Positions 1-64,000 of a DNA stretch of 64,000 nucleotides are shown here, in pieces. Each line of letters starts with the position of its first letter. Position 1 is the stretch's first letter. Origin of the DNA: Adineta vaga (taxonomy: Eukaryota > Animalia > Rotifera). Under the pieces are notes generated by a model. The model made no database searches, was not told where the DNA came from, and saw only the letters and a list, made by a program, of their open reading frames with translations. The stretch lies in the NCBI GenBank assembly GCA_021613535.1, contig CP075497.1, positions 1-64,000 on the forward strand, read 5' to 3'. A program made the translations under genes and the position numbers.

Positions 1-1
1 A

Positions 2-288
2 TGTAAACAGAAAGATTCTATAACCAAAACCTGTCGAGCTCTAACCAAACACATCTATCCCAAGCCAGATATACAACGTAAAATGAAAATTTTGGAAATG
101 TCTGAGCAACACAAAATTGATATTATCGGTAAGACCACTAATTATTTACAATAAGGCAAAGATTTTTTCTTCAATTAGACTTTGCAAGGATCCTCCATCC
201 CAATCAACAGCATATTTCCGATGGTATTCTTCGTAATGCTATTGGAAATGTATTTTCCTCGCGAAAACATAAAAATAAGAAAAACTAA
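2..288 (+). CDS. 3' part of a spliced ORF upstream of and co-oriented with the Athena unit (exons <2-128, 179-288); possibly BEN-like helical domain
   Basis: 50-nt intron GTAAG...TTAG at 129-178 joins open frames: CKQKDSITKTCRALTKHIYPKPDIQRKMKILEMSEQHKIDII-DFARILHPNQQHISDGILRNAIGNVFSSRKHKNKKN*. The BEN-like call is impressionistic. Confidence 0.6.
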
Positions 289-638
289 AAATAACCAATG
301 GTTTTCCTAAAGAATTTCATCTTCTATGTTATTTTTCATTTGAAGATATATATTTTCTTTCATATTACAACTATTCCAAATAAAACACAAGAATAACTTC
401 ATACTTTCACATTGTAAATATTTCCTTCCTAACAATAAGTATCAGTTCATTATTTAGCTATCTTCGCATTTCATACAAACCTAGTTTATTCATAAACAGC
501 TTGGATATCAATTGAAATAATCTAAAACACATTGCAAACTAATTATCAATTTATATATCATATTTCATATAGCATCATATAGTTATGATATCCCTTATAA
601 TTCCAGAATTATACATATAAACATTTAATTCTTGCTAG

Positions 639-1514
639 TTAAATGCACCATCAACGATAATATCACCAATACGTATATCAACACCAGAGATACAGATAAG
701 ATCACCATCAGTCATACCAAAAAATAATAATAATGCAATAACAACAATGTTAGGAAATATTAAAGCATATAATTGTACTATAATTCCAATAGAATGTCGA
801 TATTATTTTAAGCAGATAAGACAAAGATGTACATTTGAGAATATTAGAGATCATCAGAAATTTCTTCACAATCAATATATAAAATTCGAAGATGAAAGTG
901 AGAAAAAATTACATACATCATTTGAAAAGCAGACATGGACACAAGTAGTGAGTTTTGTGAGAAATAATCTTGAAAGAACACTTGAAAATAAAAAGAAACA
1001 TGATGAGAAACGATTAGAAAATCTTCGACTTGATCAAATAAGAGAAGAAGCAACAATTGACATAAAAAAGAGAGCATCAATAACAGAACAAAAATATATA
1101 GAAAATCTACAAGAAAAATATAAAAGAACATTAGATTTGAAATTACAATATGATAAATTAGAAACAAGATTTGTCATTAATATGCCACCACCAACATTAA
1201 ATATTATAGATAGATTAGAATTATATGCAAAAGGAGTCAAATCAGATAATAACGAATTAAAATCAATTCGAGAACGATGGAAAAATACATTACGAAAAAC
1301 AAAATTAGATCTAACTATGTTAATGAGAGAAGCAAAAATAATAGAGATTGAAGAAGCAAAGAGAGAATATAATGAATTATTAGGTAAACTATCGAATCAT
1401 CTTCGAGAATCATACGACACAATCAGTCACGTAACAGAAATGAGACATAGTCAATTTGCGAAAAAGAAAATGAATTTTTTAGCAAAAAGGGCGTGTGCAA
1501 CGAACGAAAACTAG
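639..1514 (+). CDS. Athena coiled-coil ORF preceding the RT
   Basis: Charged helical ORF 747-1514; the frame stays open back to the AG at 637-638, so it is probably spliced onto an upstream exon. Confidence 0.7.
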   Translation, partial: LNAPSTIISPIRISTPEIQIRSPSVIPKNNNNAITTMLGNIKAYNCTIIPIECRYYFKQIRQRCTFENIRDHQKFLHNQYIKFEDESEKKLHTSFEKQTWTQVVSFVRNNLERTLENKKKHDEKRLENLRLDQIREEATIDIKKRASITEQKYIENLQEKYKRTLDLKLQYDKLETRFVINMPPPTLNIIDRLELYAKGVKSDNNELKSIRERWKNTLRKTKLDLTMLMREAKIIEIEEAKREYNELLGKLSNHLRESYDTISHVTEMRHSQFAKKKMNFLAKRACATNEN

Positions 1515-1524
1515 TGCACGCTCT
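1475..1524 (+). promoter_or_regulatory. Programmed -1 ribosomal frameshift signal
   Basis: In-frame heptamer T TTT TTA (1475-1481), 6-nt spacer, 11-bp stem AGGGCGTGTGC/GTGCACGCTCT (three G-U pairs); the -1 frame is open into the RT N-terminus. Confidence 0.85.
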
Positions 1525-3369
1525 TACACATAATCATGCAGGTTATACTAGATCACGATTACATCCACATTATACTAAAATTAGTTTTCCACCACAGGCA
1601 AATAATAAAGCATTAATAATGAATGAAACAGAGAATAGAATACTCAATTTAGGACCAAAATTTGTTCCACCAGCGCCACAACAAGTATTAGAACGTCTAC
1701 CAAAAGAGATAGATCAGATGAAAGAGAAAGTAGGTGCAGCATGGAGAAAAGCAACAAAAACTATAGGACGAGAACCACCTCTAGTAAACAGATTTTGTCA
1801 ACGAATAGAAGAAGAAATAAAAAAGACTAACAACAGAAACATCAAAAGAATCAACGTTAGATTCAACTATGAAATATTTTCAAAAAGTACAAAAACAAAA
1901 GAAAATTCTTTTTCGACAAACAGATAAATCAAAAGTTTTCCATACAGATACTTGCGAAAATCATATAAAGAAATCAGCAGAATATATGAGTAAAACAAAT
2001 GCATATATTGAGATAGCAACATCACCATTAAAAGAGATGATAGAAAAAACAGATACATTCTTACGTAATCTAGTCTCAAGAAAACAAATGCCACAAGCAT
2101 TAATGGAGAAATTACGACCATCGATGACAGAATCAGAATTACCCCATCTATATTACAACCCTAAAGATCATAAAATAGGAGAACCACTTCGACCAATAGT
2201 CAGTGGAATGAAATCACCATTAGCAAAAATAGCGAGTTTTCTCGATAAAAATATACGACCACTCTTTGATAGACATACTCCATATGCAATAGCGAATTCT
2301 CTTATATTACTAAAACATCTGAAAAATTATAAAACATCAGAAGAAACAAAAATATATACATTCGATATAACAGATTTATATACGATGATACCGCAGAGAG
2401 AAGCAGTATTAGCTATATGCGAATTCTTAGGTAGATATGGATATAGAAAAGTAGCTAATCTGTCTATTAACACAATAAAAGAACTATTTTTATATGTATT
2501 AGAAAATTCATATTTTGTTCTTCAATTACCAGGAGAAATAGCTAAATACTATAGACAAATTAGAGGAGGAGCTATGGGATCAGCTTGTACACAGGTATTA
2601 GCTGATATTTATGTTAGAAAATGGGAGAATAGATTAGTTCAAGAACAACAGAAACAACAAGAATTATATTTTCGATTTCGAGATGATGTTTTTCGTACAA
2701 CAAAATTATCGAAAGAACAAATAGAGACTATTTTTGATGACTTAAATAAATCAGATTCGAATTTAAAAATACAATGGGAAGGAGGAAAATCAGTTGACTA
2801 TCTTGATATTTCAGTAAAAATTGAGAATCCAAATTTTAGAACAACAGTATATAGAAAATTAGCAGCACAACCATATGTTTTACCATATCATTCAGCACAT
2901 CCACAACATATTAAGAGAAACATTCCCTACACAGCAGCACTAAGAGCAACAAGAATTTGTTCACATGCAAATGATCTTCGAGAAGAATTAGAAAAAATAA
3001 GAGTGACTTTATTACTGAATAAATATCCACCAAAATTCATAGATCAACACATACAGAGATTTTTCAACGACTTAACAGGACAAAAAACATCAGATATATT
3101 ATTAGGTACAGAACATCAGACATTTCGAGATAAAGTATTAGATGAACAGTGGAATAAAAGAGAAACAAGAAAAATAGATTTTAGAAATGATATACTTTGT
3201 CATTTTTCATACACACCAGCACTAGCTAGATTCGGTAAATTTCCATGAAATATGGAAAGAGATATTCGAAGGAACACCATTAGATGATGCGCATGTAATA
3301 TATGCGAATCGAACAACAGACAATTTGAAACAAATACTAGTAAAAAAGAGACCGAATAAACGAATTTGA
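1478..3369 (+). pseudogene. Penelope-like (Athena) reverse transcriptase with two further frameshifts (~1828, ~3238)
   Basis: NLGPKFVP N-terminal PLE motif, PKDHK..PLRPIVS, FDITDLYT (A), GGAMGS (B), FRFRDDVF (C), YLDISV, thumb YHSAHP; the C-terminus NLKQILVKKRP appears in a shifted frame after 3240. Confidence 0.9.
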
Positions 3370-3501
3370 GATTAGAATAAAAATAAAAAATAAAAATAAA
3401 AATTACTAACAAAAACTAACAAAAAACATCTTTTATATATATATATATATAAAACTCTCTTCTACTCTTCTTTCAATATTTATTATGTTTTTCATTTCCT
3501 C

Positions 3502-3800
3502 AATCTCTCTTTTATATGTAAAAATTAATTTCTCTCTTCTAACTCCCAACATATGTAATAAATCTTTACTCTTTTTCGAAATGTAGAAATGAAAAATCAT
3601 CTCTTTTCCCTTCTAAAAATCTCTCTTTTATATATGAAAAATCATTTCTTTCTCCTGATTCCCAACTAATGTAATGAATCTTCAATTTTTTTTAAAAATT
3701 GTAAAAATGAAAAATCATCTCTTTTCTCCTCAAAAATCTCTCTTTCATATATGTAAAAATCATTTCTCTCTCCCAACTCCCAACAGATGTAAAATCTCTC
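3502..3800 (+). repeat. ~116-bp tandem repeat, about 2.5 copies, in the Athena 3' region
   Basis: Units starting AATCTCTCTTT...TATG(T)AAAAAT...CCCAAC at ~3502, ~3618 and ~3734; degenerate CATTAAAA repeats follow at ~3900-4130. Confidence 0.7.
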
Positions 3801-4552
3801 TCTAACTAATTCCATTATTTGTAAAATCTCTCCCTATTCTCAAAAACACACATTTTATTTTCAATCGCCAATAACCAACACCTAAAAAGAAACATTTCAA
3901 ACACATTAAAAATGATAAAAATCAAAATTAAAAAAGAAAAAATAAATTGAAAACCACATTAAAAACCTCACTAAAACTCATTAAACTACATTATAATACA
4001 TTAAAATGCATTAAAAATTCACAAAATCCATCAAAATGCAAAAAACATTCATTAAACAACGTTAATACCTATTAACCTACATTAATACTCCTCAAAATGC
4101 ATTAAAATTCGTTAAAATCCATTAAAATGAAAATACAAAGAAATAACCAAAAAGAAAAATACAATGTTACACATATAATAATCGCTTGATAAAGATAATC
4201 ATTCAAAAGGCCTCGCGTTATAAAAGTTTATTTCCTCTCCTCAATTCTTCCATATATTAAATTATTTATTTATTTATTTCCTTACTTATTTTTTTCTTTC
4301 TTGTTAATAATTATTTATTTTTGTTCATATTTTGTCTCTTTTTTTCTTTATAAAAAATAAAATTATATAAAAAAAATTATTTTTTTGTTGACTTGTTTTG
4401 TTTAAAGAAACTCCTTCTCTCTAAGTATTATAAACAAAGTTTTTATGAGAATTATTTTGTACTGAAACAAATTAGACAAATATCATTGAACATTCTTATC
4501 TAATCCGAAAAGATTTTATAATATAGTTTTATTAAAATATTTTGTATTATAT

Positions 4553-4897
4553 TTAAGCATAACATGCCGTAGAAGTATTTATATTATCAGTCCATTTACA
4601 ACGATATCCTATGCAACATCCTGTACCAGCTAAAATAATTCCAGCTTTACAACCTTTAGTTCCTATTTTTCCACAACATCCACTATATTGACATGATGCT
4701 GATGAACAACAATCATCTTTAGTTTTACATGTATCACCTAATTTTGCACATAATTTCACACTTTCATATGGAAGTTGAGGAATAAATGGTTCATGAGTAA
4801 TAAGAATTTCAGGATCATAATCTATTATTCTTGAGAAAATTCCATTTTCGATAATAATAAATACAAATAAAATACCAATCAAACCTTTCTTCATCAT
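4553..4897 (-). CDS. Secreted 12-Cys peptide with two tandem inhibitor-cystine-knot-like motifs
   Basis: Hydrophobic N-terminus, spacer, then C-x6-C-x5-CC-x4-C-x4-C immediately followed by C-x7-C-x10-CC-x4-C-x11-C. Confidence 0.75.
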   Translation of the reverse strand: MMKKGLIGILFVFIIIENGIFSRIIDYDPEILITHEPFIPQLPYESVKLCAKLGDTCKTKDDCCSSASCQYSGCCGKIGTKGCKAGIILAGTGCCIGYRCKWTDNINTSTACYA

Positions 4898-5515
4898 TTC
4901 TTAATTTCTAATAACGAGTTTAAACAATAATAACTATCGAATATATATGTATATAAATAAAGAAAAACAAACCTAATGACGATATATAATTAAACGTCAT
5001 ATCGATTTTAATTCATCTATATGACGTACATTGGTTTTTTATCCTTGAATAAAATAATACGTAAAAGAAATAGATTCAATGTATTATTTCGATACAATAT
5101 ATGACTCACTATTAAGGACATTTTCAGTTTCATACGAATTGAATTACATTTGCACTTAATCAAAATCTTATTTATAATATTATTCAGTTTTATATAATAG
5201 AAAATATTATTTCGATTCGGAACTTACGAGAGAACCTCACCAACTGATGCCCTCCATTTAAGCTCATATTTTGCTCATAGAAAGGGTTCACAGTGTATAT
5301 GGGAACCCTAAATGGATTCGTCCCCATAATTTGTTTTTGACAAGATATAGCATTTCTAGTCCATTTTCTAGGGTAAATCAAATCTTTAAATTTGTGTCTA
5401 AAACTTTGCTCACATAAAGCTCTCCACTAGACTAACACTTATCCATTCAACTAATAATTCTGATATTATATTTGATTTATTATTATAAAAGAATCACTTT
5501 TGCTAAAAAATTGAA

Positions 5516-6375
5516 TCAGAAAACTTGTTGCAGAATAAAAATCATGTTCATAAAAATAATTTGATAAAAGGATGATATCATCATCGATTGACCACTTGGA
5601 TATGGAGCTAAGAATTTGTCAAAATCCAATTCAATAGTACTTTTTTCACGAATTAAATCTCCAGTTTTTGATGTAGTACAATTATCTGATCCACATAGAA
5701 TCTCTATTTGTTCAGAACGTGTTTGATTAGTTATGTTTAATACAACTATACGTTCAACAAATGTTGGTGACGTGTAACCTTGTCTTTGACACGTTGCGCA
5801 TATTTTGCTTGATGTTTCGTCGTAAAAATATTCCGCTGTACATTGTGTACATTCATGTAGTTTATCTGGAGGAGTTTGATAACAAGACTCATCAGTTTGA
5901 TTTGAAAAAAATAAACATAAACGACCATCATAAGTACCACTTGCAGGTAATATCTTTTTAAAATAATCAAATTCATCTTTTATTGTTAAGGATTCTAATA
6001 AACGTTGGAGTACGCTCACATTATTACATCTATCGGTTGAACAAAGATATTCAAATGAATATTCTACTCGTTGATTCGATCCACTTCCATAATCACGCGC
6101 AATAGCAGTAACAGAAAGTAAATGTGCTGATATTAATGATTCATTTGTAGTTTTATAACGATTCAGTTCAATACGGGTTTCATTTCGATCCAAGTACCAT
6201 ATTACTTTAATCTGACACAATGGATTTGCAGCTGCGGTCTGACAAGAATTGAATTCCGATGGAATATTGTCAGTCGTAATTGTATAATTGTATGTCACGT
6301 ATTAGACGTACAACAAGATATTTCACATGATACTTTATTAAATACCATGAATATAACAAATAAATGAAATAACAT
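5516..6375 (-). CDS. Cys-rich secreted/GPI-anchored protein, two Ly6/uPAR-like modules (frameshift near 6300)
   Basis: Signal-peptide-like MLFHLFVYSWYLIKVSC from ATG 6375 is out of frame with ORF 6298-5516; CSTDRCN and CGSDNCT module ends; hydrophobic C-tail. Confidence 0.55.
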
Positions 6376-7092
6376 AGTTGATTTAACGAGTTTATCTTGT
6401 AAATGTTTTATTTTATCTGAATAAAAGCATGTAAATATATACGGAGAGAAAGTAGTATACAAAATAATGCGTCAGATGTGACGAAACATGTTGAGATAAC
6501 ATTAGTCAGATTTGTTTTGTGTTGTGGATAAGTTTGTTGTGGCAACCGATGACGTGTACAACATAGAAGGATGGATATAGAACTAAAAAGATGAAAGAGT
6601 TTAAACCGGTCAGGTAGATGTTTAAAAAATATTCAAAATTACCAAAGAATTCGTGCATACACGCCTTTATTCTCAAGATATTGAATTTCCAAGATGTATA
6701 AAGCGAAAAATGGGTGAGTGGATGGACACTGCATAACCTATTTTTCAGACGTATTTTTTTCATCAACTTTCTGGTTTTGGAAGACAAACGAAGAACGATT
6801 AATCGAACGGCATTTGGCAAAGATTTGATCCGTTTTGATTAAAATCAAGTTATTATTCATACAAGTCACCTCGAAATATTGAAAACGTTTTCAGATATTC
6901 CACTTATTGTTTATGAATGTAATGATAAAATTCACCTTGATGAAAATTCAGGTCAAATAAAAATGGAATAAATTTTCCTCTGTATTTTTTCTTTTCAAGT
7001 TAGTAATTCAATGACAAAAAGATCTTTATTAATATCACATTTTTCCAACTTTGCAAATACTAATAATGTTAAATGATAAAATGCAGTTTTTA

Positions 7093-7383
7093 AGCCGGAG
7101 ATGGCGTAGTGGATCTATGCATCTGAAAGTTCAGAGATCAGAAGGTCCGATTCCTTCCTCTGACACAAGAAGGTGTCAAGAGTTTATTATATACGGTATC
7201 AGAAGAGAAGGTGACCAATCACATTATTAAAAATATACACAACGATTACGTCATTGTTTTCTTATATTGTTTGTGATTCTTGCGTTCTTTCTTCTCTTCC
7301 TCTCATTCTTCTCTATTGTTTTATCTTACTCTAAACCTGTACTGCTAGGACCTTGATGGTTATCAGTTTATCTGCGAATTTAA
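7093..7383 (+). mobile_element. tRNA-headed SINE-like insertion with 15-bp target-site duplication
   Basis: Direct repeat AAAATGCAGTTTTTA at 7078-7092 and 7384-7398; the head has an A-box TGGCGTAGTGG and a B-box-like GGTCCGATTCC. Confidence 0.65.
7094..7165 (+). pseudogene. tRNA-derived cloverleaf with collapsed 4-nt anticodon loop
   Basis: Acceptor GCCGGAG/CTCTGAC (one mismatch), D stem GCGT/ATGC, anticodon stem TCTGA/TCAGA around AAGT, T stem GAAGG/CCTTC around TCCGATT. Confidence 0.6.
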
Positions 7384-7555
7384 AAAATGCAGTTTTTATA
7401 AGAATAACAAGTAAAATAACTGATTAGTCTGTATATAATTAGAAAAATCATACTTCTTTTCTAAATTACTATCATTACTTTTCATTATTTATTCTTAGGA
7501 TTATAAAACATCAGGAGCAAACGAAATGGTGTTTATATTTTTTCTTTGTAATTTT

Positions 7556-7955
7556 GAGGTATCAGACAGTTCCATTTCATTTCAAGAAAATGAACTGGTC
7601 TATAGTAGTTCAATTCATTTGGAAGTGTTGACCAGCTATAAAAAAGAAATCCAGAGCCGCTGTATCAGGCACGTAGCCAGGAGTTTTTTTCGGGGGAGGG
7701 GGGAGCAAACTCAAAAAACAATGCATATAACAAAGAAAAACGTTTGTATAGGCTAGTATTAAAAGGGAAAAACCTTTTGCTATGGGGGATCGATTCTCTT
7801 GCCCCCTCCCTAAATACGTCCTTGCGCTGTATTTGACCAGTTCAAAATGTGAACTGAACCACCTGAACAGTTCATTTGAATGAACGAAAACTGTTCGATC
7901 ACAGTTTATCGATTCAGTTCTCACGAACTAGTAAACTTGACTTGTCACATACCTA
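7556..7955. mobile_element. hAT-type MITE (outer element)
   Basis: 8-bp TSD GTAATTTT (7548-7555, 7956-7963); imperfect TIR GAGGTATCAGACA/TTGTCACATACCTA; many GAACT/AGTTC subterminal repeats. Confidence 0.8.
7666..7824. mobile_element. hAT-type MITE nested in the 7556-7955 element
   Basis: 8-bp TSD CGCTGTAT (7658-7665, 7825-7832); ends CAGGCACGTA/TACGTCCTTG with internal G and C tracts. Confidence 0.8.
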
Positions 7956-8087
7956 GTAATTTTGTGTGTTAAATATTTATGATGTAAAATAGATATTTTA
8001 ATATGTAGCCATGGAAAAGAAAGAAAAATGATTCTAGATTTTTCTTTTTACTTATCGATAAAATGTATGAATCAAGAGGGAACAAAC

Positions 8088-8220
8088 TAGGGGTACACAA
8101 ACTCAAGGTCACGAATCGACTCAAATGAACTTTGGAACTGCTCATGCGTTCCTTACGAACGAACTGAACTGTTTGAAAGTGAGCGGTTTTGAGCTTGAAC
8201 TGAACTTTATAGACTCATAG
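8088..8220. mobile_element. Partial MITE-like fragment with GAACT repeats
   Basis: TAGGGGTACACAA start and GAACT repeats like the neighbouring MITE; no second terminus seen. Confidence 0.35.
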
Positions 8221-8249
8221 AACAAACTGATTTCCAGCCAAAAATCAAG

Positions 8250-8600
8250 AAATCAGTTTATTTCTCCTTGGACAAAGTGGAACAATCATCGCATAATGAA
8301 ATGGAGAAAAGATGTAAAAGAAAGAAAAATTGTAGTTGGAGGAAATAATCTTAATCAATTGTTTTCTCCTGAAGGATTAATTACTGATTCTTTGAATAAT
8401 CGAATAATACGTTGGAAGGCAGGACAGAAAGAAGATAAAATTGTTGATGATAATATTATATATATATAAAGAACAAAAAATGATTTGAATTGTCCCATTG
8501 ATTTATTATTTGACTTAGAAATGAATCTTTATGTTGCTGATCAAGGGAATCATCAAATTCAAAAGTTTAAACCAATTTATGGCCTCAAAAACATTAACTT
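8250..8600 (+). pseudogene. NHL-repeat (beta-propeller) gene fragment
   Basis: WNNHRIMKW...IVVGGN..NQLFSPEGL..NNRIIRW and LNCPIDLLFDLEMNLYVADQGNHQIQKF, with deletions and a stop. Confidence 0.8.
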
Positions 8601-9361
8601 TTAATTTTTTCGTTTTCTTTTTCAAATAAAAGCATATTTGTATGTTAAAGAAAATTTAATTTGAGAATCAATCCGTAGAAAAATGTTTTCTCATTTCGAA
8701 CATAGATTGAATGAAATTTGTATTTCTTTATTAAACTATTGATTAATTTTTATCATCAATTATCTTAAAACTATTTGATGAAAAACTCATTATTAAAAAT
8801 CCAACTAAATAACAAACGAATTATTTACTGATCATTTTTTAACAAGAAAAACCAAAATAAAATTTTTCACAATGAAGAATTATTTTTAAGTTGATTTCTG
8901 AAAACGTCTTTAATTTGATTGAAAATTAGTTTTCACAAATTTTCATTGAATTATTGATTTACCAACATGATGCTTTTTCTGAAAAAAAGAAAGTATTGTT
9001 AACTATTAATACATGAAAATAATCGATATTTTGTATATGTGGACATAATGGGTGAGTTGATCAAGACACTACGCAATTTCACACCCTCATTTGTCATAAG
9101 AGTGACAGTTGTTTTTATGAATTCAATAGCATAAGATTGTTCAGCATAATCTGATTTCCTCAAAAGAATATACACATGTATGACAAAAGAACAACATTAG
9201 ATTTTTTATTATAATTCAATCGGCTTCTTTATTGTATTTCTTTGTTAAAATAAGATCATATGAAATAATTGCATATTGTTTATTAGTTATTCTTTTAATA
9301 GTTATGTGAATCAATACTGAAAAACAATTATGTTTGAATTTTAAGCTAAGAAATCTGTTGA

Positions 9362-10132
9362 TCAAAGTTCATTCTGTTGATATTTAATATGATTCCACGA
9401 TAGATAATTAGTGCTAAAAAGTAGGATGGTTACGAAGATGATAAACACAGCACCACAAATAGCAAGGAACCATAAAATACCATATCCTAAGTTTTGCAAA
9501 GGAGTTCTTGTAGATGCTTCCATTTCTCCATTCATTCTTGCTTCCCAAATCAAATGTCTATAAGTAGAATGTGTGATATTGATAATATCCTCATCTTCAC
9601 CATCAAACGCGCCAGCAAACCTCACGGAACTAACTGGTTTGAGCAATGTTTCATATCGATCAGAACATAATCTTTCAACTAGACGAAAAACCACTTCTTG
9701 ATGATCGTTTCCGCAATCAAGAGCAATCGCACCTACAATAGCTTCGAAACAACTCGCGTAGACTTTTACACTGAGTATTTGACGTCCATTACCGCGTATC
9801 ATATATTCATTCAGATGCAATTTTTCTTGTGCAATTTCAGCTAAAACAGCATTTGGAACAATTGTTTGAGTACCTTTGTGTAACAAATCAGAACTTGTAA
9901 TCACTTCTTCACGTCCATTCAGGATTAAATACCTAGCAACAGCATATTTAAGTGCAGAATCACCAAGAAATGCTAGTGCAGAATAATCATGAGTATGAGC
10001 CATTGGATGTCTTTCATATATGGCTGATTGATGAGTCAAAGCTTGTCGAAGTAAATCTTTATTTTTGAACTCATATTGAAGTTCTTTTTCGAGGTCAATC
10101 AATGGTTTCACTTCTATATAATTTGTCGCCAT
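9362..10132 (-). CDS. RNase III catalytic-domain protein with C-terminal transmembrane helix and no dsRBD
   Basis: YEFKNKDLLRQALTHQS, LAFLGDSAL, VPNAVLAEIA, CFEAIVGAIALD; hydrophobic GILWFLAICGAVFIIFVTILLF near the C-terminus. Confidence 0.85.
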   Translation of the reverse strand: MATNYIEVKPLIDLEKELQYEFKNKDLLRQALTHQSAIYERHPMAHTHDYSALAFLGDSALKYAVARYLILNGREEVITSSDLLHKGTQTIVPNAVLAEIAQEKLHLNEYMIRGNGRQILSVKVYASCFEAIVGAIALDCGNDHQEVVFRLVERLCSDRYETLLKPVSSVRFAGAFDGEDEDIINITHSTYRHLIWEARMNGEMEASTRTPLQNLGYGILWFLAICGAVFIIFVTILLFSTNYLSWNHIKYQQNEL

Positions 10133-10585
10133 TTTCTCTAAATATCCTGTTTTTAATTCCAATCTAAAAATCGGAAAAGAAACTTTAAATTCGTTGAAAT
10201 TATTATATAATCAAAGTTATTTTTACTGTAACAATGACTAATAAAATCAACAAATGTTGTATAAATCTAAATATAATTACTTTGTCAATAAACATATTCA
10301 TTGAATAGTCTGTATTATCGAAATTAATAAGCAATTTATTATGACTAAGTTAATGACACAACTTAATTAGTTATTGCTTTTATAACAAGACTAATTCAAA
10401 TAATATCAAATTGTCAAGAAGAATGATAAATGATAAATGTTTATATTCTTTCGATTATTTGACTAAATTAATAATTCTCATCAATTGTCTAATGTACCTA
10501 AATCAAACAATGCTTGTCGAAAATCATTTAAACTGTTGGCCACGGTTTTAGTTTTTTAGATCCTGAAATACATATGTATTTATTC

Positions 10586-10770
10586 TTAAAAGTTTTGTAA
10601 AGTATGAAAATCTTTAAAACAATCACTAAGACATAAACCTAGATCACACACAGTACATTGGTAACGTGAGAGCATGTCTTTCTTTTCGGACGTTTCACAG
10701 TATAGAACATATATGCACTGATGTATGACACTAGAAAGAATGAAGATATGGATGATACATATATACATAT
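10586..10770 (-). mobile_element. piggyBac transposase C-terminal cysteine-rich domain remnant
   Basis: SRYQCTVCDLGLCLSDCFKDFHT matches the piggyBac C-terminal CxxC..LC...CF..(Y/F)HT pattern; the rest is decayed. Confidence 0.7.
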
Positions 10771-11007
10771 GTGTGACCTCATGTCACGGATTATGGCACG
10801 GAAAATGAAAAATTCTATCAGGTAACGTAAGAAAACATTATCAAAGAGATAGAAAGGAAACCACATAGAAAATTTCAGAATGCATTCGAAGACTACACTA
10901 AAGTCAGCCGTAGGAACGCATCATGACATGAGTATCATGGCACTAAACCAGTTACAATATGACTAAGTATGCACTCAAGACCAGTCCGACTGGGTCATCC
11001 AGTCGGA

Positions 11008-11052
11008 CTTGAGGGTGAGGCTGTTGTCTGTCGACCCACACCCACCCTCAAG
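11008..11052. repeat. Inverted telomere-like repeat next to an 11-bp hairpin
   Basis: CTTGAGGGTG (11008-11017) / CACCCTCAAG (11043-11052); hairpin AGTCCGACTGG-GTCAT-CCAGTCGGACT at 10983-11009. Confidence 0.7.
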
Positions 11053-11662
11053 ATGATATTAGAATGAAATTATTCGATAAAAGATGTATGTAAGAGTCAT
11101 TTTTGAATTGTACTTACACAATAAATTCTAATTAATCATTCATATACACTATCAACACATGAAGAAATATTGTGAAAATTTGAAATAGTAAGAATTCATT
11201 CTGGAATTGTTTTTATGATTTATTTTTGTCTATTAGACAAAGCTCTAGATTACCATCGTGTACATCTACCAATCCGAATATCTAATACCGTACTATACAG
11301 TTTAGTCGCGATATTTTTCTGTTTATTTGACGTTGTTATTTTTAAGTTAATAAATTTATGCAGATCTAAATATAGAAGATTATTAAGAGAAATATATTTT
11401 AACGACTACGCATTTTGTTCACTCGAAAAAAAGGAATTTGTAAGTGAATACTTATATATGAGAGAAACAATTGCTTTTAGCCTTGTTTTTCAAGGACATA
11501 CAAAGTTATTTATGATATAGAATGTTGTATGAAGACTAAAAAACGACTTCTGTTTTGCGTCGCATTTTTTTCAGTCTATAAAAGAAGAGAAAAAAACTCA
11601 TTTCTTCTCAAATATGATTTAATTATACGAACAACCAGTCAATTCATTTACAAGAAAAAAAT

Positions 11663-11975
11663 ATGGGTAAAGTTGTTTTTTTTTTCTACTTAAAATTTTT
11701 CTTATAGAGTTTTTTTTCAACAGATCAGGTAATCAATAAAGTCGAAGAGAAAACTGGTATGGATTTAAATCACGATAATCATGTTGGAAACAGTGGTAAT
11801 ACTGGACATCCAGCTACAGGTAGTGGAGGTATGTGAATGATTATTATTAAGAGATATAAATAGAATGAATATTACAGAATCAATAGGTGTTGTTGGTAAA
11901 GCTGAACAACTTACACATATGGATTTGAATAATGATGGACGTGTTGGTGGTGGAGCTCCTCAACACAAACATTAA
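11663..11975 (+). CDS. 65-aa Gly/Asn-rich protein with two MDLNxDxxVG repeats (exons 11663-11666, 11724-11828, 11887-11975); absent from the ORF track
   Basis: Two canonical introns (57 and 58 nt) give MDQVINKVEEKTGMDLNHDNHVGNSGNTGHPATGSGGVVGKAEQLTHMDLNNDGRVGGGAPQHKH*; AATAAA at 12067. Confidence 0.85.
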
Positions 11976-12152
11976 TTATACAAATAGATAATTCAACTTA
12001 AAAATAACACTTATTGATTGTGTTTGTTGCATATTGTGCTTTTTCTATAAATATTAATCTTATAGAAATAAATCTTTTCGAAAGTGTAGATTATAAAGAT
12101 CTTCAGTGTAATATCGATCGTGTCGATGATATTCGAAACTATTAAAAATCAA

Positions 12153-12222
12153 TGTGTAGGTGTGGATGTGTGTGTGTTCCTTTTTCTCTAACTCACATCC
12201 TCACATCCTCACCTACCCTCAA
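12153..12222. repeat. Inverted GT-rich/telomere-like arrays between convergent genes
   Basis: GTAGGTGTGGATGTG (12156-12170) vs CACATCCTCACCTAC (12202-12216), 14/15 complementary. Confidence 0.65.
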
Positions 12223-12363
12223 AATTATTCATTTCTTTTTGTTTCTTAAGTTAAACTAGATATTACTCTGATTTGTACAGAATCTAGAACAAAAATTATT
12301 CTTACGAAAGAAAAACAAACAAATGGTAGTTTTGCTTTTTTATTACATTTCATTTCTTTCTAT

Positions 12364-14121
12364 TTAATGATGATGATGATGTATAATCTCAGTGTCATTA
12401 TCCGTATTAATCCATAAAATAAATATTTTCTTGTGATTATTAATATTGAATACTTTCGATTCGAATGAATTAAATTGTAATTTTGAATGTTTACAAATCC
12501 ATACTGGATTAGGTGCATATTGATTTCGTGTTAAATGTAAAGTAAGTTTTTCTAGATGAATAAATTCATTGATTAAATAGGAGAGTATACGTCGAGAATG
12601 ATAATTAACTGTTAGATTAGTTAATTGAGGAAAGAATTGAGATAAACGATAAAAAAGTCTTCTTCTTCTTCTTCTTCGTGTTTTGTAACCAAAAAGAATA
12701 AGATGACGAACGGAAGGAAAATGTTGCAGATAGTTGATTAAATAGATAATAACTTTTTGAATATTGAATATGAAGATAATAAAGATTAGGCATATTGTTT
12801 AACAATTGAATTAATGCTTCCGTACTTTCAACTGTTGATGAAAAATTGAAAGATTTCAGTTTATTTAAATTCACTTGTTCTTGAATTTCATCACATATAG
12901 ATTTTGTTAAATATCCATTCAATACAAGTTCGATTAAATTATTAAAGCGTGGTTCAATCATAGATATTTGTGTATCATTTTGATATTTTGATAAATCAAT
13001 TTGTAAATATTTAATATTTGAATAGAATATATTCCAATTCTGAATAAAATCAAATGTAGTTGAAGTAAAGTAGGGCACAGTAATAAGAAGTTGTTTATTA
13101 TAATCATATTCAATAAACCATTGTTTTGTATTTAACCACCATGTCGATTGAAATCTTTCTAAAAGAAAATAAATTTCTTCTTTTGATATTTCGAATATTG
13201 AAAATTGAAAATTAAATGTTTTTAAATAAATTAATGATGTTGATAAATATGATTCCCATTGAATTCCATTTAATATATCATTATCTATTGTTAATGGGTG
13301 ATTTAATATTAATATTAAATGTTTTAATCCATACATATTTGAAAGAATACGTTGTAACATTACAAATTGAATATTAATATCACCTAAATAAAATATTCAA
13401 TGTCGAATTTTGAGTATATAGAAGACTTACCATTTAAATTAAGATTTAATTGAACTAATTGTTTCCATTGATAATATTCAAATTTGTTAATAAATTGTTG
13501 AATATTTAAAGGAGTACATTTTATACCAATTCCCAATGATTTTAATTGAGAAATATTAGAATCAATATATCCATTCATATCATCAATCGAATCAAAAAAC
13601 ATATGTAACAATGTTAACTTACTTGGTATCTCTCTCGATAATCGAAGAAATTGTTGACTAGAACATGCAGCAAGATGGCTTAAAGATTTGAATGAAAAAC
13701 TCGACATAATATTTAAATTATTTATCTCAATACGATCAAATCGAATGGAAATAAGTTCATTGTAATTAATAATTGATGCAATACTTTGAAGGAATAATTG
13801 ATCAACGACGATTGTATCATCGATCCAAATTGAACGAAGACGAATTAATGGTTGTCTATTGGATAGAAATCGATTGGTAACATCAAATAGATGTTGACCG
13901 AATTTTAAACCAACAATTTGATCAGATCGTAAAAATGAAGAGATAACATCAAATTCTCTTTTAGAAATATCCGATGAAGAGAAATCTAATATATAATTAT
14001 TATATTCAATCAAAACATTATTTAAATGAATATTTAATGAATAAAATGCTTTTAATATATGACCTCCAGAAAGATATGATAAGATTTCATAAAATAATTC
14101 AATTGGTAAACAGTCGAGCAT
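12364..14121 (-). CDS. F-box/LRR-like protein (intron ~13430-13383; one frameshift ~12718)
   Basis: MLDCLPIELFYEILSYLSGGHILKAFYSLN F-box start, LxxL repeats; the shifted frame continues FPSVRHLILF...FILWIN to TAA at 12364. Confidence 0.8.
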
Positions 14122-14198
14122 ATTGCGTATATTACTAAATCTAGAAAGAATTTTAGACAATAATTCAATATCTTTTTATATAAAGGACAAAACAAAAA

Positions 14199-14870
14199 TT
14201 ATATTTGATCTGAAACAAATTCTTCGCTATGACGTTTGCATAAAATATCCATAGAATATCTCCATCGATGACGTATTTTGTTCATTTGTTCAGAAAAGAA
14301 GGTTCGCCGATTAAAACAACAATTAAACAGATATAACTGAAGTAAGCAGAAGACGGGATAGATACATTGTGCGATGATTATACCAAATATGTGTCGATAA
14401 TATCTCTCGGAACATGATAGTAACGTTACAGCTGTTTTATTCTGAAGTGTTACTCTAATTGTATTCATTTCCATACCTGTCAAAATAAATAAATCAATGA
14501 AAAGATGCCAACCGGGAATATATAAATAGATTATGACTATAGATTGTATATTCGAATATGAAGGCCATTTGTGAGTTTTTAGTTTGTTGATAAGAAAAAT
14601 AAAAACACCTAGAACGAATGGAATATTCATAAAAAGAGATGCACGTATCCAACCAAGTTTGTTATGTTCAAGTGAACAATTATAACAGGCAAGTACAATT
14701 TGATAAATAGAACAGAATAGAAAGATAACGATTAGAAGGATTATTGTCGAACGATGACGATATTTTGGTTCTCTTGAATGTGTAACATGATGAATAGAAG
14801 TATCATAATTACGAGGAGATAAAATTCCAATCATATCAGCATAAGGTGGTTGATTTAATTTCAAAGACAT
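14199..14870 (-). CDS. Hypothetical ~4-TM membrane protein
   Basis: Intact 223-aa ORF with ATG start and four hydrophobic segments; family not recognised. Confidence 0.6.
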   Translation of the reverse strand: MSLKLNQPPYADMIGILSPRNYDTSIHHVTHSREPKYRHRSTIILLIVIFLFCSIYQIVLACYNCSLEHNKLGWIRASLFMNIPFVLGVFIFLINKLKTHKWPSYSNIQSIVIIYLYIPGWHLFIDLFILTGMEMNTIRVTLQNKTAVTLLSCSERYYRHIFGIIIAQCIYPVFCLLQLYLFNCCFNRRTFFSEQMNKIRHRWRYSMDILCKRHSEEFVSDQI

Positions 14871-16372
14871 CGTTCTTTAGTTTGTTCATAAAATCAAAAA
14901 AGATTTCATTTGAAAACTACAGACAGAAAAAATAAAATATATATATATATGGTAACACGATGTATTAGTATTACTTCCTTTCAATGATTTATCATTTATT
15001 GTCTATCCTTGTAAAAATGATGCTTCGTAATACATTCCTTTTTTTTTCTATATAAAACTCATAAAACTAAGATTAGATTTATCAAAAGAACAAAAAAATG
15101 ATTCAGTTTTTTTATAATGTTCTTCGCGATGAATAATGATAAGCATTTTTATGAGTTTACTTTGAAAACATTTTTCCAACTTTTGTTTTTCTTTTCCTAC
15201 TGGAAACAAAAATCATCAAAAAATTCGAAAGAAAAACAACCACATCCACATCTTCACCTAGAAATAAATAAATTCTTCAAAAGAAAGATACTTCTAGACG
15301 ATTTATACATATCAATTAATATTCTATATGAAGTTATAGAATATTCTCTTAAGGAATATGCAGAATCATGAGAAACACAGAAAAATATCAACGGCAACTT
15401 AGTTCTGTAATAAAAAAATATGTATGTAACGAAAGACTTCTTTTCTCAAATTTTAAAAGAAGTTTCGACAGGCTCCGATGTTGATCTTTCACAATACGTT
15501 TCGAACGTAACTGAAAAATCGAGCCGTTTAAACAAAGCTCTGCCGAACTAGATCCTCAACTAGTAGTGTTTATTACTCAAGATTATTTTAGAGGAAAATT
15601 TATTGACCATTCCCGATTACGTAAAACTGAATATATACCACTGACTGACACTAGGAATGCACGTTTTACTTACAGAAAACATTGTTACCGAACTTGGGTT
15701 ATTCAATGATGCTAGAGGATATTCCATCTAATATTTGCGACGTGATTGATGGAAGATTCTTAGTCAATTCTTCTAAAATCGACTTCGAATGCTCTGAAAA
15801 GAAGAAAAGCTCTGCCTTTGGTTCCAACATATCAAGGCCAAACTTTACGGAAAATCATTGTTGATCTGCGACGATGCCTCCTGATCCAGTAGAATTAACT
15901 TCTATTTATGTACCTTTATCTGGTGTGAAATATGTACAAGACTTGTTCATTCTTCATCCGTTCAAATTCGACGTATTTCATTACGCATTTTCGGAATCAT
16001 ATAATTTAATTCTTTTACGTCAATCATTACAGTTGGTTGATATTTGCACTCTATAAGAGAAAGAATGGGAATCGATGGCAACAGTTTGCTTTCAATACTC
16101 ATTGTGTGTTTTTTTCCAGAAACGCAATTGCTTATGTTTGTTTTTTCCATACACTTTTTCGTTTCTATTTTCATTTCATTCTATGTAAACCGATTAATTA
16201 CAGTTGTAGTAGAAATTGGTAAAAGAAACCCACCTTTTTGTATTATTCTTTATTCTACTCACACAATTCAGTCTTTCTTTTCAAATTTAAAAGCTTACGC
16301 TCATTTTATTTTACATTCATTCGATTTAATAAAAGTAACGTTAAACTTTTCTTCAAGTTTTTCTAGATTTCA

Positions 16373-17645
16373 ATGAACTGGACCTATTGGACTTGGGTGG
16401 GATGCAGTATTGCTGTTAGCGCTGACATATTGTTTTTAACACTTGCTGTTTTGCTACTTCTACTGGTGGAAAACAAAAGTATATTCTATGCTATCGTCTC
16501 TCAGCTTCTTAATATACAACATTGCTTCATCGATGTCCATCATAACATCATTTTCGATGACAAAAAAAATTGATCTTTCCAAAGACATCGTGCAAAATTT
16601 CCTAGTGACATCAGCTTCACAAGCCATGCAACATCTTTCAAGCTTGGCATTACCTGTTAATGAACAATCTATAAGTCAGAAAGCTCAAGGAGATCGGAGC
16701 AGTGCTTTTAAAAACGGTACTGATACTGTGAGCAAAACACCCATAGAAGTGCAACAAGCAATATATTCACAGCCTGAGTCACATCCTGAATATGCGCGTG
16801 AAGTATTAAATGTTTATGGAAAATTTATTTTTGTACATAAAAGAGGAAGCTTATTTTTCTTAGTCACTTTAACAAAAATTAGTATTTTTGGTGCTCTCAT
16901 AGCTGTATTCAACTCCCTTTTCTTAGCCACATCAAGTGTTTATCGAGATGGTCCGTGTCCATCTATTGGTCCAATGGACTGTTTTTGCGGTGGCAATCAT
17001 ACGTATTTTTCATGTGATACAGGAAAAACTGCCGCATTTCCATATGATGTTCATTCTGGAGCATGTTTTCGTTGGATTGGACGTGATATAACAACATCTG
17101 ATGTTACGACGCAATTAGGTGTTACAGCAGGAATATTGGTTGCTTTTGGTAGTATCGCTCAAGCTATAATACGAATATATTTGCTTGCATTTAACAAACG
17201 TTTGAGTATCGCTACTGGCATACATCGCACAGCTGCGAAAACAATCGGTATTAATCGAGACACTGCTCAAACGAGATTCTGCTGTTGTAATTTACCTTGG
17301 CATTGTAGTGCTTGTAGTTGACGTTTTTTCAAGCATCCTGCTGCTGTAATATTAGTGACTGGAATTTATATTATAACACCGATATTGATGATTTCAGGCG
17401 TAATTCTATTATACTATTATGAATTAAATGTAACTTCACTAACCTTTGTTGTGCTCATCGTTATTGCAGTACTTTGTCTACTATCAATAGGATGGGTAAT
17501 GGTAGAGGAGTCTGAAGCAAGTTCTAATATTCCCGGCGAATGGGTAGATGCAAAAGCTCTTCTTCAAAAGATTTCTGATAATGCTACGGGAATAACAAAA
17601 ACGAAGATATCACCGATAAATAAACTCCCACTTGATCGCAACTGA
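16373..17645 (+). pseudogene. Multi-pass membrane protein with Cys-rich loop, disrupted
   Basis: Frameshift near 16440; in-frame TGA at 17319-17321 between same-frame ORFs 16443 and 17355. Confidence 0.6.
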
Positions 17646-18084
17646 ATATTATTAAATGGCAAGACTATTCAACGAGATATCGTTGGAAAGTTTAGATACA
17701 AGAAAATTTTTGACTATTTCTGCTTCTGTTTGTCGATCACCTTTTTTTTAAATATAATATTTTAATCTATGAAGAATGAATGACAATATATTGTATCTTA
17801 AGAAACACAAATTTATGAGCTTATTAAAAAAAACAATCTCTTCTTTTAGATAATATTTTCATCGCTGTTATTCTTCTATATGAGCAATAACGGATCTACA
17901 TCAAAGTTAGATAAGAAATGTGAGTTATTCATAGTATTTTCTTTTAAATACAATTGTGCATTTTATTTCATACGTTTTTAGTGAATGAACAATACCAAGC
18001 ACTAACTAAACTTTCAGGAAATGGTAATTTTTATTATATACATTTATTTATTTCTTAAGTTTGATTTATACAAAATAGAAGAAT

Positions 18085-18116
18085 GGTGTGTGTGAGGGTG
18101 TGAGGGTGAGGGTGTG
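18085..18116 (+). repeat. Interstitial telomere-like (TG)TGAGGG array
   Basis: GGTGTGTGTGAGGGTGTGAGGGTGAGGGTGTG. Confidence 0.8.
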
Positions 18117-18765
18117 TATAGAGTTATCACACAATTATATATTTAAATGTTACTTGAATCTTATTGATGTCAGAGATATTTAAAAAAAGTAAGATGTACT
18201 AACGTGTCATATGCACGTGGCATCTGTTGGTGATATATTATGAGTATTCATGATTTTCCTTTTTTTCAAAATGATTTAGTTGAACAGGCGAAACGTCGAA
18301 TATCTTCAAAATATTCAAAATGTAAATCTAATTTTCATCAAACAAATACATTTCGTCTATTCAATTGCATTCGTATATCAAATCAACCACTTACATTCGT
18401 TTCTAATAAAGAATTTTCAATCTGCATAATTCTTCTGATATAATGACTTTATATTTCTATCATCAGGTAACTGATTTAGTCGATAAATATACGTCGCTAT
18501 CGCTTTTTGAGTTTAATATGATTATAGATGGAGATAGATTCTTCTATATTGATCTGATATTTTCTTACCAATAATATATTTTGTTTACAAATGAATCAAT
18601 GACGTTAGTAATACCATACCATTAAGTTATTTCAGTTTTTTGTCAACAAGAGCACGAGTTCCCACTATAACTTCTTCTTTTTTACGTATCTTGTATGAGC
18701 AAAGAATGTTTTGCAGATAATATTCATTCTCCTTTTTCATTATTATCTTCATATTATCTATAACA

Positions 18766-19611
18766 ATGGCATCGAAAACTACTACATTAAAAGTGATGAC
18801 ATATAACATTCGTGCAAATACTCTGAATGACTGGTCACTTCTTCCATCAAGGAATAATATGTGGCACCATCGTAGAGATAGTGTTATTAACCTTATTCGT
18901 AGGTATAGTCCAGATTTATTTGGCGTCCAGGAAGCTCGTTTCCGGCAAATGAGTGATTTACGAAATGGATTATATGATTATAATTCTTATGGTGTTGGTC
19001 GTAGTGATGGAAGTCAAAAGGGTGAATTTTGTAGTATATTCTATCGATGTGATCGATTTGAATGGCTTGAAGAAGGTACTTTTTGGTTATCAGACACGGG
19101 CGAAATTGGTGAGAAAGGATGGGACGCTAGTTGTTCAAGAATTTGCACTTGGATTAAACTCAAGGATCGAGAAACGAGAAATGAAATATGTCATTTTAAT
19201 ACACATTTAGATCATAAAGGTGCTATGGCTCGTATAGAAAGTGCTAATCTTATTTTAAAGAAGATTCAAGAAATAGCTGGATCAGAAATACCCGTAATAT
19301 TAACTGGTGATTTTAATGTAGGACCTGAATCTGATCCATACTCAATTATTACAAATAGTACTGGTTTTGAAGATACGAAACTACAGTCTGAATCACAACA
19401 TGTTGGTCCGGAAGGTACTTGGTCTACGTTCAAAATAGCATCTGGTATCGGTGATCGATTAGATTATATTTTTATTAGATCAAGCCAATTCAGAACCAAA
19501 GAACATGCACATTTAACTAATACTCATCAATCTAAAGATAAATATTATCCATCTGATCATTTACCAGTATTGGCAACTTTGGAATATACGAGGTCAGTTT
19601 CACAACCATGA
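18766..19611 (+). CDS. Endonuclease/exonuclease/phosphatase (EEP) family protein, bacterial-like and intronless
   Basis: MTYNIR, PDLFGVQE, GTFWLS, RICTW, FNTHLDH, GDFN, RLDYIF, YPSDHLPV. Confidence 0.92.
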   Translation: MASKTTTLKVMTYNIRANTLNDWSLLPSRNNMWHHRRDSVINLIRRYSPDLFGVQEARFRQMSDLRNGLYDYNSYGVGRSDGSQKGEFCSIFYRCDRFEWLEEGTFWLSDTGEIGEKGWDASCSRICTWIKLKDRETRNEICHFNTHLDHKGAMARIESANLILKKIQEIAGSEIPVILTGDFNVGPESDPYSIITNSTGFEDTKLQSESQHVGPEGTWSTFKIASGIGDRLDYIFIRSSQFRTKEHAHLTNTHQSKDKYYPSDHLPVLATLEYTRSVSQP

Positions 19612-19648
19612 CGCGTTTCGAGCCTGCTAAAGAATCTCATTAGATGGT
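19605..19648 (-). ncRNA. Minimal type I hammerhead ribozyme motif (Penelope-type), G5A variant
   Basis: Minus strand: ACCAT CTAATGA GATTCTTTAGCAGGCTC GAAA CGCG TC ATGGT; stem I ACCAT/ATGGT and palindromic stem III ACGCGT. Confidence 0.75.
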
Positions 19649-20868
19649 AAGATCAATTGAAATCAACTTATTTACATTATCAGTTGAGGATAAGCTTCAA
19701 TAAAACTACGACAATTTCAATCTTAGTTCATCAGATCAATGCACTTCATGTCTTTTTTTATAATTCTAATTGATTCCTTTCGTTTTTTATGTTCTTACTC
19801 ATCACAAAATTCATGTATTGTACGTTCCTGAACTTCGGATAATTCCTTTATCTATTGGTTATCCATTAACTTCGTGCGCTTTTCACCTTTTCCTATTCAT
19901 CATCTTCATTGTTGTTTTACTTATTTTGTCGTTTTGTCTCATCTCTACAATGTTCTCTGCTTGTTCTTTTATCATATGTGAAATTATATTTTTTACCTTA
20001 AGATTCAAGGTTAACTCGCCTCTTTTCCTTACTCGCTTCGAATAGAAATATCTATAATCGGATCTAACAGAATAGTTCAATAGAAATTCGTTCAACTCGT
20101 TGTTGCTATAAATTTGATTGCGAACATCACGAACTGTGAAACAAATCATTAAAACAATATTTTACTTTTTATTCTGGTGATTCGAAAATAAACAGAGTTC
20201 TGTCGTACCGATAGTTCGAAAAAGAATACAAGAAAAATTAGCAATATTTATGTATTTTATTTTCTGTTTTATTCAACCATAGATATCAAAGAACACAAGA
20301 AATGCTTATAGGTGTGGACATCGTTACATTAGAGGATCTCGAGGTAAACTAATTTAGAGGCTGTATTTAAAGTTGCCGAATCCATGACTTGTACCGGCTC
20401 TAATCTCTTGGTAAGTTTCATTGGGTCGATGAGTATTGAATGACTGCAGCATGTAGTAAAAGAACTCCTACGTATATTTGCTGAAAACATCGCTGATGTT
20501 CAATAACAAAGAATAAAATCGAGATCTGATTGATGATTGGTATTAGTTGACTGGAGATACATTCGTTTGTTTTGATCGAATGGATTATATGACGTTTTTA
20601 CTATGATTTCTATTGACAGATCGTCGATTTGAGTCAAGAGCGTGTGAATCATTTATAAGGAATACAATTCTTCAAGAAAGTTTACATTGATGATACTTCA
20701 TTCGGCGTGTGGGTTTTCAAACGTGGTACATTTGAGAATAAAGGAAAACGCGGGTATGTAAGCCTATTCTTAAAATGCATATATTACTATATATAAGATC
20801 TATTTAGAAACGAGCATTGGATAATGTCGACGAAGCATAATTTTAAAGATGGTCAGCCGGATGGGAAT

Positions 20869-21855
20869 CAGAGGTGAGCACAGGACAAGATTTTTTGCAG
20901 GACAAATGTGAATTTTTAAAATTTTTTTTTGAGTTAAAATATGGTACTATACTTTTCACCTGTATAATTTCTTCGATGTATTTTGAGTCTCACAGATGTC
21001 ACAGGTACAATCTAGATCAAAATTAAGCAGCATAGTCCGGAAGAAAACGATGGACGATCTATTAATAATACATTTACTATGAACTGAAAACAGCTATGTA
21101 CTATAACTCAAGAGTAAAATCATCATGTTGAATCAAACTATAGAAGGATGGATAACTGAGAATTGACTAGATTTATGCTTATTTGTTTAGAGAAAAGAAA
21201 TAATGCTCCTAGAATATACTATATTTAGAAAATATAATCGATCGTCAACCAGATAAATGGTTATATTTCCTTACTGTCTTGATCAATAGTATATTCTCTA
21301 ATTGATAAAGACTTCGGTTGTCTTTCTTTATTTCTTCTATTAACAGAAGGGATATCTACACAATGAGTTCGCTTCGAAGAGTTACCTCTTTACATTGGAT
21401 CTAATAGATGGCCATGCAAAAAATCATGGCGGGCACTACTAAATAAACGAAAAAGAATTAAAAGATGCTAGTGCGTACGATTCGCACATTTCGACGATTT
21501 CATTTGTATTGGAATTTAGAACATATTATACTTTATAAAACATGTTTTTCACCAAATAGTTTGCTCAAAAAGTAACGACTATAGGCGATGAATTAAGATA
21601 ATTTATGGATGGTTATGTGACTTTACATAATGTAAATACGTTGTTTATGGATTTTCGTCTTTAGATAAGTCACTTGTTTCCGTTACAATATGTCTTTAAT
21701 CTACTAGAATTTCGATGCAGTTAAAATCACCAGCATGAGTAGTTTAAAAGTATTATTTGTCAATACTTTCCTGTTTTCGAAAAGCTTACTCAAAAACATT
21801 ATATAAGAAAGCAGGACGAGAGACTTCATCCTGTCCTGCCCTGTGCTCACCTCTA
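20869..21855. mobile_element. ~1-kb non-autonomous TIR element (hAT-like ends)
   Basis: Perfect 15-bp inverted repeat AGAGGTGAGCACAGG (20870-20884) / CCTGTGCTCACCTCT (21840-21854), with CAGGAC subterminal repeats; no TSD seen. Confidence 0.65.
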
Positions 21856-21888
21856 GTAAATACTAAATTAGTAATCACATTTGTATTA

Positions 21889-22283
21889 TTAGTGAGCCAA
21901 TTTAATTTGACTTATTTGTCGAATATGAACATCTCGTGATGTTATAAGAAATTGATCAATTGTAGATAAACATATTGAAAATGAAGCTATATAAAGAACA
22001 CTCATTGCTAATGATACTCGTGTTTTACACCAAATATGTGATGTACGAGTATAATCAAGACTAAGGCCAACACTTAGTATGCGTAGAAGAAGACTAGAAA
22101 CTAATTGTAAAATATTGCAAATTGAAGCAATAAACATATAGAATATACATGGTTTATATTTCGATAAGTGCTTACAGTTGTAAGAATTAAGATACTAATA
22201 AGATTTCCTATTATTCCTATGATGATAAAGAAAAAACCAAAGTAAATTGTTATTTGTTTACCGATGTAAATTAAGTATTCCAT
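21889..22283 (-). pseudogene. Rhodopsin-like GPCR 5' fragment (TM1-TM3), frameshifted and truncated next to the TIR element
   Basis: IIGIIGNLISILIL, WCKTR, ICLSTIDQFLITS. Confidence 0.8.
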
Positions 22284-22976
22284 AATAAATGTCTACAAGA
22301 GAAAATATGAAATGAAAATCTTGTTGAAAGAGTTTTTATTATATCACCGAAATTCATTCAAAGGGATATATTTGTTACTATAAACCGTATTCACTAAAAA
22401 CTATAAAGATAATTTCTGATCCTTATTCTTTATACTTCCACTCAACTTAGAAAACTGAAACATTAATAGGTTATTATCGATATCATTTGTGGTATTTTCT
22501 AACTCATGTGATATATCTCTTGAATATCGCTACAACAAATAATGACATCGTGCGGGAATAACTGAGATTTGTTCATTAATATACAGAAATAGATTTAAAC
22601 TTTATCTTAACTATCTGTTAATTATGAGAATCGAAAAAAGATTTTTATGAGTAAATATTCCAAAATGATGGACAATACACTAAATCGATTGCAATTAAGT
22701 ATTAAAAATAATGACGAACATGTTCAACTTTTGTGTGTAATTCATATTACCAAGAAATGTCTATGTACCTGTTAATGGATCGTAAACTTCAGAACTATTT
22801 TTAGTCTCCAGAAACTACCGTCAATTTCCATGTTTTACTTATTGAATCATATAATTGAGCAGTTCGGAGAACATGACGATGACTACTAATATAAAGTTTC
22901 AATATTATTTCATGATTATTTTATGAGAAAGATCAAGAATATGTTTGTTTAAAATGTACGATATATGAAAAAAAGG

Positions 22977-24131
22977 TTAATGTTTAATATTGAACTCTCG
23001 ATCTGCAACCGACATTCCAATCCATGGTTTGTCTACTTTCAAATAATCAACAGTTTTAAGAGCAGTTTTCAAATATAATCCATCTTTCAGTCCATAATCT
23101 TTTTCAGCATCTTTCAAAGCACGAATAACTTTAACAGCATGTACTTCTGTTGCCAGTTTTATATTTAAAGTTCGTTCAATAATATATTCCCAATTATATT
23201 TGTTTTCATCTGTTTTATAATTATCAATAAGATTTCTATTAATTTTTGGTTGTCGTTGACTGATATAATAAACGATAGATAAACAGACGAAATGATACAA
23301 CAATTTTTTGATTGTATTATCTTCAAAAAAAGGTTTGGAGTTTTCGAATTGCATCTATTCCTGTAACTAAATGTAATAGAGAAAAATCAAAATCAACTTG
23401 ATCAGGTTTATGTGTAGCACCATAGACATACACAGACATATCGAATAATTCTTCAATTGCTCTATTAAGATCATCTGGCATTTTCCATTGATTATAATGA
23501 GCAAGAATAGTTGATTCTTGTGAGAATACGAAATCTAATTGAAGTGGTTCTTTCAGCTGTGGTACATTATCATTCGAACGAATTTCTTTCATAATTTGTA
23601 AAGCTTCTTTTTCTTCATTTATCGGTGGTTTCAAATCAATAGGAACCTTATACAAATGTCCTGCACAGACAGCTGTGATTGTCAATGCTTCACATGCGAT
23701 TAATCGATTATTTAATTCTATAGCATAACTTACATGAATAATTGGATGAAATATATCACCAAGAACTACATCGATAAGTGATGATCCTTTTGTATCATCA
23801 TAAGAAGCAATTCGAAAAATTTATTCTTCCAATCACCTTGTGTTGGAAGTTCGTGATTAAAATAATCTCGATATGCTGCACAGAATTGAACATCACCTAG
23901 TGAATTATGTCAATTATTTTTAGTAATTTCATGTGGTGAAGGTCGATGTTTATTAGTATAACGACGCATTGTATTTTCATAAATATCTTTTAATTGTTCA
24001 TCATTTGCACTCAATAATACTAATGAATCGAGATGATGAGCATTATGGAAATGAAATTGATCTTTATTCCACATGACTTGATAATGTTCAAAATTATCTT
24101 TTACAAGTGATTCAAATGTACTGTTTAACAT
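22977..24131 (-). pseudogene. Questin-oxidase/HypA/AflY-like (DUF4243-type) oxidoreductase, fungal-type, frameshifted
   Basis: FHFHNAHHL, FHPIIHVSYAIE, DFSLLHLVT and EVHAVKVIRAL motifs spread over shifted frames. Confidence 0.75.
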
Positions 24132-24761
24132 TATAACGATGATGAAACAAAAACAAAATCATAATAATCGTTTACCTTTCTGTAGGCTGTTGTTCTGTGT
24201 GTATACTTTATTTATATCTGTTCTCTTCATGTTAGACACATTATATTGAAGTGTGCACGTGCGTATATTTTGTGTTTATCATATGTTTTTGTTTTTGCAT
24301 CTGAAAAATACTTTAAAAAGTTAAATGAGTTTGAGAAAGACATGATAGTTGAAATTCAAATTTTATTTTTTCATATTTTATTAATGACTATATTTATTTA
24401 TAATGCAATACTGTAATATTCTGTTTTGAGAAAAAATAAATCGGAGTGCCTAGAAGGAATAATTGCAGGCGAATAGTGCAATGTAGAATTATTGTATATT
24501 GATTATGAATTTGTTCAGAAATCTTTTTTTCATATTGTATAAGAAGATATTCTTTAAAATCCGAAGATTTTATTAGAATATTGTTTCGTTAAAATAGTCA
24601 ACTTTACAGTTTAGATCAGATGAACATTTTCCGACAAATAGAAACGGTGTGAGTCGAGATGTATGGTAACACTGACCTACACTCATACACACAATGAAGA
24701 CATAATATAAGAAAATTGTAACAGTTCTTTTTTTGATTGTTTGTCAGAGTTATTGTACTAA

Positions 24762-27700
24762 TTATGAATCAACAGTCGACATTTCAACGTTGTGTATAGA
24801 TTCAACACGATTCGATCGTTTCTGTTGGCATTGATATAATTTAGTTAAAATATAAATAATTTTTGGACAGATTAATTTAAGTACAAAACTAAGACCACCA
24901 GAAAGTCCAAGAAAAAGTGTTACTGTATAAAGTGAATTGATCTTTTGAATATAAGTATATGAACAAAAAATAGGTGAACATTGATTAAAGTATGATACAT
25001 AATCAATTGTTGTTGACCAAGTTTCAATAAAAAGATTGCTAACCAAATCATTCATCGTCGTATTTATATTAAATCGACTTGAATGTGTCAAGTTAAGGAC
25101 AGGCACATATGTACTATCGGTATAGTTAATTTGTTTTAGAATAAGATTAACACATGTTAAATCATAGAAACATTCAAGAGTTGATTGAAGAAATGTTTCA
25201 CTTGGTATACAACCCATTCTCAAACCTTTAATTGGTAGAATTTCAGTTGAATTTTTATTAATAAAAACTGCTTGAGTCGTACAAGTGACATTAAATACAC
25301 ACGAACAATCATTGTCGTAAACGATTGATTTAGTAAGAGCAAGTGATGTCTCTAAAAAGTATATATGATTATTATTTAAAATAATTTAATTGACTTACTT
25401 GCATAACCATCTAGATACCATGAAGGAAAATAATATTGGAAATTTGTACCATATTTTGATACGATACCATTACCGTGATTTATCATTTGAATTGTAGAAA
25501 GAAGACGAATAAATGTGGCATTGATATTTGACTTACTTTGAGTTATCAATGATTGAATATGTGTGGAAAATGTTTCCGATGATTGAAGTTGAGCAGTAAC
25601 AAATAATGATGAAAGAAATTGATTAATAGAATCATTAACTGATTTTATAGAAAGATCACATAAACCATTTAGAAATTGAAGATGAGATAAGAGAAAAAGA
25701 CGATAATCAATCGTCAATTTATATGTAGAGAGATAGGGTCGGACAACAGTTGTGATAGTTTTTCGCCATTCATTTGAAATAAATGTACTTGAACAGATCT
25801 ATTATTTATGAAAGAGTAGAGAATAGACATTGTATTATTCTAATGTTACCTGATGAAAGATTGGTTCAATGTTAACAAATCGATCATACATGGATGAAAT
25901 TGATGAACAAGGACATTGAAGTGTATTATTATGATTAATCAAGAGATTTTTGTATAAAATTAATGTCGGTTGATCAAAAGTTTTAGTTAAAGTTCGCGGT
26001 TGAATGATGAGATAGAAGAAAAGAAGAATAAAACTGATAAAGAAAAGAATAATAAAGAGACGAGTAGCTAATTGACCAAAATGTTTGCTTTTTATTCGAT
26101 CAATATGACTTCCAAAAGTTCGTGGTGGAAATATGTTTAAATTAATCAATCGATTGTACAAGAGTATACTCAATTTGATCAATATTGTTTTTATTCTGTT
26201 AGACACTTTTTGACGAACTATGTGAACAACGAAACAAACGAATAATGTTTTTAGAGAAAATATATCAATTATATCATTACCTTGATGTTGCTTTTTTACT
26301 TTTGGTTTTAATAAATTAACAATAAATTGAACAAGTATTGGCGTAATTAAACGTAATATGAGTATGAGACCACTAATTGTTGATATCATTGTTATGATTA
26401 TATCAATAAAATTCTTTCTATTTGTTATCTTTGAATATGTACAATAAGTTGGTGCACATGTTTCAAAATAACGATCAAATACAAATGATGAATTCCATCG
26501 TTCAATCATCATATCTTTAACAATGATTTGAAGAGAAGTATTGGGGGGAAATCGACTCGTTATTTGATCGTAAACGAGAGGACGAGCAGTAAATGAAATA
26601 TTATTATTATAATAATAATTTTTAGTTATATAATAATATATGACAGATAGACAACAATTAGAATAAAAACATTCAAGTGTAGAAAGTAAAAGAGAATCAA
26701 TCATATAACATCCTCTTACCATACCGGACATTTGATAAGAACCTGTATAATTATTACCACATATCATCAATGATCTTAAATTGAAGAAAAAAATTGGAAA
26801 GTGACAATCTGGATCAATAGCACAGGTACATTGGAATGGCATGGATTCATTCACACCGAGTTGATCAGTTAAAGTAAATGATAACTAAATAAATTATTAA
26901 ACATAAGATAAATATGGTTCACTTCTCGTATTTCCATATTACATCTACTACTACTACTACTTCTTTTATATTGATATTCATAATAATAAAAAAGAAAAGA
27001 ATCGAGTTTTTTCTCTTTACAATGACAACATACCTGTATTGATTCCTGATTATTACTGTAATCTCTTATAATTTTGTATGGATCCGAGTCAGCAAAATAT
27101 GGTCTTGCTAGATACTGATCGACTTGAATCAAAAGTCGTAATGTATCGATAAAAAGACTAAAATCAAGAATTAATGTTTGAATAAATTGTTTAAAAATAA
27201 TATTTAATTCATTATTAAAGTTAAATTGAGTAAACAGATTTGAAGTTATCATAGAACGCATTTTAAAACGACGAATAGCATCATCAATTGTATTCTTACT
27301 TAATTGACATAAACTTAATAAAAATCGAAAATGTCGAGCATCTGGACCATATAAATCAGTCATTTTCATAAACACCATCATTGAAATCCATGATTCGCTA
27401 ACAAAATCACTTGTACAAATTTCATGGAAAATAGGAGATAATGAACTAAATGTTGAATAAAGAATTGTTTTATTTGAACAAGGACATTTTAATGTATTAG
27501 AATAGAAATCTTCTAAATGATTATACATTATTAATGAAGGATTTGATACAGTTATTGTTGTAGTTTCAACATTTAATGATGTAAATAATAAAAATATGAG
27601 AATTGAAACTAAAAGAAAAAAAGAAAATATTAAGATTTTAGAGAATGTAGATGTGGATTGATAGAGTAATGATCACACTTCGTCATTGTTATAAATTCAT

Positions 27701-29404
27701 ACTTGCAAATAAACTTAAATAAATACGTGTTGTAATACGTTGTTGTTTAATATCACTTATTGTTCGATTATTGGCAGATTTAAATAAGTTTAGTTGTTTT
27801 AGCCACTGAACGATTTCGCGAAACCATGTTACAAGAAGTACTAGAGAATAAAATATAAAATAAATTTTATGTTAAAATAACAATCTTACTAGTACAAAGA
27901 GTAGGATTTATTGTACGATGTTTGAATTTCGATAAAATATGGACTAAAAAAACTGCAATAAGACGTAATATGATAGTAAGACCTCCGTAAAGACTAAGTA
28001 AGAGGAGAGTAATTGTATGAGAAAAATTAGTTTGATTCGTTTCTGTATATGTACACTGTGTCGGTGCACATTCAATAAAGTAATTTGAATAATTAATTGT
28101 CGTTAACCATTCTTCAACGAATAGATTAGTTAAACTATCATTTATAGAACTATTTTGTTGTTTTGAAGATGACAATGTATTAATCCAATTCAAATTTGTC
28201 TAAATAATCATTTCTTTTTATTTATTAATATACAATATTGAATTATACAAACTTGATTAAAAGCTGGAAAATAATTTGTAAGAAGTTCAAGACAACTATT
28301 ATCATACAAACAATCTAATGTACTTGGTAGAAGAGCATCTAATGGTGTACATCCTCCAAAAAATCCATCAACTTTTGCGGACATATTTGGTTGAAAATTA
28401 TATTGAGATATTAAATATTCAGGCCAATAGGCATGATTAATTGAACTATCATTATATGATAAGGAATAAAATCCAACTGGAACTATGGAATAAACAAGAT
28501 CACATGTCCACAATGAAATTAAATAATTAGTGACATTTTTATTATAGTATGATGTCATCGTATGGTAGATTTTTGCTCGACCAAAATCTAATTCAACCAT
28601 TGTAATAAATGCATTTGTATTCAGTGCTGAAACAATACTATTTAATCGAATTGTTATTTGTAGAAATTGAAGAAGTAAATTGAATTGAGAAGACAGACTT
28701 GTTCGAGCAAGTTGAATACTTTCATTCATTAAAGTTTCAACTTCATTGTTTGGAAGAAATTCAATCGTGATCAATTGTGTATTATTAAGATCAGTTTGTA
28801 TTTGAAGAACGGTTTTTTGAGAAAGTTCACAAAGTGCAGCAAGAAGTTCAAACTAAAGAAATCGAAACATAAATTAAACTTATGACATATGATAATATAC
28901 TTGAGAACTAGCTGTTGTTCGAAAATCCATCACTACGAATGCACTTGTATTTGATAAATAAAGTGTTTGAATCCATTCTTTTTTAACAAAAATACTTGAA
29001 CATATAGGATGAAATGAGATGATATTGGAAACAAAGATATTGTAAGGTATTGTTGGTTTTGAACATGGACATGAAAGTGTTTCACCATGTTCAAAACGAA
29101 GTTGATTGACAAGAGATGGTGTAATATTTGATACAGTGATTGTCTTCGTTTGTGGATTAATTAAAGCGATCGTAAAGAGAATAGAAAAAGTGACTAGAAA
29201 AGTTCTTTATTTTTGAGAATAAATTATTTGATTTTACATACCAAGAAATAGAGAAACATATAATCGAGTAGTATATCTTTGATGTTTGACAATTGTAAGT
29301 GGATCTTCTTGTTCATTATCATTATATTCATCTTCATCAGGAATAAAAAGATTATAATTATGTATGATTTCAATAAACCATCGAAGAACATTTTTGACGT
29401 TCAT
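24762..29404 (-). CDS. Multi-exon membrane protein made of three tandem TM-Cys-rich ectodomain-TM repeats (uncharacterised family)
   Basis: Three copies of TR(L/I)(Y/F)...LxCPCS...FHxIC...GC...STL(D/E)C(L/F)Y...ExW...CxPxxCxY...(G/S)GLxxxL; exon structure approximate and possibly damaged. Confidence 0.8.
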
Positions 29405-29829
29405 CGTGAGAAGAAGAATGAATATGTTGCTTTACTCATATAAACATTTTCAGGAAGTGAAATATAAATTACTTTTTTATAATTAAAATACACGAGTTTT
29501 TTTTCTTCGCAGTTTATTTTAAAATGATAAAACCAATGATCAGCTTTTCTTTAAAAGAAAATTTTTTGAACAAGTCACTCATTTTCATTGGTTGAAAGAA
29601 AAGTCACGTGCTTTTCTACTCATTTAAATTCTCATTATACAAAAAAAAAAATTACTTGAGAATAAAATAACTCATTTTAATATCATATACAATATTTCAT
29701 CGTGTGAGGGGTGATAAATTCCTATTTGAGATTCCAAATCAAATTCATTTCTAAAATATGATATTTATTGAACTAAGACCCACACTCTATAGTCAATCTT
29801 TTATATTTATTTGTAGAAATACATAAAAA

Positions 29830-30402
29830 TCAAATAAGACGTTTGTATAATTGAGATGCTTTAACATTTCCACATTGCATATTCTAATAATATAAAATCT
29901 ATTTTATTGTTTATATATAAATAAAATAACTTACAACTTCTAATTGATCTTGATCATTAACCCGTCGTTCAACAAACATTTCTTTTCCATTTTTATAGCG
30001 TACTCTTTGAATCCATTTCCCATTTTCCAAACAAATAATCATCTTAAAGAAAAAACAAGTTTAAAAATATAAATAAAAACTAGTCAAACAGTTATTTGAT
30101 GTCCATCAGGTGATATATCTTCAAATTCAATCCCCGGTGTAAATTCAACTGTCGTTGTTTTAAAAGTATTCTCGGATTTTAATGACCATTTTCCATCCTT
30201 TTCATCGATGATAACTCGAGGTTTAAATGTTTCACCTGTTGTAAATGTACGTATCTCCTGATTAACACCAAGTTCTTTCAATAATTCTTGAAAATTTTCT
30301 GCATTACTCTAAAATAAGAAATGGTTTACTATTTCAAATCAATAAATAACATACGTATTCCCAAGTACCTTTCAATTTTTCAATCTTATTATTAGTCATC
30401 AT
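29830..30402 (-). CDS. Fatty-acid-binding protein (FABP), 4 exons
   Basis: KLKGTWEY..ENFQELLKELGV..KPRVII..WSLKSENTFKTTTVEFTPGIEFEDISPDG..ERRVNDQDQL..CGNVKASQLYKR. Confidence 0.9.
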
Positions 30403-31298
30403 TTATCTTCGTAAAAGAAATATTTTTTCACACACTACATATCAATAAATAGAAACAGCAAAAAAAGCTATTGGTTGATACATTTTATCCATCACTAAGA
30501 TTGATAAAAAGATGACTCTATATGTCATAAATGTTGCATTCTTGATTGAACAGTGAAATGAAATATAAAGGTTCTTCGAGGCGGAAAAATCCTTCAGGTT
30601 TTCTGATCCATCACATCTGATTGCGGAGGTGAGTGTACCATGAGAAAATGATCAAGAGTATAGTCCTCTATGCAAATGCGCGTTTGGCGAAAATTTCGGA
30701 GACGTTGTGATGATGTATAAAATCTTTTAAATAAATCCCCTTCTGTGGTTCCTATCGTTGTTATAACATATGTAGTTTTCGGTTTGAAAGGTTCTGAACG
30801 AATATGTTAAGATCGCATGTCTATATTAATTTATTGATAAAGACCATTGAACTACTACAGTAGTATGAATTTGTGAAGTTCATCGATTGGAACAGAATAA
30901 CATCTAAACCAATATGTATTCAGCAGTTAAAACATGCAGTATAAAGAAATCCGAAAAAATATTATCTTTGATAACTGTACTTCTTGGGCCAAGATATTGT
31001 ATCGAATGTCACAGAACAGAAGAATGGTAGAAAGATGAAAAACACTGAGGGAGTAATTCGTTATAATACACCCGCTATATGACAGAAAAACCCATTTGGT
31101 AACGACGTATAGTCGTCGTCGTCGTACGCATTTTTTGTTTCGAACCAATCAAGATTGAATCTTATTATGCGCTTCTCTCTTTCTATTCTTCCAGTCTGAC
31201 GCCAAATTAACATGTGAAAAAACCCAAAGAACAGACAAAATGGTGCCCGTTTCTAGTTACTTTTATGGAAGCAGACATTTTTCTTTTAAAATAATAAC

Positions 31299-34200
31299 AT
31301 GACGACTGACACTGTTAGTGAACAAGAACTCCGAAAATGTCTCGAAGAAAGTATTCAGAAAGTTCAAATAGCAATCAATCAAATTAAATCGAAAAAAGAA
31401 TCTAGAAATGACACATTAGTGACTGAAATAACAAGCAGTGAAAATATTTATTCATTTCCATTAAACCAATGGGAAGAAAACGTCATGATTGATTTTCAAC
31501 GAGATTTCGAAAAAAATGTCATCAAACAAATAACAAAATTAGAGAATTCTTGTCGACAATATTTTCTAGATGTTTTGCACCAGTTTAATTACGATAATGA
31601 AAAAATGGAATTTACAGAACAATTTAACATCGGTATGCTTGGAATATTTGCTCGAGAATTGCAGACTCGTTTAGCTTCAATTGATGGTTATCGAGCAGCA
31701 TGGAATGGTGACAAGCAAGCAGTCGATCAATTTCTTAACTTATATCCATCTGTTAAAGATAAATCTGCCCTTTGGGGTACAACACTACTCTATTCTGCAG
31801 CTCGAAAGGGTCATTTAGATTTAGTTATAAATCTCATTGAGCATCATCAATGTTCAGTTAACGCACAAAATCGACAACATATTCTGCGAGCATTAGCTAG
31901 TTCAGGTCATAGTAGTGCGTATTACGACAGTAATCCGAGAGCCGGTTCAACACCTTTACATGGTGCTTGTTATTATAATCATTTGAATGTCGTAAAATAT
32001 TTAATTGATCATGATGCAGATTATTATATTGAAAATCAAGCTGGAGAAATACCATTTATGCATGCTAAATGTCATCCAACTATTTTGGAATATTTTCGAG
32101 AATTGTTAATATTTGGATATTCTTCGCAATCAGATCATTTTCCTGAAAAACCTATCGATGACAATGGAGATATGCGAATCATCGGTTGTTTTTGAGAATA
32201 CAAGCCCTTTGCTGATGAGCGATGGTTTCAGTTTTCTTCATATGAATCATCACAAATACAAGAATCACTGATATTAGAATCAAAGAAAGAATTTCACCGT
32301 GAAATTTATTTAAATTTAGTCAAACGTGTATACAGTATTTGTTTAATGAAATTTCTTCGTTCTGGTAGACATCTTAATTATAGCGAGAACTTAGCTTGGA
32401 TACGATGTCGAGGTTCCTCATTTGTCAATTTCAGTTGCTATGCATTATGGCAAATCTTCTTAATAAAACATCCAGATGCATTAGCAGATCCGATTGTTGA
32501 TATGATCAATATTTCTACGAGTTATGACAGTCGGTTTGAAATTCATCTCAAAACCTGGTACTTTTGTAATACACAAACGAACGAACAGTTAGACAAAGGA
32601 ATGAAATATCATCGAAGATATGTCAATATCAAAATTCCTTTGATTAGTGATGAATTGCTAACATTTAACCTTGAAACATTTGCATTTACTGATTATAAAA
32701 ACACAATACAAGGTCATCTACGATGGATTCCAAAAATGATTTCTAACAATTCAAAAAATACAAATGAAATTATTGATATTGATGAATATGCAACAATGAC
32801 AAACATCCATCCGATACCACTAACAACTTCACGTGTGAATTATGTTTCAGAAATAAACGAAGAAAAAGTAGTTGAACCATTGAATGATGAAAATGATAAT
32901 GATCTAATACAAAAAGTAAACTTTTGATAAATACAATATCCATTTATCTTTGTGTTTCTGCGATTTAGATTCCTGATACACCTCTCAAGATCACTCAATC
33001 TTTAACTGGATTCTTTAGCATACCATCACCATTGTCTGATCATTCAATATCGGAAGATGAGTATATAAATGAAGAAAATAGCAATACTCTATCATCACCA
33101 GAATCTGTCATTATTGAAAGATCTTGTTTGTGTGACAATATAGAAGTTCTAACGACTATAGAAAGCACATCATCTGAACTCAACGAAAAATATGCTGAAC
33201 TTCAACGTGATTTAGATGCTAAACACTAAGAAAGCATCCGTGAGTTAATTCAATGTATTGAAACATTGGAATTAGAAAAGAAAACACACGAAGAGAAACA
33301 AATACAATTGTTAGAGATTTCAATGACAATTCGCAAAGTAGAATATATCAATATTCACAAGGAAATTTTGCAAGATTTTTTAATCCCCAATAATTCATTT
33401 ATACTCAATTATTTACGTCAAACAAATATAAATATTGATTCGAATTTTCATGATCAACTACCTAGGATGATGTTCAGTCGACAGAATAGTTCTTCTATTG
33501 TAACTCTTGAAGGTTTTCAAGAACATCATGATCAATTTAAAGCAATTCTCAAACGAATTCAAATCTTATTAAATACCATACAATCAGCAAAAGATTTCTA
33601 TCAACGACATTTAAATCGTACAATGAATTCAATCATCCAAGAAGTTTTACCAAAAGTAACACCTCGAACACAAATCTGGTGTGAATATACACAAGTATTT
33701 TCTCAATTATTTCGTGATAAAAATATCGAATATAAACGATTATTCGATGATCATATTGATAATAAACTATAATTGATGGTTGAACAATGTATTTTAAATA
33801 ATACAATAGATTTTTGGAAAGAAATAAATATCGAAACAGATCAATTTGTTGAAGATCATTTATTTATTGATGAAGTTGAGTCATTAAAACAGAAAGCATT
33901 AGATGAATTTATTCAAGAGAATATTTCTCTTCAACATTTTAAATTCGAATCTGAACCAACTCAACAATCGATTTCTATTATACATTATTTTATTGAAAAA
34001 GTTAAAAAGAATTTCAAATCGATTCGAAATATCGAGGTAATGGAGTGCAACATTTTAACTTCATACCAAAATTATTAGAGAGACTTCTAATACATTATTC
34101 TTGTTTTAAAATTCAATTACCATTGTACGAATCATCGAATGATTTATTAACCCAAATAGAAGATCATCTAATTACAACTATTTCAACATCAACTGGATCA

Positions 34201-37200
34201 GGTAAATCAACATTATTACCAGCTCTGTTGATTGCCGAAGGATATGATAAAGTGATTGTTACACAACCACGACGTTTACCATGTCAATTAATATGTAAAC
34301 GTGTTAATGAAACGATGCTCTTAGATAAAGGATCATTACCAAAGAAACTAGCTGGATGGATAGTTAGTGGTGATAAAAAGAATTCTCAAGGAAAAGTTCT
34401 CTATTTAACTGATGGTTTACTCAAAGAACGTTTACTCCATGATGAAACGTTAATTACTACGCATACAGAATTAAATAAATCTGTTGTTTTCTTTATTGAT
34501 GAAGTTCATGAACGATCAGTTAATATTGATCTATGTTTAGCATTGTTAGCACGTTTACTATCAGACAAACCAGAATTACAAACCAAAGTCAAAGTGATTG
34601 TTTCATCTGCTACACTTGATTCATCAGTACCGAATCTCTTTCGACGACTTTTTCCTTGTCAGATTACTAAATTTGAAATACCCCTAATGGGCACACGTTA
34701 TCCAGTACAACTAATTCATCGTCCGAAAAAGAATATCATCGATATTGTTCAAGAATTATGTAAAAAACGTAAACGACATGATCAAATACTTTGTTTTGTT
34801 AGTTCCGTATCTGAAGTGAATCAATGTTGTCGTTTAATTACTGATGTCAGTCAAGGTACAATTGTAGCTTATCCACTTGTACAATCTCAACATCCAAATG
34901 TTCAACAAGCAAATATTGAACATGGAACATTATTTTTCTCGACGACAGTTGCAGAAACTTCATTAACATTTCCTTCATTGAAATATGTTGTTGATACAGG
35001 AATGATTAACATGCCTGTTTATGATATTGACTCGAAACGAACGATACTAAAAGAGGTTCGAGCTGCTGAATCAACATTAAAACAACGTTTAGGTCGACTT
35101 GGTCGAACCCACCCGGGTGAATATTATTCTTTGTATAGTTTTCAACCCAGTGATGTTTCTTATCCTGTTCCACAAATTCGTCAATCAGATCTGATGAACT
35201 TGGAATTTTCATTACGAAAATCACCAATGAAGAGAGGTTTAAATTATTTAAGCACATATTTACCAGATTCACCGTCGCCACAATCAATTAAGACAACAAT
35301 TAAACAATTACAAGAATTGGACATTGTCGAAAATACACCTACTAATCAATTAACTGCACATGGCAAAGAACTTGCTAAATTACCAGATTTCAGTTCATTG
35401 GCTATGTCAAAAGCTGTCCTAGCTGCATTGAAAACTTATGATTGTGGTCATGATTTGATATGTCTCGCTTCATGTATAGGTGTTCTCAACACTACAACCA
35501 TGTTTCGAAGTATACCTTTAAATTTCAAAAGTCTCAATGGAGATTTTATGACTTTGCTAAATCTAATGAACAGAATACTGTTAGTACAACAATCGACATT
35601 AGTAAGAGATGCAAATATCGACGATATTTGTAAAGTTATGGGTCTACATCATATTCAGCATTTTATCAAACGAGTTTTAAAACGTTATTCAATTTTAGAA
35701 AGCTTTTTTAATTCCTCAATAGATTTTCGATGGGAAGCTCAACGAAAATCTAATAGTTGGGAATTGATCGCTAAGGCTTTATTGGCTGGTTATAGTGATA
35801 ATGTTTTTATTTCCATGAAAGATTTTCAAGAACGTACACATCATTTTGTTCGACATAATAATTTGAATGATATAGCTGTTCTTGATCTACAATCGACTTT
35901 AATTCGTCCGATTAATGAACCTCCTGTTTCGATTGTTCTAACGAGAGATATTCGTCGTTCAACAGCTGTTCGAGCAACAGCAATTCTTTCATTTATTGGA
36001 GAAATTAAACCAGAGTGGATTAATTATCGAATGAAACGACAATTTCACATTACTGCAAACGAACAATTGCAAGTGAATAATGGAAATAAATTTCTTCAAG
36101 CAATACAAAAATTTCTCAATCGAGTTAAAATGTTATTTCAAGGAGAGGATATCGTTCTGGAAGGTTTATCAGGCGATGTTCTAAATGCTGAATTTCATCT
36201 TCCACAAAAGATGATTTCGGAATTAAGATTCGATTTAAAAACATTAGCTAAACCAAATCCTCATGAAAATTTCTTACGTAATCTTGAAAGTCTCACAAAA
36301 ATGATACGTATTTTTAATCCATTAATATGGCGATGGAAAGCACAAAAACAAGTTGATATCACTATTAATACAATTACAACAACAACAAAAACATTGGAAA
36401 TTATTGTTCAAGGAAGAGATTCAGTTAATCAACAACTAAAAGATGAATTTCAATCATTTATTGATTGGTTACAATATTGTGCTGTTATTTGTTATCCAAA
36501 TGCTGGTAAGAAAAGGATGATTTAATTCCCTCGACTGAAAGGAGATTTTGAATCATATAGGTCTATCTCCACGTGTTCTTCGACCACAAATGCGTTATCA
36601 ATGTATGACATTGAAGAAAGAATCGTTCGTGTCACTGACAGGTCAAACGAACATTGATTGTATAATGGAATAAAAGGTGTCAATGCTACACGTGAGACAC
36701 GAATGGAAGTTGTTGCCTGGATTGCTATGCAAATTTGATTGTCGATTAGGTGGTTTTGTTCGAGATTGGATTGTTGGTCAGCGACCAACAACTACTTTAA
36801 AACCACGCTTGATTGAATACAATGTGATTCCATCAATAAACAAAGAAGTTGTTCCTGTGATTTAGATTGTCACTTGCCGAGCCATGCTTATTTCGATAGT
36901 AGCATGCATAAGAATTGTATAAATATGGTATAACTTGTTCAGTCGAACAGACAAGATTGGAAATATGTACTATTATTTGAGTCTGCTTCGACGAGCGTTA
37001 TTTATTGAAAATGAAGTAACAGGTCCATTTACAATGGATTTGATTGAGCCTCATATTGCATTAGCATATGATCGAATTGATTTTGATGTTAATAATTTAA
37101 CTGTAGAAAAAGATTATACACATGAACTGGGAATGCGTATTGATATTACAAAAGAACCTTATTCAATTGAATTGAAACAATCATTGAAAATATTAAAAAA

Positions 37201-37924
37201 AAACATTTTCAACTTCTTCGTCAAGAAGATTTTCATATGAAACAACGTATTGATAAAATGATAAATATTCGAAAATGGACAAAAATCAACGAAGAATTAT
37301 CAATTATCCCTAAACCACATTGGAAATATCATGTCGTATTGGTTCCTCTTTCACATACGGCTGTTTTATATAAGGAAATCAAACATAAAATGAGTCATAT
37401 TCCCAATTTAACAATTTTATCAATTGAAGAAATTCGAAATCCATCATTAGAAGAAACTTATGAGGGAATGAAAAAATTGATTAAGAAAGAATGTTCGAAT
37501 CGAAATCCTAATGAACAAAAACTTTTTCATGGAACTAAAGTGTGAAGGAATTGATGGTATAGCTAATAGTGGTTTTGATGATCGATATTATGCTGTTGGC
37601 ATGTATGGTAAGGAGTTTTATGCATGAAAATTCAATATTTCTGTTCTCTTTTGTACAGATCGTGGTTCTTATTTTGCCGATAATCCACTAAAATCTCATG
37701 GTTTTACGAGTTCGGATCCAACAAAAAGAAATACACGTGTTATGTTCTACAGTAAAGTACTTATTGGAAAGCCTTATATTTTAAAAGCAGCAAATAAAGA
37801 TTTGATGGCAGCTCCAAAAGAATTTCATTCAGTGATTGGACAACATTCACCACAAACAGAATATATCGTTTACCGTTATGGACAAGCTCTTCCATATTTA
37901 AAAATAATCTATCAAGGTGGATAG
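31299..37924 (+). pseudogene. Giant ankyrin-WWE-coiled-coil-DEAH helicase-nucleotidyltransferase-PARP gene, disrupted
   Basis: ANK (TLLYSAARKGH, TPLHGACYYNH); WWE-like segments; helicase motifs TGSGKST, TQPRR, DEVHER, SAT, QRLGRLGR; GGFVRDW..DLD..RIDFDVNNL; PARP LFHGT, GSYFAD, EYIVY. In-frame stops at 32193, 33227 and 33770 plus frameshifts. Confidence 0.85.
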
Positions 37925-37986
37925 TCATTCTACATGATTTTTCTTTTTCTTAATAAAGCAATTAAATGTTGTGATTCAACAATGCG

Positions 37987-38064
37987 TGAGGGTGAGGGTG
38001 TGGTTATATGGGGTGCGGGTGAAATATGATTTCCACACGTAAACCACACGCACCCTCACCGTCA
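37987..38064. repeat. Inverted telomere-like arrays just after the PARP-gene poly(A) signal
   Basis: TGAGGGTGAGGGTGTGGTT (37987-38005) and AACCACACGCACCCTCACCGTCA (38042-38064); AATAAA at 37952. Confidence 0.75.
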
Positions 38065-38608
38065 AGCTTGTAAAATGCATTCAAAGCAGACATAAGGAAG
38101 GCGGAATAGAGAGAATTCAGTCGAAGGTCAAGCAGGTCAGCCTCGATGAACGTTATGTATTTTATTTATTGAAATAAACCAATGACATATAAAATTAAAC
38201 TTTATTAAAAATTAAAATTATTTATTGAGACAGAAAAGAACGATATCGATGATCTCAGTGAATCAAAATAAACTTACTTTGAATAGAGGATAGAGGTCCT
38301 CTTATCAATAGGAAATTGCAATATACACTAATTCGAAGGATCGGTCATATATATGTATATGTTTCTTTGTCGGTCAGTTGCCATATACATTCGGAAACCG
38401 ACGGGTTATTCCTTCATTAGGGCAAGGGTGTAGATCTTCTTATGATTTATATTTATATTCACATCCACTCCCTTAAGATGCCAGTGAATTCGTATTTCAT
38501 TATCTATATTTATAAAATAAAGAGTATGATAACATGCATGTAGATAGACAGAAAAAGAACGCAAGATAAACTATTATAAAATTTTCTTTTGCACCCTCAA
38601 GTCAACAA

Positions 38609-41600
38609 ATGTTTTGTCTACTTCATAACAAAATTCTTCTTTTTCTGACTTTTCTTTGGTCAGTCAATACTAGTCATCGATCAGTTCCATTTGACGTACG
38701 AATCGATCATCATAAAACCGAAACTACTCGTGATTTGATAGTCAATACTGCAAGACCACACTTTTCCTGGAAATGTTCTAGTTTAGACACTGTTCTACAG
38801 CGAAATATTCGACAAGTTGCCTATCAAATTCAATTACACTCAATAAATTTATCATCAAAAGAAAGACCGTTCCAGTGGGATAGTGGACGTGTCGTTACAT
38901 ATCAATCTACACATGTTCCATATACAGCTCAGACTGATCTCCTATCATCGACTTATTATTGCTTTCGAGTACGAGTTTGGTTGACTAATTCTGAGGAATC
39001 AAGTTCATGGACGGATTGGATTCAATTTCGCACTCCTATGTTTAATTTACATGATTACATCATCAACAATACCGATCTGCTTTGGATTGGCTCAACAGAA
39101 ATTAATATGAATGAATTACGAAAGGAGTTTTTCGTTTCCAATAATAGTCGGATCAAATCTGCAATTGTTTATCTTTGTGGTTTAGGATACTATCAATTCT
39201 ATCTCAACGGTGAAAATGTTGATCCCAGTCGCAAATTAGATCCTGGTTGGACTACGTACGAGAAACGTACTTTACTCGTATCATTCGATGTTACTGCCAA
39301 TATAACCGTATGACATGCAACGTTTGTTTTCCTTCTCTTGAAGGCAATTTTTCTTTTACATCTATTTAGATTGGTATGAATGCTGTGGGAATAAAGTTGG
39401 GCAATGGTTGGTATAGTATCGAACAGAGTGGACGGAAAACATATGGTAAATAAGAAACGTTTCTTTCACTTGTCTTATATTAGTTATTCTGTGTTTACTA
39501 ATTTTCGGTCCACCTCGTTTGTTATTTATTTTATTGATTATATTTGAAAATGGAACTCAAATGAACGTTGTTAGCGATCGGACATGGACGGGTCGAGAAG
39601 GTTCAATCAAATATGATGGTGTTTACAATGGTGAAATCTATGATAGTCGGAGCGATCGATTGAATTGGACTCGACCTGGATTCAATGATTCTCGATCAGC
39701 ATGGATCACTCCAGAATCCTTAGATTCGCCTGTTAACGATTCATCGATGGGAATACTAATACTTCAAGATATGCCGCCTATTCGTGCAGGACCAGATGCA
39801 CTACATTTTGAAGTAGTGATCAACGGATCACAGCAAAGTTATCTAAAGCGTGAAGATATAGATAAAATTCAAGGTGCTTCCTTCACTGATGACGGTATAC
39901 TGAAACCGGTGAATTCGTGGATATCCGATTCAGGTATGTTGTCTTACAGATGAAGAAAAAAGGTTAAAGATGAATCTTCTGCGCAGGTGTTCGCACATTT
40001 GATCTTGGTCAAAATATAGTTGGATGGTGTCGTATCAGATTTCAAGGCTCACGTGGCTTTCGTACTTCTATTCGTTATGCAGAGATATTAGTACAGCCAG
40101 TCGTCTCTACGAAGTGAGTCACTTCTTTCCTTTCTCTATTAATACGATGATCTTTTTCTAGTGTTGCCACTCATAATCTCAACATTGAAAACCTTCGTAA
40201 CGCCACGGCATCGGATATCTACGTTCTCCGTGGCGATCCTCTCGGTGAAGTTTACGAGCCAACGTAGGAAATATATTGTATTATTTCTTACCTATATTCA
40301 CTGTGATTCTTCTTTTTAGTTTTACTGTTCATGGTTTTCGTTATTTGTCAGTTTTTAGTTCACCAAGTGCTCTAACTACAGATGACGTTCAATGTCTTGT
40401 TGTTCACAGTGAAACTACGTTGAAAGGTCATTTTAGCACAAGTAATCCGATTATTAATCAAATTCAGCACAATATTCAATGGGGTCAATTGAGTAATTTG
40501 ATGTCAATACCTACGGACTGGTATGTAGAAGTTATTCATTTTGCTAAGATTATAGAAAGTCATGTTCATACTTGAATTTATCATAGTCCACAACGCGATG
40601 AACGTCGTGGATGGTTAGGTGATACAGCTTTAACCGTCGATGAAGCCTTATATAATTTTGATCTAATCAAGTTTTATCTAAATTTTCTCAACTTAATCGT
40701 CGATATGCAATTGGATAGCGGCGAAATACCCGACATCGTTCCTGGTACAGGTGGCATCTATCCGGCTGATGCTAATTGGGGAAGTGCCTTACCTACACTT
40801 ACCTGGCAATTATATCGACACTACAATGATGTGAAAATTCTTGAGAATTATTATGACTCTGTTCGTGCTTATGTAGAATCTCTTCGACGTAGCTATCAAC
40901 TGACTGGTCTAGTTAATTTCCCGTGGCGCTACGGTGATTGGCTCCCTGCATCACCAAATCCTCGAACTAACGAACATTTAACAACCTCCTATGCTTTTCT
41001 TCATGATCTTTATCTTTTACTCAATATGTCGCAAGTACTCGAGCAGAGAAATGATACCGATACTTATTCACAGCTCTATCAACAACTAGCAGAAGAATTT
41101 CATCAAGTTTTTTATAATCAGACGACCAAATTCTATGCTGATGGAATGCAAGCAGCACAAATACTAGCACTAGCATTACCTGGCGTTGTTCCGTCAACTA
41201 TTCGAGACTCAATAGTCGATTACTTAGTTCGTAATATTACTGAAAATGGTAATCATGCCACAACAGGTATTGTTTCGACTGCTCAGTTGTATCCGATCTT
41301 ATCGGATCATGGACACCATGATTTAGCATTGGAAATGATCTCTTCTACAACATATCCATCGTACGGTTATATGTTTACAAATCCATATGAGAATGCCACA
41401 ACGCTTTGGGAATGGCTCAACGCTCCCTTTCTCGGTCCAATGAGTTCACGTAATCACATTATGTATGGTAGTGTCGGCGCATGGTTTTACTCACATTTAG
41501 CTGGTATCAATCTTCGAACGAATGAGATCATCATACAGCCAAAAATGGCATCTGAATCAAAGAAACATCTGCTAACTAAACTGGACTGTCAACTAAGTAC

Positions 41601-41892
41601 ATTATATGGCCTCGTACATGTTTCATACACGCGTGATGAACATGATACAGTTGCTAACTCAATTTTACTTCGGGTAACTGTGCCAGTGAATGTCCGAGCT
41701 CAAGTGATATTTGAACCATTATTTACGAATGCACAATGCATAGAGTTACTCGAAAATGATGCTCTGATTTGGTCACCTGATCTTGGTAACAATAAGAATC
41801 GACAAATTCTTGTACAGCAAGATTCAATCACAGATGCAATGATCGTACATATTGGCTCTGGTCAATATCAATTTCAAGCACGGTGGAAATAG
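38609..41892 (+). CDS. Secreted alpha-L-rhamnosidase (GH78), bacterial-type, with spliceosomal introns
   Basis: WDSGRV, GLGYYQFYLNG, LDPGWTTYEKR, YNGEIYD, FDLGQN, HGFRY, IPTD, PQRDERRGWLGD, ATTLWE, SRNHIMYG; several ~55-65 nt introns, one acceptor reading CG at 39506-39507. Confidence 0.9.
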
Positions 41893-41993
41893 AAAGACTT
41901 CTGCATGATGAAAAGAAAGAAACAGAAAAATTTTATCACACTTTTTTTTTTGAAAACAAAATAAAAAGGAAAAGAAATGTTTGTAGCCTAGTA

Positions 41994-42816
41994 GTGTCAA
42001 ACTCGAAAATTGAATTCAACTATTCAAATTAGACAAACAGGACCAATTTTTCGAAAAAATTCAAATTTTAAAGGAAATGTAACATAATTTGTATATTGTC
42101 TTAAAAAGCGAAGACTATTATAGAAGTTATTCAATAGCTCCCTAAATCGACTTACGAAAAAAAATTACAATGCCAGATAACAGAATCTAGACTTAGATCT
42201 ATCTAGTCCTGTAAAAGTACAGGTAACGACACAAATAAAACTTGCCATATTAAATTAGAAACACATAAAAATGCTTTTTGATAGTAATACACCGATCGAC
42301 ATATACATAAACTTTCTGCATCGCATTAAAAATCTAAATACAGAATTTGCTGCAATCGCCAACTAATATCGAAATATAAACTACTCGCTACGGTACTTTA
42401 CAGACAAAACAAATTTTTTTGTTCCTCTACCAATCTCAACAGAATCCCCATAACATAAGACAACCTACAAACAATCGTCTTCGGATATAATATGTCAAAA
42501 CAACCTATCGTATCTTCTTCTGATTAAATTCATCGCATACCATGTACACAAAAATACCCGTAGGTCGGAGTGTGAAAAGCACTTTGTACCGCCACGCCGC
42601 GGCACCACTAAAAGAAAGTATTTTTGGACAGCAACATACTTACGCTTGCATTCGTCAAATATTCTCAACAAAACATCAGACTCCACATCCTCGCCAAAAA
42701 CCTCAATCTGCTTCGATGTCCTCTGTAGTTTCCACCCTGAAAACATGAAACGGTTAGCATGAGTGAACGAATAATAATATTTGAATAGTTGAATTGAACT
42801 TTCAAGTATTACATAT
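41994..42816. mobile_element. ~0.8-kb degenerate TIR element
   Basis: AATTCAACTATTCAAAT (42013-42029) is inverted at 42779-42795, with imperfect extension to ~36 bp. Confidence 0.55.
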
Positions 42817-42883
42817 ATACCTCAAAATGGTATAAAAAATAAAATATTGTTCAATAAACTGTTTTAAATAAATGAATTAAATT

Positions 42884-45390
42884 TCAACAAGCCAAGAGAA
42901 TACTAATATCGCCACTCCCTTGATTTGCGGTAATAATATCGGGTTTGTTGTCTTTATTAAGATCGAATACTTTCACAGCTCGCGGATTCGTTCCAACTGA
43001 ATAAGAGGTTTGTGCAGCAAACGTAACCATTGCCTGTGCCGAGAAGAATGCTAACGCTGTTGCTATTAGAGTTCGCAGAAACTATATCGGGTTTGCCATC
43101 TTTATTAGTGTCGACCACGACCAAATTCATTGGTGAGTTTCCAGTTGAATAAGCTATTTGTGCAGTAAACGTGCCATTACCTGTATTAAACAGAACACCA
43201 ACGTTGTTATTACCGGATTCGCAACAATAATATCAGGTTTGTTGTCGAAATTAACATCGACTACTGCCACACCGTACGGATTGATGCCAGTTAAGTAAGT
43301 TATTTGTGATATAAACGTACCATTTCCAGTGTTGAAGAGAACACTGACGCTGTTACTATCACGGTTTGCAGCAATAATGTCTGGTTTATTATCAGAATTA
43401 ACGTCGGCTACTGTTATAACGTAAGGAGTAGTGCCAGTCAAATAGGTTGTTTGTATAGTAAATGTACCATTATCATTATTGAGTAGAACACTGACACTAT
43501 TACCACCTGAGTTCGAAATAATCATGTCTGGTTTACTGTCACCATTCACATCAATGGCTATGACGCAATATGGGATGCCACCGGTAGTATACGTCGTTTG
43601 TGCAGAGAACGTCCCATTACCTATGTTGAGTAGAACACTAACGTAGTTGCTACCAGCATTTGTAACCATTATGTCCGGTTTACCATCGAAATTAACATCA
43701 GATATGGCTATACTATTTGCGTCTGCACCAACTGGGTAATTTATTTGTCTAGTAAATGTACCGTTGCCAGTGTTGAGGAGAATAGTGGTATAGTTACTAT
43801 AATAGCTTGCGACAATTATGTCAGGTTCAGTGTCATTATTCACATCAAGGACGACCAAACCAAATGGACCAACGCCAACTGAATAAGTTTTTTGTGCCAG
43901 ATATGTTGTGTTGCATTGAGCTATATAGCAAACAAAAATAATTTTTTAACAACTATGCGTAGAAATATAGACAATTTCTCATTGACGCCTTATAATTCAC
44001 CCTCAATTTTATTTCGATGGAAGTCAATGGAATAAAAAATTACTCTATATATTTAAATCAAAGTGAAAATGTTTACAGAAATATGTGTATCACATTTTGT
44101 GATTTCACTACTTACCAGCGGTGGTTGACGTAGTGGTAGTAGTCGTTGTTGTACTGGTAGTTTTAGTAGTCGCTAGTGTGCTGCTGATAGTGGTAGTTGT
44201 AGTAGACATTGTTGTCATGGTAGTTGTAGGAGTCGGTTGTTGTGCTACTGGTGGTCGTAGTAGTTGTGAGAGTTGTTGTTGTTATTGTTGTTGTTGTTGT
44301 TGTTGTTGCTGTTGTTGTTGTTGCTATGAAGATAAAAGTAAATTATCAAAACTGAATACGAATGATGTGATATATAATAGAAAATATACTGCATTGACAT
44401 TCACTGGACGTTCTTGATAGAAACTGCTTTGTAGTTTTTTTCTTACAGCTTCATTCAACTAAGCTGATCAATGAATACTCACTGGTGGTTGTTAGTGTCA
44501 TTGTTATGTTCGGATTGAATGATTGGAAAACAACTGCAACGTCTAATGTAATACTATTAGTGAATGTTATATGGAAAACAGGTTCTAATGGACCTCTTCT
44601 AATCGATCTCTAGACACCAGTAACGAATCGATCGTTACATATTTTAACACTATTGCATGTGAGCGGATGTTTAATATCGAGTTGAATTAGAAAAAGGCTT
44701 ATAATGTTACTGCTTGTATCATTATTAGTCGATATCCTAAGACAAAGATAACAGATTAAAGAATAGAGGATATATGAAAATACTTACATTTGCCGTTTTC
44801 GTCGTGTTAGAATTAGACTCTGTATAAATCTTGCAGAAAACACTCGCAACATATTATGCGACATACTGTACATCATAGCGATCTTCGAAGAGAAAGATTA
44901 TATCAATTCTTTTATACAAATTTCTATATCATTACTTGTGCTGAAAGTCCTGGCAGATCTGACACGACGAGTGAACCATTATTTTGAATGTCCGTCTTAT
45001 AGCTGATATTCACCAACGTCGATTCTGTAAAAACGAAGAAAACTTTTTCGATGCTTCTGTCGTTTCTAAGATTAAGCATTATATTTAGCTGATAGTTCGT
45101 GATAAATATCTAATTTTTTTCGAACTAGTGTTCTTAGGATCTATGATAATTGTGCTACTAAGGACATTTTCTTATGTACCTGATTCATCGACGAACCCAA
45201 TAACAGCACTACCAGTAATATCATTTCTTGGCAAAAAATGAAATATAAACCCAATAAAGACCGCCAGAATCCATGTAAAGAAGAGACAAAAAAGAAGATA
45301 TTTGATGTTCCACGTCATTAGATGTATAATGATAATGATGATAATAATAAATATCTCACAATAATGGTATATGACTATTGCTATGTATTT
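42884..45390 (-). pseudogene. FG-GAP/VCBS-repeat protein with Thr-rich stalk and N-terminal hydrophobic segment, frameshifted
   Basis: Seven DVNxDxKPDI..N...VSVLLN.GNGTF repeats, frameshifts near 43218 and 43025; poly-Thr exon ~44115-44323; 5' boundary approximate. Confidence 0.75.
44272..44325. repeat. (TGT)n microsatellite encoding poly-Thr on the minus strand
   Basis: About 17 imperfect TGT units. Confidence 0.85.
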
Positions 45391-46684
45391 TTTTATCTAT
45401 TAGTGCATTTATAATTTATAAAAGAAATAAGTTTTTAAAATACAAAACAAAATTATCTGATGATTAAGAAGAAAAAAGGTGAACAGGATGTTACATCATC
45501 TTTTCCTACCCTTTTCCAATTTATAGAATCAATGATATCACCAATGTTTTTATGTCATATTAAAGCCATTAAGAACTAGATTTAATGGTATTAAATGATA
45601 AAGGCTATAAAGATCTTTTAGTTTCGAATATGAAGAGACTAATCTAGCAAAACTTAAAAACGGTTGAAAAATATCGTTTTTTTCCTATGAAGAAAACACT
45701 TGAATTTCCAGTGAAGTTAGCTTTTACTGGTTTTCTTACTGTCACATACGTTTCGAAACGAGTTCGCTATATGCAGTTTTTTATGCGACACCTGTTGAGT
45801 ATGTTCGAAAACGCTCAAGACACTAAAGCTAATGAAAAAAAGCTAATATTATTGGAAAATTGAATGTTCTTTTTCTATATGAAAAAGTCGAAGATTTTTA
45901 ATGTTGTTTCAGACTTACAAAGTAGTTTTTTCTGTTTCTTGAGCAGTAAAAAGTATGAAATTTGTGAAAACTTCTTGATATTCGTCATTGAAAGGTCTTT
46001 ATAGTCTTCACCGTGTGGTGTCGTTAAATTAGAGTTTTTGACGGCCTGAATACGATATAAAAACATTTGTGATATGATTGATTCTATAAGTTGTAGAGGG
46101 AAAGAAAAAGGCTATGTAGATACCTCTGTATACATTTCACTTCGTTGATTTTTTGTTTTCACGTACAGACACGTGCTCTTACCTTTTTACTCTTAGTATA
46201 TGTGCATCTGGTCGCATATGTAAAATAAGAGCATATTATCCAATCATTTCACTAAGAAAAAAGAAATTAATAATTATCGATTCGCGCTTGATCGATTCGA
46301 ACACCGAGCAAACTGTGTAAGAATACCTCGCAAGGATGACTATAGTTTTCAGCACTATTTGTTTTTAATCGTACACCGAATTAAAATACATGAAAAATTG
46401 ATATTAACATTATTTATTGGAAAACCTTTTCGAAAATTTTGAGATACAGTCAATATTTACAAGATTTATTCAAAAATAAAACAAAATTATTCTCTATTTC
46501 TGAATTGTATTTTCTAGAAAATAATTATGTTTCATATAAGCGAAGTTCTACTATCAAGAAGAAAAAGCCGTGAGGTCAGGAAAACAAGACTTTCACGAAG
46601 CATGCAGAGAGATGTAGCGCTAGCATGGTCAAAAAGCAGAATTACTGATTATCTTACTTACATGTACAATTCAAATCCAATTCG

Positions 46685-46823
46685 AAAGAACTGAACAGCT
46701 CCACAGTTCCAGTTCAGATGAAATGAACTGGTCAACAGCTCCAGTTCATCGAAACCTGAACTGAAAACCCAGTTCATCAACTCAGTTCGTGTGAACTAAT
46801 GAACCTGAATTGTCACATACCTA
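46685..46823. mobile_element. Right-end fragment of the 7556-7955 MITE family
   Basis: Ends in TTGTCACATACCTA, identical to 7942-7955, with the same GAACT/AGTTC repeats. Confidence 0.7.
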
Positions 46824-46959
46824 TTCAAGTCAGTAACAAACAGACATTACATAGTGTTTTTGATAATATTGTGAAAAGGTTAAAATTTTGTATTGATGTG
46901 AATGGTGACACTTTTGAACAATATATATAAAACATTTTGTCATCAAATAAAACTTTAAA

Positions 46960-47056
46960 CATTTCTCTTTCATTTAAAAAAAAATTCGTTGATTTGGTTG
47001 AAAAATCGCTGAGATATTGAATTCTTTTTTTGGTCATTGACGTTCCAAACACCCGG
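46960..47056 (-). mobile_element. Probable solo Tc1/mariner terminus
   Basis: Minus strand reads TA-CCGGGTGTTTGG...AATATCTCAG, resembling the TA-CAGGGTG termini elsewhere in the window; no partner found. Confidence 0.35.
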
Positions 47057-48133
47057 TATAAAGTGCACATTTTCACATGCCCATACATTAAAAAGCTTTT
47101 TCTGATAAATAAAGATAATCAAATTCTTTAAAGGAGAAATATAAATATGAGATTTATCAAAAATTTTCTCTGACAGAACTTTACTGCATAGTAATACGCA
47201 GAAAGAACAGTGCATTCGTGGTTGTCGACAAGTACATTTTTTTGTGATCTTACATATTTGATCAAAGATCATTTATAATAATAAAGAACGTTTATTAGAA
47301 GAAAAAAAATCCATGAAACATATTATAAAAAGTATGATGAACGGAAATACAATGTGGTTTTCTTCATTGTTGAAAATGATTCTTTATTGAAAATGTCAAA
47401 TTGTGCAAATCATCATATAATGAAATGGTTCAAAGATATAAAACAAGAAGCTATTTTTGTTCAGTTTAAGCAAATGTACGTAGTAGATCACGAAAGTAAT
47501 CAAGCGACGAGCTATCGTGTGAAGAAGTAATGAAAACGAAAAGTATTGTTATTTGTGGAGATTAATTAAATCAATCTTTTTATTTGATGAGTTTATCATT
47601 AAGCAAGAAGGAAATAAATGAAGAAAACAACTAGAAATAAATTTAAAGTAAAACAAAATAGTTTTCATATTCATATGCACATATATACTTATTGAAAACT
47701 TATCATTTACACTATTAACTTGTTAGTGTTTACAATGAAAATAGAGAAAACGATAGTAGAAATGATACTATTTCTAGAACTGCTCACTCTAAAGTTCATT
47801 ACCGCAAAGTTTTGAATCAGAAAGTAAGTAAAGCTTTTTAAACACGTAGTATACAAAGAAGATAGAGTAGAACAAATAGCATTACAAGAAGCGCTTCTCA
47901 TTCCTGTTTTTGTTTAGAGGAGATAAAATTTTTCATAAAGCTAGATTAAAAATAATTGTCGTATATATTTCACAAATGTGTTAGATTTCGACTTTCACAA
48001 TAAGACACAGACAAATGTGACAAATCTTAATACTGGAACGTTAGTTTAACTACAATTTAAAAAGATGATAGGGCAGCATACTTACACATCACTTTCACCT
48101 CCAGGATTGTAGTCTGTGTCTGTTCAATCATTT

Positions 48134-49402
48134 TTATGTTTCGATGGATGGCACAACTGTAGTGTGTCTTTCGTACCATTTTTGGCCGCAAAATGCAATC
48201 AATTGTACCACTCGTGGTACAATCAGTTTCAAAGCTGTTGTTAAACCACCAATTAATCCAATTATTGTTGTAATTATATAAATAATACTATTCTTTGTCT
48301 TAATAGTATAAACACATTCTGCCGGGTTACATTTATTATAATAATCTTCAAACATTTTTGGTGAAATCCATTTTTCGACCATTAAGTCATTAAGAAGTTC
48401 GTTAATTGTTGAATTGTCTTTAAATCGAATTAATAATGATTTATCAAGAGCTGTTAAATTCATTGGTGAAGTTAAGTTGAGATATGATTGTAATTGATTT
48501 ATACACATTTGATCATAAAAACATCGAAGATCAGATTGAAGTAATGAATCAATCAAATAACATCCGATATAAAAACCTGGCACAGTGAACAATATTGTGT
48601 TGTTAGGGAAATCTACAAATGTAAATGGATCAACCCATTCACCGGAACTACTACAGGAACCATTTCCGTATCCATGTGGAATTGTACCTCCTTCAAGGTA
48701 TGCCATTGAAAGTAGATAATTCGATATTTCGGCAGATAATAAAGCATTAGCTTGAGTGGTATAGCGTATTGTAGAAAGTGATAAAACAAAATCATTCGTC
48801 ATTGTTGATATAAATTGAGTTATGAATGATTCAGTTTGAGATTCAAATACTTGTCGAGATACAACAGACGCAGTAACATATTGTGTTGAGTAAAACTCAA
48901 TCAGACGGTTAGAAATCAACTCATTGGCGATGTTACAGAAGCCACGTAAAGCTTGAAATACAAATGTTCCTATGGCTCGAAAGTCTGAAGGAGTTACGTT
49001 AAGTCTTCCAGAATAAGGTGCAAGGTAATCGATCCAATTTTGTGTCACAAAGATACTATGACATATTTGATGAATTGTATAATTCAATTGAATAAATACA
49101 TCATAGTTAATTGAGACCGTTTTGCATGGACATGTTAATGTTTGTGAATGTGTCAGATATAAATGATCATAATCTGTGATTGTTGGTGATTGAACATTAA
49201 TAGTTTGTGTTATGTTGATTAATGAAGTGTATAAAATAAGAATAGTTAATGATAATAATAAAAAAATAATAAATAATCTTGTTGATATTCGTTCATTTCG
49301 AAGTTGATGTTCATCAACAGATGGAGGAACCGAAGGAAATAAGTTGAGATTTATGAGGATATTTTTTATTTTTTGAAAAAAGCCGATCACGTATTGATAC
49401 AT
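48134..49402 (-). CDS. Single-repeat, intronless member of the 2-TM Cys-rich family also seen at 24762-29404
   Basis: ISTRLFIIF, LTCPCK, HQICHS, DFR, GCYLIDSLLQSDLRCFY, VEKW, CNPAECVY, IIGLIGGLTTAL. Confidence 0.85.
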   Translation of the reverse strand: MYQYVIGFFQKIKNILINLNLFPSVPPSVDEHQLRNERISTRLFIIFLLLSLTILILYTSLINITQTINVQSPTITDYDHLYLTHSQTLTCPCKTVSINYDVFIQLNYTIHQICHSIFVTQNWIDYLAPYSGRLNVTPSDFRAIGTFVFQALRGFCNIANELISNRLIEFYSTQYVTASVVSRQVFESQTESFITQFISTMTNDFVLSLSTIRYTTQANALLSAEISNYLLSMAYLEGGTIPHGYGNGSCSSSGEWVDPFTFVDFPNNTILFTVPGFYIGCYLIDSLLQSDLRCFYDQMCINQLQSYLNLTSPMNLTALDKSLLIRFKDNSTINELLNDLMVEKWISPKMFEDYYNKCNPAECVYTIKTKNSIIYIITTIIGLIGGLTTALKLIVPRVVQLIAFCGQKWYERHTTVVPSIET

Positions 49403-50519
49403 ATTTTATAACTAAAATGAGATATAAAAGTGATATGATGATGAATCTTCCACAAATGTCCTTTTTTTTACTTCCGTCAATACGTTATTTGTTTCAAATG
49501 AATACTTACATAGAATATCATTGCTCGAAGGAAGTCTTTTTGTAAATGACAATCATAAATATAAATATACTGTTAATTTCTAGAAAATACCAAACAATAT
49601 TTTTTCCAAGAGAAAACTAGCTTTTTTCTAGACGATTGTATTTTCTCATTGGTGGAAATAAAATTTTTGAAAAAGATCCGTCATGAAAAATACTTTCAGT
49701 TGTTCTGTCTCCTTGGTGATAGACATATTCTCTCTATCATAATTAGAAAAATGCATTATATTATAGCTTGAACAAAATGATGATTTTATCGGGAAAATAC
49801 GAACGAGTTCAACGGCTTTTGTTGACAATTACAATTGAAATTATATTCGTTTTGAAGAATTTGTCAAGAAAAGATCAGTGCGCGAATAAAGATATCGTAA
49901 ATTTATAACTGATGTATTTTCATTACTTGAATCTTTTTGTAGCTAATATTACTTCATTGCTACGAACACGTTGCTGCGTATACTTGATAACTTTGTATGA
50001 ATATAGAACTGGACATATATTTTTATCTTAATTGCGTTTTAAAATTATTATTCGTTCAAATAATAAATATCTGTACAATCATTTTCAGATTTATTGAGCG
50101 TTAAAATATTCATAATTTCCTTCCTTCTGAACATCAAATTTTATCCGGCTCTTGTTTTTGCTGCGTTAAATACTAATTACGTATCATTCTATTTCTATTT
50201 TATTTCTTATTCAACATTTATCAAATATAAAATGACGTATCAGATATAAATAATGTTTATTTAGATAGTTTGAAGAATAACCTATAGATTTATACATTAA
50301 CTAAAATAAGTAAATCCATCAGTATGAATGTCTCTTCTTCTCTTTTGTTTATATTTCTCGTTACATTCTTCTTCCATTAATATATAAAAAGTTTTTACAT
50401 CGCACAGAACACTTTTAACTTCTTGACGAGAAGCACCTTGAAGAGAAAACAAAACCGATTATTTTCCTTACTGTTTGTTCTCCAAAAGTCTTTATTTATG
50501 TGCGAATATAACTCGGCTA

Positions 50520-50620
50520 TAGAGTTCGACGGGGCCAGAGTTTTTTGTCCCGGTCCCAACCATACTTAGCTTGAACTAAACCTGGACCCGTCCCGATCCC
50601 GATTTTTCTAAATCAGCTTG
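50520..50620. mobile_element. Probable hAT-type MITE left end
   Basis: TAGAGTTCGACGGG start with repeated GTCCCG/TCCCG motifs in AT-rich context; no partner end. Confidence 0.35.
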
Positions 50621-50924
50621 AAAAAATTTTCAGAAAGCATGTAAAATGAGACATAAGTCGATAGTATTTCATGTTATAGTCTTATATTTGTTGGTGAAAG
50701 AATGACCTTGAAGTGTATATGCCAATGTTCTGAATTTTATCAGTCCAATGCTATCTCGAATTAATCGGTTATGCGATGCTGGTTATTATTTGAGACAGAT
50801 AAAATGTTTCAATATTTTGAAAATAAATCGACAGAACAGATCGAAGACAAGATCAATAGGGACAAATCAAAATGATGGAAGACAGAACGAAAGAAAGAGA
50901 TCACATGATTCACAACAACATATA

Positions 50925-52604
50925 CAGGGTGACTCATAAGTAACACGGCGATAAGAAACTTGAATATCTCCCTTATTTGTAGACCAGTCGAGCTGAAATA
51001 TCAGTACGAATTTGTAATTTGTTACACAGCCTAGTAGAACTGCATACGAAAAATTATATACTTTTCCAATGCTCTTTTTCAGACAGTTTCATCAAAAAGT
51101 TGAAAGAAAGTTTTTTTTTTATGTAGTTAATAGTGAATAGAGACTGAGTTCATACGTTTATTTAATCCAAATGTTCGAACTGGTGTCCATTAGTATCGAC
51201 GCATCTTTGAAGTCTTTCAGGTACTGATTCACAAACTTTCTTACACAGATCAGAGTGTAGTGTCGAAAAAGCAGAAATGATCGATTGCCTCAGACTAGAC
51301 AGGGTTCGTGGCTTGCTTTTGTATACGATGTCTTTGAGGTATTGCCAAAGAAAAAAATCAGCCGGAGTGAGATCAGGAGAACGAGCAGGCCAGTCAACTG
51401 AACCTCGACGACGAATCCATCTTGCTCTAAAATTTTCATCAAGCCAATTTCGAACATCAGAAGCATAATACGCTGGCGCACCATCCTGCATAACAATCAT
51501 TGATTCATCATCTGGTAAAGTACACAATACTGATTTTTATATGCAAAATATTCAACCATTACCTGATAGATCACAACATATTGGATAGAAGTAATCGTTT
51601 TACATTGCAAGATAACTTTGACCAGTCACCGTCCCATCGAAGAAGTAAGGTCCAGTGACACCCCCAGGCCAGATACACGCCCATACAGTAAGTCCTTGAG
51701 CTTGCATCGTATGCTCGCACGTGACATTTGGATTTTCAGTTGCCTAGTATGTAGAATCATGACGATTAATGTGTCCATTGAGTCTAAATATTGCTTCGTC
51801 TGACCACATAACACGAGAGTTGAGATTAGGTTCGTTTCGTAAAAACGATAAGAACGTCTCGCAATATTCAATTCGTTGATCGACATCATCTTCGTTCAGC
51901 TCATAAACTAATCTAAGAACATATGCTTTAAAGCCCACAGACTTGTAAATACGTTGAACTGAAGTTCTCGAAATATTTGTATCTAGTTCTGACTTCATTC
52001 GACGATGTGACGTTTGAGGTTCTTCTTTCGAAATCGATGAAACTGGATCTTTTGTAGATTGATCAGTGACTGATATTGGTCTACCAGGCGGATCAGTATT
52101 GAGTACGAAACCAGTCTGTTCAAATTTGTTCATTAGCAATCTTATCGTATCTCGATGTGGAGAATTCTCATTCATTTCCTTGCACCATAATCTTTGCACG
52201 TTGATTGGATATTCAAGACGATACATGTGTTTAATGATCCACGTTTTCTCGTTCACACTTAATTGACGGCGAGCCATATTTATTTCTGGATCTGAAATTT
52301 AAGAATGCATACAGTTAAGTGATACTAGACTGTTATTATCTTTATATAACAGTTGATAAACATGCGGGAAAAACCTTTATAAAAATATCCTGAAATCATT
52401 TGTTAACATTTTTGAACCCGTTCTAAGTTACAAGTTCGTACTGATATCTCTCGCATTAGTTAGATAGAGTATTGGGTGATATTTCTCGTATGGAAAAAAA
52501 CTTTAGATAAGCCTCTATCACTGGTAACAATTTCAGCTCGATTGGTCTACAAATAAGGGAGATATTCAAGTTTCTTATCGCCGTGTTACTTATGGGCCAC
52601 CCTG
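50925..52604 (-). mobile_element. Tc1/mariner element, DD41D (rosa-type), transposase disrupted (52277-51162)
   Basis: ~75-bp TIRs starting CAGGGTG, TA on both sides; WSDEA, QDGAP...WPARSPDLTPADFFLW with 41 residues between the second and third D. Confidence 0.93.
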
Positions 52605-53015
52605 TATTGTCATCCCGATCGTCATGATTGGGATCTCTATCTTTCCTCCATTGCCTACGCCTATAGTACTAGTGTTCACTCTACTACTCACCTCACGCCC
52701 TATGAAGTTGCCTTCGGTCGACATCCTAAAAGTCCCTTTGATCCAGCTTCTCCTGTTCTGAATCTTCCACCTCTCCATTCTTTCTATCCTTTCTTACAGC
52801 GTACTCGTCGTCTCCTTATATCTCAAGCTCGTAATAATATCCTTCGACAACAATCTCACTGGAAACAGCGCTATAATCTCAACCGCCGTAATCCCTCCTA
52901 CTCTGCTGGTGATCTACTTTATGTTAACGTTGGTCCCGGTCGTACTAAACTTGATTCTCGCCGTTCTGGTCCTTATAGTATTATAGATCTCTCCGGCACT
53001 CAGAATTATGTTGTA
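52605..53015 (+). mobile_element. Gypsy/Ty3 LTR-retrotransposon integrase C-terminal fragment
   Basis: YCHPDRHDWDLYLSSIAYAYSTSVHSTTHLTPYEVAFGRHP, then after a frameshift YNLNRRNPSYSAGDLLYV..KLDSRRSGPYSII (GPY/F motif). Confidence 0.85.
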
Positions 53016-54789
53016 CAGGGTCGGAAAAAATATTTTTCCAGGGGGGCACCGGTACTATTTTGAATAGAACATCTAATGAATTTTATACCAAAAGAAAGCC
53101 CGTAAAAAATGGGGTTTATGGATAGTAAAAAATAAGGGCTATGAGAACTTTTTGTATATTAAAACTTTGAAACTTTGAAGAATTTTTCATCACTTCATTT
53201 TCAAATTTAATGTTCGAATAGTCTTACGATGTAGAAAAATTCAATTGTTCTCGGGAATATGAAAATAGCTTTGTTCTAGTGACCATAGGATCTAACTATG
53301 ACTCAGAAGGTGCGATTTTTCTTTTGCGTTCTGTCGTTGCTCCACGTGGTCTTAGTGAATAAAATGGATTTCTTATCTTTCGTCTCCCTAAAAGTTATGG
53401 AAAAATCGCTCGAACAACTTATTTAACGGAGGTCATTTTTTGGTTGAAATCGTTCATAAACGAAAATCCATCCTTTCGACGAACTAATTATATCGTGTTA
53501 TTGTAAAATGGCTGACACTTATGATACCGAAGACCAGAGAGTTATCGACCGAATTAGGTGTATAGCTTTTCGTGAAGCTCGAGATGCTGGTGCAACATTT
53601 ATCAATCGAAATTGGATCGCCGAGAAAGTTCATCGTTCAATTCGATTTATCACAGACTGGTGGCAAAAGCCGTATGATCAATGTTTTGCTGATTATTCAA
53701 AGGCTGGTCGTAAGCTAAAATTATCAAAAGCCACTCAAGAAATCATCCTTGAAGCTAGTGGTCGACAAAACAAAAGCTGCCCTACGGTGGCGAAAGAAAT
53801 CGCGGAAAAACGAAAAGAGTACGTCCCATCAAGAACAATCGGTAACTACCGTCATCGAGAAGGTTAAAAGCCATTCCACGTTATTTCAAAACCACTGAGG
53901 ACAGAAACTCATATATCCGATCGATTATGGTTGTGTGATTGGTTGACAGATTGGACTGAAGAGGATTTTCTTCATCTCGCGCCGTCTGATGAATTCTATG
54001 TCTGGACTGTTCGTCGACCAAATTATCAGAATGATCGAATTTGGGCAAAAAGTATCGATGATATTGAAGAAGATGAACGTTACCGCGGAAAAGGGCTGGC
54101 CAATATTTTCGTGATGTAATCTTAACTGAAAACGTAATTCCATTCTTAAAAAATGAAGAAAATGTTATCGATCCCGATGAAGTTATATTTGTCCATGACA
54201 AAGCACCATGTATGCGGGCATATCCGACGCAACATTTGCTTCAAAATAATAATATTAAATTTTGGGGTAATGATATTTGGCCTGGAAATTCCCCAGATCT
54301 GAATGCTACGGAACATATTGGATCAATTATCAAAGACGAAGTTGAAAAAAAAATGTTATCAGAAACAAGAGATTCTCGCTACCTTGAAGAAACACTCAAG
54401 ATGCACCTCTCAGATGTTTTGACAAACATGGAAACCGACATCGATCTATTCGAAACTCTTCCATGTTCGTACCCATCTCGACTGCGTGCAGTAAAGAATG
54501 CTAACGGTCGTCATACTGATTATTGATTATATCAATTCAGCAATGAAGAATAATAAATTTTGTATGAAATTTAGCTTGAATTTTATCTTATAAGTAATAT
54601 TTCTCAAATCTATCACAGGTGAATCTTTCTAAATTTAGGCATTTTGATATACGAAAGTTCCCATAGCCCTTATTTTTTACTATCCATAAACCCGATTTTT
54701 TATGGGCTTTCTTTGGGCATAAAATTCATTAGATGTTCTATTCAAAATAGTACCGGTAACCCCCTGGCAAAATATTTTTTCCGACCCTG
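53016..54789 (+). mobile_element. Tc1-like element with DD37E transposase (53508-54526), disrupted
   Basis: ~140-bp TIRs starting CAGGGTCGGAAAAAATATTTT; PSDEF, HDKAPC...WPGNSPDLNATE with 37 residues D to E; stop at 53865 and internal deletion/frameshift near 54090; right flank is TT, not TA. Confidence 0.92.
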
Positions 54790-55985
54790 TTCATAAACAG
54801 TATTGTTGGTATCAACAAACATACTATAAAGTCCTGAACCAACTGTGGAAGCAGTAGCAAAAGTTATCGCTATCTAATTCCACGTACAATTTTCACAAAG
54901 TTTAGGTTGACTGTATGAAATAGCTGAGAAAAAGAATATAATTAAAATGTTCACTTTCAATAATTATTTCAATTGAAGAATGTACAAGCGAATTATAAGC
55001 ATAAATATCTATATATTAATAAAAACTACTAATATCATTTTTGAATGTCTCAAAAACAAATAACGCTCGTCGACGAAAAAAGTGCCATCGTAAAAACGAA
55101 GAAACTGGATCTTGTTGTTTTTGTCAAAATCTTGACTCGTCTTTCTTTCCACTAGGTCAATAGCTGCTACTTGGCGAATACTAATCAGGGTTTGTTCCAA
55201 TCATCCACCTGTACCATACGCATCATCTCTTTTAAGGACCTTTGTACTTATCAAACCAGTAGTTTCGAGACGAGTTTCAATACACAATATACCTACTCTT
55301 TCACGGCACATACATCACATAAGTCTAAACAACATACCTACAAACGAAATCACCCATTCCAAATGTATCCGTTACACCAAAACATATCCCGAAATCACCA
55401 CAAGCTTGATAAATAACAAGATCTTTAAAAAACTTTTCAAATTATTAGCAGTCATTGAGTCAGTCAAAAAATATTCATATACTGCACACTATCCATACAC
55501 GTATTTACCTGAAAAAAGATGTCATTCTTGTACCGTGCTACTACACAACGACCAACTTGTTTCTCACTAGATCAGTTCAATATATCAGGACAAGTTCCAC
55601 ACGCGTCGCAGTTATGCTTGACTCATCCACACCTCAATTATATAAGAATACTATATCTTTCGGTATTAGTGATGATAATATTATTATTGCCTCTTTTTCT
55701 TTTCTTCTCCTCCTCCTCTGCTTCATATTTGAAAGAATGAAGTTGTCAATCACATTCTTTTTTATGCTGATTTTTTCGTTGTTAAATCTGATAAGATTCA
55801 TTCATGTTTTTTTTTGTTTGTGGATAAACATAGATTATTCTCGCACAATCTTTTTGATGTTTTAAGATAAACGATATTATCGTGATATGCAGAGTTTACG
55901 TTGAATGTGTATTGACAAAGGTAGAATATAACGAAAAAAGTATTCATTTGTTATTATAGGTAAGGAAGAATAAATTTATATCACA

Positions 55986-57800
55986 ATGCAAATGTTAAAA
56001 ATCTGCTTCTATTTTATTCACTTTATATTATTCTTCGATTTAATTAAATCAAAATATGTATGTATGAATAATTCTGTTCTGACTTGTCAGTGTTCGGACG
56101 ATGCAGGACCTCTTTCGTGTATTGGAAAAAGTGATACAAATGATACTTTTGTAGATTGGTCAACAATTCCTTCAAGTCAATATGGTCGATCCTATTTTAC
56201 TTTTACGAATATAAGTCGTCTCAGTTACTTAACTTTTATTAATTTCACCAATATATTTATTAACTCTTACACATTAGATCTGACATTTATTGATGGTTTA
56301 GACGAAATAGGAGAAAATACTTTCTATGAATTTATTCATACTGATAACTGGATGATCGAACTTAATTTGACTTCTCCACGAGATTTTCAACTAGCTGATT
56401 ATGCATTTGGTCGTTCAGATTATTTTACACTCGTTATTCAAGATATTCAATATAGTTATATCTATAAACTTCCATATAAATTTAATTTAAAAGCTTTGTA
56501 CAATACAACAATCTACGAATTAACTATTAGAAATTCAGGTGAAATCGATTTTATTCCTACGGAATCATCAACTATTAATATATATCGATTACTATTAGCT
56601 GATTGTTCAATAAAAAATGTTACGCCTCTAATGGAAGCTCTCTCAATATCTCTCCAATATATAAATTTTTACTCAATTAATTTAACTGAATTACCATCAA
56701 TGACTAAATTCAAACAATTGAGTAAAATTTATTTACGAAATAATTCAATTGAAGAAATCAAATTAAATACATTGTCTCATATGCCTCGATTCACCACTCT
56801 TGATTTATCAAACAATCGAATTAAACAAATAGCACCTGACACATTTATTGGTTCGAATTTAATTACTTTGTATTTAGATTCTAATTTTCTTACATCAATA
56901 TCGTTTTTATATCCATTAAGTCAATCATTATCTTTTCTTACATTATCCAATAATTTTATAGAAGATTTAAATCCACTGAAGGAAATGTTCGAATTAATTA
57001 TTTTGGATATTTGTTGTAATAAAATTAACAAAATCGATGAATTTAATTTTAATAAATTATTCCGACTGACCTCAGTTGATTTAAGTTATAATGAAATTGA
57101 ATTTATTCATCCAATGGCTTTTAATGGTACAACGATTAGTTCTTTAAAGTTGGATGGAAATTTATTGTCTTCTCTTGAAGTTAATCTTACTGAAACAACA
57201 TCATTTCTTTATAGTATAGCATCAACAATTCTATCTTTATCATTTGTTAATTGTACAAAATTCTTCTATATTAATTGGTATGTTTTAACAAAACTTCAGA
57301 CATTACGTCAATTAGATCTCTCTGGAATAAATAAGACTGATCAATTTTGGTCTTATCGAGTAATAGATAATGATACAATGATTAACTGGTTCCATCGACC
57401 TTATATAATTCTGAATGATATTCAATTTACTGATCATGATTATTGTTTATCGACATCCATCACTCACATATTGAATCAAACAGTTTTGTTTGTTGATGAT
57501 AATCATCAATGTAATTGTTTTATATATAAATATAAACATTTATTTGTGAAAGAACAACGTCCATTGTGTATGTCTAATGAGATGATTATGGCAAAATTAA
57601 GTACACGATGTGCTGATATAGATTTACTTTGTGATGGATCATTAATATCGAAAAGCAATCAGCAATGGCGAATAATTTTAGCTGCAGTAATTCCTTCGGT
57701 ATTTATTCTTATCATTGTTCTGTTTTTACTTGGTGTTTATATTAACAAAAGAAAAAAACGAAGAGTCGTCATTGAAACTTCAGAAAATGTAGACAATTGA
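55986..57800 (+). CDS. Type I membrane LRR protein with short cytoplasmic tail
   Basis: Signal peptide, CxC cap, LxLxxNxI repeats, CNC C-cap, TM IILAAVIPSVFILIIVLFLLGVYI followed by NKRKKRR. Confidence 0.9.
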   Translation: MQMLKICFYFIHFILFFDLIKSKYVCMNNSVLTCQCSDDAGPLSCIGKSDTNDTFVDWSTIPSSQYGRSYFTFTNISRLSYLTFINFTNIFINSYTLDLTFIDGLDEIGENTFYEFIHTDNWMIELNLTSPRDFQLADYAFGRSDYFTLVIQDIQYSYIYKLPYKFNLKALYNTTIYELTIRNSGEIDFIPTESSTINIYRLLLADCSIKNVTPLMEALSISLQYINFYSINLTELPSMTKFKQLSKIYLRNNSIEEIKLNTLSHMPRFTTLDLSNNRIKQIAPDTFIGSNLITLYLDSNFLTSISFLYPLSQSLSFLTLSNNFIEDLNPLKEMFELIILDICCNKINKIDEFNFNKLFRLTSVDLSYNEIEFIHPMAFNGTTISSLKLDGNLLSSLEVNLTETTSFLYSIASTILSLSFVNCTKFFYINWYVLTKLQTLRQLDLSGINKTDQFWSYRVIDNDTMINWFHRPYIILNDIQFTDHDYCLSTSITHILNQTVLFVDDNHQCNCFIYKYKHLFVKEQRPLCMSNEMIMAKLSTRCADIDLLCDGSLISKSNQQWRIILAAVIPSVFILIIVLFLLGVYINKRKKRRVVIETSENVDN

Positions 57801-59403
57801 TCAGAGATGTCTATTTTTATCGCATTGGAATTTTTGCTTAGGTTTTATTCGCTTTTTAAATTTATCCCACGAAACTAGAAGATAGCACCGTTTACTTTTT
57901 TTGTTTTAATTACTTTCTCATCCGTACAAGTAATTTGTCTATAAGAGTTGATGACTAAGCATCTTGAGGGTGTAGGTGTTAAGTTTGAACAAATAGAACA
58001 CCACGAGCAGTTTTCATTACGATTATATGATTTCCCCGACTGAAAGGAGAGTCATGTTCGGAAAAATGTTACAAAATTTTTGGAAATGCGTTCGTATGTA
58101 TGTGTGTTTGTCCAGGGTCAAAGGTAAAAAACATCGATTTGGTGCATAACAAAGAATCAGAGGAAATACATATGTTCCTTTAAAAGTGAATGAAAAAAAC
58201 ACCATATACTGGAAGAGTGTGTAGAGACGACAAGACGTTGGATAGCTGAGTTGTACCCTCGACTGAAAGGAAGGTCATGGGGCAGAAAAGTGTGATCGAC
58301 AAGAAGAATTTGCTTGCATGTATGCTTGTCACGGATCAACGAAATGGTAACGAGACCTCTCGAAGTTTGTTATGGTGTCCTTAGTATAGTTCACTTGAAT
58401 GATGGGGATAGATAAAGAGAATGGAGAAAGACGTGAATCACTTTGCATGTATATCTCTACTCGCTCGTAGCTCATTCCTTTATCGTACGCACATAGTCAA
58501 TTCCTATTATATGAAGGATGAAGCGCATCTTTAAGCCCAAACTTGTATTCAACTATATCAACGCATTGAATGGTGAAATATGCAAGAATGCAAAAACCAC
58601 TAATCAGATTTGGAAGTTCAGAAGTTATGAAATAGTCTTTCTAGTCGAAGAATGTACGTGAAGCGATTGTGGAAAACCGAGTGATTGCATTTCTGCGGGA
58701 TAAATCTGTTTACAATTATCTCGATTCGATGAGTATTCACCACTTAGATATGGGATAATTATTAGTCAAACTATCCAGTAAGTCGATAGACTGCGGAGAC
58801 TTTGCAGTGGATAGCTGCTCCCTGTACTGTCTTTTTATGTCTATGAAAAGACCGAGATAGCCTAGGTTTACAGCTGTAAAATATGCTATGTTATCACAAA
58901 AAATTCATGATTTGAATGATGAAAGAGAAATGTGTTTTGTAGAATAACTGTCAAAAGAAGTTGTTTCGGCCTGTAACGGTTACATTTCGATAGGTATTAT
59001 TAACTAAGAATATTCGAGATATAAGAGGAATAGTAATTAAGTCGTGGTTATCAAGCATTGTTTAGGTCAGAATAAATATTCTATTAACATGTAAATAAAA
59101 ATGTTTCATAGTAGAGAGGATATCTGTGATTAATATTATTTGATAGCTGAGTCAGGATTGAGCTTTTTCAGTCGAAGATTAAGCGAGTCTCACTCGAAGA
59201 GCGTTATTTATTTTTAAAGAATTTTGGATATAGGTGCTATTAAGAGACATCTAATTCACACCCACACCCTCACCCGAACAAGCAGCCATATGGAAAAACT
59301 CTGCTGTGTATCATACTTGCTATAAATATCAGTGTCAAAAATCAAATAAGAATGGTATTTTTTGGGATATCTTGATTATGATCAGAGTTAGAGGATCCGT
59401 GAC

Positions 59404-61017
59404 TCAAGCCTGTTTTATTTTTTTCTTTAGTCTTTCAATCAGTTCTTTAACCATAACTACATAGTGGTAGTTTTGATCAAAGATCATTTGATAAATCACC
59501 AGTGCTTTCTCAGCATATTCTAATGCCAAGTCATATTCAGCTAATAATTCATAGATTTCTCCCATGTTAGTGTAGGAATCAGCTTGATCTTGATGATTTT
59601 CAGGGAGAGTTTTAAGACGCATTGTCAATGCTTCACTAAAGTATTCCAAAGCCTTTTGATAATCTTTGATATACTGGTAGACAACTCCGATATTGTTCAG
59701 AGACGTGGCTATACTAGGACTTAATGAATCAGGGTGCAGCTCTTTTTTAATGTCCAAGCAGATGTGATGGTAGTGTAGAGACTTCTGATAGTCATGAAGT
59801 GTTCGATGAAGTGTTGCGAGATTGTTATAAACATATGCTGTATCTTGACACACACGACCTTTGATATCAAGATGAATCTGCAATGCTTTTTCGTAATGTG
59901 CGAGTGCCGCAGTGTAATCGTGACGTGCAGCACCATATTGATAAGCTATACCCATGTAATTGTGTGCGAATCCAAGAACGATTGAGTCTTCAGATGGATT
60001 ACTTTCTTCAAGCTCAAGCACTTTGTCAAGGACTAACAAAGAATCTTCATAGCGCCCTTGAAGTTGCATTGTCCGACTAATACTACAGTAACATCGTTGA
60101 GTATAAGTATCGTTAGGTTGAAGAAGTTTGAGCATTTTTTCGTAGCATTGTAAAGCCCTCTCATATTGTCCCATATCTCTCAGTACGCTACCTAACACTT
60201 TAATACTTGTTTCTTGGCCAAGTTCTATTTTCTTATAATTATATAGTTCTCGCAATTCATTTTCATTTTCACCACATAATTCTAAATCGATAACATACAC
60301 CTGTTCATCATCTTGAAAATAGATGTTACGAAATCGGAATACAGACCCAAGCATAAATAAAATTTCAGCTTCGTCATCGCCAAAATTAGAAAAGTTCGTT
60401 ATATCAGCATATACTTTCGCATGTAGTAGTTTAGTATTTACTTCAATATGAAAGATGACGGGTTTGTAATCAGAGTAGCAACCAATATTCGACTGAGCCA
60501 TCATTAAAGCTACGGGACGTTTTACAGTTGTTGAAAAGAAACTATTCATTGATACATACTGACCAATACTTGATTGTATATTTTCCAGTTCTCTCAAGCT
60601 CAGTTTTTGACCTCGATACAACTTTAGAATGCATACATCTCCAGTCGGTAGGAATTGATTTTCATTCAATTGGTAATACAAATCACGAATGAAAAATCGT
60701 AGCGTATAAAGAGTGTCCATGTCACCAACCCGCAAGGCTTTGTTGAGAATGCCATAGAGAAAGACTTCTTTGGAATACCACCATAAACAATGATCAGGAT
60801 CATAGTCATCGCGAAACTTTGCAATATTGACTAGTTGTCGCTCGTTATCAGCATATTGTTTATTACATAAATCGATAAATTCATTTCGAGATGTACTCAC
60901 ATCACGTGTACGCATTCGAAGTAAAGTTTCAATAAAGAGTTGAAACCAAATAAAATTTCCATTTTCTTTTTGCAAATTTGTGTGCGTGGACTCACCGGAC
61001 GTCTTATAAAATGTCAT
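59404..61017 (-). CDS. Mono-ADP-ribosyltransferase (R-S-E type) fused to TPR repeats; 5' exon(s) decayed or unclear
   Basis: WWYSKEVFLYGILNKALR, LYRGQ, NSFFSTT, EAEILF, then kinesin-light-chain-like TPRs (IATSLNNIGVVY). Confidence 0.88.
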   Translation of the reverse strand: MTFYKTSGESTHTNLQKENGNFIWFQLFIETLLRMRTRDVSTSRNEFIDLCNKQYADNERQLVNIAKFRDDYDPDHCLWWYSKEVFLYGILNKALRVGDMDTLYTLRFFIRDLYYQLNENQFLPTGDVCILKLYRGQKLSLRELENIQSSIGQYVSMNSFFSTTVKRPVALMMAQSNIGCYSDYKPVIFHIEVNTKLLHAKVYADITNFSNFGDDEAEILFMLGSVFRFRNIYFQDDEQVYVIDLELCGENENELRELYNYKKIELGQETSIKVLGSVLRDMGQYERALQCYEKMLKLLQPNDTYTQRCYCSISRTMQLQGRYEDSLLVLDKVLELEESNPSEDSIVLGFAHNYMGIAYQYGAARHDYTAALAHYEKALQIHLDIKGRVCQDTAYVYNNLATLHRTLHDYQKSLHYHHICLDIKKELHPDSLSPSIATSLNNIGVVYQYIKDYQKALEYFSEALTMRLKTLPENHQDQADSYTNMGEIYELLAEYDLALEYAEKALVIYQMIFDQNYHYVVMVKELIERLKKKIKQA

Positions 61018-61738
61018 TGGAACGGTGTTCTTATCAAGAGCACTTTCGACTTGATGATTCTTTATGATTTGTGCAACTAAGATCGACGCGTTATGTTCAA
61101 TGCATTTTATCTAGAGCAGAAAATCTTCATAGATTCTGAATTTACTAGACGTTCAAGAATCAGAGATGAATGATTTGGATTCTAATTATTATACCACTGC
61201 ACGAGACGCAAAGGTTAGTAATGATATATTAAACGATGATATACAAATTTCATCGATGCATATATTACTATTTCTAGCGAACAAACAGAAATAATCAACC
61301 GTACAACGTGAAAAAAGATACTGATGACCACAATATACCATAAAACATCTGATTTTATTTCGAACTCAAAACGAAAACATTAGCATGTCTGTAGTTAAAT
61401 TCTGAATATATAACGTTAACTGTTTTATTATTTAATATGACGTAATTCTCCTTATTATTGTTCAAAGTAAAATTGTTATCTTAATCTAGCAAATATATAT
61501 ATCAAATAAAAGTCTACATTATGCGACGATATGAATATATATATATATCATTCTATTGTAGATTTATAATATTTCATATTTAATCAATAATTACACTGTA
61601 ATTATTTCTAATTATCGTACAAATCAATATGGAGACTTCACCAAACAAAACATTAAGTAAGATTTAAATCTATATTAAGAGTAAATTTTAAACGACAGAT
61701 CAATACTAGTTCAAGTTCTCTTTCCAATTAATAATAAC

Positions 61739-63700
61739 ATGGATTTCTTTTTATATCCAACTTTTAATCCATTTTTAGACGCTCCAATCAGTAACTTTGA
61801 TTATTTGTCGAGTCAAATAAAACATGAATTGTCTGCTGACCTCTCATCCTCATCATCTTTATCTAATTCTGAAACGCTACATATCCATGATTGTGCAACT
61901 GTAACAATCAAAGAGAAATCATGTGAACCTCTTAGTCCTGTTGAAAGCACAAATCATCTTGATCCATTATTTCATAAATCTGGATTTGAGGGTAAATTCC
62001 TTGTTCATCGATGATATCATCTCACCGTTCATTCATTTATTTAGATGCAATGAACATGGCATCAAAACATAAATTTAATTTAGCTATTCCATCACAAGAT
62101 GAAGATCCATGCAAGAAGTTTCGACTTGAAAGAAAATGTTTTGCTATCGCTTGCCGATCAAATTTCACCAGTGAGATATAGTTGACACATAATTATCAAA
62201 TTAAAATCACTGAACTATTATCTTTTTAATAGAAGAAGATATCTCCCATCATATTCAAAATGAATTTAATGAAAACTTACAATATATTTGTATTGCACGT
62301 TCGGATAAACCACAGTTTTATGGGTTGCCTTCTATATATTACATTCAAATAAATCTTCATAAAAAGATCAACAAGAAGAGATTGTTTTTAAAAGAAGTAT
62401 CAGGTTAGAATAATTTCACTTGATTTATACGAATGCTGACGACATTTTTGAATAGAATTCTATTATTAAACTGTTTTTAGGAATGAATTGTAATTATCAA
62501 GTAACACATGATAGTCGAGCTTGGAATGCATTCCTGAAAAAAGGTTTCCCTTTTGACTAATTTTTTTCTTTATTAAATAAATGCTTATATATATATATAT
62601 GTTTATTCTAGTTGGCGCATATATTGAATATGGACAATTTCGATCAGTAAGATCACGTCTCGGTATAGAATCGGCTCGGACAGATAGAAATAAACATAAA
62701 AAATTGAGAAAAGGAACTTTAGTACAAAGTCAACAACTTGAAATGAAAACAACGCAATTAATTGTAAAACAATTCGTCGAAATCATCACCACGAATGTAA
62801 GAACATCTATTGATAATGCCATTCAACTTGCGACTGGATTCATACCATATGAATGTGAACATGAAAAACAAATGTGAGTATCAGTACCTTCATTCCTTTA
62901 CAAGTTTCAAGAAATTAACTCATGTTTTTGTCTATCATTAATAGACTTCTAGAAAAACTGAACTCTGCTTACCAATTCTTACAAATTGATTCCATACAAT
63001 AACTATTTGATTTTCAATGAAACGGCCAGCAACGTGCATTTTGAGAACCACTTATCTGATACGTTTAAATGTACTCTGTTTGTCTCTTTCAGAATAATTA
63101 TGATTTTCTAGACATAAGCTTGTATAGTCAATTGTTCTATGATAGAATTTGAAAAAAATGTAGATCTTGTACATATATTGTCTGCGTAGTTTGTAACATA
63201 AATAATATGATTCTATTAAAATATTCTAGATTAAACTACAACACACACTGATGGCATCTGATTTGTGGCGTTTAGTTCAAATTATGATAGATTCAGCTAT
63301 CGAAGAATTTGTATTATCACCTGATGATAAAAGATCATCAACAACTGAAAATTCCAACGAACAAACAAGTAAATATGATCAACCATCAAATACTGATCGA
63401 CAATTTTGTTTCATCATCTTCAACAATCCAAAATGGTCTCATATACTTCGACGACACAGAGAAAAGGTATATGAAAACGAAATAAAGGCATTTAACTCCA
63501 TGATGTATATATTTTTTCTAGATTGCACAACAACGAGCACAAACTGTTACATCTGATCCATCAACTGCAAAGAGAAATGAAGAAAAAAAGGAATTGTCTT
63601 TGGATGACCGTTTTACTGCGCAATTACGACGACTATTCGATGATTATATGAAGCATACAAAACGACGATCTCCTATTAAATATTTCATTGATTTTACTGA
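61739..63700 (+). CDS. Multi-exon hypothetical gene, possibly disrupted; 3' end approximate
   Basis: ATG exon 61739-~61991 followed by coding-like segments separated by short GT-AG introns; no recognised domain. Confidence 0.45.
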
Positions 63701-64000
63701 ATGAAAGAATTGAATTTTGTTCTAAATTGTGTTGAAAAGAAATATTGATATACATATATATCAGAATAAAAACGAATTGAAAACTCAATCTCGAAACCCA
63801 TATTCGGACATGATACATGTATAACTAAAGAAGTATCTTTAAAATATTTCTGTTTCGTTTTAGATAAAAATAAAAATAAAATAAACAATACCGATTGAAG
63901 CACCATTCATTCATCATAATTTAATTTTAACAATGAGCGAACATTCATTCTATAAGATATATGTAAATAGCACTATTGTACTGATGTAATAAGCTACTCA

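Follow-up and report, generated by a model that had tools for sequence, protein, structure and literature searches.

PARPs that carry RNA-binding modules, such as ZAP, PARP12 and PARP14, have a central place in the antiviral immunity of vertebrates, and immunity in all domains of life makes repeated use of nucleotidyltransferases and helicases. In ZAP/PARP13, PARP12 and PARP7 the RNA-binding module lies N-terminal to WWE and the chain ends in a PARP fold; ZAP has no activity, and the catalytic triad of PARP12 reads H-Y-I. Tankyrases 1 and 2 run from ankyrin repeats through a SAM domain to the PARP. In TRAMP (Trf4/5, Air1/2 and Mtr4) a polymerase-beta-type nucleotidyltransferase that needs no template is paired with a 3'-to-5' RNA helicase, and among viral proteins related to polymerase heads Gad2 has an anti-Gabija role. 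At the locus described here, in Adineta vaga, a rotifer of the bdelloid group, ankyrin repeats, a tandem WWE pair, a DEAH/RHA-type helicase, a domain with a predicted nucleotidyltransferase fold (which we call X) and a PARP domain follow one another on one strand.

The window, meaning the whole stretch analysed, covers the opening 64 kb of Adineta vaga contig 6, and the copy of the gene that it contains, which is broken, lies approximately 31 kb from the contig start. Positions 31299-37924 of the forward strand, to which all features below belong, resolve into four collinear exons encoding ankyrin repeats, tandem WWE, linker, helicase, X and PARP; the public gene model is I4U23_027314. Its intact paralog on contig 3 is I4U23_011334, with 2161 aa, to which the window copy is 88.5% identical in DNA across 6.8 kb, and the alignment stops at the gene borders: blastn finds 72.8% identity over 180 bases in a stretch just upstream of the gene (31131..31298, a candidate promoter or 5' UTR) and no homology to the paralog upstream of 31131. 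From these alignments, locus 31131-37940 appears to be a gene-sized dispersed duplicate of I4U23_011334 on its way to becoming a pseudogene. The possibility that it is an ohnolog in synteny with the contig 3 gene was considered and rejected, since the flanks show no homology over 7 kb on either side and dS is just 0.15-0.41. Whole-protein analyses were run on public proteins or uninterrupted paralog ORFs.

The fusion of these domains is real, since one intact paralog (L017) encodes everything from the ankyrin repeats to the start of the PARP in a single ORF of 2111 aa. Full-length proteins are annotated for nine or more species or strains of bdelloids, and 28 full-length family proteins align end to end. 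The first-pass annotation had read 31299-37924 as ankyrin repeats, two WWE segments, a DEVH helicase, a nucleotidyltransferase-like head and a PARP retaining H-Y-E, all in one polypeptide, a reading that separate genes would have contradicted; each of those domains was recovered by profile or fold, and the intact paralog and the full-length proteins bear out the single chain. It knew of no described protein with this combination, and our literature searches agree, having returned no study of this protein family or domain combination, the proteins being already in public databases as unnamed products. Intact relatives have approximately 2100-2250 residues and share one order: helical N-terminus, ankyrin, tandem WWE, acidic/helical linker, DEAH/RHA helicase, small region, X, PARP.

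The family comprises approximately 100 clusters in bdelloids, after which the score falls from above 900 to 135 bits. At least nine helicase-bearing and at least 13 X-bearing loci are found in the Adineta vaga genome, several of them with stops. Outside the rotifers, a homolog in Euglena gracilis has the ankyrin-helicase-X-PARP core, with no WWE detected in it, and the putative catalytic residues of helicase, X and PARP are conserved across bdelloids and in Euglena. X is always accompanied by PARP and usually by the helicase too; short genes consisting of just X and PARP, without helicase, exist, one of them on contig 4 at 329.8 kb, and X-PARP is therefore the conserved core module of the family.

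Exon 1 (31299..32915), collinear with exon 1 of P0041 on L019, encodes a helical N-terminal part, the ankyrin repeats and the WWE pair. The ankyrin repeats lie at 31692..32057 (ORF residues 132-253), with a Pfam Ank_2 match of E 2e-21 found in 31299-32195. N-terminal ankyrin repeats are a point of likeness to the tankyrases, from which the family differs in having few of them, in an undetected SAM and in the approximately 1500 residues of other domains that stand between repeats and PARP. For the tandem WWE pair (32145..32798; paralog residues 283-500), Pfam WWE (PF02825) recognises 17 members of the 27 examined, with E 4e-5 at best, and a search of this region against solved structures at sequence level returned nothing; the AlphaFold model is of moderate confidence (pLDDT 72.5), and every one of its top 23 Foldseek matches is a WWE domain. 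At their head stand the tandem pairs found in ZAP/PARP13, DTX1 and Deltex, with ZAP ZnF5-WWE1-WWE2 the best. Residues W299, W309 and E316 are invariant in the 28 members. Model and profile together point to tandem domains with the WWE fold.

Intron 1 (32916..32968, GT..AG, 53 bases) maps to the P0041 intron on L019, and exon 2 (32969..36505, by the P0041 mapping) carries the acidic/helical linker, the helicase cassette and a post-helicase region. The cassette (34108..36013) sits in an uninterrupted ORF, 34045-36525, which matches Pfam Helicase_C and keeps motifs I (GSGKS), II (DEVH), III (SAT), V and VI intact, with winged-helix, ratchet and OB-like parts following the motifs. In phmmer searches of the PDB the paralog matches Prp16, HrpA, Prp22, DHX8 and DHX15 at E of approximately 1e-36, reaching DHX15 residue 613; Pfam HA2 and OB matches are weak, in 2-6 of the 27 members. 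We read the helicase, on its motifs and these matches, as one of the DEAH/RHA type with the winged-helix, ratchet and OB extension. Where the family has this helicase the ZAP group has zinc fingers, and the family adds the nucleotidyltransferase head before the PARP. The post-helicase region (36014..36505) offers faint KH-like hints, in the form of sub-threshold, single-member Pfam matches to the PARP14 and DTX3L KH models.

X (36561..37311) follows intron 2 (36506..36560, GT..AG, 55 bases, P0041 mapping) and was delimited by the family profile and by fold; its motifs are GGFVRDW, DLD, DLIEPH and DRIDFDVNN. Its AlphaFold model is confident (pLDDT 88.5, pTM 0.89), and among solved structures Foldseek places class II A-/CCA-adding enzymes and bacterial poly(A) polymerase best (E 5e-4, probability 1.00). 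Structural comparison by VIA-align with an A-adding enzyme, poly(A) polymerase and CCA enzymes gives Z of 9.9, 8.9, 8.9 and 8.1 over 158-169 residues; TENT5B, at Z 7.8, falls under the class II matches. X is thus best modelled as a class II-like nucleotidyltransferase head fold. The nucleotidyltransferase fold that the first-pass annotation had placed at approximately 36.7-37.2 kb is borne out for 36.6-37.3 kb, and of its label "CCA-type" the fold and a GGxVRD...DxD-like signature hold, whereas a Pfam PolyA_pol match and significant profile-profile similarity do not: PolyA_pol (PF01743) matches none of the 27 members at E up to 1; genome-wide, PF01743 finds only four other loci, none of them X domains; when X was compared by hhalign with CCA-type enzymes of the rotifer itself, the probability was 1.5% over 15 columns, which is not significant, the profile having two sequences. 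Searching X against solved structures at sequence level likewise returned nothing.

Among predicted viral proteins the best structural neighbours of X are DUF5769-type and Gad2 / poly(A) polymerase head proteins: giant-virus proteins such as mimivirus L685 match by Foldseek at E 3e-7 and TM of approximately 0.5, Gad2 clusters at TM 0.46-0.55, and a Nucleocytoviricota cluster at 0.61. These viral proteins stand alone or carry RING, F-box, BTB or ankyrin, whereas X in the family is joined to helicase and PARP. DUF5769 (PF19073, curated cut-off 26.1 bits) matches 26 of the 27 members below that cut-off, with a best E of 1.1e-5, and a short X-PARP paralog at 26.6 bits; a genome search with the DUF5769 family model gave no match, its control also being without one.

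Whether X acts as an enzyme is the point on which an alternative survives best. With the class II enzymes it shares the head fold and a GGxVRD...DxD-like signature, and it has a downstream D-x-D-x-x-N positioned like motif B, but it differs from them in lacking a PolyA_pol match, in its fusion to helicase and PARP and in a 30-40 residue insert within motif A, which separates the invariant GGFVRD from the invariant DxD approximately 40 residues downstream; its DRIDFDVSN only resembles the motif B consensus RRDxTxNA, no EDxxR (motif D) was recognised in the family alignment, and X is without the neck and without the body and tail domains by which CCA enzymes hold RNA. Because of the insert and the missing body and tail, X could be a nucleotide-binding or regulatory module, that is, a degenerate fold whose part would be to bind a nucleotide or RNA end and to control the adjacent PARP, leaving the protein as a helicase-gated PARP only; its constant place beside the PARP, even in short genes, is what a regulatory domain would show, and the absence of a PolyA_pol match agrees. 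Set against this are residues invariant in 27 bdelloid sequences, namely the GG turn (G68 G69), the DxD (D111 and D113), a third Asp (D163) and the DxDxxN motif, of which G68 G69, D111, D113 and D163 map to a strand-turn-helix and later strands of the model in a polymerase-beta-type layout; homologs from Euglena and MMETSP, at 27-32% identity, keep the motifs. Active sites usually show conservation of this kind, and we regard a non-catalytic X as possible if on balance unlikely.

The PARP catalytic domain is split by intron 3. Its first part (37330..37607), recognised by Pfam and paralog alignment, holds the His of H-Y-E in LFHGT; intron 3 (37608..37658, GT..AG, 51 bases) contains a TGA, and splicing restores the YG-x-G-x-YFA motif; exon 4 (37659..37924, placed by paralog alignment) holds the second part, with the Tyr in YFA, the Glu in EYIVY and the stop TAG. 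On the window pieces PF00644 scores a weak 19.5 and 13.2 bits against a curated cut-off of 26.7 bits, because intron and frameshift split the domain; the intact paralog scores 62.6 bits. H2048, Y2078 and E2141 are invariant in the 28 members, align with the tankyrase triad and are all present in the window translation. By sequence the tankyrase catalytic domain is the closest (E 7e-15, with H, Y and E aligned), and PARP12 and ZAP match at E 1e-12 to 1e-10; the family keeps H-Y-E, in contrast to the inactive ZAP and to PARP12 with its H-Y-I.

The first-pass annotation had proposed a candidate defence enzyme that would sense RNA, tail it or produce a nucleotide signal, and ADP-ribosylate targets. 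In intact members the helicase would load onto single-stranded 3' RNA tails, and the neighbouring X could then spend NTP at the RNA 3' end, placing a helicase and a tailing enzyme on one chain in the manner of TRAMP; this is a functional analogy, and TRAMP differs in being made of separate proteins, with a Ski2-like helicase, a Cid1/Trf4 transferase and no ADP-ribosylation. The PARP might then ADP-ribosylate itself, bound proteins or the nucleic-acid end, and the WWE pair could read the ADP-ribose and so concentrate more copies. Surveillance of foreign or transposon RNA seems the likeliest role of the family, because of its large copy number, its birth-and-death turnover and the kinship of its modules with ZAP, PARP12 and PARP14; we infer such a surveillance or defence role from analogy and copy-number dynamics. 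Taken as a whole, a decaying duplicate of I4U23_011334 whose intact relatives work by this mechanism and survey foreign or transposon RNA is the explanation that we favour, with moderate confidence.

Service in the response to desiccation or radiation, not in defence, is a second alternative: the PARP would signal damage, the helicase and X would process damaged RNA or DNA ends, and the WWE would read PAR that PARP1-type enzymes make. X does belong to the polymerase-beta superfamily, which includes repair polymerases, but the helicase is of an RNA-acting DEAH/RHA type, in architecture (WWE plus PARP) the nearest PARPs belong to the antiviral group of ZAP, PARP12 and PARP14, and rapid turnover with pseudogenes suits conflict genes better than repair genes. 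Among the A. vaga genes that are over-expressed when desiccation begins and again after rehydration, ADP-ribosylation is an enriched term, and PARP-annotated genes are over-expressed in 17 cases post-radiation and 9 post-rehydration (PMC10809525); searches by identifier gave no usable match between those PARP genes and the family. FUN_011334, FUN_027314 and other identifiers were not found in the published expression data, and FUN_016986, present in the rehydration-response Table S4 of PMC10809525, is listed there as "unknown" without Pfam domains; as the link between the FUN_ and I4U23_ numbering is unproven, this entry was left out of the argument. We consider the stress-response alternative unlikely. 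A bolder version of the RNA reading would make the family an undescribed three-enzyme RNA machine in which nucleotidyltransferase and PARP share a helicase-delivered RNA end, for example by tailing followed by ADP-ribosylation or by ADP-ribose chains primed on RNA. Bdelloids would have gained it by horizontal transfer, with a euglenid-like protist or a giant virus as donor, and multiplied it into a defence, encoded in the germline, against viruses or transposons; in this extended form we judge it quite improbable.

The first-pass annotation had attributed nonsense and frameshift lesions to the window copy, such that function would rest on paralogs, and these can now be mapped. Codon-by-codon comparison of the assembled haplotype with the contig 3 paralog gives three in-frame stops and many frameshifts: a TGA at 32193..32195, where the paralog has TGG for the first, invariant Trp of WWE1; a TAA at 33227..33229 (GAA in the paralog) and another at 33770..33772 (CAA in the paralog); a one-base deletion in an A run at 34003..34004, shifting the frame 190 bases ahead of helicase motif I; a cluster of approximately 12 indels that shift the frame, spread over 36606-37005; and one more indel of a single base at each of 37173 and 37542, the latter an insertion in the PARP. 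The X domain of this copy has approximately 12 frameshifting indels and two in-frame stops, and the X family profile matches the window at 36560-37216 and 37168-37311 with stops inside. Several candidate lesions were set aside: the TGA at 37625 sits inside intron 3, and the ORF breaks at 32916-32968 and 36506-36560 are ordinary GT-AG introns. Introns do not account for all the breaks, just three of which have GT-AG and map to P0041 introns, and a variant genetic code, in which TGA would be read as Trp and TAA as Gln, is rejected on the paralog codons TGG, GAA and CAA and on the normal reading of other ORFs.

As the mark of a pseudogene we took stops or frameshifts at conserved coding sites that are confirmed in independent reads. 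The TAA at 33227-33229 is of this kind, contigs of DNA runs X2 and X5 both covering it with no alternative letter. At 32193-32195 run X5 agrees with the window (A) and X2 has G, giving TGG, so the TGA is allelic or lineage-specific; at 33770-33772 X5 again agrees and X2 has C, giving CAA, and for 32195 and 33770, the only read variants considered, it should be borne in mind that read letters equal to contig 3 probably often come from paralog contigs aligned at 95% likeness. The frameshift cluster at approximately 36.6-37.0 kb is without corroboration in the short-read contigs: none was found at 95% likeness or more over 36577-36775, and a contig over 36842-37880 departs from the assembly exactly at the cluster (36855-37005), where it resembles neither the assembly nor the intact paralog and so gives no open frame. 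The 34003 deletion, lying in a homopolymer, may be an assembly error; among the read-table rows listed, no indel row contradicts 34003, 37173 or 37542. Small contigs with 0-1 differences at 32596-32698 and 35278-35513 make low-level transcription of the window copy possible, the RNA label of their low-depth runs being a guess, and dN/dS of 0.21-0.42 at dS 0.15-0.41 shows that selection constrained the copy during most of its divergence, which makes the decay recent. The case for a pseudogene is not watertight, with two stops missing from X2 and the frameshift cluster unseen in short-read contigs. That the locus is instead a working gene, its lesions belonging to one haplotype or to long-read assembly errors while the other allele is full-length, would draw on the X2 letters, the cluster, the homopolymer, the RNA-like contigs, a dN/dS far under 1 and a best read run containing just 0.82 of the sampled words, but is very unlikely given the TAA shared by both runs, the uncontradicted indels and a read contig with no open frame.

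The public model of the locus is an artefact, an open frame having been forced across the lesions: P0072 has 1627 aa against 2161 because it jumps over them, and in doing so loses the helicase P-loop. The window copy itself, at the end of a chromosome, is a dated instance of a family gene dying. Bdelloids are noted for taking up foreign genes and for investing heavily in the RNA-based defence of their genomes, and the family, large and fast-turning, places helicase, nucleotidyltransferase and PARP on one chain with conserved putative catalytic signatures. The X-PARP pair, of approximately 450 residues, conserved from Euglena to rotifer and easy to express, could show whether nucleotidyltransferase and PARP can cooperate on nucleic acid.

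Searching the six-frame translation of the genome (100.8 Mb in six contigs, with the window at the start of contig 6) recovered at least nine helicase-bearing relatives of the locus at window positions 31299-37924 on the forward strand. The closest, on contig 3, shares 88.5% DNA identity over 6.8 kb and is annotated as an intact gene, I4U23_011334 (P0041, 2161 aa). The first-pass annotation had proposed that five types of domain are joined here in one polypeptide. All five were found in collinear order on the + strand: ankyrin repeats, a WWE pair, a DEAH/RHA helicase, a nucleotidyltransferase-fold domain (here “X”) and a PARP. A paralog on contig 5, in which a single uninterrupted ORF of 2111 codons runs from the N-terminus through the ankyrin repeats and helicase into the PARP before one short intron, settles the one-polypeptide question at the ORF level.

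Mapping the exons of P0041 placed four exons in the window (31299-32915, 32969-36505, 36561-37607 and 37659-37924, all +), separated by introns at 32916-32968, 36506-36560 and 37608-37658 (+); introns in the window, whose G+C content is ~30%, are short and of GT-AG type. The public model for the locus, I4U23_027314 (P0072), is 100% identical to the window helicase ORF; it bypasses the lesions of the gene through invented introns, yielding a protein of 1627 aa in which the helicase P-loop is missing. Elsewhere, two family members on contig 4 (G000:C4:9883973-9887323, +, and 9905928-9909277, -) are inverted relative to each other at a distance of ~20 kb and match the query with equal scores, and one of them has a TAA within X; the pair resembles the product of a recent inverted duplication in which damage has already reached one copy.

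The ankyrin repeats are clear in the window locus (Pfam Ank_2, E 2e-21), and the helicase is an uninterrupted ORF of 826 codons at 34045-36525 with motifs I, II (DEVH), III, V and VI. Against PDB, the helicase of a paralog matched Prp16, HrpA, Prp22, DHX8 and DHX15 (E ~1e-36), including the winged-helix and ratchet parts. Both pieces of the PARP in the window fall under the Pfam cut-off, and the intact paralog scores 62.6 bits; its closest solved relatives are tankyrases 1 and 2 (E 7e-15), followed by PARP14, PARP12, ZAP, PARP15 and PARP10, and the H, Y and E residues, invariant across the family, align with the tankyrase triad. Neither WWE nor nucleotidyltransferase gave a Pfam match on the window sequence itself, and both claims were therefore tested on family members. 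A Pfam WWE match is present in 17 of 27 members; in the alignment of all 27, the first unit has invariant W17/E18, W27 and E34, and a further set of aromatic and Arg/Trp positions is likewise invariant. An AlphaFold model of the region (pLDDT 72.5) has two beta-rich units with one helix apiece, and its best 23 Foldseek matches are all WWE domains, those highest on the list being tandem pairs from ZAP, DTX1 and Deltex. Past the helicase, Pfam gave faint signals of KH domains like those of PARP14 and DTX3L, each in one member only.

X is a 254-residue segment between helicase and PARP, with 69% mean column identity and invariant EGGF-RDW, D-L-D, T-D-L-E-P-H and I-D-x-D-V motifs. A sequence search of PDB gave no match to it, and in Pfam only DUF5769 was hit, below threshold, by 26 of the 27 members. 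AlphaFold modelled X with confidence (pLDDT 88.5, pTM 0.89), and in PDB Foldseek gave the top ranks to A-adding and CCA-adding enzymes and bacterial poly(A) polymerase (E 5e-4 to 1e-2, probability ~1), with TENT5/FAM46, Cid1 and polymerase X next. In a search independent of Foldseek, four class II enzymes led (Z 9.9, 8.9, 8.9 and 8.1, with 158-169 residues aligned across the head and some of the neck), followed by TENT5B (Z 7.8) and then more CCA enzymes. Membership of Pfam PolyA_pol was not found, and the earlier label “CCA-type” therefore means no more than a “class II-like head fold”. In the model, GG lies between a strand and a helix, DxD on the next core strand past a hairpin insert of 30-40 residues, and D163 on a later strand; on an inferred mapping of residues, this predicted layout is the polymerase-beta-type transferase arrangement. 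The nearest predicted viral structures come from giant-virus proteins that are uncharacterised, mimivirus L685 (E 3e-7) among them, and the nearest non-rotifer clusters in the ESM Atlas are Nucleocytoviricota, phage Gad2/poly(A) polymerase head proteins and bacterial PolyA_pol.

A full-length search returned ~100 clusters at near-complete coverage, every named one from bdelloids (Adineta vaga, A. ricciae, A. steineri, several Rotaria and Didymodactylos); beyond these, scores drop from >900 to 135 bits, and the proteins share ankyrin repeats or the helicase core only. Of 1.84 billion representatives searched with an X profile, 207 proteins matched; among ten longer ones scanned with Pfam, six carry a helicase and/or PARP and four have no further match. 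Short X-PARP genes also exist without a helicase, for example on contig 4 at 329.8 kb and in a rotifer cluster of 127 members (~446 residues), which identifies X-PARP as the core unit. In the contig 4 stretch G000:C4:325500-334500, ORFs at 4011-4979 (-) and 5500-6657 (-) place a short X-PARP gene beside one with TPR and a match to ADPrib_exo_Tox, a bacterial-exotoxin-type ADP-ribosyltransferase (E 4.5e-5, just below cut-off), so that two different ADP-ribosyltransferase genes are adjacent. Outside rotifers, the MMETSP transcript P0155 is collinear with helicase-X-PARP (27% identity over 1100 residues), and EG_transcript_144 (P0278, 1850 aa), with a prefix used in Euglena gracilis papers, has weak ankyrin repeats, DEAD, Helicase_C, X and PARP; it is 32% identical in X-PARP and carries the same X motifs as the rotifer family. 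The database search gave no further animal homologs. This patchy distribution suggests horizontal transfer, for which we claim no direction.

Comparison with the contig 3 gene bore out the nonsense and frameshift lesions noted earlier in this copy: the first WWE unit has TGA in place of its invariant first Trp (32193-32195), a Glu codon and a Gln codon have become TAA (33227-33229 and 33770-33772, respectively), one base is missing from a run of A (34003), ~12 clustered frameshifting indels fall within X (36606-37005), and single-base indels lie at 37173 and 37542 (all +). Between the two copies dN/dS is 0.21-0.42 at dS 0.15-0.41, indicating that most divergence arose under constraint and that decay is recent. 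Across 34189-36505 in the helicase, dS is 0.15, about half that in the other parts of the gene (0.23-0.41), a difference that gene conversion between copies may have left.

Contigs from public runs, which show presence only, were used as read evidence. The TAA at 33227 is covered in two DNA runs from different studies with no alternative letter. At 32195 and 33770 one run (X5) agrees with the window and the other (X2) reads G and C, removing both stops. The contig of X2 over 32195 has a further change, at 32129, that is absent from the contig 3 copy, and is thus not merely the paralog; we read these stops as allelic or lineage-specific. No read contig covers 36577-36775 at ≥95% likeness, and a 1018-base contig present in both runs fits 37005-37880 near-perfectly and at 36855-37005 is unlike both window and paralog; the frameshift cluster therefore either is confined to the assembled haplotype or stems in part from an assembly artefact. 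Two runs whose RNA label is a guess gave small contigs at low depth, which differ at 0-1 positions from 32596-32698 and 35278-35513, making low-level transcription of the locus possible. Their 6.3 kb contig shares only two stretches of 18-20 bases with the window and so does not derive from this locus; we take it to be a putative paralog transcript.

Homology with contig 3 is bounded at 31131 and 37940 and the flanks share nothing, which makes the locus a dispersed gene-sized duplicate and rules out a syntenic ohnolog. The telomere repeat of bdelloids is TGTGGG, and G-rich motifs (GGGTGAGGGTGTG and variants; four in the window versus none expected by chance, at 37984-38067, 18104-18116 and 59257-59275) look telomere-like. 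An imperfect inverted repeat of one such motif lies 60 bases past the stop codon, where contig 3 homology ends, a possible sign that a healed chromosome end captured the duplicate. Adjoining the pseudogene is a bacterial-type alpha-L-rhamnosidase gene of several exons (38609-41892, +; Ig_Rha78A_N, Bac_rhamnosid_N, Bac_rhamnosid6H at E 1.4e-56 and Bac_rhamnosid_C in Pfam), likely acquired horizontally. The window also contains an RNase III-domain ORF (9362-10162, -; Ribonucleas_3_3, E 4.7e-17) and a leucine-rich-repeat ORF of 604 aa (55986-57800, +; LRR_8, E 2e-19).

Three conserved catalytic signatures, the order helicase-X-PARP, the constant X-PARP pair and the WWE readers together suggest an enzyme in which the helicase would feed RNA ends to a modifying domain, coupled to ADP-ribosylation. 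TRAMP offers an analogy for a helicase with a tailing enzyme, and ZAP, PARP12 and PARP14 for RNA-directed PARPs with WWE domains. The leading alternative is a function in the reaction to desiccation and radiation, in which many PARP-annotated genes of A. vaga are induced (PMC10809525); we found no link between those genes and the helicase-X-PARP family. Independently, X might be a non-catalytic regulator of the PARP. The first-pass annotation is confirmed as an observation; its reading is supported in architecture and unproven in function. The family is not described in open-access papers or preprints on bdelloid or rotifer PARP, WWE, helicase or ADP-ribosylation, or on DUF5769, and is an undescribed variant of RNA-linked PARPs. 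Its copy number, its pseudogenes and this decaying copy close to the end of a contig are in keeping with conflict genes that evolve by birth and death; being a broken copy, the window locus is itself of modest interest, and it is the family that deserves biochemical study.
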